In this document: positions 1-64,000 of the stretch, one piece after another
Position numbering within the stretch: the stretch's first letter is position 1
How the letters are laid out: every line of letters begins with the position of its first letter
DNA from: Centroscyllium fabricii
Taxonomy: Eukaryota
DNA: 64,000 nt
Assembly (NCBI GenBank): GCA_051313645.2
Contig: JBNRSN020000004.1
Span: 260,090,001 to 260,154,000, forward strand
Direction: 5' to 3'
Program-made: the position numbers and the translations under genes
The notes under the pieces: generated by a model
The model's database searches: none
What the model was told of the DNA's origin: nothing
Seen by the model: the letters and a program-made list of their open reading frames with translations, nothing else

Positions 1-345
1 GCGAACCACGGGCGCCGCCACATCGTCCACCGCGGTCCACCACATGCGAATCACGGTTGCCGCCATCTCGTCCACCGCGGTCCGCCGCATGCGAATCACG
101 GGCGCCGCCATCTTGTCCTCAGCGGCCAGCCATGTGCGACACCCCGGCGCCGCCATCTTGTCCTCAGAGGCCAGCCATGTGCGACTCCCCGGCGCCGCCA
201 TCTTGCCCACCGCGGCCCGCCGCGTGCGAATCACGGGCGCCGCCATCATTTTTCCAGCGGCCAGCCATGTGTGACCCCCGGGCGCCGCCATCTTGTCCAC
301 CGCGGTCGGCTTCGTGCGAACCACGGGTGCCGCCATCTTGTGCAC
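1..345 (+). repeat. Coding tandem repeat (~57-60 bp unit) in gag C-terminus
   Basis: Repeated TGCGAATCACGGGCGCCGCCATCTTG; peptide CESRAPPSC. Confidence 0.9.
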
Positions 346-624
346 GGCCCCAGCTAGCGGAGGGCCCCTACACACACACACACACACTTCGGCATCAGCC
401 ATTGTCGACCAGGCTAGGCCGCACACCCTATCAAATTCCATGATGGGGATTAAAGTGGACGGTCACATTACTAACTGCCTGTTCGACACCGGAAGCACAG
501 AGAGCTTCATCCACCCCGACACAGTACGGCGCTACGCCATGCGGACCCTGCCCACGCGCTACCAAATCTCCCTTGCCTCAAATCCCACACGGCGGACGTC
601 ACCGGCTACTGCTTCGTCACGCTC

Positions 625-3246
625 ATGGTCAGGGACTGCGTGTACCGTAATTTTAAACTGCACATCCTCCAGCAGTTGTGCGCCCCAGTCTTACTGGGAA
701 TAGATTTCCAGTGCCACCTGAAGAGCGTGACAATGGAGTTCGGCGGGACCCTGGCCCCCCTCACCGTCAGTAGCCGGGACAATCTCTTCCTAAAGCGGAG
801 CACGACTTGTGGCCTATCCACCCTGAAATTCGACCCCCCCTCGCTGTTCGCCAACCTCGACCCCAACTGCAAACCTATTGCTACCAAGAGTCGGCATTAC
901 AGTGCAGGGGACCGGGCATTGATCAGGTCGGAAGTCGGGCGTATGCTGCAAGAGGGGATAATTGAGGCCAGCACCAGCCCCTGGCGGGCCCAGGTCGTAG
1001 TGGTTAAGACCGGTGAGAAACTGCGGATGGTGATTGATTACAGCCAGACAATTAACCGCTACACCGGGCTCAATGCCTACCCCCTTCCCCGCATCTCAGA
1101 TATGGTTAACCAGATCGCCCCGTATACGGTCTTTTCAATAATCGACCTTAAGTTGGCGTATCACCAACTCCCGATCCGGAAGTCCGACCGCCAGTACACC
1201 GTCTTCGAGGTGAACGGTCAGCTCTACCACTTCCTCCGTGTCCCCTTCGGTGTGACCAACTGGGTGTCGGTATTCCAAAGGGAGATGGACTGCATGGTTG
1301 ACCAGAAGGGGTTGCAGGCCACCTTCCCCTACCTGGACAACGTGACCATCTGCGGCCATGACCAGCAGGACCACGATGCCAACCTTGCCAAATTTCTCCA
1401 CACGGCAAAACGGCTCGATCTCACATACAATAAAGACAAGTGTGTCTTCAGTACAGATCGGCTCGCCATCTTTGGATACGTGGTGGAAAACGGGGTCCTC
1501 GGCCCCGATCCACAGTGTATGCGTCCCTTACAGGAACTGCCCCTACCTCACAACCCCAAAGCCCTGAGGAGATGTCTGGGATTTTTTTCCTATTGCACAC
1601 AATGGGTTCCCCAGTTCGCGGATAAGGCCAGGCCGCTCCTCGAGTCTGACGTCTTCCCCCTCTCGGTAGAAGCCCAAACGGCATTCGCCCTGATTAAGGA
1701 AGAGATCCTCAAGGCGACCATGCATGCCGTTGATGAGTCCATCCCTTTCCAGGTGGAGAGTGACGCTTCGGACTTCGCCCTTGCCGCCACCCTGAACCAG
1801 GCAGGCAGGCCCATAGCGTTTTTCTCCCGAACCCTACAGGGACCCGAAACTCGCCACTCAGCAGTGAAAAAGGAGGCCCAGGCCATCGTGGAGGCCGTGC
1901 GCTACTTGCGTCATTACCTGGCCAGTAAGCATTTTACCCTGCTCACCGACCAGCGGTCGGTCGCGTTTATGCTTAACAATAAACAAAAGGGTAAAATCAA
2001 GGATGATAAGATCCTACGGTGGCGGATCGAACTCTCGACTTACGAGTATGACATTCTTTACCGCCCAGGCAAACTCAACGAACCCCCGGACGCACTGTCC
2101 AGGGGAATGTGCGCCAGCGCCCAGCTGGACCGGCTGAAGGCCCTCCATGATCGCCTCTGCCACCCGGGTGTCACCAGACTCACCCATTTCATAAAATCCC
2201 GTAGCCTTCCCTACTCCATCACGGAGATTAAGGCTATGACCAGAGAGTGCCCTGTCTGTGCCGAGTGCAAACCCCACTTTTACAGGCCAGACACGGCGCA
2301 CGTCATCAAAGCCACCCACCCCTTTGAACGTCTGAGCGTGGACTTGAAAGGCCCCCTCCCCTCCACTGACCGCAACTCGTACTTCCTCATGGTCGTGGAC
2401 GAATTCTCCCACTTCCCCGTCGCCTTCCCCTGCCCAGATATGATGAGCGCAACGGTGATAAGAAACTTCACCACACTGTTCGCCATTTTCGGTCTCCCCA
2501 TGAGCGACGAACTGCGTCAGTTTCTGCTTCAGAAAGGGGTTGCCTCAAGCAGAACGACCAGTTACAACCCCTGGGGGAACGGCCAGGTAGAAAGGGAGAA
2601 CGGGATCATTTGGAAGGCGGTCAACCTGGCCCTGAAGTCCAGAGGCCTTCCAGTTTCCCGTTGGCAGGCAGTCCTCCCAGACGCGCTCCACTCCATCCGC
2701 TCTCTGCTGTGTATGGCTACAAACGCTACACCTCACAACCTGTTACTTTCCTTCCCCAGGAAGTCGACTTCGGGGACAGCACTCCCACCGTGGCTCACGA
2801 TGCCCGGGCCGGTCTTACTTAGAAAACATGTCCGTGGCCATAATACCGACCCCCTGGTGGAAAAGGTGCAGCTGCTGCACGCCAACCTGCAGCATGCCTA
2901 CGTGCAATTCCTGGACGGGCGCGAGGACACAGTTTCGATCAGAGACCTGGCGCCCGCTGGGAGCAGTAGGGCAGAACCCCCGGTCGAGCCTCAGCCCGAC
3001 CAACCACCATCCACCGAACACTGGCCTACACACCAACCAACATCCACCGAATACTGGCCTACATACAGACACACACCGGGGCCCTCGACGCTATCGGCCG
3101 ACAACCCAGGGCCGGACGCCACGCTGCAGGCACTGTTGCCGGAGGACCCGACCCCGTCACCACAACCGGCACCAGCGCCGCTACCGGAACCCCGGCAGTC
3201 GCCACGTCAGACGCGACCACCGGAAAGACTTATAGAACATTGCTGA
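625..3246 (+). pseudogene. pol: Gypsy pol (RT, RNase H, integrase), frameshifted from the protease; 11-aa in-frame deletion in integrase core
   Basis: YLDN RT motif, ESDASD RNase H, HxxxCHPG..CPVC zinc finger; reads FGLP|MSDEL where B has FGLPSYIHSDRGSSFMSDEL, so the second catalytic D is lost. Confidence 0.93.
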
Positions 3247-4376
3247 TACGGACACAAATGTTTTTTTGCACTGTTCTGTTCCCTTCACCCCGCCGGACTC
3301 ATTCTCAAAGAAGGGGTGAATCTGGTAATCATATTACCACTGTATATAGTTGTATTGTAGTTGTATTGCACCACATGACCAATGTATATAGTTGCTTGGT
3401 GTATTGTATGTAGAACACTGTTGTAAGGCCAGGTCAGCCACACCTTTAACTCCTCCCCTCAGGTGGGAGCCTTATAGGTGAGGTCTGCCCTGCCCCCAGT
3501 CATTTTGTGCCTGATGTTCAACTGGAGACTAGCTCCATCTTTAAGTTAATAAAAGCCTGTAGTTAAGGTAACTACTCGTCTTTAGTCTTATTGACGATAC
3601 GTCAGTGGGGCAGGAGGAGCATTCAGTGACACCATGTTAATGTGGTTGTTTTTGGAGCAGCCTGCAATGGTCACTTTAAGGACCCACCCATTCAGCGAGA
3701 TTGGTGTTCTTTTCATGGAAACTAAAAATTCTAAACCAGCTCTTTGTGCTGGCAATATTCTAAAGGTTTTGTGATCGAAGCAAATGTATGGCATTGATCA
3801 CTTGAGTAATAGGAGTGTGTTCAATGGTATGGGCTTATTTTGGATATTTGCTACCGTCTCTAAATTATCTCAAATTATCATGACAGCTGTTTAAATGGGT
3901 GTCATTTCAGGCTGTGTTATACTTATGATTTTTAATCATGTAGTGGTGGACCACAACAGAAACAAATAAATTAACTGGAACAATGTAGACTCTGCAGACA
4001 GCTGAGACCTTTTTCCTTCTATGAGTGAATGATTAAACAATAGAAATGAAAAAAAATAGTTCCTGTGTGTTTTTATTAGGGTTATACATTTGTCACAAAG
4101 ATAACAGTTATCATGGGAACCACAGAATGTCACCTTCATGCTGTACCCAGTGCTCTTATTAACATAAAACTCTGCAGGTTGGGGGAGGAGAGGATGAAAC
4201 TACAAAACCGATTTAAGAGGCAGAAAATGACCTGAAGTAGCACCATAGGAAACAGCCAATGGATTGTCCAACCCATAAGGTGCTTTTCTGGAGTCTTGCG
4301 GCTTGGAAGCAGCTCTCTCGCCAGTTTAAAATCACAGGCCCCGCTGTTTCCTATGGAGCAACTCCAGGATGCTCAC

Positions 4377-4453
4377 CATCAGTGATGTCACCTGAGGAAC
4401 CTGGCAATGTGGGAGCTCCAATGATGTCTATCCTGTCAGTAAAACTGTCATTT
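4377..4453 (-). other. Possible 77-bp host exon
   Basis: TTTATTTTATGTTTGGTAG acceptor, G|GTGAGC donor, open frame NDSFTDRIDIIGAPTLPGSSGDITD; no recognised homology. Confidence 0.2.
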
Positions 4454-6479
4454 CTACCAAACATAAAATAAAGTAATAGTGAACCTATTATTCTCCTTGA
4501 TAAAATGCTGGAGTACTTTGAATTATAAATTACATCCTCCCCACCCAATCCAGACTTGCCTTCCCCTTTAACTTAGCACAGATTGAGCAATAACACGTAC
4601 CACACAAACATGTGCCTGCCACATTTTAGTAGTTCGCATTACTGGAATCAAATTTAAGTGTGAATTAACAACCAATGAATTAAAATTAATGACATATTAT
4701 AATTTTAATGTGTCTCAAAAGAGTTGAAAATAGAAAAATAATTGTACTTTTCGAAAGGGTTGTGACATTGTCCATGACAACAGATCAATTCTGACACGAT
4801 TGCATCACGATTTTGAACCAATTTTTCTGTAATAAATGCACAATTCTAGTGACCATAAAGGTATGTAGTTTGGCGTGCTCGTCAGAGGAACAGTATATCG
4901 CATTACATTGCTGCATTCCATCTTCACACACCATATCACATTACTGCCTTTCAACTTATTACTTACATGTTCATGTTTCCGCTTTATTTAAGTGATGATT
5001 TATCAACTTCTTAAGTTTTCCTTAATTTCCAATTATTATATTAAAACATATCACAGAAAATCCATTGGATATCACAGAGCTTTTAAAGTAAAATATTTTT
5101 TAAATCCTAGAAGCAGTAATAACAAGCATATTAACCATTAGTTGGGAGGCAGTTAATGCAATGTTAATTAATTCCTTTAAAGAAGAGCTTGGAACATATC
5201 TAGCTAGAAATTCGATTGGTTGAAGGTTAGGCACAGATAATCACACATTCCATGAAATATTATGAAAATACCATTTGTGGAATGCCACTAGCCAAGCTTG
5301 ATTACTAAAAACATAAGTATAAATGAATAGTTTGCATTTCTGCTTGGCTATTTGTTGCGGTCACAGAGAAATTTTGCAAAACTTTCCGTCAGGAAATTTC
5401 ATGGATGGGGTAGAATCAATGACAGGTGAATTGTGTATGGTCCATGGAAACAGCAAGCTTGCTAGGCCAAAGATCCTTCCTCATTCCATTCTTTTTTTAT
5501 ATTTTATCAGACGCTCTGATATATCTGATTGAGTTACAGTGAGGGGGTCAGTGTATTTCTTTTATCTGCACAGTGAGGAGAGTGTCATTAAAATTATATT
5601 TAATATTAATTTTTGTTTATTCCAGCCAAATAAAATGTGTACAAATGAAACAATTGTGCAGATTTTCCAGCCTTGGCCACCTTTTGTCAACAAGTTTACT
5701 TCAGCGGGTTTCCCATGGTCAGCCAATTTTCATTAAGTCAATTTTTGAAGGCAAGCTCCTGATCCATATTGGACCCAGTGCTGACAGCTGACTGAAAGAG
5801 CTGGGGCAAGAAAATGCATGTGAACAGTTCTTAAAAAGTAATATTGCATTGCGGGAATTTTGAAATTTGGCTTTATTAAGGCAGTATTACGCAGCAGCCC
5901 AAGTTCTCTTAAGGCTCCAAATTCAGTTAAGTATATTTTTAAAACTTACTAAAATGTAGGCCTGATTTTCCTAAGTGCGGCCGGCGATCCAGTCTAGCAG
6001 TGGGGGCCTCAAACAAGTATTAGGCCACTTATTTGCTTATATCCAAAGGGCCTAATGCCTGTTTCTGCCATGGACACGGTAAACTGGTTTATTGGCCCAT
6101 CTTTTGGCTGACGGCACACCTCCTGATCATAATGAGCGTGTACCTCCTGCCCACCATATTGGAGGCTTAAGGGGCTGGGATGGGGAAAGGAGCAGCTGAA
6201 TTTCCGGGCCCATGTATTAGAATATTTTCTGTTTTGTTAAGGTGAATAGTTCAGAGTGGGACCTTCTGAAAAGAGTTTGAGTAACTGAATATTTTGTTTC
6301 ACTTTGCCTGTGGCTCACATGCTCGTTAGTAAGCATTTGAACAAAAAGCAAAATGTTTTTCCTTTTGGGAGGGTGATTTAGCTGCAAAGTTTTGAGTTGC
6401 CTTCACTGCAGCTACATCTCTGCTTGGGCCCCAATTCATATTGCTTTAACATCTTTCAATTGTGAACTTTAGCAACCTT

Positions 6480-8210
6480 CATAGGGGGGTCAGTGCGTGG
6501 GATCTGTGGTGGGTTGGGTGGAAATTTGTTTTTTTTGATGGTGGGTCGGGACCCCGCTGTCAACCCACCACAACGTGCCTTTCCCAATGTCGAGTCTGCC
6601 AGCACTGAGCAGACCCAACAGGCAGTGGCTGGTGACCCAAGTAAAATCATTAACATCTAGTTGACAGATTATTAACAGGCTTTGTAAACTTATCTTTTCA
6701 CTTTAATTTTGTGGCCATGGGAACTACACTTTTTGGGGACCACCACTGTCAACCTGAGCTGGGAGTTCAGTGGCCATTGCTCCAGCTGATTACTTGGCAG
6801 CTTCAAATGTACAATAAAAGCTTCCACCTGACAGATCATCACTTTCCTCAGCCACAAGCTGTTTCTCAGTCCATTTCCAGCAAAGACTCTGCAGGCTTTC
6901 CACTTTCCACTCTCATTGGAAGAACTCACTCACTATTGAAAGAATGCTTCTGTCATCTCTACTTCACCTGCCATCTATTCCATCAACATGGGTGCCCTTT
7001 ATACTGTCTCACCTTGGTCCTCAGAATCGGTCCACGATCAGCTCCAACACCAGCAGCACTAGGCACAGCAGCAGCACCACCAACAACACTAATCTTCTCC
7101 GCAATCTCCTGATGCTGCACAGGACAGAGGACATCAGCACCCGAGCACATTGCTGCCCGGGAGGCCAGGAATGGTCTCACCATGGCCAGATTTACTTCAC
7201 CTGATGCTGTACACCCTAGCTGCTAAATGATGCACCAGTTTGGCATCATCCCACACTAACACCATAAAGCATCCCTACAATATCCAAGCCATTCCTTTCA
7301 CACTCACCACCTTTGCGGGAGGACCGTTATGTTTCACCATTCACTGCAACTCACTAAGCCACTTCCAGAGGTACACAAAAATCTGTCCAATACTGCAAAG
7401 TTTTGAAAATAAAGGTTTCAATGTTTGATAGCACATGAACAGAAACTTTACATGAACATTGGTTAAACCACCCAAGTGGCTACCCTTGTGTGTTGTTAGT
7501 TGGTATGATTAGACTACGATGAGGGTGAGTGTGATGGGTGGCTAGTAAAATGGGGAAGTAATAATGTAGATAGAGAGGGATGGGTGGAGATGCAAGGTAA
7601 GTTGGTGTGAGTAAGAATGTGCAGGAGTAGGGTAGGGAAGGCAGAGTGATGGGGATGTGATGAGAGGCACAGCAGGATGGTGAGTGTGGCTTTGTGCTAA
7701 CGTTTTGTGATCTAATGAGATAATTTAAACATTTGCGGCACTGCAGCCTGGTCCTCCTGACCACATCCCTGCTTATGCCCTCCTGTGTAATGTGCAACCA
7801 GGCTGTATTGGTGTCCTGGGGCAGTCTCTTCCGCCCATCCGAAGGGAAGAGAACCTCCCTGCGTGCTCTGACTCCCTCCATAAGCATATGGAGCGAGTCA
7901 TGGGAGAATCTGGGTGCAGCCCTGGATCTCTGTGCAGTGATTGTAAGTGTTTACAGCACCTCAATGCTGCAAAACACTGACAGCACAAATGTTAAAAGAA
8001 AGTTGGCCATGGTCCCTTTAAGGAAACCAGCTGATGATGCGTCACCAGACCCGCTTCCTCGAATTGGACCGCAAACAAGCTGGGCGGGCTTAATAAGCCC
8101 CATCAATGTAAAATAATTTTCCATAGCGGGATGGAGCTAGCAGCAGGGTCGGGACCTACCATCGACTTTGCGTGCCGCGGATCCTCCGAGGTAAGGAAAA
8201 TCCAGCCCAT
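6480..8210. mobile_element. Degenerate PIF/Harbinger deletion derivative: transposase N-terminal remnant (+) and Myb/SANT remnant (-)
   Basis: ORF 7480-7887(-) RREVLFPSDGRK..AWLHITQE..LQCRKCLN is Myb/SANT-like; Q/P-rich remnant from ~6988 resembles 62964 onward; boundaries approximate. Confidence 0.7.
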
Positions 8211-9173
8211 TCTGGGCTGTGTTCAAATCTATTTTATCTGAACTGAATTACCTGGATTATGGAATATTATTTTACTATAGTTTATCTTATATTTCCTCTG
8301 AGATGCTGCAGTTATTTACTTTTATGGCTTTTACAGTTTTCTGTTTATACTTTCGTAATGGGAATTTAACCAAACGTGGTTAACTGTGTACTGTTGCTTT
8401 TGTGTCTTACAGTGCACAATCATGTTGTCAATTGTGGGTGTCCACAGAAATGTTCTAATCTATTATAATACTTAATGTATGAAGTTAAAGCACTGACAGT
8501 AAGGGTTTTTGATATCTTTGTTTTGTATTCCATCAAGTCTCATAAAATATAGCATCTTGGAAATCAAACTCTCCTATGTGCTGCCGCAAGTTAATGTGTT
8601 TCTTTCCAGAACCCAAAGCTAAATAGGTTTTGAATTAGATTGTGATGAATATATTTTTAATCCAGATCCCCAAATAGCTGAGTATTTCCTCACCTTACTA
8701 ACCTTAAAGGCATTACAGGTTAATGGTTTATATATGTGACTTAATCTTCTCCTGCATGCATAATACCAATTTCTTTGCATAAATAATAGCAAATAATGAT
8801 GTGAAATGAATAATTGATTGCATATTAATGCGAGTAAAATGGATTCCAAAGCCACCATCTAGATCAACACTGTAAAGGGAAAGGGAGTCAGAAATTGAGC
8901 AGCTTAGAAGGTGCTGCAAACATCTATATCCAGCTGACTGCAAAGAAAATGATGAGCAAAGGTCCCCTGTTTCTAATTTGGATTAAATATTACTTGAGAC
9001 TGGGTGATGCAATACATTTTTTGAACCAACAACACTCTCAGTGTACAAATCAGACTCTGATGGCAATTTATCTGCAGTGGGGTCAAAGGTCTCCTCTCAC
9101 TGATAGCTCGTAAAGATCAAAACAAGGCAAAAAATTCTGTCGGCCTCAATCTAGATCTCGGTGAACATCTTGT

Positions 9174-10956
9174 TCCAGTCCTGCTCGGGTCCCCTCTTTT
9201 TCCGGTACATTGATGACTGTATCGGTGCCGTCTCCTGCTCTCACCCTGAACTAGAATATTTCAAGCAATTTGCTTCCAATTTCCACCCTTCCCTCACCTT
9301 CACATGGTCCATCTCCGATTCTTCCCTTCCTCGACTTCTCCATCTCCATCTCTGGGGATAGGTTATTGACCAACATTCCACTACAAGCCCACTGACTCCC
9401 ACAGCTACCTGGACTACACTTCCTCCCACCCCGCCTCCTGTAAGGACTCTATTCCATTCTCCCAGTTTCTCTGTCTCCGCTGCGTCTGCTCTGACGATGC
9501 CACCTTCCATCCCAGTGCTTCCGACATGTCTTCCTTTTTCTTCAACCGAGGATTTCCCTCTACTGTGGTTGACATGGCCCTCAACCATGTCCGTTCTATC
9601 TCCCGCACTTCTGCCATCACCCCTGCCCCTCCCTCCCGGAACCATGATAGAGTTCCCCTTGTTGTCACCTATCACCCCATCAGCCTCCACATTCAACGGA
9701 TCATCCTCTGTCATTTCCGCCACATCCAGCGTGATCCCACCACCAAATGCATCTTCTCATCACCTCCCCTTTCAACATTCCGTAGGGACCGCTCCCTCCT
9801 CGACACCCTAGTCCACTCATCTACCACCCCCAGCACTGTTTCCCCTTTGCCCGGCACCTTCCCGTACAAGCGCAGGAGATGCAACACATGCCCTTATACC
9901 TCCCCCCTTCCCACTGTCCAGCGCCCCAAACACCCCTTCCAGGTGAAACAGCAATTTACGTGTACTTCCTGCAATTTAGTATACTCTATTCACTGCTCAC
10001 GATGTGGTCTCCTCTACATTGGGGAGACCAAATGCAGATTGGGTGACCTCTTTGCAGAACACCTCTGTTCAGTCCACAAGGGGGACCCCGAGCTCCCGGT
10101 GGCCTGTCACTTTAATTCTCCACTCCACTCCCAGTAAGACCTCACTGTCTTTGGCCTGTTGCATTGTTCCATGGAAGCTCAGCATAATTAAAGAATCGTA
10201 GAATCATAGAATCCCTACAGTGCAGATTGAGTCCATTTCGGCCCATCGAGCCTGCACCGACATATATCCCACCCTATCCCCGTAACCCCACATATTTAAT
10301 CTCCCTAACACTAAGGGTCAATTTATCATGGCCAATCAACCTAACCCGCACATCTTTGGACTGTGGGAGGAAACCGGAGCACCCGGAGGAAACCCACGCA
10401 GACACGGGGAGAATGTGCAAACTCCACACAGATAGTCACCCGAGGCTGGATTTGAACCCGGACCCCTAGCGCTGTGAGGCAACAGTACTAACCACTATGC
10501 CACCATGCCATGTAAACTCAAGGAACAGCACCTCATCTTTCACAGCCCTCTGGACTAAACATAGAGTTCAACAATTTTAGATCATAACCTCGGTCCCTAT
10601 CACATTTATATATATATATATTTTCTCTCATTTTTCAATCCACACTTTCGTCTGGGCTTTTTCCATTTTTTTCTTTTTTCTTCTCTCTGCCAGAGCCATT
10701 CACACCTCCTCCAGAACCATCCTGTGCTCCTTGAATTTCTCTTAATGTCTCTCAGTCTCTTAATCTCCCCTGCCTTCTATCCTGTCACTTACCTTCCCTT
10801 TGTTCTTTCAGCCCCTCCCCCTTTCCACAGCACCTACTTGCTTTAAAATCTATCCCCTCGCCTGGTTTCTCCAGTTCTGACCTGAAACGTTAACTCTGTT
10901 TCTCTTTCCACCGATGCTGCCTGGCCTGCTGAGTTTTTCCAGTGTTTTTTGTTGTT
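9174..10956 (+). mobile_element. 5'-truncated Penelope-like retroelement (RT C-terminus, GIY-YIG endonuclease, tail)
   Basis: FFRYIDDCIG; CNTC..LVYSIHCSRCGLLYIGET..RLGDLFAEH in ORF 9526-10137; flanked by 19-bp direct repeat. Confidence 0.9.
10192..10509 (-). mobile_element. tRNA-derived V-SINE (HE1-like) inserted in the Penelope element
   Basis: tRNA-like head with A/B boxes, V-domain GGGTTTCCTCCGGGTGCTCCGGTTTCCTCCCACAGTCCAAAGA, CR1-type tail (ATTCTATG)n. Confidence 0.9.
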
Positions 10957-11297
10957 ATCTCGGTGAACATCTTGTCAGAGCCACCTATTGTCCTAGCCAA
11001 AAAACAAAGCAAAATGTGAAGTGAGAAGGGAGGAGCAAGAATACGTTTCAAAAAGCCAAAGTAATCATTTATTTCTCAAAGATTCTGGTAATTGACTACT
11101 GAAAGTAAATACTTAGACCTACCAGCTTCTTGACCAATGTAATCCACCAGGGGATCTATATTACAGAATCTTGGGCAGAAAGTAATTTCTTCCCAAATTT
11201 TAACAACAACAAAAAATTAGTAGGCACATCAAATGCCAAATTCTTCAGTCCTGGCAACATCCTCGTAAATCGCCTCTATACCCTCTCTAATCTGGGT

Positions 11298-11525
11298 ACC
11301 CAAAGACATACAGGTTAGGTGAATTGGAGATACTAAAAATTGCTCATGAGTATGTGTGCGAGATATAGTTCTTGGAGTTGGGGCTGTCGGGGGATATGGG
11401 GAGAGGGGAGGAGAGGGGTGCTGGGTTTGGATGATCAGCCATGATCTCATCAAAATGGCGGAGCAGGCTCGAAGGGCCGAATGGCCGACTCCTGCTCCTA
11501 TCTTCTGTATTTCTGTGTTTCTGTG
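11298..11525 (+). mobile_element. Partial V-SINE with CR1-type 3' tail
   Basis: CCAAAGACATACAGGTTAGGTGAATTGG followed by GATCAGCCATGATC..GCAGGCTCGAAGGGCCGAATGG..TTTCTGTG repeats. Confidence 0.75.
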
Positions 11526-13254
11526 GGTAACTGGCTGATAATGTACTGCAAATAATCTAACTAGCTGATAGACAAAGTAGCAGTTCTCAGGAAACGTGCC
11601 CCCTCTGCAGAAATGCTAAGGGGCAATATATAACTAACTCAATATTGAAACTTAGTAGAATGTAAAAAATAGTAATTAATCACTCTCGCTGTAATTTAGT
11701 CACGTCTAAGCTGCCTATTCACCTTCCCTGTTTTGAGCTTGCACCCCTTTCCCAATGTTGAAGAAAGGCTATTTGAGATATGGAGTTAAAGTTTCATCCT
11801 CATGGCCTGAGCAATAATCTGGCAGAGCGGACCGACCCTCTGTATAGAACCCATCCAAATTTAATTCCATTGAAAGTGAAAATTTACTCCATGGAATCTG
11901 GAAGGAGTATGATACCATTGTAAAGATGGTGTTCTCATTTCCCAAATACTCTTCACTCAATTTTTTTTAGGTGACCCAATCAAATGGATAACTAAATTAA
12001 AATGAAGGGTTATAGCAGAGCCTAGAAAACTAAGGCTGGTCTAAAGAATGAAACCTTTGATATAGGAACATACAAATTGGTGTAGGCTATTTGGCCCATT
12101 GAAGTCCTGCTGCACCATTTCTGTTAGTTATGGCAGCTCTATCTTTTTATTGTGAAAGTTGAACTTATACTGACAGAGAATACCTAAAGGAATATCCTAG
12201 GAATTAAGTGTTGACTCTGTTCAATTACCAGGTGGAAGTAAAAGATCCTCAAGGGTCGTGTCTCCCTTCTTCCAAATGTGCGAGCAGAGTTCAGAGTATT
12301 CAAGAAGCACCTACCAAACAAAATTGTTTCACCATCATTCCCATTATCAGAAGAGCAGCCTGCACTCTATAAATCTTGTGAAGGTGAAGCCTCAGATCAA
12401 GCAAGGTGTAGAGGGGAAAAAGCTTGTCTGATGCTCATAGGTTTGCTTAAGTATATGACATCAAAGCATTAGCTGTGGTGGAGCCTCAACTTACCTCATT
12501 CTTATAAAAAATCCAAAGTATAGGGAAGAAAAATAAACCCCATACTTCAGTCGACATTCAATTGTCATTTCAAGAAGTGTGTCCATCCAAAACCTAACCT
12601 CAGCAGAAGAATATTTTATGCTCTGACTATACTCTAGCTCATATGTCTTTAATCAGCCACAAACAGCAGCAGTGTAAACAACAGTAATGTAAAATAACCC
12701 CTCAAGGACCAGATTCATTTAGAAGCCCCTTGCAACATACATTGTGAGAAAGAAAATTAAAAAGAGAGGTTTTGGGTAAGTTAGAGTGTGTTAGATGTGT
12801 TGAACATGGACTATAGCCCAATAAAAACTTGACAGTCTCCTAGTGAAGCAGCAACCTGTTCAATGTGTACAGGATGGATTAAAGTGCACCAAGTCCAGTT
12901 GACCTGCTCCATATGTTGCAACATCAAGGGCCTTTCTTGTCACTGCCCTGTCATGCAAAATAAGGATGGATAGGAATTATTCAAGGTTCCAGATGCCCAA
13001 ACAAAGAAAGGATGTTAGACACATGTTGTGCTGGAGTTGTTTATCTTTTGAGCTCCATACAATAGACATTTGGAACCCATTTAGAAAGAGGATTAGAAGT
13101 TGGATTAAAACAAATATGGGTTTGTGTAAAAATGATGGCAACTTCTAGAAGCTGAGACTCAAATGTCTTATTGAAATTTGTAGTCACCTTTGGATGTGCA
13201 AAGCAAATGGATATACTTCCTTTGGTTCCAAGTATATGGGGCCCAAATAACATC

Positions 13255-13579
13255 CACTGTTAATCCGGCACCCTCGGGACCAGGCCGATGCCGGACCACT
13301 GAAAATTCCGAAACACTGAAGGTTCGGGGGAGCGCGCGGTAGAACACTCCCCGGGGCCCGGAGCGCACGGTAGAACACTCCCGGGGATAGAACACTTACA
13401 AAACCTGAAAAAAAAACAGAAACCCAAACGCCTGACACCTTCGGTGCTCACTCACCCTTCCCGGGAAATGGTGGCGCCACCGAGCGGTTGCTCTGCAAAA
13501 TGAGTGTCGGTTTCCAATCGTGCCAGACCACTGAAACTGCTGGACCATCGGGTGCCAGATTACCGGTGCTCAACCTGTA
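13255..13579. mobile_element. Short Tc1/mariner (Tigger/pogo-like) MITE with internal ~33-bp tandem repeat
   Basis: TAATCCGGCACC at left versus GGTGCCAGATTA..CAACCTG|TA at right; GGAGCGC(G/A)CGGTAGAACACTCCCCGGGG twice. Confidence 0.55.
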
Positions 13580-14084
13580 CAATATTCCTTCTAGTAGAAT
13601 CAGAGATGCAGTTCCATATGTCTTATTTCTGATGCTAAGGAACCTACACTATTAATATTGACAGGTACAATCCAAAACACTGGTGACATCAGATAGAAAG
13701 TAAAAAAAAAATCAAAATGTTTAATTTCTGCCTGTGGACCTCACCTGATGACTGGGCATGGTTCACAGGCAAGCAACGTGAAAGCTGAATTGCCACCACA
13801 TATGGATGGACTGAACATTAAGCTCACCTGCTGCCAGAAAGTAATCAGAGCTACCTTATTTAACTCACAGCCTCGCTGCCAAATGTTATGACCATTGGTC
13901 ACAATAGCACTGTAAATCTCATTGCACCTTAGTGGAGGGAAACATGGTGAAAACTCAATTTTGCAGGATGATGAAGTGCTAGTCATATAATGATGCAGCT
14001 GTCCACACTGCAATGTAACATAGCTATGATTTAGTTTTGCTGGATCTGGTTCCTGACATTTTTTTCTGTGTCAATCTGGTAATC

Positions 14085-15076
14085 TGTAACGTTTGGGTGG
14101 TGGGGCCCAAATGCAAGACACTGGGACAACGGTCTAGAGCTAAGATTCCTTTATTTCCCCACATGAAAATGCCAAAACATCTATATACATACAGACAAAA
14201 TATAACAATACAGAAATCAACGACATACACAAAACGCTTCGGATCCCCAGGACACTCAGCGAAGAGCATCAAAGAGTTAGGAACTAGAACAAGCTTTCCT
14301 CTGTGAGTAGAACCCTTTACAACGACTACTTCAATCAGAGTGGAACAAGCTTTATTCTGAACTGGAACAAGTTTTCTTCTGAACTGGAACAAGCTTTCTT
14401 CTGTGCGTAGAACCCTTTACAATGACTACTACCATCAGAGTGGAACAAGCCTTATTTTGAACTGGAACAAGTTTTCTTCTGAACTGGAACAAGCTTTCTT
14501 CTGTGCGTAGAACCTTTTATAACGACTACTACCATCAGAGTGAAACAAGCTTTATTCTGAACTGGAACAAGTTTTCTTCTGAACTGGAACAAACTTTCTT
14601 CTGTGCTCCCAGGACACTCAGCCAAGAGCATCATTATAACAGAAGGGGCATCCTAGTTATAAGGATTAAATGTCCAGACCTGAGTTCAGGTGATAGAGAG
14701 CAATGTCCAGAATGTAGAAACAGGAATTCTCCAGATTCCGCTCCACCGCGGGGTCTCACTCCAACAGAGTTTTCAGAAGGAGAATCCATAATATCTACAA
14801 GCAGGGGAACTCCCCACTTACACTGCCTCCACGGAGCTAGGACAGCACATCTGTATCCTAGTAGTAGGTAACGATCCGGCAATCTCCTGTTGCAAACCCA
14901 AAGCTTAAATACAGCTCAAGCTAATTGAGAAATTAGCTCAGTCCCCTTAATTGCACAAAACAATAAACGAGGTACAACTAGCTGTATTAACAGGAAAACA
15001 AGGGATAATGAATTAAACTGAGAACAGACATAGAATTTAAAGATGGAATCCTTAAAGGAGAATTCCATCCATGACA
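14085..15076 (-). mobile_element. Solo LTR (992 bp) with 6-bp TSD GTAATC
   Basis: TG..CA termini; GTAATC at 14079-14084 and 15077-15082; AATAAA on - strand near 14150; 3' end resembles solo LTR 44872-45845. Confidence 0.85.
14281..14605. repeat. 100-bp-period tandem array (~3.2 units) with internal ~22-bp subrepeats
   Basis: GAACT(G/A)GAAC recurs at 14281, 14381, 14481 and 14581. Confidence 0.9.
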
Positions 15077-15216
15077 GTAATCCAAATTTTTAATTGTATC
15101 AGCCATTAAAATAAAGTCTTGTTAAGTAATTTGGTTTTCCCCAATTGCACGTTTTAAAATGCCGACAGGTCAAGTCCAACAATCCCTGACAAAATGATCT
15201 ACCAGGTTGCTGTAGT

Positions 15217-18200
15217 TGTGGAAACCCTTGTATAGTTGTTTACCACTGTTATTATTGTACCAATAATGGGCTGTGCTGATGTAAGGCACAGCCCTGTATA
15301 CTGTGTAATACTGTTGGGAGCCAGGTCAGCCACATCTCCGACTCCTCCCCCAGGTGAGGCCCCTTTATAGGTGGAAACTGACCGAGGCTCCTCATTCCTG
15401 TACAGAAGTTCGTTCCGGAGGGTAGCTCCGTTCTTTAGCGATTAAAAGCCTTTAGTTTCGGTAACTAATCGTCGACTCTTTTAATCTAAGGTATTGACGA
15501 TACGTCAATTTTAATTGCTAAATATTTTAAAATGGAGAGCAGCGCAGTTAAACCTGAGAAGCTGGACATCAGTCCCCAGGACCCTGCCGCTGCTACCATG
15601 TTCGAACACTGGTTCGGCCTCCTGGAGGCCTACATGGACGCCGCCAAGGCTACATCGGACAGGAACAAACTGCAGGTCCTCCAGTCGAGGATCTCCAGCA
15701 GGGTATTCACCCTCATCAGGAATGCCTCAACCTACATAGCGGCCGTACGACAACTACGAAAATGCTACGAGCGCCCGGTCCATTCGGTCTACGCCCGACA
15801 TGTGCTTGCGACCAGATCTCAGCTACCGGGTGAGTCCAATGAGCAGTTCGAGCAAGCACTCCTGGCCCTGGTACGGGTCTGTGGCTGCCAAGCCAGAACA
15901 GCTGAAGAGGTGGCAGAACTCCTCGTTCGGGACGCTTACGTTACGGGTCTAAGGTGTGTGGAAGCCCGCCAGCGGCTACTTGAGAAAGACAATCTATCCC
16001 TCGAGGAGGCGACTAAGATAGCCAAATCAGTAGAGGGGGCCCGAAGCAAGTTACAGGCGTACAGCGGCACTAACCCGCAAGCCTACAACATATGGGCCGC
16101 GCCACAACAGGCCCAGGCCTGGGCAGCACCACAACGGGCCGAGACCCCCACGATGGCTGCGACAGCCACAAAAGATAAGCGCTGCTACTTCTGCAGCCAG
16201 GGACTGCACCCACGAGCGAAATAGCCCAGCCAGGACAGCGACCTGTGAGAGATGCGCTAAGAAAGGTCATTACGCTAAAGCCTGCAGATCAGCTCCAGCA
16301 GCGTCTAACCAAAGGTACAACAGTGCAGCCTGTGAGAGCACTGACAGACACCAGGTAAGCTGCAATAGCAGCGCGATCCAGCGATGGTCCGGGGGTAGAC
16401 AACAAGCGCCCCCATTTCCCACCCCGATGCGGCAAAGGCCGGCCAAGCGCGATCCCCCAACGCGGCCGGCTGCGTGCGAATCACGGGCACCGCCAACCCG
16501 ACCACCGCGGCCCGCTGCGTGCGAATCTCGGGCACCGCCAACCCGACCACCGCGGTCCACTGCGTGCGAATCACGGGCGCCGCCAGCGCGCTCACAGCGG
16601 CCCACCATGTGCGAGCCAGGGGCGCCGCCATTTTGTAAGCAGGGCCCCTCCATGTGCGGGCCAGGGGCGCCGCCATCTTGTATCCAGGGCCCCACCATGT
16701 GCGAGCCAGGGGCGCCGCCATCTTGTGTACAGCCCCGACCAGCAGCGGCCTCACGCACACAGAAACGCACGGCTGCGGCAGCCAGAATCAGAGTGAACCA
16801 GGACAGGCCACATACCCTGTCTAACTCTATAATGTCAATTTTGATTAATGACCACACTGTTAACTGCCTTTTTGACACAGGAAGCACTGAGAGTTTTGTA
16901 CACCCCGATACAGTGCAGCGCTGCGGACTGCAGGTCCTGCCCACTAACTACCAAGTCTCCCTTGCTTCACAGTCCCACACCGCGGACGTCACCGGCTACT
17001 GCTGCGTCACGCTCACCATCAAGGGGCGCGTGTACCATAATTTTAAATTGTATACCCTCCAGCAGTTGTGTGCCCCAGCCTTACTAGGTTTGGATTTCCA
17101 GTGCCACCTCAAGAGCGTGACAATGGAGTTCGGCGGGACCTTGCCCCCCCTCACTGTCAGTAGCCGGGACAATCCCTTCCCAAAGCGGAGCCCGGCCTGC
17201 GGCCTCTCCACCCTGAAAATCGACCTCCCCTCGCTGTTCGCCAACCTCGATCCGAAGCGCAAACCCATTGCTACTAAGAGTCGGCGGTACAGTGAGGGGG
17301 ATCGCACGTTTATCAGGTCGGAGGTCGGGCGGATGCTGAAAGTGGGGATAATTGAAGCCAGCACCAGCCCCTGGCGCGCCCAAGTTGTAGTGGTGAAGTC
17401 TGGCGAAAAACAGCGGCTGGTTATCGATTACAGCCAGACTATCAACCGCTACACCGGGCTCGACGCCTACCCCCTTCCCCGCATCTCGGAAATGGTCAAT
17501 CAGATCGCCCAGTACAAGGTGTTCTCCACGATTGACCTTAAATCGGCGTATCATCAGCTCCCGATTCGTAAAGCCGACCGCCCCTACACCGCCTTCGAGG
17601 TGAACGGTCGGCTCTACCACTTCCTCCGGGTCCCCTTTGGCGTGACCAACGGAGTGTCAGTGTTCCAACGGGAGATGGACCGCATGGTTGACCAAAATGA
17701 CTTGCAGGCCACTTTCCCTTACCTGGACAACGTGACCATCTGCGGCCATGACCAGCAGGACCACGATGCCAATCTGGCCAAATTCCTCACCACGGCGGAC
17801 AAGCTGGACCTTACATATAACAAAGACAAATGTGTCTTTAATACAGACCGGCTCGCCATCCTCGGATACTTGGTGGAGAACGGGGTCCTCGGCCCCGACC
17901 CACAGCGTATGCGACCCCTGCAAGAACTGCCCCTACCTCACAATCCCAAAGCCTTGAGGAGATGCCTAGGATTTTTCTCCTATTATGCACAATGGGTCCC
18001 ACAGTTCGCAGATAAGGTTAGATCACTCCTCAAGGCTGCCGTCTTCCCCCTTTCTGTAGAAGGCCAAACGGCATTCGCAAAGATAAAGGAAGATATTATC
18101 AAGGCGACCATGCTCGCTGTTGATGAATCCATCCCTTTCCAGGTGGAGAGTGACACTTCAGACTTTGCCCTTGCTGCCACCCTGAATCAGGCAGGCAGGC

Positions 18201-20007
18201 CCATAGCGTTTTTCTCCCGCACCCTACAGGGACCCGAAACTCGCCACTCAGCAGTGGAAAAGGAGGCCCAAGCCATCGTGGAGGCCGTGCGCTACTGGCG
18301 TCATTACCTGGCCGGTAAGCGTTTTACCCTGCTCACCGACCAACGGTCGGTGGCGTTTATGTTTAATAATAAACAACGGGGTAAAATCAAGAATGATAAG
18401 ATCCTGCGGTGGCGGATCATACTCTCGACTTACGAGTATGACATTCTTTACCGACCAGGTAAACTCAATGAACCCCCGGACGCACTGTCCAGGGGAACGT
18501 GCGCCAGTGCCCAGCTCGACCGGCTGAAGGACCTCCACGACCGCCTTTGCCACCCGGGTGTCACCAGACTTGCCCACTTCGTTAAGTCCCGTAGCCTCCC
18601 TTACTCCATCACGGAGATCAAGGCTATGACCCGAGAGTGCCCTGTCTGTGCCGAGTGCAAACCCCACTTTTTCCGGCCAGACACAGCGCACCTCATTAAG
18701 GCCACCCGCCCCTTTGAACGTCTCAGCGTGGACTTCAAAGGCCCCCTCCCTTCCACCGACCGCAACTCATACTTCCTCATGGTAGTGGATGAGTTCTCCC
18801 GCTTCCCCTTCGCCTTCCCCTGCGCTGATATGACGAGCGCAACGGTGATAAAACACTTCACCACGCTGTTCGCCATTTTCGGTCTCCCCAGCTACATCCA
18901 TAGCGACCGGGGGTCATCGTTCATGAGCGATGAACTGCGTCAGTTTCTGCTCCAGAAAGGGGTTGCCACGAGCCGAACGACCAGTTATAACCCCCGGGGG
19001 AATGGCCAGGTAGAAAGGGAGAATGGGATCATTTGGAAGGCGGTCACCCTGGCTCTCAAGTCCAGAGGCCTTCCAGTGTCCCATTGGCAGGCAGTCCTCC
19101 CAGACGCGCTGCACTCTATACGCTCTCTATTGTGTACCGCTACTAACGCCACCTCGCACGATCTGATTTTCTCCTTCCCTAGGAAATCGACTTCGGGGAC
19201 AGCTCTTCCACCATGGCTGACGACTCCGGGGCCGGTTTGGCTTAGAAGACATGTCTGGAGCCACAAGACGGACCCCCTGGTGGACAAGGTACAGCTCCTA
19301 CACGCGAACCCCCACTACGCATTCGTGCAGTTCCCAGACGGGCATGAGGACACCATGTCCATCAGGGACCTGGCTCCCACAGGAAGCACCACCGCAGAGC
19401 CCCTGGCCGGCCAGCAGGCCGCTCAGCTGCAGTATCCAGTAAACCCACCAGACACACGATGGCCTCTGACCTTCCTAGTACAGAACTACGACCCGGACTG
19501 CGGGGACCAGCCGGATCCATCGCCACCAGAAGCCACGGCACCCGATCAGCAGTCACCACCGGCAGATGCAAGTGGTGCGAACCAGGAGGCACCACCACCA
19601 ACACCGGAACGCCGGCGGTCCTCCAGGCAGACACGACCGCCGGACAGACTGATCATGAACTGTTCGGCCCATTCAACCTCCCCCCCCCGGACTTAAAATT
19701 TTCAAGAAGGGGTGAATGTGTTAACCCTTGTATAGTTGTTTACCACTGTTATTATTGTACCAATAATGGGCTGTGCGGATGTAAGGCACAGCCCTGTATA
19801 CTGTGTAATACTGTTGGGAGCCATGTCAGCCACACCTCCGACTCCTCCCCCAGGTGAGGCCCCTTTATAGGTGGAAACTGACCGAGGCTCCTCATTCCTG
19901 TACAGAAGTTCGTTCCGGAGGGTAGCTCCGTTCTTTAGCGATTAAAAGCCTTTAGTTTCGGTAACTACTCGTCGACTCTTTTAATCTAAGGTATTGACGA
20001 TACGTCA
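15217..20007 (+). mobile_element. Full-length Ty3/Gypsy element B
   Basis: 291-bp LTRs 15217-15507 and 19717-20007 (~6 differences), TG..CA, 5-bp TSD GTAGT, PPT AAGAAGGGGTGAA, no tRNA-type PBS. Confidence 0.97.
15532..19696 (+). pseudogene. gag-pol: Single gag-pol ORF of B broken by one 1-nt insertion at ~16223
   Basis: ORFs 15532-16224 and 16427-19696 differ by +1 frame; AAAT(A)GCCCA versus AAATGCCCA in C; two CCHC knuckles, DTGS, YLDN, RNase H, intact DDE. Confidence 0.93.
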
Positions 20008-20814
20008 GTAGTATAGTATTTTTTTCAACATCCATGAAAATCCATTGAGTGGAAAGTATGAAGATAATGGTAAAACAAGCTGGACTGCTTCCAGACCACA
20101 GTGAGGGCCAAATGTGATTCTACTGTGGCCTCTTGTACTGTGGAAATATCTTAAGCCTGGAAACTGTGATGCATTATCTTCTCATTGTCTGCAGAAGAAT
20201 CAGCAACAAATATGTTTTTCAATGGTAATTTGTTTTCATTCATTATAATTCTTTTCAAGCAACCATGAATTTCAACGGGATCTAACCCTCCTCCAAATTT
20301 CATTCATGTAGGTCAGAGATTATAGCTGTTTTCATCGCAATTATTGACAAAATGTCACCCAGACCGATATTGTAGTAGCAACATCTTAAATGATTGTTGC
20401 TGCAGTTAAAAATATACCAGATTTGCTTCTTCAGAATAAACAATATTTGTGCGCCCTCCGACAACATATTCTTTAGCACTGCATATCATTTTGTAGCAAG
20501 CACTGTTCAGTTAACTGTTTCAATACTACGTGTTTTTTCTGACATTCAAAAGTTGTACATTTTCTTTTCCATTTTACCTGTAAAAAACTTAATTTTCTGT
20601 ACACTTCTAAAGCTGCTTAAAAGAAAATATGCACCTTCAACTTTGGTGCTTTGCAGTAAAATAAAGGCCAAAACTGTCATCTTGTAACAGAATACCAAAT
20701 GTTGGAGTCTGTCACTATTGAAACAAATGTTAAACGCACATACACAGATAAACCAGTGACTTTGATCCTCTAGCTTCATATATTAATTGTCTCGAAATAG
20801 AAATATCTACGTAC

Positions 20815-20906
20815 CTGTGCAGTCGGGTGAGATCCAAAAGCAATGCTGAATCCAAAATGAGCTGAATTATGTTTTCTATTCATCCTGATAGAATACCAGA
20901 CAGCCC
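20815..20906 (-). CDS. Candidate 92-bp internal exon of a host gene, PDZ-like peptide
   Basis: CTTCTCTTGCTTGTTAG acceptor, CAG|GTACGT donor, open frame AVWYSIRMNRKHNSAHFGFSIAFGSHPTAQ. Confidence 0.35.
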
Positions 20907-22489
20907 CTAACAAGCAAGAGAAGTTTGAAAATGCACCATGTAGACATTATGTAAAATAATGAATGTTCAGGGTGAATTGTTAAGGTTTATTTATTTTGTC
21001 ATCAGCTTTTTTTTCTTTCATATGCATTAGTGAATGGGAAAACCCACCTTGGGTCATCTTTGCTACATATCAGTGACCATCCATGATGCTCTCTTTTGTA
21101 CAGAGTTTTTGAAATGTTGCTACTTTCCTCAAAGTCAAGCAGACAACTATGGAAACCAATAAATTTTCTACAATGGTATAACATTAAATATTTCATACAG
21201 CTAAAAATGTCCTCTTAATGTAAGAAACTTTAACAATCACTTAGTTCAAATAAAAGATGTTGCTTATTCATAGTATTGATTCCCAATTCCATATCTCACA
21301 TAATTTCTTTCAGGCAGATGTTTTCATTGTTAAGGGTCTGCCCTTTTAAACTTTGGAGCAACATAATATTTCTGTTGGCAAGGGTCAACAGTGCTCGGTG
21401 TACATCATCACTAACTTATTAGATCTTGGGGCAATTAGCTTAACACAAACAGAACAGACAAGACTAGCATTGAGCTACAGAAACCAGAAGAAAATAGCCC
21501 GTGGCACTCTGTTATTTTAGACTAGCATCAAAGCTTACCCATTCGCATTGGCAGAAAAAAGAACTGCATTGTTTTGGTGTAATATGTAATACAGTAGGAG
21601 GTTATACTGCATTATTTTTCCACTGATTCAGGTTACATTCAGGCTTGCACTGTTATAATAGCACAGTGGAAAGAACTTTTCACCTGGACACTATATGCAA
21701 TGTGCTGCATGGCTAGCGAAGGATTAAAATCCATTCAGATCCATCCCAGACATGGAAATCGAGCTGCTGCTTGTGAAAGAAAGGTAGATCCCTGTCATTA
21801 ACATTGAAATGCACTTCATAGTAAGAATTAAAGAGAGAGAAAACAGGAAGATGATAGGAAGAAATCTTATCCTGGAAACGTTATGTAGAGTGTTGAATCG
21901 AGTAGAGGTGGCGTGTGACTGAGTGACTAGGTGCGTTTTATTGGACATGATATTGTAATATGGTAATAAAGTACTGTTTCATAACACAATTAAAGCAGGT
22001 AATGGATAATATCCAAGATCAAATAAACACATTCAAATGTCCAATAATGAGTGATGCACTGTTTTGTAACATTTGCCATAGTATTGCAGCTTTCTGGTCA
22101 CTTTCCTCATGAATTAGCCAATTGTTGCCTTTGCCTGAAACTTAAAATTCACAAAGACTCAACTAAGCACTCAATCTGAATGAGATTACTTTTTATATAT
22201 TTATTCCAATTTGTGATAAATTTGAGGAATTTTTGAAAGCCAATAAACAAAAACCTCAGTTCTTATAGAAATTGTGGTATTGTTTAAAATTTAAATCATT
22301 TTCTTTTTGAAAGCCATTGTGAAGTATGTGAGGCTTAAGAATAAAAGAATTAAAAGTTCATTCTTGGTATTAGGGTTGAGGCAATTATCTTCCTCATGTC
22401 ATTTTTTTAAGAATACTCACTGTTATTAGTCCAGAGGCCAACAACGACAGCCTTCTAAAATCACAGTGCAGCTAAATTTTGCTAACGTT

Positions 22490-22625
22490 TGTGGAAAAGG
22501 GAATTGTGACAAAGGACTAGAGAGTGGCAATGATTACATGCCTATTTCAAAAAGGGGTAAATGATAAACCTAAACATTATAAGCCAATTATTTTTACCTC
22601 TGTTGTGGTAAACTTATTGGGGGAG
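22490..22625 (+). mobile_element. Old CR1 RT fragment
   Basis: Degenerate PIFKKG..NYxPISLTSVVGKL. Confidence 0.55.
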
Positions 22626-23229
22626 ACTTTTCTCTTTTGTGTTTGGACATAATTAATCACTTTGGTGGAGAGCATTGGGAAAAATTAGATGGAGATAACC
22701 GCTTGCCCATAATGGAGCCCGCCCGATTTACCATCCATTGAGTTTAATGTATAGAAAATCAGATCGGTTCCATCTGATGTTTTCATTGAAATTAATGGAA
22801 GGAAAATTGGGCAGATTCCTTTACAAGCATGCACTACGCCACCCAAATTACTGATATTCGCTGTGCCTAGGCGATCCAATTCATGTGGGTTTTCCATTTC
22901 CAATGAAAAAAAACTTTTATTTTTTGTATTTTTTCCATTGTTCATCATTGTTATTTGTAAATTCTCATCATAGTTGATGTGTGACACAAATTGCCACGGC
23001 ACATTTAGGATTCGACAGGAAATGTCAGAAACAACAATTTCCAAGAATCCTCTTTCTCTCGCTCTTTTGCAACACACTTAAAATTTGTTACCATAAGATT
23101 TACAAATGTAGGTCTGCTGTAGCTATTTGCTGATGTTCAGCGGCATCAGTCACTCCCATGAGCAGTTTGAGTCTTAGGATTATGGGAGTTGACTAACACT
23201 GAACTATATCTACTTATACAATAGTGGGA

Positions 23230-23780
23230 CCCATGGGTGTATTATCTCAATCACTATCTTAAACTATATGATAGTGTCATCACTACTCCCTAGATATTCT
23301 CCCAAGCATACTTCTCTTATCTGCTCTGGTTCATTTCCCATGACTAATGGAGCAGTGCTGCCTCCCTTGTTGGACTTCTTACATATTCACTGTGCTTTGT
23401 ACACACTGGAAAAACTCCATTCCACTTTCCCCTTTCACTCTCTCTCCTTGCCAGTTTATTTAGGGGAAGCTGAAATTCCCCATGATTATGATTCTGTTTT
23501 TGATATTTACATCATAGATTTATCTATATATTTCTCCCCCCACTTGCTTCCCACTATTTGGTTATCTGTCTTACACCCCTGAGTGTTACTGATCCATTCA
23601 TATACTTAATCAGAATCCATCTGCTTTGATCTCTTTTTTTGTTATGTTCTTCCTTGCTACTTCCATTATGTTAGTTCTGCTTGGCACAGTTACACCACCA
23701 CTCCATTCTACCTTCCTAATCTTTTCTAAATACATTAAAGCTTGCAATATTTAACTACCAATCCTTTCCTGTCTGAAATC
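23230..23780 (-). mobile_element. Old CR1 endonuclease-region fragment
   Basis: Degenerate IIMGNF.FP.INW near 23450-23490; boundaries approximate. Confidence 0.4.
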
Positions 23781-24026
23781 AAAGCCCTATATTTACTCAG
23801 AGGCGTGTTAAGAGCGGGGGGGCGGGGGTGGAGGTTGTGGGGGGTGGGGGTCCGATATTGAGTGGTGAACCCGGAAGTAAGTTCAGCATGTCTGTCTGTG
23901 GCTTTTTAACACAGCCACCTCATCATTATTTTACTTTCAGGTTTGGCGTTGATTGCACTGCAGCAGGCGTGATGAGGACTCACATGAAGCAATTTCAACT
24001 CCAGTATTTAAACAGCCAATCCAAAG

Positions 24027-24296
24027 ATGAAATTTGCAGGAGCTGGAGGTGGAAGCAACAGAGGAAGAAAGCTCAGTATGCATTCAGGAGGCTCAAAGAC
24101 TGCATTTGATGTGCTGTTGGGAGCTGGGAGAAGCCGGAGAGAGATACTTCTCCCTAGCAATGAGAGGAAGATATCTGCTGCTGAAATAAAGAAAGCGTGG
24201 CTAGAAGTGGCCCAGGAGATCAGCAGCAGGAACAAATTGTCACACTCATGGATTCAGTACAGGAAGTGCTTTAATAACATAACTGGGTCAGGAAAA
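24027..24296 (+). pseudogene. Harbinger Myb/SANT-like gene, exon 1
   Basis: RREILLPSNERK..KKAWLEVAQEISSR..SWIQYRKCFNNI followed by donor AAA|GTGAGT; homologous to 7480-7887. Confidence 0.8.
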
Positions 24297-25497
24297 GTGA
24301 GTACAGTTGCACATTCACCTACATCCTGCTGTGTGTATGACGTATCGTCAATTAAGACACAAAGGCGAATAGTTACCTCAATTAAAGGCTTTCATTAACT
24401 ATAGAATGGAGCGGGTCTCAGCTGAGCTCGGGTCTGTACTGACCGGGGGATGGTAGGCAATTACCTATATACCTGGACTCAGGGGAGGAGTCAGAGGTGG
24501 GTCAGCTGAGGCAGGCTCCTGTATACCGATATCTACATATGTACAGTGGTGCATTATGGTACCATTACACTGGTACAATACAGTGGTGAAATACAGGTTT
24601 ACCATATTCACCCCTTCTTTAAAAATGAGTCCGGTGGGGTGAACATGCGCTAACACAGTTGGCAATTTAGCATTCTGTGATCAGTCTCTTGGGTGGCCGT
24701 GTCTGCCTGAGGGACCGACGGGGTGCCGGTGATGGTGGTTCTGGTCGTGTTGTCCGCCAATGGTGGCAGCGGTGTGATGTCCGACCTCTGTTCGTCGAAC
24801 GTTGATGTCGAAGGCCCCGGTGTTTGTGTGTATGGGAGCCAGTGTTCGGTGGGTGGTGGCTGGTGGAGCTGAGGCTCAACCGGGGATTCCGTGATCGTGG
24901 TCCCGGAGGGCGCCAGGTCCCTGATTGAGGATGTGTCTTCGCGCCCGTCCGGGTATGCCACGTACGCATATTGCAGGTTGGCGTGGAGCAGGTGCACCCG
25001 TTCCACCAGGGGATCCGTCTTCTGGCCGCGAACGTGCTTCCTAAGCAAGACTGACCCCGGGGTGGTCAGCCACAGGGGGAGTGCTGTCCCCGAAGTCGAT
25101 TTCCTGGGGAAGGAAAACAATTGTTCATGAGGTGTGGCATTGGTAGTGGTACACAGCAGAGAGCGGATGGAATGGAGCTGATCGGGGAGGACCTGCTGCC
25201 AACGGGATACTGGAAGGCCTCTGGACTTCAGGGCCAGGGTGACCGCCCTCCAGATTGTCGCGTTCTCCCTTTCTACCTGGCCGTTACCCTGGGGGTTGTA
25301 ACTGGTCGTTCTGCTCGAGGCAATCCCCTTCTGGAGCAGAAACTGATGCAGCTCATCGCTCATGAACGATAATCCCCAGTCGCTGTGGATGAGGCTGGGG
25401 AGACCGAAAATGGCGAACAGCGTGGTGAAGTGTTTGATCACCGTTGTGCTCATCATATCTGGGCAGGGGAAGGCAAAGGGGAAGCGGGAGAACTCGT

Positions 25498-28400
25498 TGT
25501 AGCGTAGTCGCTAACTCAATTAAAAGGTGACTCATAAGTACCGAAATACAAGGCTTTTAATTGATAAAGAATGGAGTTAGTCTCCTCACAAGTTCACATA
25601 CAGGAAAGAAGGAGCTGGGCCAGACCACACCTTATATCAGTACCTCCACCTGGGGGAGGAGTCGGGGGTGTGGCTGACCTGGCTCCCAGAAGCATCTACA
25701 CAATGCATCTATACAATGGCATGCTGTACAATGGTAACCATATAAGGGTTACCACATTCACCCCTTCTTAAAAACTTTGAGTCCGGGGGGGGTGAATGTA
25801 CGGAACAGTTCATAATCAGTCTCTCCGGCGGTCGCGTTTGTCTTGCGGACCGCCGGGGTTCCGGTGTTGGTGGTGATGCCTCCATGGTAGAATAGCCCGC
25901 CTCCGTCGGTGCTGTAACTTCTGGACGTGGTGGGTTCTGCTGGGCCTCGTCCTCTGGTGCATCGGCGGGGAAACTCGGGGCCCACCTTGTGTCTGGTGGT
26001 AGGTCGACCTGCTGGCCAGCAGGAGGCGCTGTGGCGATGTTGCCGCCCGGGGCCAGGTCCCTGATCGACACGGTGTCCTCACGGCCGTCTGTGAACTGCA
26101 CGAAGGCATAGTGAGGTTTGGCGTGTAGGAGCTGTACCTTGTCCACCAGGGGGTCCGTCTTGTGGCACCGAACGTGCCGCTTAAGGAAAACCGGCCCCGG
26201 AGTCGTCAGCCATGGTGGGAGCGCCGTCCCCGAAGTTGACTTCCTGTTGAAGGAAAAAACAAGATCGTGCGGGGTGGCGTTAGTAGCAGTACATAATAAT
26301 GACCTGATAGAGTGCAGCGCGTCTGGGAGGACTGCCTGCCAATGGGACACTGAAAGGCCCCTGGACTTGAGAGCCAGGGTGACCGCCTTCCAAATGATCC
26401 CATTCTCCCTTTCTACCTGGCCGTTCCCCCGGGGGTTATAACTGGTCGTCCTGCTCGTCGCAACCCCTTTCTGGAGCAGAAACTGGCGCAGTTCATCGCT
26501 CATGAACGATGACCCCCGGTCGCTATGGATGTAGCTGGGGAGACCGAAGATGGCGAACAGCGTGGTGAAGTGTTTTATCACCGTTGCGCTCGTCATATCT
26601 GGGCAGGGGAAGGCAAAGGGGAAGCGGGAGAACTCATCCACTACCGTGAGGAAGTATGAGTTGCGGTCGGTGGAGGGGAGGGGGCCTTTGAAGTCTACGC
26701 TGAGGCGTTCAAAGGGGTGGGTGGCCTTAATGAGGTGCGCCGTGTCTGGCCGGAAAAAGTGGGGTTTGCACTCGGCGCAGACAGGGCACTCTCGGGTCAT
26801 AGCCTTGATCTCCGTGATGGAGTAGGGGAGGCTACGGGATTTGACAAAATGGGCTAATCTGGTGACACCCGGGTGGCAGAGGCGGTCGTGGAGGTCCTTC
26901 AGCCGGTCTAGCTGGGCACTGGCGCACGTTCCCCTGGACAGCGCGTCCGGGGGTTCATTGAGTTTACCTGGTCGGTAAAGAATGTCGTACTCGTAAGTCG
27001 AGAGTTCGATCCACCACCGCATGATCTTATCATTCTTGATTTTACCCCGTAGTTTATTATTAAACATAAACGCTACCGACCGTTGGTCGGTGAGCAGGGT
27101 AAAACGCTTACTGGCCAGGTGATGATGCCAGTAGCGCACGGCCTCCACGATGGCCTGGGCCTCCTTTTCCACTGCGGAGTGGCGAGTTTCGGGTCCCTGT
27201 AAGGTGCGGGAGAAAAATGCTACGGTCCTGCCTGCCTGATTCAGGGTGGCAGCAAGAGCAAAGTCCGAAGCGTCACTCTCCACCTGGAAAGGGATGGATT
27301 CATCAACAGCGAGCATGGTCGCCTTGATAATATCTTCTTTTATCTTTTCGAATGCCGTTTCAGCTTCTATAGAAAGGGGGAAGACGGCAGCCTTGAGGAG
27401 TGGTCTAGCCTTGTCTGCGAACTGCGGGACCCATTGTGCGTAGTAGGAGAAAAATCCTAGACATCTCCTCAAGGCTTTGGGGTTGTGAGGTAAGGGCAGT
27501 TCTAGCAGGGGTCGAATACCATGTGGGTCGGGGCCGAGGAGCCCGTTCTCCACCACGTATCCGAGGATGGCGAGCCGGGTTGTATTAAAGACACACTTGT
27601 CTTTGTTATACGTAAGGTCCAGCTTAGCCGCCGTGTCGAGGAATTTGGCCAGATTGGCATCGTGGTCCTGCAGGTCGTGGCCGCAGATGGTCACGTTGTC
27701 CAGGTAGGAAAAGTGGCCAGCAAGTCATTCTGGTCAACCATACGGTCCATCTCCCATTGGAACACGGACACTCCGTTGGTCACGCCAAAGGGGACCCGGA
27801 GGAAGTGGTAGATCCGACCGTTCGCCTCAAAGGCGGTGTAGGGGCGGTCGGCTTTCCGAATCGGGAGCTGGTGATACGCCGATTTAAGGTTGATTGTGGA
27901 GAACACCTTGTACTGGGCGATCTGATTGACCAGTTCCGAGATGCGGGGAAGGGGGTAGGCGTCGAGCCCGGTGTAGCGGTTGATAGTCTGGCTATAGTCG
28001 ATCACTAGCCGTTGTTTCTCACCAGACTTCACCACTACAACTTGGGCGCGCCAGGGGCTGGTGCTGGCTTCAATAATCCCCTCCTTCAGCATCCGCCCGA
28101 CCTCCGACCTGATAAACGCTCGGTCCCCCTCACTTTACCGCCGACTCTTGGTGGCGATTGGTTTGCACTTTGGGTCGAGGTTGGCGAACAGTGAGGGGGG
28201 GTCGATTCTCAGGGTGGAGAGGCCGCAGGCCGGGGTCCGCTTCGGGGGGAGATTGTCCCGGCTACTGAGGGTGAGTGGGGGTAAAGTCCCACCGAACTCC
28301 ATGGTCACGCTCCTGAAGTGGCACTGGAAATCCAAGCTTAGTAAGGCTGGGGCACACAACTTTTTGAGGGTATAAAATTTAAAATTGCGGTACACGCGTC

Positions 28401-30325
28401 CCTGGATGGTGAGCGTGACGGAGCAGTAGCCGGTGACGTCCGCGGTGTGGGACTGTGAAGCTAGGGACACTTGGTAGTTGGTGGGCAGGACCTGCAGCCC
28501 GAAACGCCGCACTGTATCAGGGTGAATGAAGCTCTCGGTACTGCCCGTGTCAAGGAGGCAGTCGACGGTATGGTTATTAATCATAATAGGTCTTATGGAA
28601 TTAGACAGGTGATGGGGCTTGCTTTGGCTAACTGTGGTTGTAGCAGCCCCTGCTGATGGGGACTGTGCACAAAATGGCGCCGCCCTTGGTTCGCACATGG
28701 AGGGGCCCTGGATACAAAATGGCGCCGCCCTTGGCTCACACATGGAGGGGCCCTGGATACAAAATGGCGCCGCTCCTGGCTCGCACATGGGGGGGCCCTG
28801 GATACAAGATGGCGCAGCCCCTGGTCCGCAGTTGGTGGGGCCCCGTATACAAGATGGCGCCGTCCCTGGTTCGCACATGGAGGGGCCCTGGGCGCAAGAT
28901 GGCGTCTTCCGCGGCTCGCACCTGGAGAGGCCTAGGTTGCGGGGTAGCGTTACTGCGGGGCCCTGATGCGTTGGCGGTGCCCGTGATTCGCACGCAGCGA
29001 ACCGCGGTGAACGCGCTGGTGGCGCCCGTGGTTCGCACGCAGCTAACCGCGGTGAACGCGCTGTCGGCGCCCGTGGTTCGCACGCAGCTAACCGCGGTGG
29101 ACGCGCTGGCGGTGCCCGTGATTCGCACGCAGCCGGCCGCGTTGTAAGATCGCGTTTGGCCGGTCGCCGCTGCATCGAGGTGGGGGAAGGGGGCGCTTGC
29201 CGTCGCTGAATAGCACTGCAAATGCAGCTTACCTGGTGGTGGTTGCTCTCACAGGCTGCACTGTTGTACCTTTTTGGTGCTGCAGCTGGAGTGGATCTGC
29301 AGGCCTTGGCGAAGTGTCCCTTCTTGGAGCATTTTTCGCAGGTCGCTGTCTTGGCTGGGCATTTTGCTCTGGGGTGCAATCCTTGGCCGCAGAAATAGCA
29401 GTGTTTGTGCTTAGTGTCCGTGGTGGCCGTCGCGGCCATCGTGGGGCTCTCAATCCGTGATGCCTGTTGTGGCGTGGCCCATATGTTGTAGACTTGATGG
29501 CTGGTACCACCGTACGTCTGCGATTTATTACGGGCCCCTTCCACCGATTTGGCTAACGTGGTTGCCTCCTCAAGGGTCAGAATGTCCTTTTCCAGTAGCC
29601 TCTGACGGGCTACTGCACATCTTAGTCCTGAGACGTAGGCGTCCCGGAGGAGGAGGTTTTCCTCCTGTGCCACAGTCAATCCACCCTTGCAGCCACAGGC
29701 CCGTATCATGCCCCGGAGCGCTTTCTCAAACTCGTCGTTTGACTCACCGGGTAGTTGAGATCGGGTCGCTAGTAGGTGGTGGGCGTAGACAGAGTGGGCC
29801 GGGCGCTCATAGTACTTCTTGAGGGTCATCACAGTTTCCTCGTAGGTTGTAAGGTCCTCGACGAGGGTGAAAACCCTGCTTGAAATCCTGGATAGCAGGA
29901 CTTGGAGTTTGTCCTCGTCCGTGGTAGCCTTGGCGGCTGCCATATAGGCCTTTAGTAATCCGAACCAGTGCTTGAAGGTAGCTGGTGCCGCGGCATCCTG
30001 GGGGCTAATGTCCAGCTCCCTAGGCTTTACCGTGCTGCTCTCCATTTTAAATTTATCAATTAAAATTGTAGCGTAGTCGCTAACTCAATTAAAAGGCGAC
30101 TCGTAAGTACCGAAATACAAGGCTTTTAATTGATAAAGAATGGAGCTAGACTCCTCACAAGTTCACATACAGAAATGAAGGAGCTGGGCCAGACCACACC
30201 TTATATTAGTACCTCCACCTGGGGGAGGAGTCGGGGGTGTGGCTGACCTGGCTCCCAGCAGCAACTACACAATGCATCTATACAATGGCATGCTGTACAA
30301 TGGTAACCATATAAGGGTTACCACA
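25498..30325 (-). mobile_element. Full-length Gypsy element C inserted in integrase of D
   Basis: 259-bp LTRs 25498-25756 and 30067-30325 (~9 differences), 5-bp TSD CTCGT, PPT. Confidence 0.97.
25709..30045 (-). pseudogene. gag-pol: gag-pol of C with one in-frame stop (28135-28137) and one frameshift (~27705)
   Basis: ORFs 28135-30045 and 27691-28092 share a frame; ATFP(Y)LDN broken by a 1-nt deletion; 25709-27694 carries RT end, RH and IN. Confidence 0.92.
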
Positions 30326-33300
30326 CTCGTCGAAGACCGTGAGGAAATACGAGTTACGGTCAGTGGAGGGGAGGGGACCTTTGAAGTCCACACTCAGGCG
30401 TTCGAAGGGGCGGGTGGCCTTGATGATGTGCGCCCTGTCTGGACTGTAAAATTGGGGTTTGCATTCAGTGCAGGCAGGGCGCCATTTGGTCATAGCCTTG
30501 ATCTCCGAGATGGAGTAGCGGAGTCTACGAGACTTCACAAAGTGGGCGAGTCTGGTGACACCCGGGTGGCGGAGGCGATCGTGGAGGTCCTGCAGCCGGT
30601 CAATATGGGCACTGGCGCACGTTATCATGGACAGGGTGACCGGGGGCTAGTTGAGCTCACCTGGCCGGTAAAGAATGTCGCACTCGTAAGTCGAGAGCTC
30701 GATCTGCCACCGAAGGATGTTATCATTCTTAATTTGACTCCGCTGTTTAGTGTTAAACATAAACGCCACCGACCGTTGGTCGGTGAGCAGGGTAAATCTC
30801 TTACTGGCCAGGTAGTGGCGCCAGTAGTGCACTGCCTCCACAATAGCCTGGGCTTCCTTTTCCACTGCGGAGTGGCGAATTTCAGGTCCTTGTAGGGTCA
30901 GGGAGAAGAACACTATGGGCCTGCCCGCTGGGTTGAGGGTGGCAGTGAGGGCAAAGTCTGATGCGTCGCTTTCCACCTGGAAGGGGATGGACTCATCAAC
31001 GGCGTGCATGGTCGCCTTGATGATGTCTTCCTTGATCTGGGCGAATGCCGTTTGGGCTTCTGCCGGGACTGGGAAGACATTGGCCTTGAGGAGAGGTCTG
31101 GCCTTATCCGCATACTGGGGAACCCATTGTGCGTAATAGGAGATAAACCCCAGGCATCCCTTCAGGGCTTTGAGATTGTGGGGTAAGGGCTGCTCCTGCA
31201 GGGGACGCATACGTTGGGGATCGGGGCCGAGGACCCCGTTTTCCACCACGTAGCTGAGGATGGCGAGCCGGTCCGTACTAAAGATGCACTTGTCCTTATT
31301 ATACGTCAGGTTCAGCCGTTTGGCCGAGTGAAGGAATTTGGCGAGGTTGGCATCGTGGTCCTGCTGGTCATGGCCGCAGATGGTCACGTTGTCCACGTTG
31401 GGGAAAGAGGCCTGCAACTCGTTATTGGTCATCCATCCAGTCCATCTCCCTTTGGAAGACCGACACTCCGTTGGTCACGCCGAAGGGGACTCGGAGGAAG
31501 TGGTAGAGACGGCCGTTCGCCTCGAGGGCGGTGTACCGGCGGTCAGAATTCCGGATGGGAGCTGGTGATACGCCGACTTGAGGTCAATTGTGGAGAAGAC
31601 CTTGTACTGGGCGATCTGGTTTACCATATCCGAGATGCGGGGGAGTGGGTAGGCATCGAGCCCGGTGTAGCGGTTAATCATCTGGCTGTCATCTATGACC
31701 ATTCGCAGTTTTTCGCCTGTCTTAACCACCATGACCTGGGCCCTCCAGGGGTTGGTGCTGGCCTCAGTGATCCCTTCCTTTAGCAGGCGCTCGACCTCCG
31801 ACCTGATAAACGCCCGGTCCCCTGCTCTGTACCGCCGACTTTTGATTGCAATGGCTTTGCACTTGTGGTTGAGGTTGGTGAACAGCGAGGGGGGGTCGAC
31901 TTTCAGTGTTGTAAGGAGCGTGCGTCGTATGTTTTATTTACGACTTGGGGTCCGTTACTGCCTTGCACTAGCAGTCCGCTAGGCCTCGCGCAATAACCTC
32001 CTCCCCCGCGAGCGGTTCGAATCGCTCACCCTTACGGTTCTAGACGCTGGACTTAGGTGCAGGAAAAGAGAGAGAGACGAGATGGATACCGATTGGACTC
32101 AGACTTGGACTCGAATAAAAGTTGCAAAGTTGGATGATTTTATTACACCACAAGATATATGTACAGCAGTTAGGTTGTATTTCATAGAACCAACAGAGTA
32201 TGATACACCAACAGTTGTTTCCCAAATATATATATATGAACATACACAAGTAACTTATAGGATGGGGAACGCACGGCACATCGTAAATCGGGGCAATGAC
32301 TCTATAAATACACCCAAATAAACCACCCTTCCCTCTTATTGCCTAGCTATGTCCAGGTGTGTAGGATCGGGGCACATGCTCACCACTCGGTCAAACTCGG
32401 GGTCTGCTATTCGTCTCTTCGGCTGCAGCGTCGGTCGTCACGTGGCTGTGGAAGATTCGGGAGCCCACTTGTTGTCTTCTCCCTCTGGGCGGTGGCTGCT
32501 TCTGCTCGGGCTGGTCCCGGACGGGTTCCTCGAGGCTGCTCTACCTCCTCGCACCAACCGCACCGTCTCCCTGGCTGAACCGGACCCTGGGGTATGCCGA
32601 TCCTGCCCTCTCAAGCCGAACTGTAACGGGCTGCTAGCCTACTTGCTTTTCCACTCTTCCGACGCCAGCTTATTCGCCGTGTTCGACAAGATGCTTCACT
32701 AATGGGGCCCAACAACCAACTACCTCACCAGCAATGGTTTTCCGATGCGATACAGCCCTGACCCAACTCTGCTGTCCTGCCAGAGCCTGCACCCTGCTTG
32801 CCCTGCACCCAGATAGCTGAACTGGAGTCTACGAAAAGGAGAGCCCACCCAAAGTCACTGCTAAAGCTCAAGAAGTTCTTTCAGAGACCTTACCGCTTCA
32901 AGAGGTCGCCTCCACGAGTCAAGAGAGAGAAATCCAAACCCCCCTCCTCCAGGGAGTCCGAGATGAAGAGTTTCCAAGAGAGAGAGACCTCACCGCTTCA
33001 GGAGGTCGCCTCCACGAGTCCTAAGTCATAAGAGAGATTTTTCCAAGAGAGCCCTCTCCAGAGAGCCCACAGAAGAAGAGAGAGAGAGCGAGAGATCGAA
33101 TAGTAGAATGTCCTGCCAGTTATACCCCAAATGTTGAATGCCTAATGTCTTTCCAATTATGTCTGGTATTGTCTTTAAGAAACGGTTACTGCATTCTTTT
33201 GTCCAGCCAAACCTGCTGGTAATGCTTTGATGGCAGCCCTAACCTCTCCTGTATAGAGCTCCATTGTTTTCAAAGGGTGCTAATCGTTTTAATGCTTGCT

Positions 33301-34536
33301 TGCTGTACAATTTCTGTACCTGGCTAAACGGGCCAGTTAGTTCATATTTTCAGTATAATTGGGTGCTTATTTAACTGGGTGCATTTCTTTGTTGGGCTAA
33401 GCGGTTCTAAGGGCTGGTTATTTATTTCCAATCGCACACTGGCTTATGGCGCCTCTATGTCTGGGCGTTTTCGCGGGCTTTCTAGAATTCGGTTTTAGTT
33501 TCGATTTTGCTCTGGCCGTTATGTCATGTGGTCCGGTGGCCATCTTGTGAGGCCCCTTTTCTCTGATCGAGCCGCAGCTCGTCTTTTTCTCTGCCACTGT
33601 TCAATAAAATATGCTTACTCCATCCATCTGTTTCTGGTCTTTGTGAATCCGTTTTTAACCTTGGAATATTGCGGCCTTACAGTCCCTCCTGTTGATTAAC
33701 ATAACCCCGCTTAGCGAATCAATTAATAAAGGTTGAGCAAGATTCCTGATTCTCCACACCTCAACTCTCCTGGTTACCTAAGTTAACTGTTGCCCCCTGA
33801 CACATGCGGTTCCCATTCCCTTCGGTCAACCTCGCATTGCCTTCACCCTGGGCAACGTATATTTACACAACCATTCCTTACACCTCCTGGTTCCTTCCAC
33901 GTCTGCCAGGCCGATGCCTTCGTCTCCACCTGTTCATATCGTTTATTATTTGAAAGAGACATCACACAACCAACCGAAAAATTCACAACACACACATATA
34001 TATCCCCTCATCAATCCCACCATGTGTCCCAAAGTCTATACAGCGTTCTGGCGGTCTTCCGCAGCCACCACCATCGGCTCGCTGGGATCTTCCTATCCCT
34101 CAACGAAAATCAGTGCTTTCGCCGATGATAGCGCTGGTTCTGGCGATCTTGATCCGAGGCACAGCAGGCAAGTCTCCGACGCGCTGGGATGCTCCATTGG
34201 GTCCGTTCCCAGCCGTCCTGGGCATCTGCTCCTTACTCCCCAGTGTGGCCCCGACAGGCCAGTCCATCTCTGATGACCGCAAGCGTCATCAGAATCCCCG
34301 CCTCTCTGGGTTCTGTAATTAAACAAAGGGGTTGCCGGCCTCCCAAGAGCACCTGGCTGTGGTGAGATGTGCACACCTCCTGGACAGATCCCATATTACC
34401 TAAACACTCCCCTTCACCTTTATACTAAATGTAACACCATTAACAAAAATTCAAAACTTAATTCGGGCTATTCCCTTGACACTACCAAAACTTATTTCTA
34501 ACTATGATACAGTGCCGCCTCTCCCGGGCGGCCTAC

Positions 34537-37500
34537 CTATCCCCTGTCAGGGTCGCAGCGGGCCGCTCCCCGTGGCGGTGCATTGCTGACCCTTCCCTTT
34601 GATTCCCCGCAGCCTGTTGCTGCTTTTGATTCTCCGCAGCCTGGTGCTGCTTGTCGGGGGTAGATAATTATCCTTTTGCGGGGGCTTTTTCCCATTGTAC
34701 TGTTCCTGTACCTGAGGGCATAGGACGGTCCTGGCCAAGCTTTCCTGGGCTGGGGTGCCCTTCCCGATCGACGGAGGGTGCTTTTAGGTACTGCCCCCTG
34801 GGCCGACGAACTGAGGACCGAGCCCGGTTGTGCTGCAGCCTGCAACTCCCTCACAGCTGCCAGCCCCAACCTCTCTTCCTCCAGCTTCGCTTCCCTGGGA
34901 CCGAGAGCCCCCTGGGCCGACGACCTGAGGACCGGGCCAGGCCGTGCTACAGCCTGTGACCCCGTCACATTTGTCAGCATCGACGTTCCCTCCTCTCGCC
35001 TCTTCGACGAACTGAAGGCCGGGCCGGATCGTGCTGCAGCCTGTGACTCCTTCACAGCTGCCAGCACCGACCCTCCCTCCTTCAGCTTCGCTTCCCCGGG
35101 ACTGGGATCTTTTGCGGCTTCTGACCTCACCTCACCTATCTCCTCAGGTGGTGAGTCTCCGCCCGCTATCCCTACCTCTTCGGCATTCGAGTCGAGAACG
35201 GAACCCCCGTCCTCCGACCCCTCCTCCTCCCCTGTGATTGACTCTAGCACTGGGTCGCGTAGGTCAATCAGGTCCAACCCTTGGTCGGGTTGGCCAATCG
35301 GGTCCAACACCTGGTCGTGTTGGTCCGGCTCCTCCCCATCTGAATCCCACACAGCACGAGAGACCCTCCTCTCCTCCATCGGGGCCTCTCCTTTCACGCA
35401 GGCTACTTTACCTGCCTGCGCGACCTGTGGTCCTGCACTTGGCTGGGCGTTCCTACTCACAGGGCCTGCCCCTGTGGTCGACCCCTGCGTGCCCGACTTA
35501 TACCTCTTGCACTGGTTTATATGAAACCACTTTGTGCGCCGGGGCACCTTCACCGCATAAACCATGGGGCTTGCCTTATCTACAATGCTGTAGGGCCCCA
35601 TGTACAGTGGCTCTAAACTCCCTACCCGGGCATAGTTCCTCACAATGACCAGGTCTCCCACTTCCCATTCTTGCGTTCTTCGGGGCTCCAGCAACAGCTT
35701 GTTCCCCTGATGCTGTCTGCCCATGTTCCCTGCTGCCTGCTCGTGTACTTGCTTTAGGTGCTCGAACAGATTTTGGGCAAACCTGTCCTTCTTTACCTCC
35801 TCGAGCTGTCCTTCCGTGAGCACCGGGGCTAGTACATGAGTGGGGGTCCGCATGGCCCTTCCAGTCATTAGCTCGTGTGGGGAATACCCCGTACTTTTCG
35901 ACTGGCTGGCCCTGATCCCCATGATGATTAAAGGCAGGATCTCCGCCCATTTCTGGGGCGAGCCCATCGCCTCTTTCCTCAACCGTTCCTTAAGGGTTCG
36001 GTTCATGCGTTCCACAATCCCTGACGACTGGGGGTTGTGCGCTACGTGCCATTTCCCTTCTATGCCTAAGAGCATGAGGGTGTTCTGCATGACTTGGCCG
36101 GTGAAGTGGCTCCCCTGGTCAGACTCCACAAAACGGGGAAGTCCCCACCATGAGAACACCTCCCGGACCAAGATCCTGGCAGTACCTAAGACCGTAGCCG
36201 TCCTGCAGGGGAAAGCTTCCACCCACTTGGAGAACACCTCCACCAGGACGAGACAATATTTATAGCCTCCCTGGGCGGTGGGTAGGGGCCCTATATAGTC
36301 GACTTGTATCGACTGCCATGGTCCCTCCACCCTCCTGACGTGCCCCATCTGCACTTTCCTCCTTTGGGGGTCTGGGTTGTTCACAGCGCACACCAGGCAG
36401 CTGGCGCAGAACTCGCGGGCATCTTTCCTGAGTCCCGGCCACCACCCTGCCTGCTCCACCCGCTGCCATGTAACCTCTGGCCCGGGGTGCCCTGCTCCTG
36501 GACCCTCGTGGGCCAATTGGAGAAATTCCCTCCTGTGCTGCTGCGGCACAACCCACTGTTCCTCCCTGAACAACATTCCTTCCTTAACGGAGAGGGTCGC
36601 CCTATTGTATGGGCCCTCTACCTGCTTGTCCTCGCCAATAGCTTTGAGGACAGCTTTTAAAACGGGATCCTGGTTTTGGACCGTTTTGAGATCCAAAGGC
36701 AGGGGTACCCTGAGGCGGTTCCCCTCCTTATCCCGGATCGCTGCCACGGGTCCGGACCCATAGGGGTCCCAGAAAGTGCCTTCCCGAGCACCCTCCTTGG
36801 CCAGCGCATCCGCATTCTGATTGCCTCCCCCACGTGGTTCCGTGGCAGAGTGAGCCTTCACCTTGTGGATGAAGAACTCCCCTTCTTCCCCTACTGCCGC
36901 TAGGATCTTCTCCAACAAGGGCTTTACCGTTAATGGCCGCCCGTCCGCGGAAGTGTACCCGCGACGTGACCATATGGCCAGATACTCCGTGCACGAGTTG
37001 CATGTAAACATACTATCTGAGCAAATTGTGTACGGGGTTGGGAAGGTCTCGGGGTGGGTTACCACGTACGCCACCGCCGACAGCTCGGTCTGCTGCGCGC
37101 TCATGGTGCGGGGAAGCTTAACCGCCAAGGCAATGTCTGCCGTAGGGTCAAAAATCCCGCAGCCCGTGAGTCGTTCGCCAGCCACCACCGTGCTGGAACC
37201 ATCAACATAGATCTCGCGGCCCATGGGATGTATCCCGGCTTGCAGACCTATGTTCTCCTCCCATACCCCCTCCGCGGAACACCGATGGGTCGTTCCGGGG
37301 TACATCAAATTTGCTGCGAGCGTAGGCTCGCACAAACCCTCCACCTTTAAATCCATTTGTGACAAGAGAAGAGTCCAGCGCGCAATCCTCGCGCTGCTCA
37401 CGGTCCCATCCTTTATCCTCCCATCCAGGAGCATCCTGGTGGGTGTGTGGTGGGTGAGGAGAGTAATGGGAGAGGTTCCCGTGAAGATCAGTGATCTTTT

Positions 37501-39163
37501 CACGGCCCAATGCGTGGCTAAGAGATGCCGTTCGCAGTTGGAGAACCCCCTCTCTACCTCCGTGAGTACCCTTGAGGAATACACCACCGGTCGCAGCTTG
37601 CCGTGCCGCTCTTGGAGCAGCACCGCGCTCAAGCTGTCCTCGCCGGCTGCTACCTCCAGGGAAAACTCCTTCCCCCCCTCTATGGCCCCCAGCGCTGGCG
37701 CGGTTTGCAAGTCCCTCTTCAACTTTTCAAACGCCGCCTGGCAGCCCTCATCCCATGACCACCCAACTCCCTTATGTAAGAGTCGGAGCAGCGGAGCTGC
37801 TGTGGCTGCATAGTCCTCAATGAAGTCTCTGCAATACCCGGTCAGTCCCAAAAAGGACCTCACACCCTTTACGGTGGTCGGGATCGGTAGCTCCTGTACC
37901 GACTCCCTCCTGGCCTTATCTATGGCCCTTTCCCCCGCGCGGATGGTCAAACCCAGAAATTTTACTTCTGTCTGGCCAATCCGTGCCTTCTTCGGGTTTA
38001 TTTTAAAACCCTTCCTAGCCAGTAATTCCAGCAGCTCGCCTAGCAGTGGCAAGTGCTCATCCCTCATGTCCGTGAACAAAAGTAAGTCGTCCACGTACTG
38101 CACTGTTTGATTGGGCTGGCTAAACTCCTTTAAACTCCCTGCCATACACTGGTGGAAGATACTGGGGCTGTTGTGGAAGCCTTGCGGCAAACAATTCCAC
38201 GTGTACTGCTGCCCTTTAAACGTAAAGGCAAACTTGTACTGATCCTCCCTCCGCAGCGGGATGGACCAAAACCCGTTGGAAATATCCAACACCGTAAACA
38301 CCGTGGCGGAAGCGGGAATACTCCCGATCAGGTCGGCAACTGCTGCCACCGTGGGTGCGCAGGCGGGGATGTTACTGTTGAGGACCCGATAATCCACCGT
38401 GGCTCTCCATGAGTTGTCTGGCTTCCGTACGGGCCACAACGGAGAGTTCACATGGGTGGCTATCGGCCTCAACATGCCCTGCCGCACCAGTGAAGACATC
38501 GCTGTCTCCAGATCGGACTCCGCTTCCTTGGGGAAGTTATACTGTTTCTGGGGTCGGGACATGGGATCCCCCTGTACGCTAACCTCAAACCATAAGACCC
38601 TCCCACAATCGTGCTTGTGGGTCGCAAAGGCATTTATATTCCAGGTTACGGCCGCCTGCATGTCGGCCGGAACCCCCTTGGACAAACTTTCGAGGTCGTA
38701 ACCTCCGGACGGCTTCATGGTACATAGGGTCCCCTTCTCTTCTTCCTCCCCTATGACCACAACTTCACCTCTTCCACTTTCGGCTGCCCATAAACAGTGG
38801 TTCCTTAGGTCGATCATGATCCCGTGTGCTCCCAGAAAATCTGCTCCTACTATTCCTCTGCCACCTCCTTCTTCCCATTTCAGCAGGATGCACTCCCAAG
38901 TGGTGTGGAGCGCTCCTAACTGAACGGAGAGTGGCCTAGAGCGCGCGTCCCCCTGTTCCTTGCCCGTAAACCCTGCTAATGCAAAAGGGACTCCGGTGGA
39001 CATTGGGAGAATTAAACGGCTTCTCTGTATGGATCACGGTGCATGAGGCCCCCGTATCCAACAGATAATTCCCCTCCTGTCTCTCCACCTCCATTTCCAC
39101 CAGAGGTCTCCTCCATGCATCATAACGGAGCGGACACAGGTAAATGGGCAGCACGGGCCTTAG
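34537..39163 (-). CDS. pol: Pro-Pol of F: protease, RT, tether, RNase H, integrase and long C-terminal extension; one frameshift at ~39005-39030
   Basis: LLDTGA; LDISNGFW, LPQGFHNSP, YVDD; degenerate first RH; IYVDGSS..QQTEL..SDS..KAH..NADALA; HHCC; D-D-E; GPY. Confidence 0.92.
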
Positions 39164-40414
39164 TCATTGGGTTTCCACGTAAGGGGCTGCGGTGCCTGCG
39201 GAACCGGTGGCCACCGCCGCCTTCCCCTGGGAAGCCATATACAACTTCATGGCCCCCAGCGTGGACTCTATCGTTTCAGGACTTAAAGTCGCCCCGGCAC
39301 CTCCTGTGGGAGTGGGTGCTCGGATTGGGGCTACCTTCCCCTGGGAAGTCATATAAAACTTCATGGCTCCCAGCATGGACTCAATCGTTTCGGGACTTAG
39401 AGTAGCGCCGGCACCTCCTGTGGGAGTGGGTGCTCGGGCTGGGGCTGCGGGAGCTCTTTCCTTGACCTCCCTCCACGGGGCTCTACAGTCTCTGCGCCAG
39501 TGGCCTGCCTTCCCGCATCTATGACATGTAGACTGCCCCGGGTTGCCCCCCTCCTGATACCACTCTCTCTGCGCTGGGGCGTCTGCGTTAGTCGCATACA
39601 CCTTCCCCTTATCGCAGTGCATCACCGAACTTCTCGTATTTTTGTACCCAACCGTGAGTCGGTTGAGAACCGTCTCCTCTGTGGTTTGAGCATCAGTGGG
39701 GTCAAACCACACCTTAGCCTGCTCTCTAACGGCGGGTAGGCTGTTGGCAACGATACACCGGAGCCAATGGGCTCTCCCGGCATCGCGCAAAACAGCCTGC
39801 GCAGGTACATCGGGGCAGCTGCGCTGATACACAGGCCACAGCCTCCCGGCGAAAACCCGTGGGGGTTCTCCCTCCATCTGCACGGTCCTACCCAGCCTTA
39901 CAAACGGACCTTCATCGTCCATCCCTAATATTTCTAAGACCTCGTCCCGCAGGTCGTCATAGCCCTTCTCCCCCCTTTTGCTCTCGTCGGAGAGACACTG
40001 AAGGATAGAGCTATCTAGGGAGAAAAGCAACATCCTGGCTTGCTCCCCTTCGTCGCAGCCGTTTATCGCTGCGGCCTGTTCGACCTCTCTAAAATGCAGG
40101 GACGGATCGCCTGCTGCGGACAGCTTCCTGAAATGCTCTATCATGCTCCTTATCTGTTGCGAGCTATGGGGCACTATAACCTCATTCAGGATGGGTCCGG
40201 GGTCCCCAGCCGCGGTGTTGGGACCCCGCCTCGTCTCTCGAACCGGACACATGGGTGCCGGGTCTGGATCCCCCATTCTGGGAACCTTCGCTGCCACCTC
40301 CTCTCTGTCCCCTTTCTCCCATGCTTGCGTATAGTGGGGTGATCGCGCGGGGAGCGCGGGGGCTGGTGCCTCCGGCGCTCTCCTCGGCCTTTGCTTCGGG
40401 GGTTCCTTAACCAC
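39164..40414 (-). CDS. gag: Gag of F (capsid-like region, CCHC knuckle, 38-aa duplication)
   Basis: CHRCGKAGHWRRDC; RAPTPTGGAGATLSPETIES twice; position upstream of the protease. Confidence 0.85.
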   Translation of the reverse strand: MVKEPPKQRPRRAPEAPAPALPARSPHYTQAWEKGDREEVAAKVPRMGDPDPAPMCPVRETRRGPNTAAGDPGPILNEVIVPHSSQQIRSMIEHFRKLSAAGDPSLHFREVEQAAAINGCDEGEQARMLLFSLDSSILQCLSDESKRGEKGYDDLRDEVLEILGMDDEGPFVRLGRTVQMEGEPPRVFAGRLWPVYQRSCPDVPAQAVLRDAGRAHWLRCIVANSLPAVREQAKVWFDPTDAQTTEETVLNRLTVGYKNTRSSVMHCDKGKVYATNADAPAQREWYQEGGNPGQSTCHRCGKAGHWRRDCRAPWREVKERAPAAPARAPTPTGGAGATLSPETIESMLGAMKFYMTSQGKVAPIRAPTPTGGAGATLSPETIESTLGAMKLYMASQGKAAVATGSAGTAAPYVETQ

Positions 40415-41083
40415 CTATACCTCACCCACCGATGGGTCGATGAGGCACACCAGACCATTTGACTTGCTCAGGGCCTCCCTGAGGTCCTGAATCTCCTTCA
40501 AACAAGCGCCATGATCGGCGTCCTCATATTTAGTCTCGAGGGACATTTTATACGCTGCCCTCATCCCCAGCAAATTCTCGTCCTGTGCCTTCAATTGGCC
40601 ACTTAGGCGGACGCACCGTTCCCTGAGCTTCCCTTCACTCGACATGGCCTCTACTACCTGTCTCTCTAAGAGCTCAACCCTGGCCTCATGGCGGCTGGTC
40701 TTCACCTGGCGCTCTCTATTTAGAGTCTCGAGTGCGGTGATTAACTGCTGCCCCCCTGAGACCTTTTCCTCTACTTCGAGGACTAACCCCTTTATCTGCG
40801 CGGTCTGCACCGCAATCACCTGGTCTGAAAGTTGGACCTGCCTTTTATAGCACATGAGCCATACTGCTTTTTCCACTGCTTTCTTATGCCCATTGCTACC
40901 CGTCCAACGGATAGCTGCATCCAGTGGACGCTTTTCTGCCAACAGGTCCCCAATCCACTGCTTTGTCAAATTTACTTTACTGAACACATAATCAGCAATC
41001 CTTTCATCCATTAAATTCCTTTTATTCAAGGCTGAGTCCAATATATCCTTTTCCTGCTGCCAACGTCCTGCCGTGGTCGCCAT
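40415..41083 (-). CDS. Coiled-coil ORF in frame with gag, separated by a single TAG
   Basis: 222 aa with heptad-like E/K/L/Q-rich central region; next codon after TAG opens the gag frame. Confidence 0.75.
   Translation of the reverse strand: MATTAGRWQQEKDILDSALNKRNLMDERIADYVFSKVNLTKQWIGDLLAEKRPLDAAIRWTGSNGHKKAVEKAVWLMCYKRQVQLSDQVIAVQTAQIKGLVLEVEEKVSGGQQLITALETLNRERQVKTSRHEARVELLERQVVEAMSSEGKLRERCVRLSGQLKAQDENLLGMRAAYKMSLETKYEDADHGACLKEIQDLREALSKSNGLVCLIDPSVGEV
41065..41082 (-). promoter_or_regulatory. Primer-binding site of F, probably tRNA-Arg(UCG)
   Basis: TGGCGACCACGGCAGGAC 3 nt inside the 5' LTR; matches my recollection of vertebrate tRNA-Arg(UCG) 3' ends. Confidence 0.75.
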
Positions 41084-44000
41084 TCTGTAAGGAGCGTGCG
41101 CCGTATGTTTTATTTACGACTTGCGGTCCGTTACTGCCTTGCACTAGCAGTCCGCTAGGCCTCGCGCAATAACCTCCTCCCCCGCGAGCGGTTCGAATCG
41201 CTCACCCTTACGGTTCTAGACGCTGGACTTAGGTGCAGGAAAAGAGAGAGAGACGAGATGGATACCGATTGGACTCAGACTTGGACTCGAATAAAAGTTG
41301 CAAAGTTGGATGATTTTATTACACCACAAGATATATGTACAGCAGTTAGGTTGTATTTCATAGAACCAACACAGTATGATACACCAACAGTTGTTTCCCA
41401 AATATATATATATGAACATACACAAGTAACTTATAGGATGGGGAACGCACGGCACATCGTAAATCGGGGCAATGACTCTATAAATACACCCAAATAAACC
41501 ACCCTTCCCTCTTATTGCCTAGCTATGTCCAGGTGTGTAGGATCGGTGCACATGCTCACCACTCGGTCAAACTCGGGGTCTGCTATTCGTCTCTTCGGCT
41601 GCAGCGTCAGTCGTCACATGGCTGTGGAAGATTCGGGAGCCCACTTGTTGTCTTCTCCCTCTGGGCGGTGGCTGCTTCTGCTCGGGCTGGTCCCGGACGG
41701 GTTCCTCGAGGCTGCTCTACCTCCTCGCACCAACCGCACCGTCTCCCTGGCTGAACCGGACCCTGGGGTATGCCGATCCTGCCCTCTCAAGCCGAACTGT
41801 AACGGGCTGCTAGCCTACTTGCTTTTCCACTCTTCCGACGCCAGCTTATTCGCCGTGTTCGACAAGATGCTTCACTAATGGGGCCCAACAACCAACTACC
41901 TCACCAGCAATGGTTTTCCGATGCGATACAGCCCTGACCCAACTCTGCTGTCCTGCCAGAGCCTGCACCCTGCTTGCCCTGCACCCAGATAGCTGAACTG
42001 GAGTCTACGAAAAGGAGAGCCCACCCAAAGTCACTGCTAAAGCTCAAGAAGTTCTTTCAGAGACCTTACCGCTTCAAGAGGTCGCCTCCACGAGTCAAGA
42101 GAGAGAAATCCAAACCCCCCTCCTCCAGGGAGTCCGAGATGAAGAGTTTCCAAGAGAGAGAGACCTCACCGCTTCAGGAGGTCGCCTCCATGAGTCCTAA
42201 GTCATAAGAGAGATTTTTCCAAGAGAGCCCTCTCCAGAGAGCCCACAGAAGAAGAGAGAGAGAGCGAGAGATCGAATAGTAGAATGTCCTGCCAGTTATA
42301 CCCCAAATGTTGAATGCCTAATGTCTTTCCAATTATGTCTGGTATTGTCTTTAAGAAACGGTTACTGCATTCTTTTGTCCAGCCAAACCTGCTGGTAATG
42401 CTTTGATGGCGGCCCTAACCTCTCCTGTATAGAGCTCCATTGTTTTCAAAGGGTGCTAATCGTTTTAATGCTTGCTTGCTGTACAATTTCTGTACCTGGC
42501 TAAACGGGCCAGTTAGTTCATATTTTCAGTATAATTGGGTGCTTATTTAACTGGGTGCATTTCTTTGTTGGGCTAAGCGGTTCTAAGGGCTGGTTATTTA
42601 TTTCCAATCGCACACTGGCTTATGGCGCCTCTATGTCTGGGCGTTTTCGCGGGCTTTCTAGAATTCGGTTTTAGTTTCGATTTTGCTCTGGCCGTTATGT
42701 CATGTGGTCCGGTGGCCATCTTGTGAGGCCCCTTTTCTCTGATCGAGCCGCAGCTCGTCTTTTTCTCTGCCACTGTTCAATAAAATATGCTTACTCCATC
42801 CATCTGTTTCTGGTCTTTGTGAATCCGTTTTTAACCTTGGAATATTGCGACCTTACAGTGTGGACAGGCCGCAAGTCGAGCGCCGCGTTAGGTCGGGACC
42901 GTCCCGGCTACTGACGGTGAGGGGGCCAGGGACCCACCGTATTCCATCGTCACGCTCTTCAGGTGACACTGGAAATCCAGTCCCAGTAATACTGGGGTGC
43001 ACATCTGCGGGAGAACGTACAGTTTAAAATTACGGTAAGTGCGGTCCCTGATGGTGAGCGTGACGCTGCAGTAGCTGGAGATGTCCGCCGTGTGGGACTT
43101 TGAGGCTAGGTAGTGTTGGTTTTGCATGGGCTGGGTCTGCAGTGCATAGCGCCGCACGGTGTCGGGATGAATGAAGCTCTCTGTGCTACCGGTGTCGAAC
43201 AGGCAGTTAGTGGCGTGCCCTTCAACCTTGATCCCCATCATGGAGTTGGATAGGGCATGCGGCCTGGCCTGATTGACTGTGGCTGAGGCCGATGTTGTGT
43301 TTGTGTGAGGGCCCTCCGCTAGCTGGCACCCCGTCTGGGGCGAGTGGCAAGATGGCCGCTCCGAAGATGGCGGCGCTAGCATTTCACATGTGTCTGGCCG
43401 TTGTTGCGGCAAAGATGGTGGCGCCCGTGATTCGCAAGCGGCAGACCGCTGAGGGTAAGATGACGGCGCCCGTGGTTCACACGCGGCTGACCGCTGTGGG
43501 CAAGATGGCGCGCCCGTGGTTTGCACGCCGATGGCCACTGTGGGCAAGATGGCGTCGCCTGTTTTTTGCACGCAGCTGACCGCTGTGGGCAAGATGGCGC
43601 CGCCCGTGGTTTGCACGCGGCTGACCGCTGTGTGGAGGATGGCGGTGCTGGTGGGTCGCACATATCCGGCCGCAGTTGCACTGACGATGGCGCCGCCTGT
43701 GCCGCGCGCGCGTCCGGCCGCCACCATGATTTTAAAAGTGATGGTGGTGCCCGCAATTTGCACCCAGCTGACCGCTGTTGGGTCGCGCTGCAGCACCGTA
43801 CCTGTGGCCACAGAGTGGCATCATTGGCTTCGCAGGCCGCGCTGTTGGGTCTTGAGGTCGGGCTGGACTTGCAAGCCTTCGCAAAATGTCCCTTCTTCCC
43901 GCACCTCGCGCAGGTCGCGTTCCTCGCAGGGTACAGCGCTCGCGGGTGTTTTGCCTGGCCGCAGAAGTAGCACTTGGGACCCGCTGGCGTCTTCGCAGCT

Positions 44001-44871
44001 GCCACTGCTGTCGTTGGGGGCTTCAGCCCGTGACTGCGGCGCCCAGAGGTTGGTGGGCCCGCGTGGGGGTCATTGTGCTTGTAAGCGTCCATATGCTTGA
44101 GCGCTCCGTCCACCGCATTAGACAGCGTGATAGCGGACTCGAGCGACAGAGTCTCTTGTTCTAGCAGCCGTTGTCGGGCCTGGCTGGACCTGAGCCCTGT
44201 TACATATTCATCGCGGACCAGGAGACTGGCTCCTTCCTCGGCCGTTGTTGCCTTGATGTCGCAGGCCCGTAGGAGGGCTTGGAGCGCTAATAAAAATTCT
44301 TCGTTTGACTCACCCAGCCATTGCCTCTGGTCGCCAATATGTGTCTGGCGTAAACCGAGTGGACTGGGTGCACATAGCAGTCCTTCAGCTTCTTGGCAGC
44401 TTCTTTATTGGTCTTGATGCCTCTGTTGAGGGAATATACCCGGCCGCTGATCCTGGATGCCAGTACTTGGAGTTTGTCCTCTTGCTGGTCGCCTTCATGG
44501 CCTTCATGTAGGCCTCGACACATCCAAACCAATATTCAAAATTGTTCGCCGCATCGGGCACCTGAGGGTTGATCTCGAGGTGGTCCGGTTTCACTGCGTT
44601 GCTCTCCATGTTTAAAATATAGTTAATAAAATTGATGTATCGTCAACTGAGACACAAAGACGAATAGCTACCTCAACTAAAGGCTTTTATTAACTATCGA
44701 ATGGAGCGTGTCTCAGCTGAGCTTGGGTTTGTACTCACCGGGGGATGGTAGGCAATTACCTATATACCTGGACTCAGGGGAGGAGTCAGAGGTGCGTCAG
44801 CTGAGTCAGGCTCCTGTATACCGATATCTACATATGTACAGTGGTACATTATGGTACCATTACAGTGGTAC

Positions 44872-45845
44872 TGTCACAGGGTGCCTGTTCCTTTAAGAAT
44901 GAGAAACAGTTTCTGTGGGGCTTCACAGCTGTTTTAAGGACTGGTTTCCCTTGTTATGTCATTAACTGTTCATTTATTCTGTCTATTGCTAGTTGTGCCC
45001 TGCTCTCATTGCCTCCCAGTTATTGGCTATCACCTAGTGGTTTGCTTGCTGGTTTTAGTTCTTAAACTGGAGGTAGGCTTGAGAGCAGCGCGGGATCATT
45101 GTATTGTAATGTGACATTGGACTGGATATCTATTATTCATTCTACAGGCCACTGGAAGGAAGTGGTTACTGCTGTTGAGCTGAGTGGCCGTCAGAGACAA
45201 GGAGGTTTGGAGATCGACTGACTCAACCTTTACTTTGCACTCTGCTATTTCAGGTGCTCAGGCTGAGTTGCCCGACAGGGGTATTGGGGTGGAACTCATT
45301 TCACTCTGCCTTGACAGTGCGCCCTGCTATTGGGAACCCAGCAATGGACAACTCATCTGTGGAGTAAGGGCGTTCCCCTGCTTGTGGATCTGAATCCACT
45401 ACTTGGACATTCGTTTCTTCATCCGAACCCAGGTTTGGACATTGGTGACCTGTATGCAGAAGCTGTTCCCAAATCCTCTACGAAGTAGGTGGATTGTGAT
45501 GTCATGCTCGCAGAGGAGGACTTGTTCATTTCTCTTTAAGTTTTCGGATGGTGGTTGTCCTGCTTCTAGAGGAGAGCTTGTTTAAGTTGGACAGTTATGC
45601 CTGGACTTGTATTCTTCGGGAGAATGACGCGCTTGGTTGCGTGGCACCCCTCTATCCATTACTCGCTATGTTGGGAAGTCTGTGCCAGTCTTTTGATAAG
45701 ACTTGTGTTTCAATATGTGTCTTATATAATTGTATGTTTATGCTATTTTATGGGGTTGTGTTAATAAAGGAGTTTAGTTTAATAGATGTTTCCGTGTCTC
45801 TGCATTTGGGCCCCGCCCTCATTCCGTTTACACCAATCCGTTACA
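44872..45845 (+). mobile_element. Solo LTR (974 bp) inserted in the 5' LTR of D
   Basis: TGTCAC..GTTACA termini, 5-bp TSD GGTAC, AATAAA at ~45763. Confidence 0.88.
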
Positions 45846-47447
45846 GGTACAATACAGTGGTGAAATACAGGTTTACCACAGCGTATCACCTCACCCCCCC
45901 TCACCCTGCCATGTCAAGCCTACTCTGTCACATCACTCATTACACTCACTTAAATTGGAAGTGCATCCATCCTCCTCTTTCTATGCACTGCCTCAAATCC
46001 CCATCTATCCATCCACCACTGCCACTCACCATCCTTAAACATTTGCATGCCTCTCTATGATAGTCACTCTCACTAACTGCACTGCATCCATCAGTGGAAC
46101 ACCAGCCATTACATTCACTCATAGGTCTATTCTTTCCCTTGTTGCAGGAGAAGCGAGGCCAGAGGTAGGCCTAAACAGATCTCGCAGTTCACAACTGCAG
46201 AGGAGAAGGTGCTAGATATCAATGGTGTTTCGGCATCCCTGGCCATCAAAGATGGGGAGACAGGGACCTCCCAGCTACCTGGTGACACAATTATATATCA
46301 GCGACCCATATGTCATACAACACTCAATCATATTGACTTGATTTCAACAGCAAGTGAAATATGATCATCTTCATAATGATAGGGAGGTACGAGGGGTGAA
46401 TTGGCTATGTTAGATTGGGAAACTGCATTAAAAGATTTGAGAGCAAGCAATGGCTAGCATTAAAAAAAGTAATGCATAATTTACAACAAATATACATTCC
46501 TTTAAGGCACAAAAAAACCACAGGAAAATTGGTCCAACCATGGCTAACAAGTAAAGTTAAAGATATATTACATCAAAGGAAGAGGCTTACGATGCTGCCA
46601 AAAAGAGCAGTAAGCCTGAGGATTGGGAGGATTTTAGAATTCAGCAAAAGAAGACCAAGAAATTGATAAAGAAACGGAAAATAGAATGAGAGTAAACTAG
46701 CGAGAGACATAAAAACAGATTGTAAAAGCTTTTATAGGTATGTATAAAGGAAACGATTAGTGAAAGTAAATGTGGGTCCTTTACGGGCTGAGACAGGAGA
46801 AATTATAATGGGGAATAAGGAAATGGCAGAGAAATTAAACAAATACTTTTTGCCAGCACTCAGGGGGCGGGTTTGGAGGCGGGACTGCTGGCAAAATTGC
46901 AAAGATTGACAGCGGGTCCCGAATCCGCTGTCAACCCGCCTCCATAAAATCTTTCCAAGTGTCAGGTCTCCGATTTGCGCAGGGACCCGGCACCTAGCAA
47001 CCGGAAGAGCATTATAGGCAATTAACTGCCTGTTAACAGGTAGTTAACGGGTAGTTAAGATGCTTTTTTCAATTTTAACAGGTCGACTGTGGGCTTCCCA
47101 ATGTCCGGACACCACACATGGTTAAGTGTGGCGTGCTCTGGGTCTACTGTAAGGTTTGTGCCTTTGATAATAGCTGCAGAAGTGGTGTGAAGGATCCAAT
47201 GATACGTTGGTGAGTTTCAGATGTAAGAAATGTTGGGAAAATCATTTTTAATGTATTTAGACTTTTCTGTAGGTAAGAAGGTTTGAAGTGTTTGTGTAGT
47301 CCCACCTCATTGGAGGAACCTCTCTCACCAGTGACAGATCACTTCTGTAACCTCACCTGCAGCTGTTTTATCCTAAGGGGAGAGTCACTGGAGAGTCTGT
47401 GTGCAAGGGCTCACCTTTGAACAGTGATGTGCAGTGTTTGCAGCACC

Positions 47448-48129
47448 AGGTATGGGGATCCATGAGGAGATGCTGCAGGAGCCACAGCCCTTGCACTTGT
47501 CAAACAAGATCGAGGCTCTTACTTACTGTGAGGACGGGAACGGGGGCTGTGGAGCGGATGAGCAACCTGGCCACAGCACCGTGGATCAGGGGGCCATTCA
47601 GGAGGGAGGAGTTAGAGGAAATGTTGTAGTGGTAGGGGATAGTATTATTAGGGGGATAGATAGGGTTCTCTGTAGCCGAGAGAAGGAGTCCCGAAGGCTG
47701 TGTTGCCTGCCCGGTGCTAGGGTTAAGGACATCTCTGCTGGGCTGGAGAGAAATTTGCAGTGGGAGGGGGCGGATCCAGTGGTCGTGGTCCATGTCGGTA
47801 CCAACGACATAGAAAGGACGAGGAAAAAGGTTCTGTTATGGGAGTTTGAGCTGTTAGGGAACAAATTAAAAAACAGAACCTCTAGGGTAATAATCTCAGG
47901 ATTACTACCTGAGCCACGGGCTAAATTGGCGAGGGTAAATAAAATTAGAGAGCTAAATGCGTGGCTCAAAGACTGGTGTGGGAAAAATGGGTTTGGTTTC
48001 TTGGGACACTGGCATCAGTACTGGGACAGGGGGGAGCTGTTCTGTTGGGGCGGACTTCACCTGAACCATGCTGGGACTAGGGTCCTGGCGAATCAGATAA
48101 CTAGGGCAATAGAGAGGTCTTTAAACTAA
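47448..48129 (+). CDS. CR1 ORF1 SGNH/GDSL esterase domain (partial)
   Basis: VVVGDSIIR, LPGA, HVGTND, GLH motifs. Confidence 0.9.
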
Positions 48130-48218
48130 GTAGCGGGGGGGAGGTTTCAAGAGAGATAATAACGACAGGGGAGAAGGAAATAGAGCAGGGTTTCAGCGGG
48201 GAATCTGAAAATCGAAGT

Positions 48219-51112
48219 GTGCTAGGAGGACACAGAATGTATGAAGATAAAGGTATAGTCGTAAAAGGGGCAAAAACAGAAATAAAGGGTAGTAAAACAC
48301 ATGCGAAAGTGCTTTATTTGAATGCACGTAGTATTCGTAATAAGATAGATGAATTGATGGTACAATTAAGCACGTATAGGTATGATATTGTGGCCATTAC
48401 AGAAACATGGCTGCAAGGTGATCAGGACTGGGAGTTAAACATAGAGGGTTACTTGACAATCAGAAAAGACAGACAGGAAAGAAAAGGAGGTGGGGTGGCC
48501 CTGTTAATAAAGGATGGAATAACTGCAATAGAAAGGAAGGATATTGGGTCAAAGGATCAGGATAGTGAAACAGCTTGGGTACAGATAGAGAATAATAAGG
48601 GGAAAAAACACTAGTGGGTGTAATCTATAGACCTCCAAATAGTTGTGACTCTGTTGGTCAGAACATAAATCAGCAAATAGTTGAAGCATGTAATAAGGGA
48701 ACGGCTGTAATCATGGGGGACTTTAACTTTCATATTAACTGGGCAAATCAAACTGGGCAGGGTAGACTAGAGGAAGAGTTTATAGAGTGTATTAGGGATG
48801 GGTTCTTAGAACAGTATGTAACTGAACCGACTAGGGGGGAGGCAATCTTGGATCTGGTCCTGTGTAATGAAGCAGGATTAATTAAAAATGTCATAGTTAG
48901 GGACCCTTTTGGAATGAGTGACCATAATATGGTTGAATTCCATATTCAATTAGAAGGGGAGCAAATTGAAACTCAAACCAGGGTACTTAGTCTAAACAAG
49001 GGAGATTATGAAGGTATGAGAACAGAATTGATTAAAGTAGATTGGGATAACAGACTAAAGAATAAGACGGTACATGAGCAGTGGTGTACTTTTAAGGAGT
49101 TAGTGTACGACTTTCAAGAAAAATACATTCCACTGAAGAAAAAAAGGGGTAAAGGAAAGGACAGCCAACCATGGCTAAGTAAAGTAATAAAGGATAGTAT
49201 TCGGCTAAAGGCAAGGGCATATAAGGTAGCCAGATACAGTGGGAAGACAGAAGATTGGGAAGCATTTAAAAGTCAGCAAAAAATAACAAAGAGATTAATT
49301 AAGAAGGGGAAAATAGATTATGAAAGTAAATTAGCGAAAAATATAAAAACTAATAGTAAGAGTTTTTATAGTTATATAAAAAGAAAAAGGGTGGCTAAGG
49401 TGAATGTTGGTCCATTGGAAGGTGAGACTGGGAATTTGTTGGTGGGGAACATGGAGATGGCAAAAGCATTAAACGAATATTTTGTATCAGTCTTTACTGT
49501 AGAAGACATTAAAAATATTCCAACGCTGGATAAACAGGGGGCTATAGGAATGGAGGAGCTAAGCACTATTAAGATCACTAAGGAGATGGTATTAGGTAAA
49601 TTAATGGGACTTAAGGCGGATAAATCCCCTGGGCCTGATGGATTACATCCTAGGGTCTTGAGAGAAATAGCGGTGGGGATTGTAGATGCATTGGTGATAA
49701 TTTTCCAAAACTCCCTGGAGTCAGGAAGGGTCCCGGTGGATTGGAAAATGGCTAATGTAACACCTATATTTAAAAAGGGAAGCAGACAGAAGGCTGGTAA
49801 CTATAGACCGGTTAGTCTAACATCCGTGGTGGGTAAAATGTTGGAGACCATTATTAAAGAAACACTGACGGGGCATTTGGATAAACATAACTTAATCGGA
49901 CAGAGTCAGCATGGTTTTACGAAGGGGAAGTCATGTTTGACTAATTTGCTCGAATTCTTTGAGGAAGTAACATCTCGGGTGGATAAAGGGGAACTGGTGG
50001 ATGTGGTATACTTGGACTTCCAAAAGGCTTTTGACAAGGTGCCACATAAGAGACTATTGCTTAAAATAAAAAATTACGGGATTGGGGGTAATATATTAGC
50101 ATGGGTAGAGGATTGGCTTTCAAACAGGAAGCAGAGAGTTGGGATAAATGGTTCATACTCGGGATTTCAATCGGTGACTAGTGGTGTTCCGCAGGGGTCG
50201 GTGCTGGGACCCCAGCTGTTTACAATCTATATAAATGATTTGGAGGAGGGGACCAAGTGTAATATATCAAAGTTTGCAGATGACACAAAAATGGGAGGAA
50301 AAGCAGGGAGTGAGGAGGACAGAAAAAGCCTGCAAAAGGACATAGATAAGCTAGGTGAGTGGGCAGCGATTTGGCAGATGAAATTTAATACTGGTAAATG
50401 TGAAGTTATACATTTTGGGAAAAAAAATAATAGAGCAAGTTATTTTCTAAATGGGGAGGAGCTGCGTGGTAATACAACGCAAAGGGACCTGGGGATATTA
50501 GTGCATGAATCACAAAAAGTTAGTATGCAGGTGCAGCAAGTGATTAGGAAGGCCAATGGAGTCTTAGCCTTTATTGCTAGGGGGATAGAGTATAAAAGCA
50601 GGGAGGTTTTGCTGCAGCTGTACACAGTATTGGTGAGACCGCATTTGGAATACTGTGTGCAGTTTTGGTGTCCATACTTAAGAAAGGATGTACTTGCTCT
50701 GGAGGCAGTGCAGAGAAGGTTTACACGGTTAATTCCAGGGATGAGGGGGTTGACATATGTTGAAAGGTTAAATAGGTTGGGACTTTACTCATTAGAGTTC
50801 AGAAGAATGAGAGGCGATCTTATTGAAACGTATAAGATCGTGAGGGGCCTTGATCGGGTGGATGCGCTAAAGATGTTTCCAATGATCGGGGAGACCAGAA
50901 CTAGGGGGCATAGTCTTAGAATAAGGGGGGGATCTTTTAAAACTGAGATGAGGAGAAACTTCTTCACTCAGAGGGTGGTTAATCTATGGAATTCGCTGCC
51001 TCAGGGAGCTGTGGAAGCGGGAACATTAAATAAATTTAAAACGGAAATAGACTGTTTTTTAGCAGACAAGGGAATTAAGGGTTACGGGGAGCGGGCAGGG
51101 AAGTGGACCTGA
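48219..51112 (+). CDS. CR1 ORF2 (APE endonuclease plus RT) with one frameshift in an A-run at ~48605
   Basis: YLNARS, ITETW, YRPP, GDFN, SDH; LDFQKAFD, PQGSVLGP, FADD. Confidence 0.93.
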
Positions 51113-52305
51113 GCTATTGTCAGTATAGTAAGACCTGAGTGATCTCCTGGACAAGTTTCGATCGCCTAGATTGGGGTCGGAGAGGAATTTCCCGGATTTT
51201 TTTCCCAAATTGGACCTGGGTTTTTATCCGGATTTTCGCCTCTCCCAGGAGATCACATGGTTCTTTGGGTGGAAGGAAGGGTGATAGTGGTATGAAGGTT
51301 AGGCTAGGATCAGCCATGATCTTGTTGGGTGGCGGGGCGGGCTCGGGGGGCCGATTGGCCTACTCCTGCTCCTATATCTTGTGTTCTTATGTTCAGCCAT
51401 GAACGCATTAAATGGCGGTGCAGGCTCGAAGGACCGAATGGTCTACTCCTGCACCTATTTTCTATGTTTCTATGTTTCAATGCTGTCAAACACTGAGAAA
51501 TCACTGAAAGGTGAAATTTTGGCCTTTGTGACTGCCCTCACAGAAGAAGCTGCAAATAACTTCCTGGAAGTAGTGGACAACCAAGGGTCTAGCGAGAATG
51601 AGGAACTGAAAGATATTAGTAATAGTAAAATTGTAGTACTGGAGAAATTAATGGGACTGAAAGCCAATGAATCCTCTGGACCTATTGGCGTACACCCTAG
51701 GGTTGGCGATAGAGATAGTGGATGCATTGGTTGTCATTTTCCAAAATTCCTTAGATTCTAGAACAGTTCCTGCAGATTGAAAGAGAGCAAATGTAATCCC
51801 ACTGTTTAAAAAAGGCGGGGGAGAGAAAACAGGGAACTACAGACATCAATAGTAGGGAAAATGCTATAATCTATTATTAAGGGCATGGTAACAGGGCACT
51901 TAGAAAATAATAATAGGGTTTATGAAAAGAAAATCATGTTTGACAAACCTGTTAGTGTTTTTTGAGGTTGTAACTAACAGAATAGATAAGCGCGAACCAG
52001 TGGATATGGGGTATTTGGATTTTTAGAAGGTATTCGAAAAGGTGCCACACAAGAGTTTATTAAACAAAATTAGAGCTCATGGGTTTGGGGTAATATACTA
52101 GCATGGATTGAGGATTGGTTAATGGACAGGAAACAGAGCGCAGGAATAAACAGGTCATTTTCAGGTTGGCAGGCTGTAACTAGTGGGGTACCACAAGGAT
52201 CAATGCTTGGGCCTCAGCTATTCACAATCTACATCAATGATTTGGATGAGGGGACCAAATGTAATATTCCAAGTTTGCTGATGATACAAAGCTAGGTGGG
52301 AATGT

Positions 52306-55300
52306 AAGAACATAAGAACATAAGAAATAGGAGCAGGAGTAGGCCAATTGGCCCCTGACGTATCGTCAATACCTTCGATTAAAAGAGTCGACGAGTAGTT
52401 ACCGTAACTAAAGGCTTTTAATCGCTAAGATTGGAGCTACCCTCCGTAATGAACTTCTGTACAGGAATGAGGAGCTTCGGTCAGTTTCCACCTATAAAGG
52501 GCCTCACCCGGGGGAGGAGTTAGAGGTGTGGCTGACCTGGCTCCCAACAGTATTACACAGGTTACAGGGCTATGCCCAACAGTATTACACAGGTTACAGG
52601 GCTGTGCCTTACATCTGCACAGCCCATTATTGGCACAATAATACAGTGGTAAAACAACTACATAAAAGGGTTACCACATTCACCCCTTCTTGAAAATTTT
52701 AAGTCCGGGGGGGGGTGAATGGGCCGAACAATTCACGATCAGTCTGTCCGGCGGTCGTGTCTGCCTGGAGGACCGCCGGCGTTCCGGTGGTGGTGGTGGT
52801 GCCTCCTGGTTCGTACCACTCGCGTCTGCCAGTGGTGACCGCTGATCGGGTGCCGTGGCTTCTGGTGGCGATGGGTCCAGCTGGTACACGCCGTCCGGGT
52901 CGTAGTTCTGTACTGGCCACTGCCGGGGCTCTGGGAAGCTCAGGGGCCATCGTGTGTCTGGTGGGTTCTCTGGGTACAGTGGCTGAGCGGCCTGCTGGCT
53001 AGCCAGGGGCTCTGCGGTGGTGCTTCCTGCGGGAGCCAGGTCCCTGATGGACACGGTGTCCTCACGCCCGTCCGGGAACTGCACGAATGCATAGTGTGGG
53101 TTTGCGTGTAGGAGCTGTACCTTGTCCACCAGGGGGTCTGTCTTGTGGCTCCGGACATGTCTCCTGAGCAAAACCGGCCCCGGAGTCGTCAGCCATGGGG
53201 GAAGAGCTGTCCCCGAAGTCGATTTCCTGGGGAAGGAGAAAATCAGATCATGCGGGGTGGCGTTAGTAGCAGTACATAATATAGAGCGTATAGAGTGCAG
53301 CACGTCTGGGCGGACTGCCTGCCAATGGGACACTGGAAGGCCTCTGGACTTCAGAGCCAGGGTGACCGCCTTCCAAATGATCCCATTCTCCCTTTCTACC
53401 TAGCCGTTCCCCCGGGGGTTATAACTGGTCGTTCTGCTCGTGGCAACCCCTTTCTGGAGCAGAAACTGGCGCAGTTCATCGCTCATGAACGATGACCACC
53501 CTGTCACTATGGATGTAGCTGGGGAGACCGAAGATGGCGAACAGCATGGTGAAGTGTTTTATCACCGTTGCGCTCGTCATATCTGCACAGGGGAAGGCGA
53601 AGGGGAAGCGGGAGAACTCATCCACTACCATGAGGAAGTATGAGTTGCGGTCGGTGGAAGGGAGGGGGCCTTTGAAGTCCATGCTGAGACGTTCAAAGGG
53701 GCGGGTGGCCTTAATGAGGTGCGCCGTGTCTGGCCGGAAAAAGTGGGGTTTGCACTCGGCACAGACAGGGCACTCTCGGGTCATAGCCTTGATCTCCGTG
53801 ATGGAGTAGGGGAGGCTACGGGACTTAACGAAGTGGGCGAGTCTGGTGACACCCGGGTGGCAAAGGCGGTCGTGGAGGTCCTTCAGCCGGTCTAGCTGGG
53901 CACTGGCGCACGTACCCCTGGACAGTGCATCCGGGGGTTCATTGAGTTTACCTGGTCAGTAAAGAATGTCGTACTCGTACGTCGAGAGTTCTATCCGCCA
54001 CCGCAGGATCTTATCATTCTTGATTTTACCCCGTTGTTTATTATTAAACATAAACGCGACCGACCGTTGGTCAGTGAGCAGGGTAAAACGCTTACCGGCC
54101 AGGTAATGGCGCCAGTAGCGCACGGCCTCCACAATGGCCTGGGCCTCCTTTTCCACTGCTGAGTGGCAAGTTTCGGGTCCCTGTAGGGTGCGGGAGAAAA
54201 ACGCTACGGGCCTGCCTGCCTGATTCAGGGTGGCAGCAAGGGCAAAGTCCGAAGCGTCACTCTCCACCTGGAAAGGGAATGATTCATCAACAGCGAGCAT
54301 GGTCGCCTTGATAATATCTTCCTTTATCCTTGCGAATGCCGTTTGGGCTTCTACAGAAAGGGGGAAGACGGCAGCCTTGAGGAGTGGTCTAGCCTTATCT
54401 GCGAACTGTGGGACCCATTGTGCATAATAGGAGAAAAATCCTAGGCATCTCCTCAAGGCTTTGGGGTTGTGAGGTAGGGGCAGTTCTTGCAGGGGTCGCA
54501 TACGCTGTGGGTCGGGGCCGAGGACTCCATTCTCCACCACGTATCCGAGGATGGTGAGCCGGTCTGTATTAAAGACACATTTGTCTTTGTTATACGTAAG
54601 GTCCAGCTTGTCCGCCGTGTCGAGGAATTTGGCCAGATTGGCATTGTGGTCCTGCTGGTCGTGGCCGCAGATGGTCACGTTGTCCAGGTAGGGGAAGGTG
54701 GCCTGCAAGTCATTTTGGTCAACCATACGGTCCATCTCCCGTTGGAACACTGACACTCTGTTGGTCACGCCAAAGGGGACCCGGAGGAAGTGGAAGATTG
54801 GAGCTACCCTCCGGAACGAACTTCTGTACAGGAATGAGGAGCCTCGGTCAGTTTCCACCTATAAAGGGCCTCACCTGGGGGAGGAGTTAGAGGTGTGGCT
54901 GACCTGGCTCCCAACAGTATTACACAGGTTACAGGGCTATGCCCAACAGTATTACACAGGTTACAGGGCTGTGCCTTACATCTGCACAGCCCATTATTGG
55001 CACAATAATACAGTGGTAAAACAACTACATAAAAGGGTTACCACAGCCCCTCGAGCCTGCTCCGCCATTCAACAAGATCATGGCTGATCTGATCCTAACC
55101 TCAATTTTATTTTTACTGTCCACCCCGCCCAGACCCATGTGATCACCTGGGAGAGGTGAAAAACCAGATTAAAAAACCCAGTAGCCAATTTGGGAGAAAA
55201 AAATCAGGAAAATTCCTCTCCGACCCATCTAGGCGATCGAAAACTGGTCCAGGCGATCACATGGCCGATCTGAACCTAGCCTCACGTCCACTTTCCTGCC

Positions 55301-55460
55301 CGCTCACCATAACCCCTAATTCGCTTTAATTCCAGGAAACTGTCTGTCTCAGTTTTAAATTTATTCAACGTAGTAGCTTCCACAGCTCTCTGGGGCAGCA
55401 AATTACACAGCCCCACCACCATCTGAGTGAAGAAGTTCCTCCTCATCTCAGTTTTGAAAG
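52306..55460 (-). mobile_element. Short 5'-truncated CR1 (ORF2 end plus 3' UTR) split by element E
   Basis: FKTEMRRNFFTQ..GYGERAGKWT (55282-55460); tail continues at 52306-52355 as (TAAGAACA)n. Confidence 0.85.
52356..55045 (-). mobile_element. Internally deleted Gypsy element E (B subfamily)
   Basis: 3' LTR 52356-52678, partial 5' LTR ~54794-55045, 5-bp TSD GCCCC, ~31-bp duplication in both LTRs; U5, gag, pro and RT N-terminus missing. Confidence 0.93.
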
Positions 55461-56069
55461 AAGTTGTGAGGTGGATGCAAGGAGGCTTCAAGGGGATATA
55501 GACAGGCTAAGTGAGTGGGCAAGAACCTGACAAATGGAATATAACGTGGAGAAATGTGAAGTTATCCACTTTGATAGAAAAAATTGAATATCTGAGTATT
55601 TTTTAAATGGTGAAAGATTGGGAAATATTGATGTTCAGAGGGACCTGGGTGTCCTTGTACAGGAATCATTGAAAATGAACTTGCAGGTACAGCCAGCAAT
55701 TAGGAAAGCAACGGTATGTTGGCTTTTATTTTGAGATGGTTTGAGTATAAGAGTAAGGACATTTTACTGCAATTATATAGGGCCCTTGTTAGACTATACC
55801 TGGAGTATTCTATACAGATTGATCCCCTTATCTCAGGAAGGATAAACTTGCCACAGCGGAAGTGCAACAAAGGTTCACCAAACTGGTTCCTGGGATGGGG
55901 GATTGTCCTATGAGGACAGATTGAGTAGACTAGCCCTATATTCTCTAGAGTTTAGAAGAATGAGAGGTGATCTCATTGAAACATACAAAATTCTTACAAG
56001 GCTTGATAGGGTAGATGCAGGGAGGATGTTTCTCCTGGCTAGGGAGTCTAGAACCAGTGGTCACAGTCT

Positions 56070-59000
56070 TGTAGCATTGCTACCCGGGCAAACCCCTGGG
56101 TCTTCCCTTTAAGCCACAATCCCCATCTCTCAGTCGGCCCCACCCACATCTTGCCATTGGCAGCCGACATCCCTGTCCTGGTTCCTGAGTGGCCTAGAGA
56201 ACCGTCCATCACTTGCCCCAAGAGACTTTGTACTTTCGCGCTCTTTTCCAACAGTCGTTTTGTAGAGCTTGAAAAATAAAGACCTGTTTCACCTGTGCTC
56301 CCGTGCACTGCGTCTCTTTGCTGAAAAATTCGAGTCGGAGTTTGGAGAACCCCCACAATTGGTGACCCCGATGTCGGTCAACGAATTGCCCGACTCGAAC
56401 GCGCAGGTCGCGGCCGCCCCAGAGCCGGCCGCCGAACGGCCGTGGAACCTCAGACACCCCGCCTTCTGGGAACACAAGGCAGCCACTTGGTTCCTCCAGG
56501 CAGAGGCCCAGTTCAAGCTCTGACGACTCCACGGTGATGCCGACTGCTACCTCCTCGTTGTGGCAGCCCTGCCCAGCCACATCGCAGCGGACATCGTCGA
56601 CCTACTGCGGCAACCGTCACGAGACAACAGGTATGAGGCCTTGAAAGCACGTCTGCTGCAGGCCTACGACCTGCCCGAGGATGTGTGGGCCCAGCAGCTC
56701 CTCGAACTCCCGGGGCTGGGAGACTCTTCCCCCACGCGCCTCATGAATTGAATGCTGGCCCTCCTCGGCGACCACAAAAACTGCCCCTTGTTTAGGGTGC
56801 TGTTCATTAGCATGCTGCCACAGGTGCTCCAAACAGCCTTGTCCAACTCTGATGGTCTCTCGTACGCGGAGTTGGCCGTCGCGGCAGACCGCATCAAGCT
56901 TTGTGCGACCGCGGATTGCGCAGCCACAAGGCTCTCTCCACCCGCTCGCAGCCGCACGCCACAACCGCAGACGGGCCTCTGCTACTACCACGCACGGCTG
57001 CAGACCACCTTGCTCCTTCGCGACCAAACAGGCCGCTGCAGCACCACACCGCCGACAAGGCCCAGCCACTGCCAATGCTGTCAGCACAGCAGGGAAGCTG
57101 CTTTTCGTTATGGACTCTCTCTCCGGGCACAGATTCCTCTGCGATACCGGAGCCCAGTGCAGCATACTCCCAGCCACGCAGCTCAACCAACAGGCTGGCC
57201 CCACAGACCTACCCCTCATGGCAGTCAACGGCACCGCCATTACCACATTCAGCAAACGTCGGGCGGAGATCTGCCTCGGAGGACAACGTTTCACCTGGGA
57301 CTTTGTCACCACATCTGTGGAACAGCCGCTGCTCGGCACAGATTTATTGTGCGCCCACGGCCTACTCGTAGATGTCCGATGAAGGTGCCTCATGGATGCT
57401 TCAAATTTCGCCTTCCTGCCCTGCCAACGGAGCTACAGCCAGATCCTTGTGCGCTCCTGCTCTTCTCCGCCCCGTGATAAATATGCGAGGCTACTGAGTG
57501 AGTTCCCCAGCATCACACAGCCAACCTTTTTGGCTGTGGCGGCCAAGCATGGCGTCCAGCACCTCATCTGCACTACGGGCCTGCCGGTTTTCACCCGCGC
57601 CAGACGTCTGGACCCCACCAAAATGGCGGCGGCCAAGGAAGAGTTCTCAGCAATGGAGAAGCTGGGAATCATCCGACCCTCCAACAACCCATGGTCATCC
57701 CCGCTCCACATCGTCCCCAAACCCGGTGGCAGATGGCGCCCATGCGGGTCTACAGACGCCTCAACGACGCCACCATGCCGGACCGGTACCCGGTGCCGCA
57801 CATCCAAGACTTTTCGGCGAACCTGGCGGGCAAGACCATTTTTTCTAATGTCGACCTCGTCAGGGGATACCACCTGGTCCCGGTCCACCTTGACAACATT
57901 CCGAAGATGGCGGTCATCACCCCTTTCGGACTCTACGAATTTCTCCGCATGCCTTTCGGTTTAAAGAATGCGGCGCAGGTTTTCCAGCGATTAATGGACT
58001 CAGTCCTTCGGGACTTGGACTTTTTGTACGTATATTTGGACGATATATTGGTCGCGAGCGCGGACGAGGCACAACATGTTGTGCATCTGCGCTCCCTGAT
58101 TCAGAGGTTGGCCCATCATGGCCTCATCATCAATCCGGTGAAGTGCCAGTTCGGCCTCGCCGAGATTGATTTTTTAGGACACCACATATCGGCAACCGGT
58201 GCCATCCCGTTGCCAGCTAAAGTCCAGGCGGTTACAGATTTCCCTCAACCCAGCTCGGTTAGGGCGCTCCAGGAATTCCTCGGTATGATCAACTTTTACC
58301 ACCGTTTCCTCCCCAGCGCCGCCGCCATTATGCACCCCCTATACGAAGCCAGCAGGGGCAAAACCAGCAAAGACGTCCTAGCCTGGACAATCGACATGGC
58401 GAGAGCCTTTAGCCTAGCCAAGTCAGCCCTAGCGGAAGCCACCCATTTGGCCCACCCCATCCCGGGCGCCCCACTGGCATTCACCACCGATGCCTCGGAT
58501 CACGCCATAGGCGCCGTGCAGCAGCAGTGGGTGGATGGGGCCTGGCAGCCTCTCACAATTTTTAGCCGCCAACTGCGGAAAAGCGAGCTCGCCTACAACA
58601 CCTTTGACCTGGAGCTGCGTGGTGCGGCATTTTTGCTTCCTCCTAGAGGGCCACCCGTGGATCATAAGACCCTCATCTTCGCCATGGCCAAAGTCACCGA
58701 ACCATGGTCAGTGCGCCAACAGCGCCAACTTAATTTCATCTCGGAATTCACGACTGACATCCGCCACGTGTCCGGCAAGGACAACGTCGTCGCCGACTGC
58801 CTTTCCCGGCCTTCCCTCCACGTGGTCCAGGTCGGGGTCGACTACGTGGACATGGCGCAGGCCCAGCGGGCAGATGCAGAACTGCAGGCCCTCCGCTCTG
58901 CGCCCACCGGCCTGACCCTGGCAGTGATTCATTTCCACGCAGCCGGTACGACGCTCTTGTGCGACACCTTCGTGCCCCATCCCCGACCGTTAGTGCCCGC

Positions 59001-60165
59001 CTCGTGGTGCAGGCGCATCTTTGACCTGGTCCACAGCCTGTCTCACCTGGGCATGCGAGCTTCCCAAGAGCTGATGTCAACCAAATTCGTGTGGCCCGGC
59101 CTGCACAAAGACCTGCGGGACTGGATCAACACCTGTCCCGATTGCCACTGCCAGGCCAACGGTTTGTGCGAACAGTTCCACCACGCCTTCAAGGCCTCAC
59201 TCTGTGCCAGGTTGGCTGACGCCAACTGGCTTGACAGACTCCCCTGGGTCCTGCTCGGCCTGCGATCGGCGCCTAAGGACGACCTCGGCGCCTCTTCGGC
59301 CGAACTGCTCCTGGGCCAACCCCTACACATCCCTGGAGAGTTCCTCCCTTCCGTCACTGAGGGTTGGTCGGCGGGCGAGCAGCTGGCTCGCCACAACGAC
59401 CCGGCCCATCGTTTCCTCCCGGTGCCCACTTCGTCACACGGGGCCGGGTCATCCCATATGCCCAGCGAGCTCCACCAGGCCCAGTTTGTGTTTGTGCACC
59501 GTGACGCCCACAAGACACTGTTTCAGGCGCCGTACACAGGCCCCTTCCATATCCTGGAGGCTGGAGATAAAGCTTTCCTCCTCGCGGTTGGTGGTAGACG
59601 GGACCTCGTGTCCATCGAGAGACTCAAAGCGGCACACTTGGACCCCACTTGGACTGAGCCATACCCTCCGGGCCCCCGCATGGAGTTTTTCCCCTCCATC
59701 AGTGAGGCCGCGCCCGAACAAGCCACTACCTCGGCCCTGCGGGACCTCAGCTCCGCCCAAGGCACGCCCGTCCCTGTTTCACCCACGCCCGTGGGCTATC
59801 ACACACGCTCCGACCACTTGGTCAAACCTCCCCGGAGGCTGACCGACCACGTTCATGGGGATTCTGGGTGGGCATATGTAGCGTTGCTACCCGGGCAAAC
59901 CCCTGGGTCTTCCCTTTAATCCACAATCCCCATCTCTCAGTCGGGCCTGTCCACATCTTGCCATTGGGCAGCCGACATCCCTGTCCTGGTTCCTGAGTGG
60001 CCTAGAGAACCGTCCATCACTTGCCCCAGGAGGCTTTGCGCTTTCGCACTCTTTTCCAGCAGTCGTTTTGCAGTGCTTGAATAATAAAAACCTGTTTCAC
60101 CTGTGCTCCCGTGCTCGGCATCTCTTTGCGGAAAAATTTGAGTCGGAGGTTGGAGAACCCCTACA
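56070..60165 (+). mobile_element. Degenerate Gypsy element G (CsRn1/Kabuki-like), tRNA-Trp PBS
   Basis: LTRs 56070-56357 and 59877-60165, 4-bp TSD GTCT, PBS TGGTGACCCCGATGT (56360-56374), gag PAFW..WFLQAEAQF, LCDTGA, YLDD; integrase core deleted. Confidence 0.92.
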
Positions 60166-60511
60166 GTCTCAGAATAAGTGGTCAGCCATTTAGGACTGAG
60201 ATGAGGAGAAATGTCTTCACTCAGAGGTGTTAAACCTTTGGAATTCTCTACCCCAGAGGGCTGTGGAGCCTCAGTCATTCAGTATATTCAAGACAGAGTT
60301 CGATAGATTTTTCAATGTTAAGGAAATCAAGGGATATGGGGATACTGCAAGAGAGTGGAAATGAGGTAAGATCAGCCATGATTTTATTGAATGGCAGAGC
60401 AGGCTCGAAGGGCCAAATGACCTACTCCTGCTCTTATTTCTTATGTTCTTTTGTTCTTAAGTTGCAACATTCTTACCTGACCAGTACTAGTTCATATTTT
60501 TTCTCTCCACA

Positions 60512-61470
60512 GGGGCTTCACGTCTACACCAGAAGTGAGTGGAGGTTATGGACGACAATTCCTCAGAGGAGTTGAGTCCTTCAGAGGGTGCGTTGTCACA
60601 GCACTCAGGCTGCCAAGCACCAGCTCAGATACTCGCACATTGGTGGGACTTGTAAGGCAGGTAATTGCATTTTCACCTTGTGACTCATACTTCACAAGTG
60701 AGTAGGAGCAGATGGTGGAGGCAGGAACAGCAGTGGAGAGTCCACAATGGAATGTGTAGACCTCTCAACTCTGCTCAGCTCGACACAGATGATGTACCCG
60801 GGGGCCATTGATGAAAAGGATAATCATTGAGCAGCAGCAGAGAATGTGCGATGCACTGACAGGCCTTCCAAGAACACTGATCGTGATTGCAGAGAGAATG
60901 GAGGAGTCTGCCTCAAGTATGAGTGCGTTGATGTCACAAGGCTCTGCAATGATGTATTCTTGTATAGATGCAGTGGCCAACTCCATGGAACACCAAATGC
61001 AGCAATCACATGAATCTATGGGTGCCTTGATCATGATCTGGATGGCAACATGTCTGCCACCTTAAATAGGATGACAGCTTAGTCTTGGCCTTACAGTGCC
61101 TCACTAATCTTCACCAAAGTGCTCTCCAGCAGAGTGGTAGCAGTGAAGTGCAGCTGAGCCAGAAGTGGGAGATGGTGAAATGGGACATGGAAGTGGGAAC
61201 CCCATTGAAAGTACTTCCACTTCTCACCCGTTGCCCACCCCGCCCACCACCCAGACAGTACCCAACATGCTGCCACCTCTCCCAATGGCTGAGTCTGCCC
61301 TTGCAAAGGTGCAGGTAGACCAGTCTTTGTTGCGGCCCTCACGGGCTCCAAAGGTCAGAGGATAGCGGCCAAGAGCATCTCAGCAGTCAGAGCAGGATCT
61401 GAGCAGCCTACCTCTACCTCTGTGCAAGCCACAGGGGTTGCAAAGCTTTTTAGTTGCACAAGGGTATGCA
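60512..61470 (+). pseudogene. Probable downstream exon of the Harbinger Myb/SANT gene
   Basis: TTTTTTCTCTCCACAG acceptor; helical M/Q/S-rich segment (ORF 60808-61065); resumes right after the old CR1. Confidence 0.5.
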
Positions 61471-61769
61471 CATGGATGTATAAGAAAATATTGGGCCAAT
61501 ACTTCCGATGAGCGCAAGAGGTTTTGGAGCCGGGTGTTAGCGCAGCCGAGCTCTGAATCGCAGGGAGCAGCCGTTTCCAGCTGCTCCCTGCCATTCTGAA
61601 GGTGTCCAGCGGGGGGTGGAGATGGAGCACATTCGCCTGCGCACCAGGGGGTCCGCAGTGGACTTCCGTTTCTTTTCCGACTTTTTTATCAGGGTAAGTA
61701 TGGATGATTTTACACAGTATGCACCAGCCAGGGTCTCCAGAATGGTCATGGTTGCTGCCACAACACCAC

Positions 61770-62180
61770 ACAACCCTGCCACAGCAACCTCTGCAAGACG
61801 TGCCAAATCATCAGCACAGATACCATCATCACACATGAGGACACCACACACCAGGTATATGGTACATACTCATGTTACTTGACAAATGTTGTCTACCTCA
61901 TACGTTGCAGGAAAGGATGCCCCGGGACATGATACATCGGTGAGACCATGCAGCCACTTCCACAATGGATGAACGGACACCGCACAACAATTGCCAGGCA
62001 GGAGTGTTCACTCCCAGTCGGGGAACACTTCAGCAGTGAAGGACATTCAGCCTCCGATCTTCAGGTAAGCATTCTCCAAGGCGGCCTTCGAGACACACGA
62101 CAACGCAAAATCGTCGAGCAGAGGCTGATAGCCAAAATCCACACCCATGAGGATGGCCTCAACCGTGATATCAGCTTCAT
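61770..62180 (+). mobile_element. Penelope-like GIY-YIG endonuclease fragment
   Basis: CKTC..NVVYLIRC..YIGET..RMNGH-like..VGEHF..GLNRD. Confidence 0.85.
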
Positions 62181-62437
62181 AGAAACATAGAAACATAGAA
62201 ACACGCTACATTTGACCCTTCCTGACGTAGAGTCATCCAGACCAGAGACATCTTTGTCTTGTAAGGAAATTCCTTTTTGAAAAATAATTCTTTGTGTTTT
62301 GCAGCATTTGACCCCTTGTGAATGTGCCACATTGATCTCAGACTGATATGTTAAAATATGTTAATACGCCTTTGTGTGCTCTGTCTGTCTCTGCTAAGGT
62401 GAGATGTGGGAGATCAGATTTCTCTCTCCCTTCCATG

Positions 62438-64000
62438 AGGGAATTTTCGTGTCCCCGGCGGGCGGGGTTTTGGGCGGGCGGCAGATGAAAATTCGACAAT
62501 TTTGGTTCCCGCCCATTCCCCGCCCAATTTGAATTTTCGTGTGGGCTTTTTTCCCGCCCCAAATCTGTACCGCCGGCGCCCGGCGGGGATGCTTGTTCAG
62601 GTCATTAAGGGCCCTTAATTGGCATCAGTAATCCCATTTTAAGGGCCCTTCGCCATTTTCATGTGTTTCACGCACAAATCCCGCCAAGATAAACCCCGTC
62701 AGGTGAAACCCTTGTGTGAACTCAGTGGGACTGCTGAGTATCTGTGTCCGGTCACTCAATGAAGGCTCACATTTAATCAGCCATCATTTGCTTGCGCAAA
62801 CACATTGTTCTCTCAGTCCTGGGGATATTTGCAACAGGCCTCAGCACACCTGTGGAAGGTTGAATCCACAAACACTTCTGCAGTGTGACCTGGGAAAGCC
62901 CTCGCAGTTCCCCCCCCACCTCTCCCTCACTCAGCTTCCCTTGCCGAGGCTGCCAGCACAGCCATGGGAGCCATTTTCCTCCTTCCCTTCTTGGGATTGC
63001 ATGATCTCTACCAGGAGCAGATGCGGCTACAGCAGCAACAGCAGCAGCCACACCAGGAGCCTGACGCTCCTGCGGACCCTCCGCGGACCCTCCGTGGGCA
63101 GCATTGGCCAGAAGGCATCGGCGCATCCAAGGCCGTCGCCGCAGCAGATACCCACCAAACAGGGTCTACAGAGTCCGAGCCACCTACCTCAACATGAGTG
63201 AGTGGCGGTGCCAAAGGCTACTCCGACTTTCCCGAGAGGCAGTCACAGACACCATGATGCAGCAAGAGCTGGAGCCCAGCACACCAGGTAGACATGCCTT
63301 ACCAGTGGCCCTCAAAGTCACCACCGCACTCAACTTCTTTGCCTCGGGCTCATTCCAGGGATCAGCAGCCGACAGCAGCGGAATCTCCCAGTCAGCCGCA
63401 CACTCCTGCATCACCCAGGTAACCGATGCCCTCTTTGCCCGCGCCCACAATTTCATCCATTTTACCACGGATCGCGCAAGTGTGAGGGCCCGAGCGATTG
63501 GAATGGCTCGTCTGGCAGGCTTCCCAAGGGTACAGGGCATCATTGACTGCACACATGTGGCCCTTAGGGAACCCAACGACAACCCAGTAGCTTTTCTCAA
63601 CCGCAAGAGCTTCCATTCACTCAATTTTCAGCTGGCGTGTGACAACAACATGGAGATTTTGCATGTTTGTGCCAGGTACCCTGGCAGCTGCCATGACTCC
63701 TATGTCCTGCGCCAATCAACCTTGCCTACGCTCTTCACACCGCCGGACCAGCTTCCGGGGTGGCTACTTGGAGACAAGGGCTATCCCCTCAGGACTTGGC
63801 TCATGATGCCGGTCAGGAGGCCAGCCAATGAGTCTGAGGAGAACTACAACTCCAGACACATCTGCACCAGAAGCATTATAGAGCACACCATCGGCTTGCT
63901 CAAGATGCGTTTCAGATGCTTGGACAGATCAGGTGGAGCCCTTCAATACACCCCAGCCAGGGTCTCCAGAATGGTAGTGGTGTGCTGTCAACTTCACAAC
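62438..64000 (+). mobile_element. PIF/Harbinger DNA transposon (left end and transposase), runs off the window
   Basis: GC-rich subterminal repeats from ~62438, then transposase. Confidence 0.88.
62964..64000 (+). CDS. Harbinger (HARBI1-like) DDE transposase; frameshift near N-terminus, open from 63194 to window end
   Basis: Manual translation: ALNFFASGSFQ, GFPRVQGIIDCTH, NRKSFHSLN, YPGSCHDS, LLGDKGY, IEHTIGLLKMRFRCL. Confidence 0.92.

Follow-up and report, generated by a model that had tools for sequence, protein, structure and literature searches.

A defective copy of a young, high-copy endogenous retrovirus family in Centroscyllium fabricii, probably Ovex1/SpeV-related and spreading without an envelope

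The genome of Centroscyllium fabricii contains a high-copy family of endogenous retroviruses (ERVs), one defective copy of which lies on the minus strand at 31910-42857 of the 64,000-nucleotide stretch analysed here (the window; contig JBNRSN020000004.1, positions 260,090,001 to 260,154,000). The family is probably related to Ovex1/SpeV, and its copies probably spread inside germ-line cells without an envelope. A preliminary description of the window had proposed a recently active, env-less member of a basal retrovirus-related lineage in a cartilaginous fish, and that much of it holds.

Structure and lesions of the provirus

Two LTRs of 1,772 bp, starting with TG and ending with CA, delimit the element (3′ LTR, 31910-33681; 5′ LTR, 41086-42857; these and all features below are on the minus strand unless without strand). 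They differ by 9 substitutions, an identity of 99.49% that agrees with the earlier estimate of about 99.5%. The target site duplication is of 4 bp, as had been described: GTGT stands at 31906-31909 and again at 42858-42861 (direct repeats, without strand), and the duplication was likewise 4 bp long in 13 of the 15 siblings with both ends located. The insertion split an older Gypsy element between the Gypsy protease and reverse transcriptase (RT). A polypurine tract seen in the sequence adjoins the 3′ LTR (33682-33693), and at 28 of 40 family loci this motif stands where the LTR begins. The open reading frames that run into the start of the 3′ LTR vary from copy to copy, and the window copy has them closed. 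The primer-binding site (PBS; 41065-41082), which the Gag start codon overlaps, can pair with the 3′ end of tRNA-Arg(UCG), and this match makes that tRNA the likely primer.

Gag comprises 639 codons (39167-41083), with an N-terminal coiled coil, a capsid-like region, one CCHC knuckle and a 114-bp repeat. The coiled coil had been taken for a separate gene preceding gag, a reading that we reject: it is in frame with gag as the N-terminus of one 639-aa protein, the stop that splits the two is missing from 20 of 20 siblings, and a skate protein, the closest named Gag, matches the whole as a single ORF (59% identity over 94%). Between gag and pro lies an in-frame UGA (39164-39166) in the context UGA-CUA. 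This stop is kept in 34 of 35 siblings (20/20 close siblings and 14/15 sister-subfamily copies), with a conserved context of UGA-CU(A/G), suggesting that Gag-Pol is likely made by leaky read-through. We detected no stable RNA structure 3′ of the UGA beyond that of shuffled sequences (z -1.1 to +0.3). The same hexanucleotide is the context of alphavirus type II read-through, and it is not among the retroviral contexts given in the part of that source cited here (UAG-GGA, UAG-GAU, UAG-GGC, UGA-AGA, UGA-CGA and UGA-AGU; PMC13517186).

The aspartic protease (38790-39163, lower boundary approximate; LDTGAS near 39061) is interrupted by a frameshift near 39008, present in the window copy and absent from 20/20 siblings, which rules out a programmed frameshift. 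In contigs from two public runs the same frameshift also occurs, in a minority. A premature stop within gag (40415-40417) is equally private to the window copy (absent in 20/20 siblings). The copy is thus defective, and both lesions had been overlooked in the first reading; they may have arisen after insertion or may have been complemented in trans.

The enzymes of Pol follow in retroviral style, and the motifs and dual RNase H reported earlier were both recovered. The RT (37759-38556; PF00078, E 1.5e-34) carries LDISNGFW (38289), LPQGFHNSP (38190) and YVDD (38097). The tether, a degenerate first RNase H (37357-37755, residues 427-559; PF17919/PF17917), lacks the acidic catalytic residues of five gypsy alignment rows, and the second RNase H (36787-37215, residues 607-749; PF00075, E 4.7e-18 and motifs) keeps an intact D-E-D-D. 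Downstream lies an integrase (35500-36549) with an HHCC zinc finger, a D-D(35)E core and an SH3-like end with an MGPY motif. Pol then closes with a low-complexity, repeat-bearing tail of about 310 aa that differs among family copies (34537-35466, including the pol stop).

Placement among retroviruses

In a quick RT tree the window family grouped with an Ovex1 orthologue (recognised by four motifs named in the part of PMC2717909 used here) and with frog, coelacanth and turtle proteins (SH-aLRT 87). A four-domain tree set it apart both from Loki plus Gypsy (100/99) and from SnRV, ERV-L and class I (93/99). In approximately unbiased (AU) tests an Ovex1-like group, which was defined after the RT tree had been seen, was not rejected (0.38), although this group lacks clade support in the four-domain, integrase and tether trees. 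The tree rows include no foamy virus, class II or Odin sequences, and the Loki anchors are database proteins recognised by motifs from the supplement of the lokiretrovirus paper. Together these comparisons suggest that the family likely belongs to an Ovex1/SpeV-related basal group, itself poorly resolved.

Published features of the Ovex1/SpeV/CrocERV37-39 group, as far as excerpts of the sources give them, are consistent with this placement. Shared are a coiled-coil Gag and a one-frame gag/pro-pol split by a stop (PMC2717909, PMC4299795), the tether plus RNase H, a degenerate GPY motif and the grouping in the RT tree; an N-terminal coiled-coil Gag with an in-frame gag-pol stop is described there for both Ovex1 and SnRV (PMC2717909). 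Ovex1 itself, in the same excerpts, is single-copy, LTR-less and enzyme-dead, with an amber stop, no zinc knuckle and an 873-aa ORF3 (PMC2717909), whereas the window family is young, numbers thousands of copies, has a UGA stop and a single knuckle, and carries an Ig-like gene of 320 aa, whole or as a remnant. The crocodilian members are described as having env, unlike the window family (PMC4299795).

The preliminary description had likened the element to lokiretroviruses, and this does not stand. The dual RNase H, the coiled coil ahead of the capsid (compare the Loki 'smc' gene), higher scores of tether and integrase against Loki than against SnRV, and an 'NGFW' motif present in Loki rows too would all suit an env-less lokiretrovirus or an Odin-like element, Odin being env-less as well (PMC7947760, PMC9040795). 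However, the Loki rows group on their own, with 100/100 support and the window copy outside, and a window plus Loki clade is rejected (p-AU 2.3e-5). The RT motif is LPQG in the window copy as against CPFG/MPFG in Loki rows, its Pol does not have protease and RT set apart by the long insert of Loki, and lokiretroviruses carry an F-like env. Since Odin is the sister of Loki (PMC9040795), an Odin-like element would have drawn the window to Loki, and we regard either identity as highly improbable. The window family does not extend lokiretroviruses to cartilaginous fish.

A place in the SnRV clade (clade Huo) in the narrow sense, like the shark CmiERV lineage I, is unlikely but better founded. The RT motifs are near-identical to those of SnRV (L152, P0061), the Gag plan (a coiled coil and one CCHC) and the in-frame stop are common to both, the read-through junction stands 30-35 residues before the protease DTG in each, and the elephant shark has SnRV-like ERVs (PMC4422223). 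Clade Huo is moreover broad (PMC6001957) and could be drawn to take in Ovex1-like elements. Against this, window plus SnRV sisterhood is rejected (p-AU 0.0018); identity to the frog and coelacanth proteins is 51-53% in RT and 43-47% in integrase, versus 45% and 36% to SnRV; and the stop is UGA-CUA in the window but UAG-GGC in SnRV, which also differs in its very long env and 3′ accessory ORFs.

Other groups were set aside on structural grounds or by the trees. The CCHC knuckle and in-frame gag-pol do not fit Spumaretrovirinae, given in the passages cited as having a Gag without zinc knuckle and a Pol made apart from Gag (PMC2717909, PMC8278194). The 4-bp duplication, single knuckle and MGPY motif rule out ERV3/ERV-L and ERV4, to which the cited part of PMC4299795 ascribes a 5-bp duplication, no zinc finger and no GPY/F motif. 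Pol falls outside WEHV-1 and the gamma-like proteins of class I (gamma/epsilon). The preliminary description had named an RT among single-RNase H Gypsy clades as telling against its reading; the four-domain tree and the dual RNase H instead separate the element from Metaviridae (Gypsy), and the RT is not inside Gypsy clades.

A predicted membrane-protein gene in place of env

The preliminary description had noted about 850 bp without env before the 3′ LTR. The interval between pol stop and LTR is indeed 855 bp and has no env, but it is not featureless: it holds three fragments of a membrane-protein gene (ORF3) that is whole in a sister subfamily. Two subfamilies occur in the genome, A, which includes the window copy, and B, with intact ORF3. 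The remnant (33988-34369) is decayed and internally deleted, its three blastn pieces being 72-83% identical to codons 1-21, 56-123 and 153-169 of a subfamily B locus; what survives is the signal peptide and some of the Ig-like domain, without the stalk and transmembrane part. The 3′ region of the window copy is hence a deletion derivative, as had been allowed for, but of an Ig-like gene and not of a recognisable env.

Intact ORF3 encodes about 320 aa, with a predicted layout of signal peptide, Ig-like domain, Pro/Thr stalk, transmembrane segment and short tail. It does not show the features of a retroviral class I fusion Env (furin site, fusion peptide, heptad repeat, CX6CC): its only two hydrophobic segments are at the N-terminus and a 19-mer at 271, a furin site and a CX6CC motif are absent from 4/4 ORF3 copies, and Pfam gives no env family. 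The tentative Ig assignment draws on three concordant but weak matches and on a Cys...Trp...D-x-G-x-Y-x-C pattern. The Pfam Ig_3 match (E 0.013) is below the Pfam cut-off, as are all Ig matches, and one of the four copies has none; the best structure-database match is JAM-A, itself weak (E 0.008); and the Atlas places ORF3 near adenovirus E3 CR1, UL10, BTLA and V-set proteins, with a warning that its top family is probably wrong. AlphaFold models of Gag and ORF3 had too low a confidence to be used (pLDDT 32 and 42) and gave no Foldseek match.

In 8 related copies, dN/dS is 0.29 in the Ig part of ORF3, with values of 0.24-0.29 for pol and 0.89-0.94 for shifted frames, by which measure ORF3 appears to be under purifying selection in subfamily B. 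ORF3 is stop-free in 96 of the 125 best-scoring genomic copies, a choice that favours intact ones, and free of stops and frameshifts in 3 of 8 unselected near-full copies. The protein probably worked at the surface of the cell, whether in adhesion, by blocking receptors or by modulating immunity.

ORF3 may be the lineage's own envelope minus the fusion core, with the signal peptide, Ig-like surface part and membrane anchor kept, an origin to which we give slightly less than an even chance. It occupies the env slot, Ovex1-related ERVs of crocodilians are described as having env (PMC4299795, in part), and the gene model of a frog relative ends in a signal peptide and Ig right after integrase. 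Matches of ORF3 to L147, a related provirus with a long env, fall at either end of that env and are collinear (z 2.3 and 2.0) but not significant, being reached by 20 and 26 of 500 shuffles with an hhalign probability below 3%; neither SnRV env nor L147 env has Ig by Pfam, and the frog Ig segment fails to align with ORF3. Alternatively, a captured host immunoglobulin-superfamily mRNA may have replaced env and since diverged, which we likewise place just short of even. The layout matches host adhesion molecules and viral immune modulators, and the JAM-A match, for all its weakness, heads the structure-database matches and agrees with the Atlas neighbours; however, the source gene was not found, the genome search being saturated by retroviral copies 91-100% alike. 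The precedent for capture is nectin-3 in CrocERV31, where, according to excerpts of PMC4299795, an Ig-superfamily membrane gene under purifying selection also replaces env and a deletion derivative has also lost it. CrocERV31 differs in being an ERV4 of six copies whose three Ig domains are about 76% identical to the host gene, as against one divergent Ig-like domain in hundreds of copies or more.

Searches for env-bearing relatives covered several sets of loci. The pol-to-LTR gap is about 850 bp in 17 of 20 close siblings, shorter in one and truncated in two, and never longer. An F-like (mononegavirus fusion-related) env was found neither in the window nor at 60 family loci; a genome-wide PF00523 search gave no matches anywhere and is uninformative. 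At 10 TLV_coat loci and in 20 longer stretches added to them, no family pol was linked to env; the family with env that was sampled in this way falls in a clade other than that of the window family. One family LTR, on the opposite strand, was present among these TLV_coat loci. No family DNA stood beside the long-env (L147-like) family at the 8 loci examined of 31. Of some 9,000 copies we read about 90, and rare env-bearing members could exist among the others.

Proposed envelope loss and expansion of the family

We counted 8,080 LTR-PBS junctions of subfamily A and 1,258 of subfamily B; with a full-length copy behind each of the former, subfamily A would account for about 1% of the 7.2-Gb genome. 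LTRs diverge by 0.2-1.8% in A (11 pairs) and by about 1-2.4% in B (5 pairs). These data point to a history in which an ancestor would have lost its fusion-competent envelope, the slot then holding a type I membrane protein of about 320 aa with one Ig-like domain; subfamily B would have kept this gene, and subfamily A would have deleted most of it and then expanded about six-fold more than B, by intracellular retrotransposition without an envelope.

A bolder account is tentative and, taken as a whole, rather unlikely. The Ovex1-related group would be the earliest-branching true retroviruses after the Loki split; a single genome would record a two-step envelope loss, in which a fusion-dead surface protein with an Ig domain first stood in place of env, perhaps in frog relatives too, and selection maintained it while hundreds to a thousand insertions entered the germ line, before its deletion and an 8,000-copy burst; and Gag-Pol would depend on UGA-CUA read-through of the alphavirus type, absent from the contexts listed for retroviruses.

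The family would provide young, enzyme-intact representatives of a basal group placed near the retrovirus root, for which the main sources so far are a defunct gene in a bird, a fragment in the tuatara and old copies in crocodilians. With subfamilies with and without the membrane-protein gene side by side in one genome, it may allow a direct test of whether a retrovirus that loses its 3′ surface gene becomes a super-spreader within the genome.

Anatomy and placement of the provirus

The provirus (31910-42857, minus strand) is bounded by LTRs of 1,772 bp each, which run from TG to CA, differ by 9 substitutions (6 transitions; 0.5% divergence) and are flanked on both sides by a GTGT duplication, confirming a young provirus with near-identical LTRs and a 4-bp target-site duplication, as given in the preliminary description. 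At a mammalian rate the insertion would date to ~1 million years ago; the shark rate assumed in PMC4422223, which is ten-fold slower, would put it at ~12 million years (both rates from that paper). It splits an older Gypsy element, separating the protease of that element from its RT. LTR elements are nested in the window, and the adjoining Gypsy elements (28135-30084 and 42858-44404) carry 45-bp tandem repeats in gag. Pfam gave the domain order RT, RNase H-like tether, second RNase H and integrase; the tether lacks the acidic residues kept in gypsy rows, and the second RNase H has all four, so that domain order and catalytic residues agree on a degenerate RNase H followed by an intact one, as originally proposed. 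Towards its end, gag carries a 114-bp repeat (39220-39446), of which siblings have 1-3 units; the Pol tail holds 87/114-bp repeats (34804-35107).

Among named Pol proteins, 'NYNRIN-like' models from frog and coelacanth come closest (RT 51-53%). Trees were anchored with database proteins, namely SnRV (snakehead retrovirus; P0061, 99.4% to the 10,688-nt record L152 and in agreement with SnRV rows in the PMC7947760 supplement), WEHV-1, an orthologue of the bird element Ovex1 recognised by four motifs from PMC2717909, and Loki proteins picked out through motifs given in the PMC7947760 supplement; the trees were built without foamy, class II, ERV4 and Odin rows. A quick RT tree (69 rows) grouped the window with Ovex1 and frog, coelacanth and turtle rows (SH-aLRT 87), and the Ovex1-like group, defined once this tree had been seen, was not rejected by the AU test (0.38). 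In the four-domain tree (33 rows) this set remained a polytomy, with Loki+Gypsy (100/99) on one side and SnRV+ERV-L+class I (93/99) on the other; integrase and tether trees were equally without resolution. A window+SnRV pairing was rejected (AU 0.0018). So was a window+Loki clade (AU 2.3e-5), and with the position outside Loki+Gypsy this overturns the earlier lokiretrovirus-like assignment. The provirus is real and young; it is not a lokiretrovirus and is not itself functional. Its family is probably a variant within a basal ERV group that is already known but sparsely sampled.

A screen of three chondrichthyan genomes in PMC7947760 found no Loki, and many RT loci, mostly of clade III, are reported from cartilaginous fish (bioRxiv 2023.10.17.562709; further background in PMC9040795, PMC12440569, PMC6001957, PMC13517186, PMC8278194, PMC10435555 and PMC9967133). 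Our literature search, with Repbase, subscription papers and some supplements outside its scope, found no description of this family, and no Ovex1-type ERV described as carrying an Ig gene.

Gag, the junction stop and priming

A 601-bp family probe gave 40 scored matches at 98% in the 7.2-Gb genome, of which 20 were fetched as siblings. The premature stop that seems to set off a coiled-coil ORF in the window is open in all 20, and Gag is therefore a single 639-codon frame, matched end to end by a skate (Rhinoraja) protein (59%); the ORF formerly placed before gag is part of it. The skate match points to a cartilaginous fish as the probable host. Because of this stop and a frameshift near 39008, missing from every sibling, the window copy can produce neither Gag nor Pol in full. 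From the start codon through RNase H, six of the 20 siblings are interrupted by the gag/pro junction stop only. That stop (39164-39166) is UGA throughout and is followed by CUA in 19/20; in a sister subfamily, B, UGA-CU(A/G) is kept in 14/15, although the Gag residues ahead of it differ. No stable RNA structure was found downstream, and Gag-Pol would be made by leaky UGA read-through without one.

Four-base duplications flank 13 of the 15 siblings with both ends located. A sequence occurring 81 times behind a tRNA T-arm has a 3′ end that matches the primer-binding site; on four such loci ARAGORN returned one tRNA-Arg(TCG), one undetermined call and twice nothing, making tRNA-Arg the candidate primer. 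A tandem array of tRNA-Arg(TCG)-like 3′ ends with ~1.9-kb spacing lies at G000:C811:24567232-24732408. At 41081-41085 the Gag start codon stands 2 bases past the 5′ LTR and overlaps the primer-binding site, and skate Gag starts with the same residues, so the entire leader would fall within R-U5.

Two subfamilies and the env slot

The subfamily sample came from the first 42 primer-site matches on one contig, 40 of which were kept and two skipped as near-duplicates. The 34 loci with a full tether-RNase H stretch (6 too-short loci were omitted) gave a clade A of 19 loci and the window (SH-aLRT 100), 14 loci in B and one between. The 3′ region of B is longer and holds ORF3, of ~320 aa, fully covered in 7/14; A copies cover 0-186 of its residues, and the window retains three fragments. 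Because A holds broken pieces of ORF3, it probably arose by deletion from an ancestor resembling B. Among A siblings the two LTRs differ by 0.2-1.8% (11 pairs), in B by about 1-2.4% (5 pairs), making B somewhat older; the recent activity first ascribed to the element is supported. Exact LTR-primer junctions numbered 8,080 in the A form and 1,258 in the B form (reversed controls, 0), these being junction counts, not full-length copies. The family probably spread by intracellular copying. In six of the 40 loci (L054, L061, L065, L073, L085, L088) integrase carries a deletion at one shared position, which suggests a non-autonomous sublineage amplified in trans.

ORF3 begins with a hydrophobic stretch, followed by an Ig-like segment (about 85-185) and a Pro/Thr stalk; a single transmembrane segment at 271 and a short tail complete it, and neither a furin site nor CX6CC was found. 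Weak matches to Pfam Ig_3 (E 0.013-0.16 in 3/4 copies) and JAM-A (E 0.008), with Atlas look-alikes that include viral and host Ig membrane proteins, concordantly suggest an Ig-like domain; structure prediction gave no usable model. ORF3 is under selection: dN/dS comes to 0.48 over the whole gene and 0.29 over the Ig part (8 copies, pairs not independent), compared with 0.24-0.29 in pol and 0.89-0.94 when the frame is shifted. Ninety-six of the 125 best genomic matches, a set biased to intact copies, lack a stop.

ORF3 could be a captured host gene, and the one precedent found for an Ig gene in an ERV is nectin-3 in CrocERV31 (PMC4299795). It could equally be an envelope that has lost its fusion core; its matches to env of SnRV and of L147, a related provirus, are weak. 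No env-bearing member was seen among about 90 copies read, in keeping with the env-less element first described; the env slot holds an ORF3 remnant in the window copy and a whole ORF3 in B. In a frog relative, the gene model P0007 fuses Pol to a signal peptide and Ig domain right after integrase (residues 1187-1300), a hint that other members of the group have Ig-led genes downstream of pol; this segment does not align to ORF3.

A separate env-bearing (TLV_coat) retrovirus family in the same genome (L114, L116; G000:C2:205982300-205992299 and G000:C689:122856000-122865999) has many copies with ~480-aa open frames and falls at the base of class I in the Pol tree. L147 (MDSQ01000919.1) is a 9.1-kb near-complete basal retrovirus in a metagenome record, with a coiled-coil Gag, a UAG-GGA junction and a long env. 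An older, degraded family (L153-L168) carries an env resembling the L147 one (31 matches); by eye, the cleavage-site region of this env looks like that of Loki-type env, although the nearest Pol is not Loki.

What would set the window family apart is the presence of an Ig-like gene where env would sit, the later loss of that gene, and read-through at UGA-CUA.
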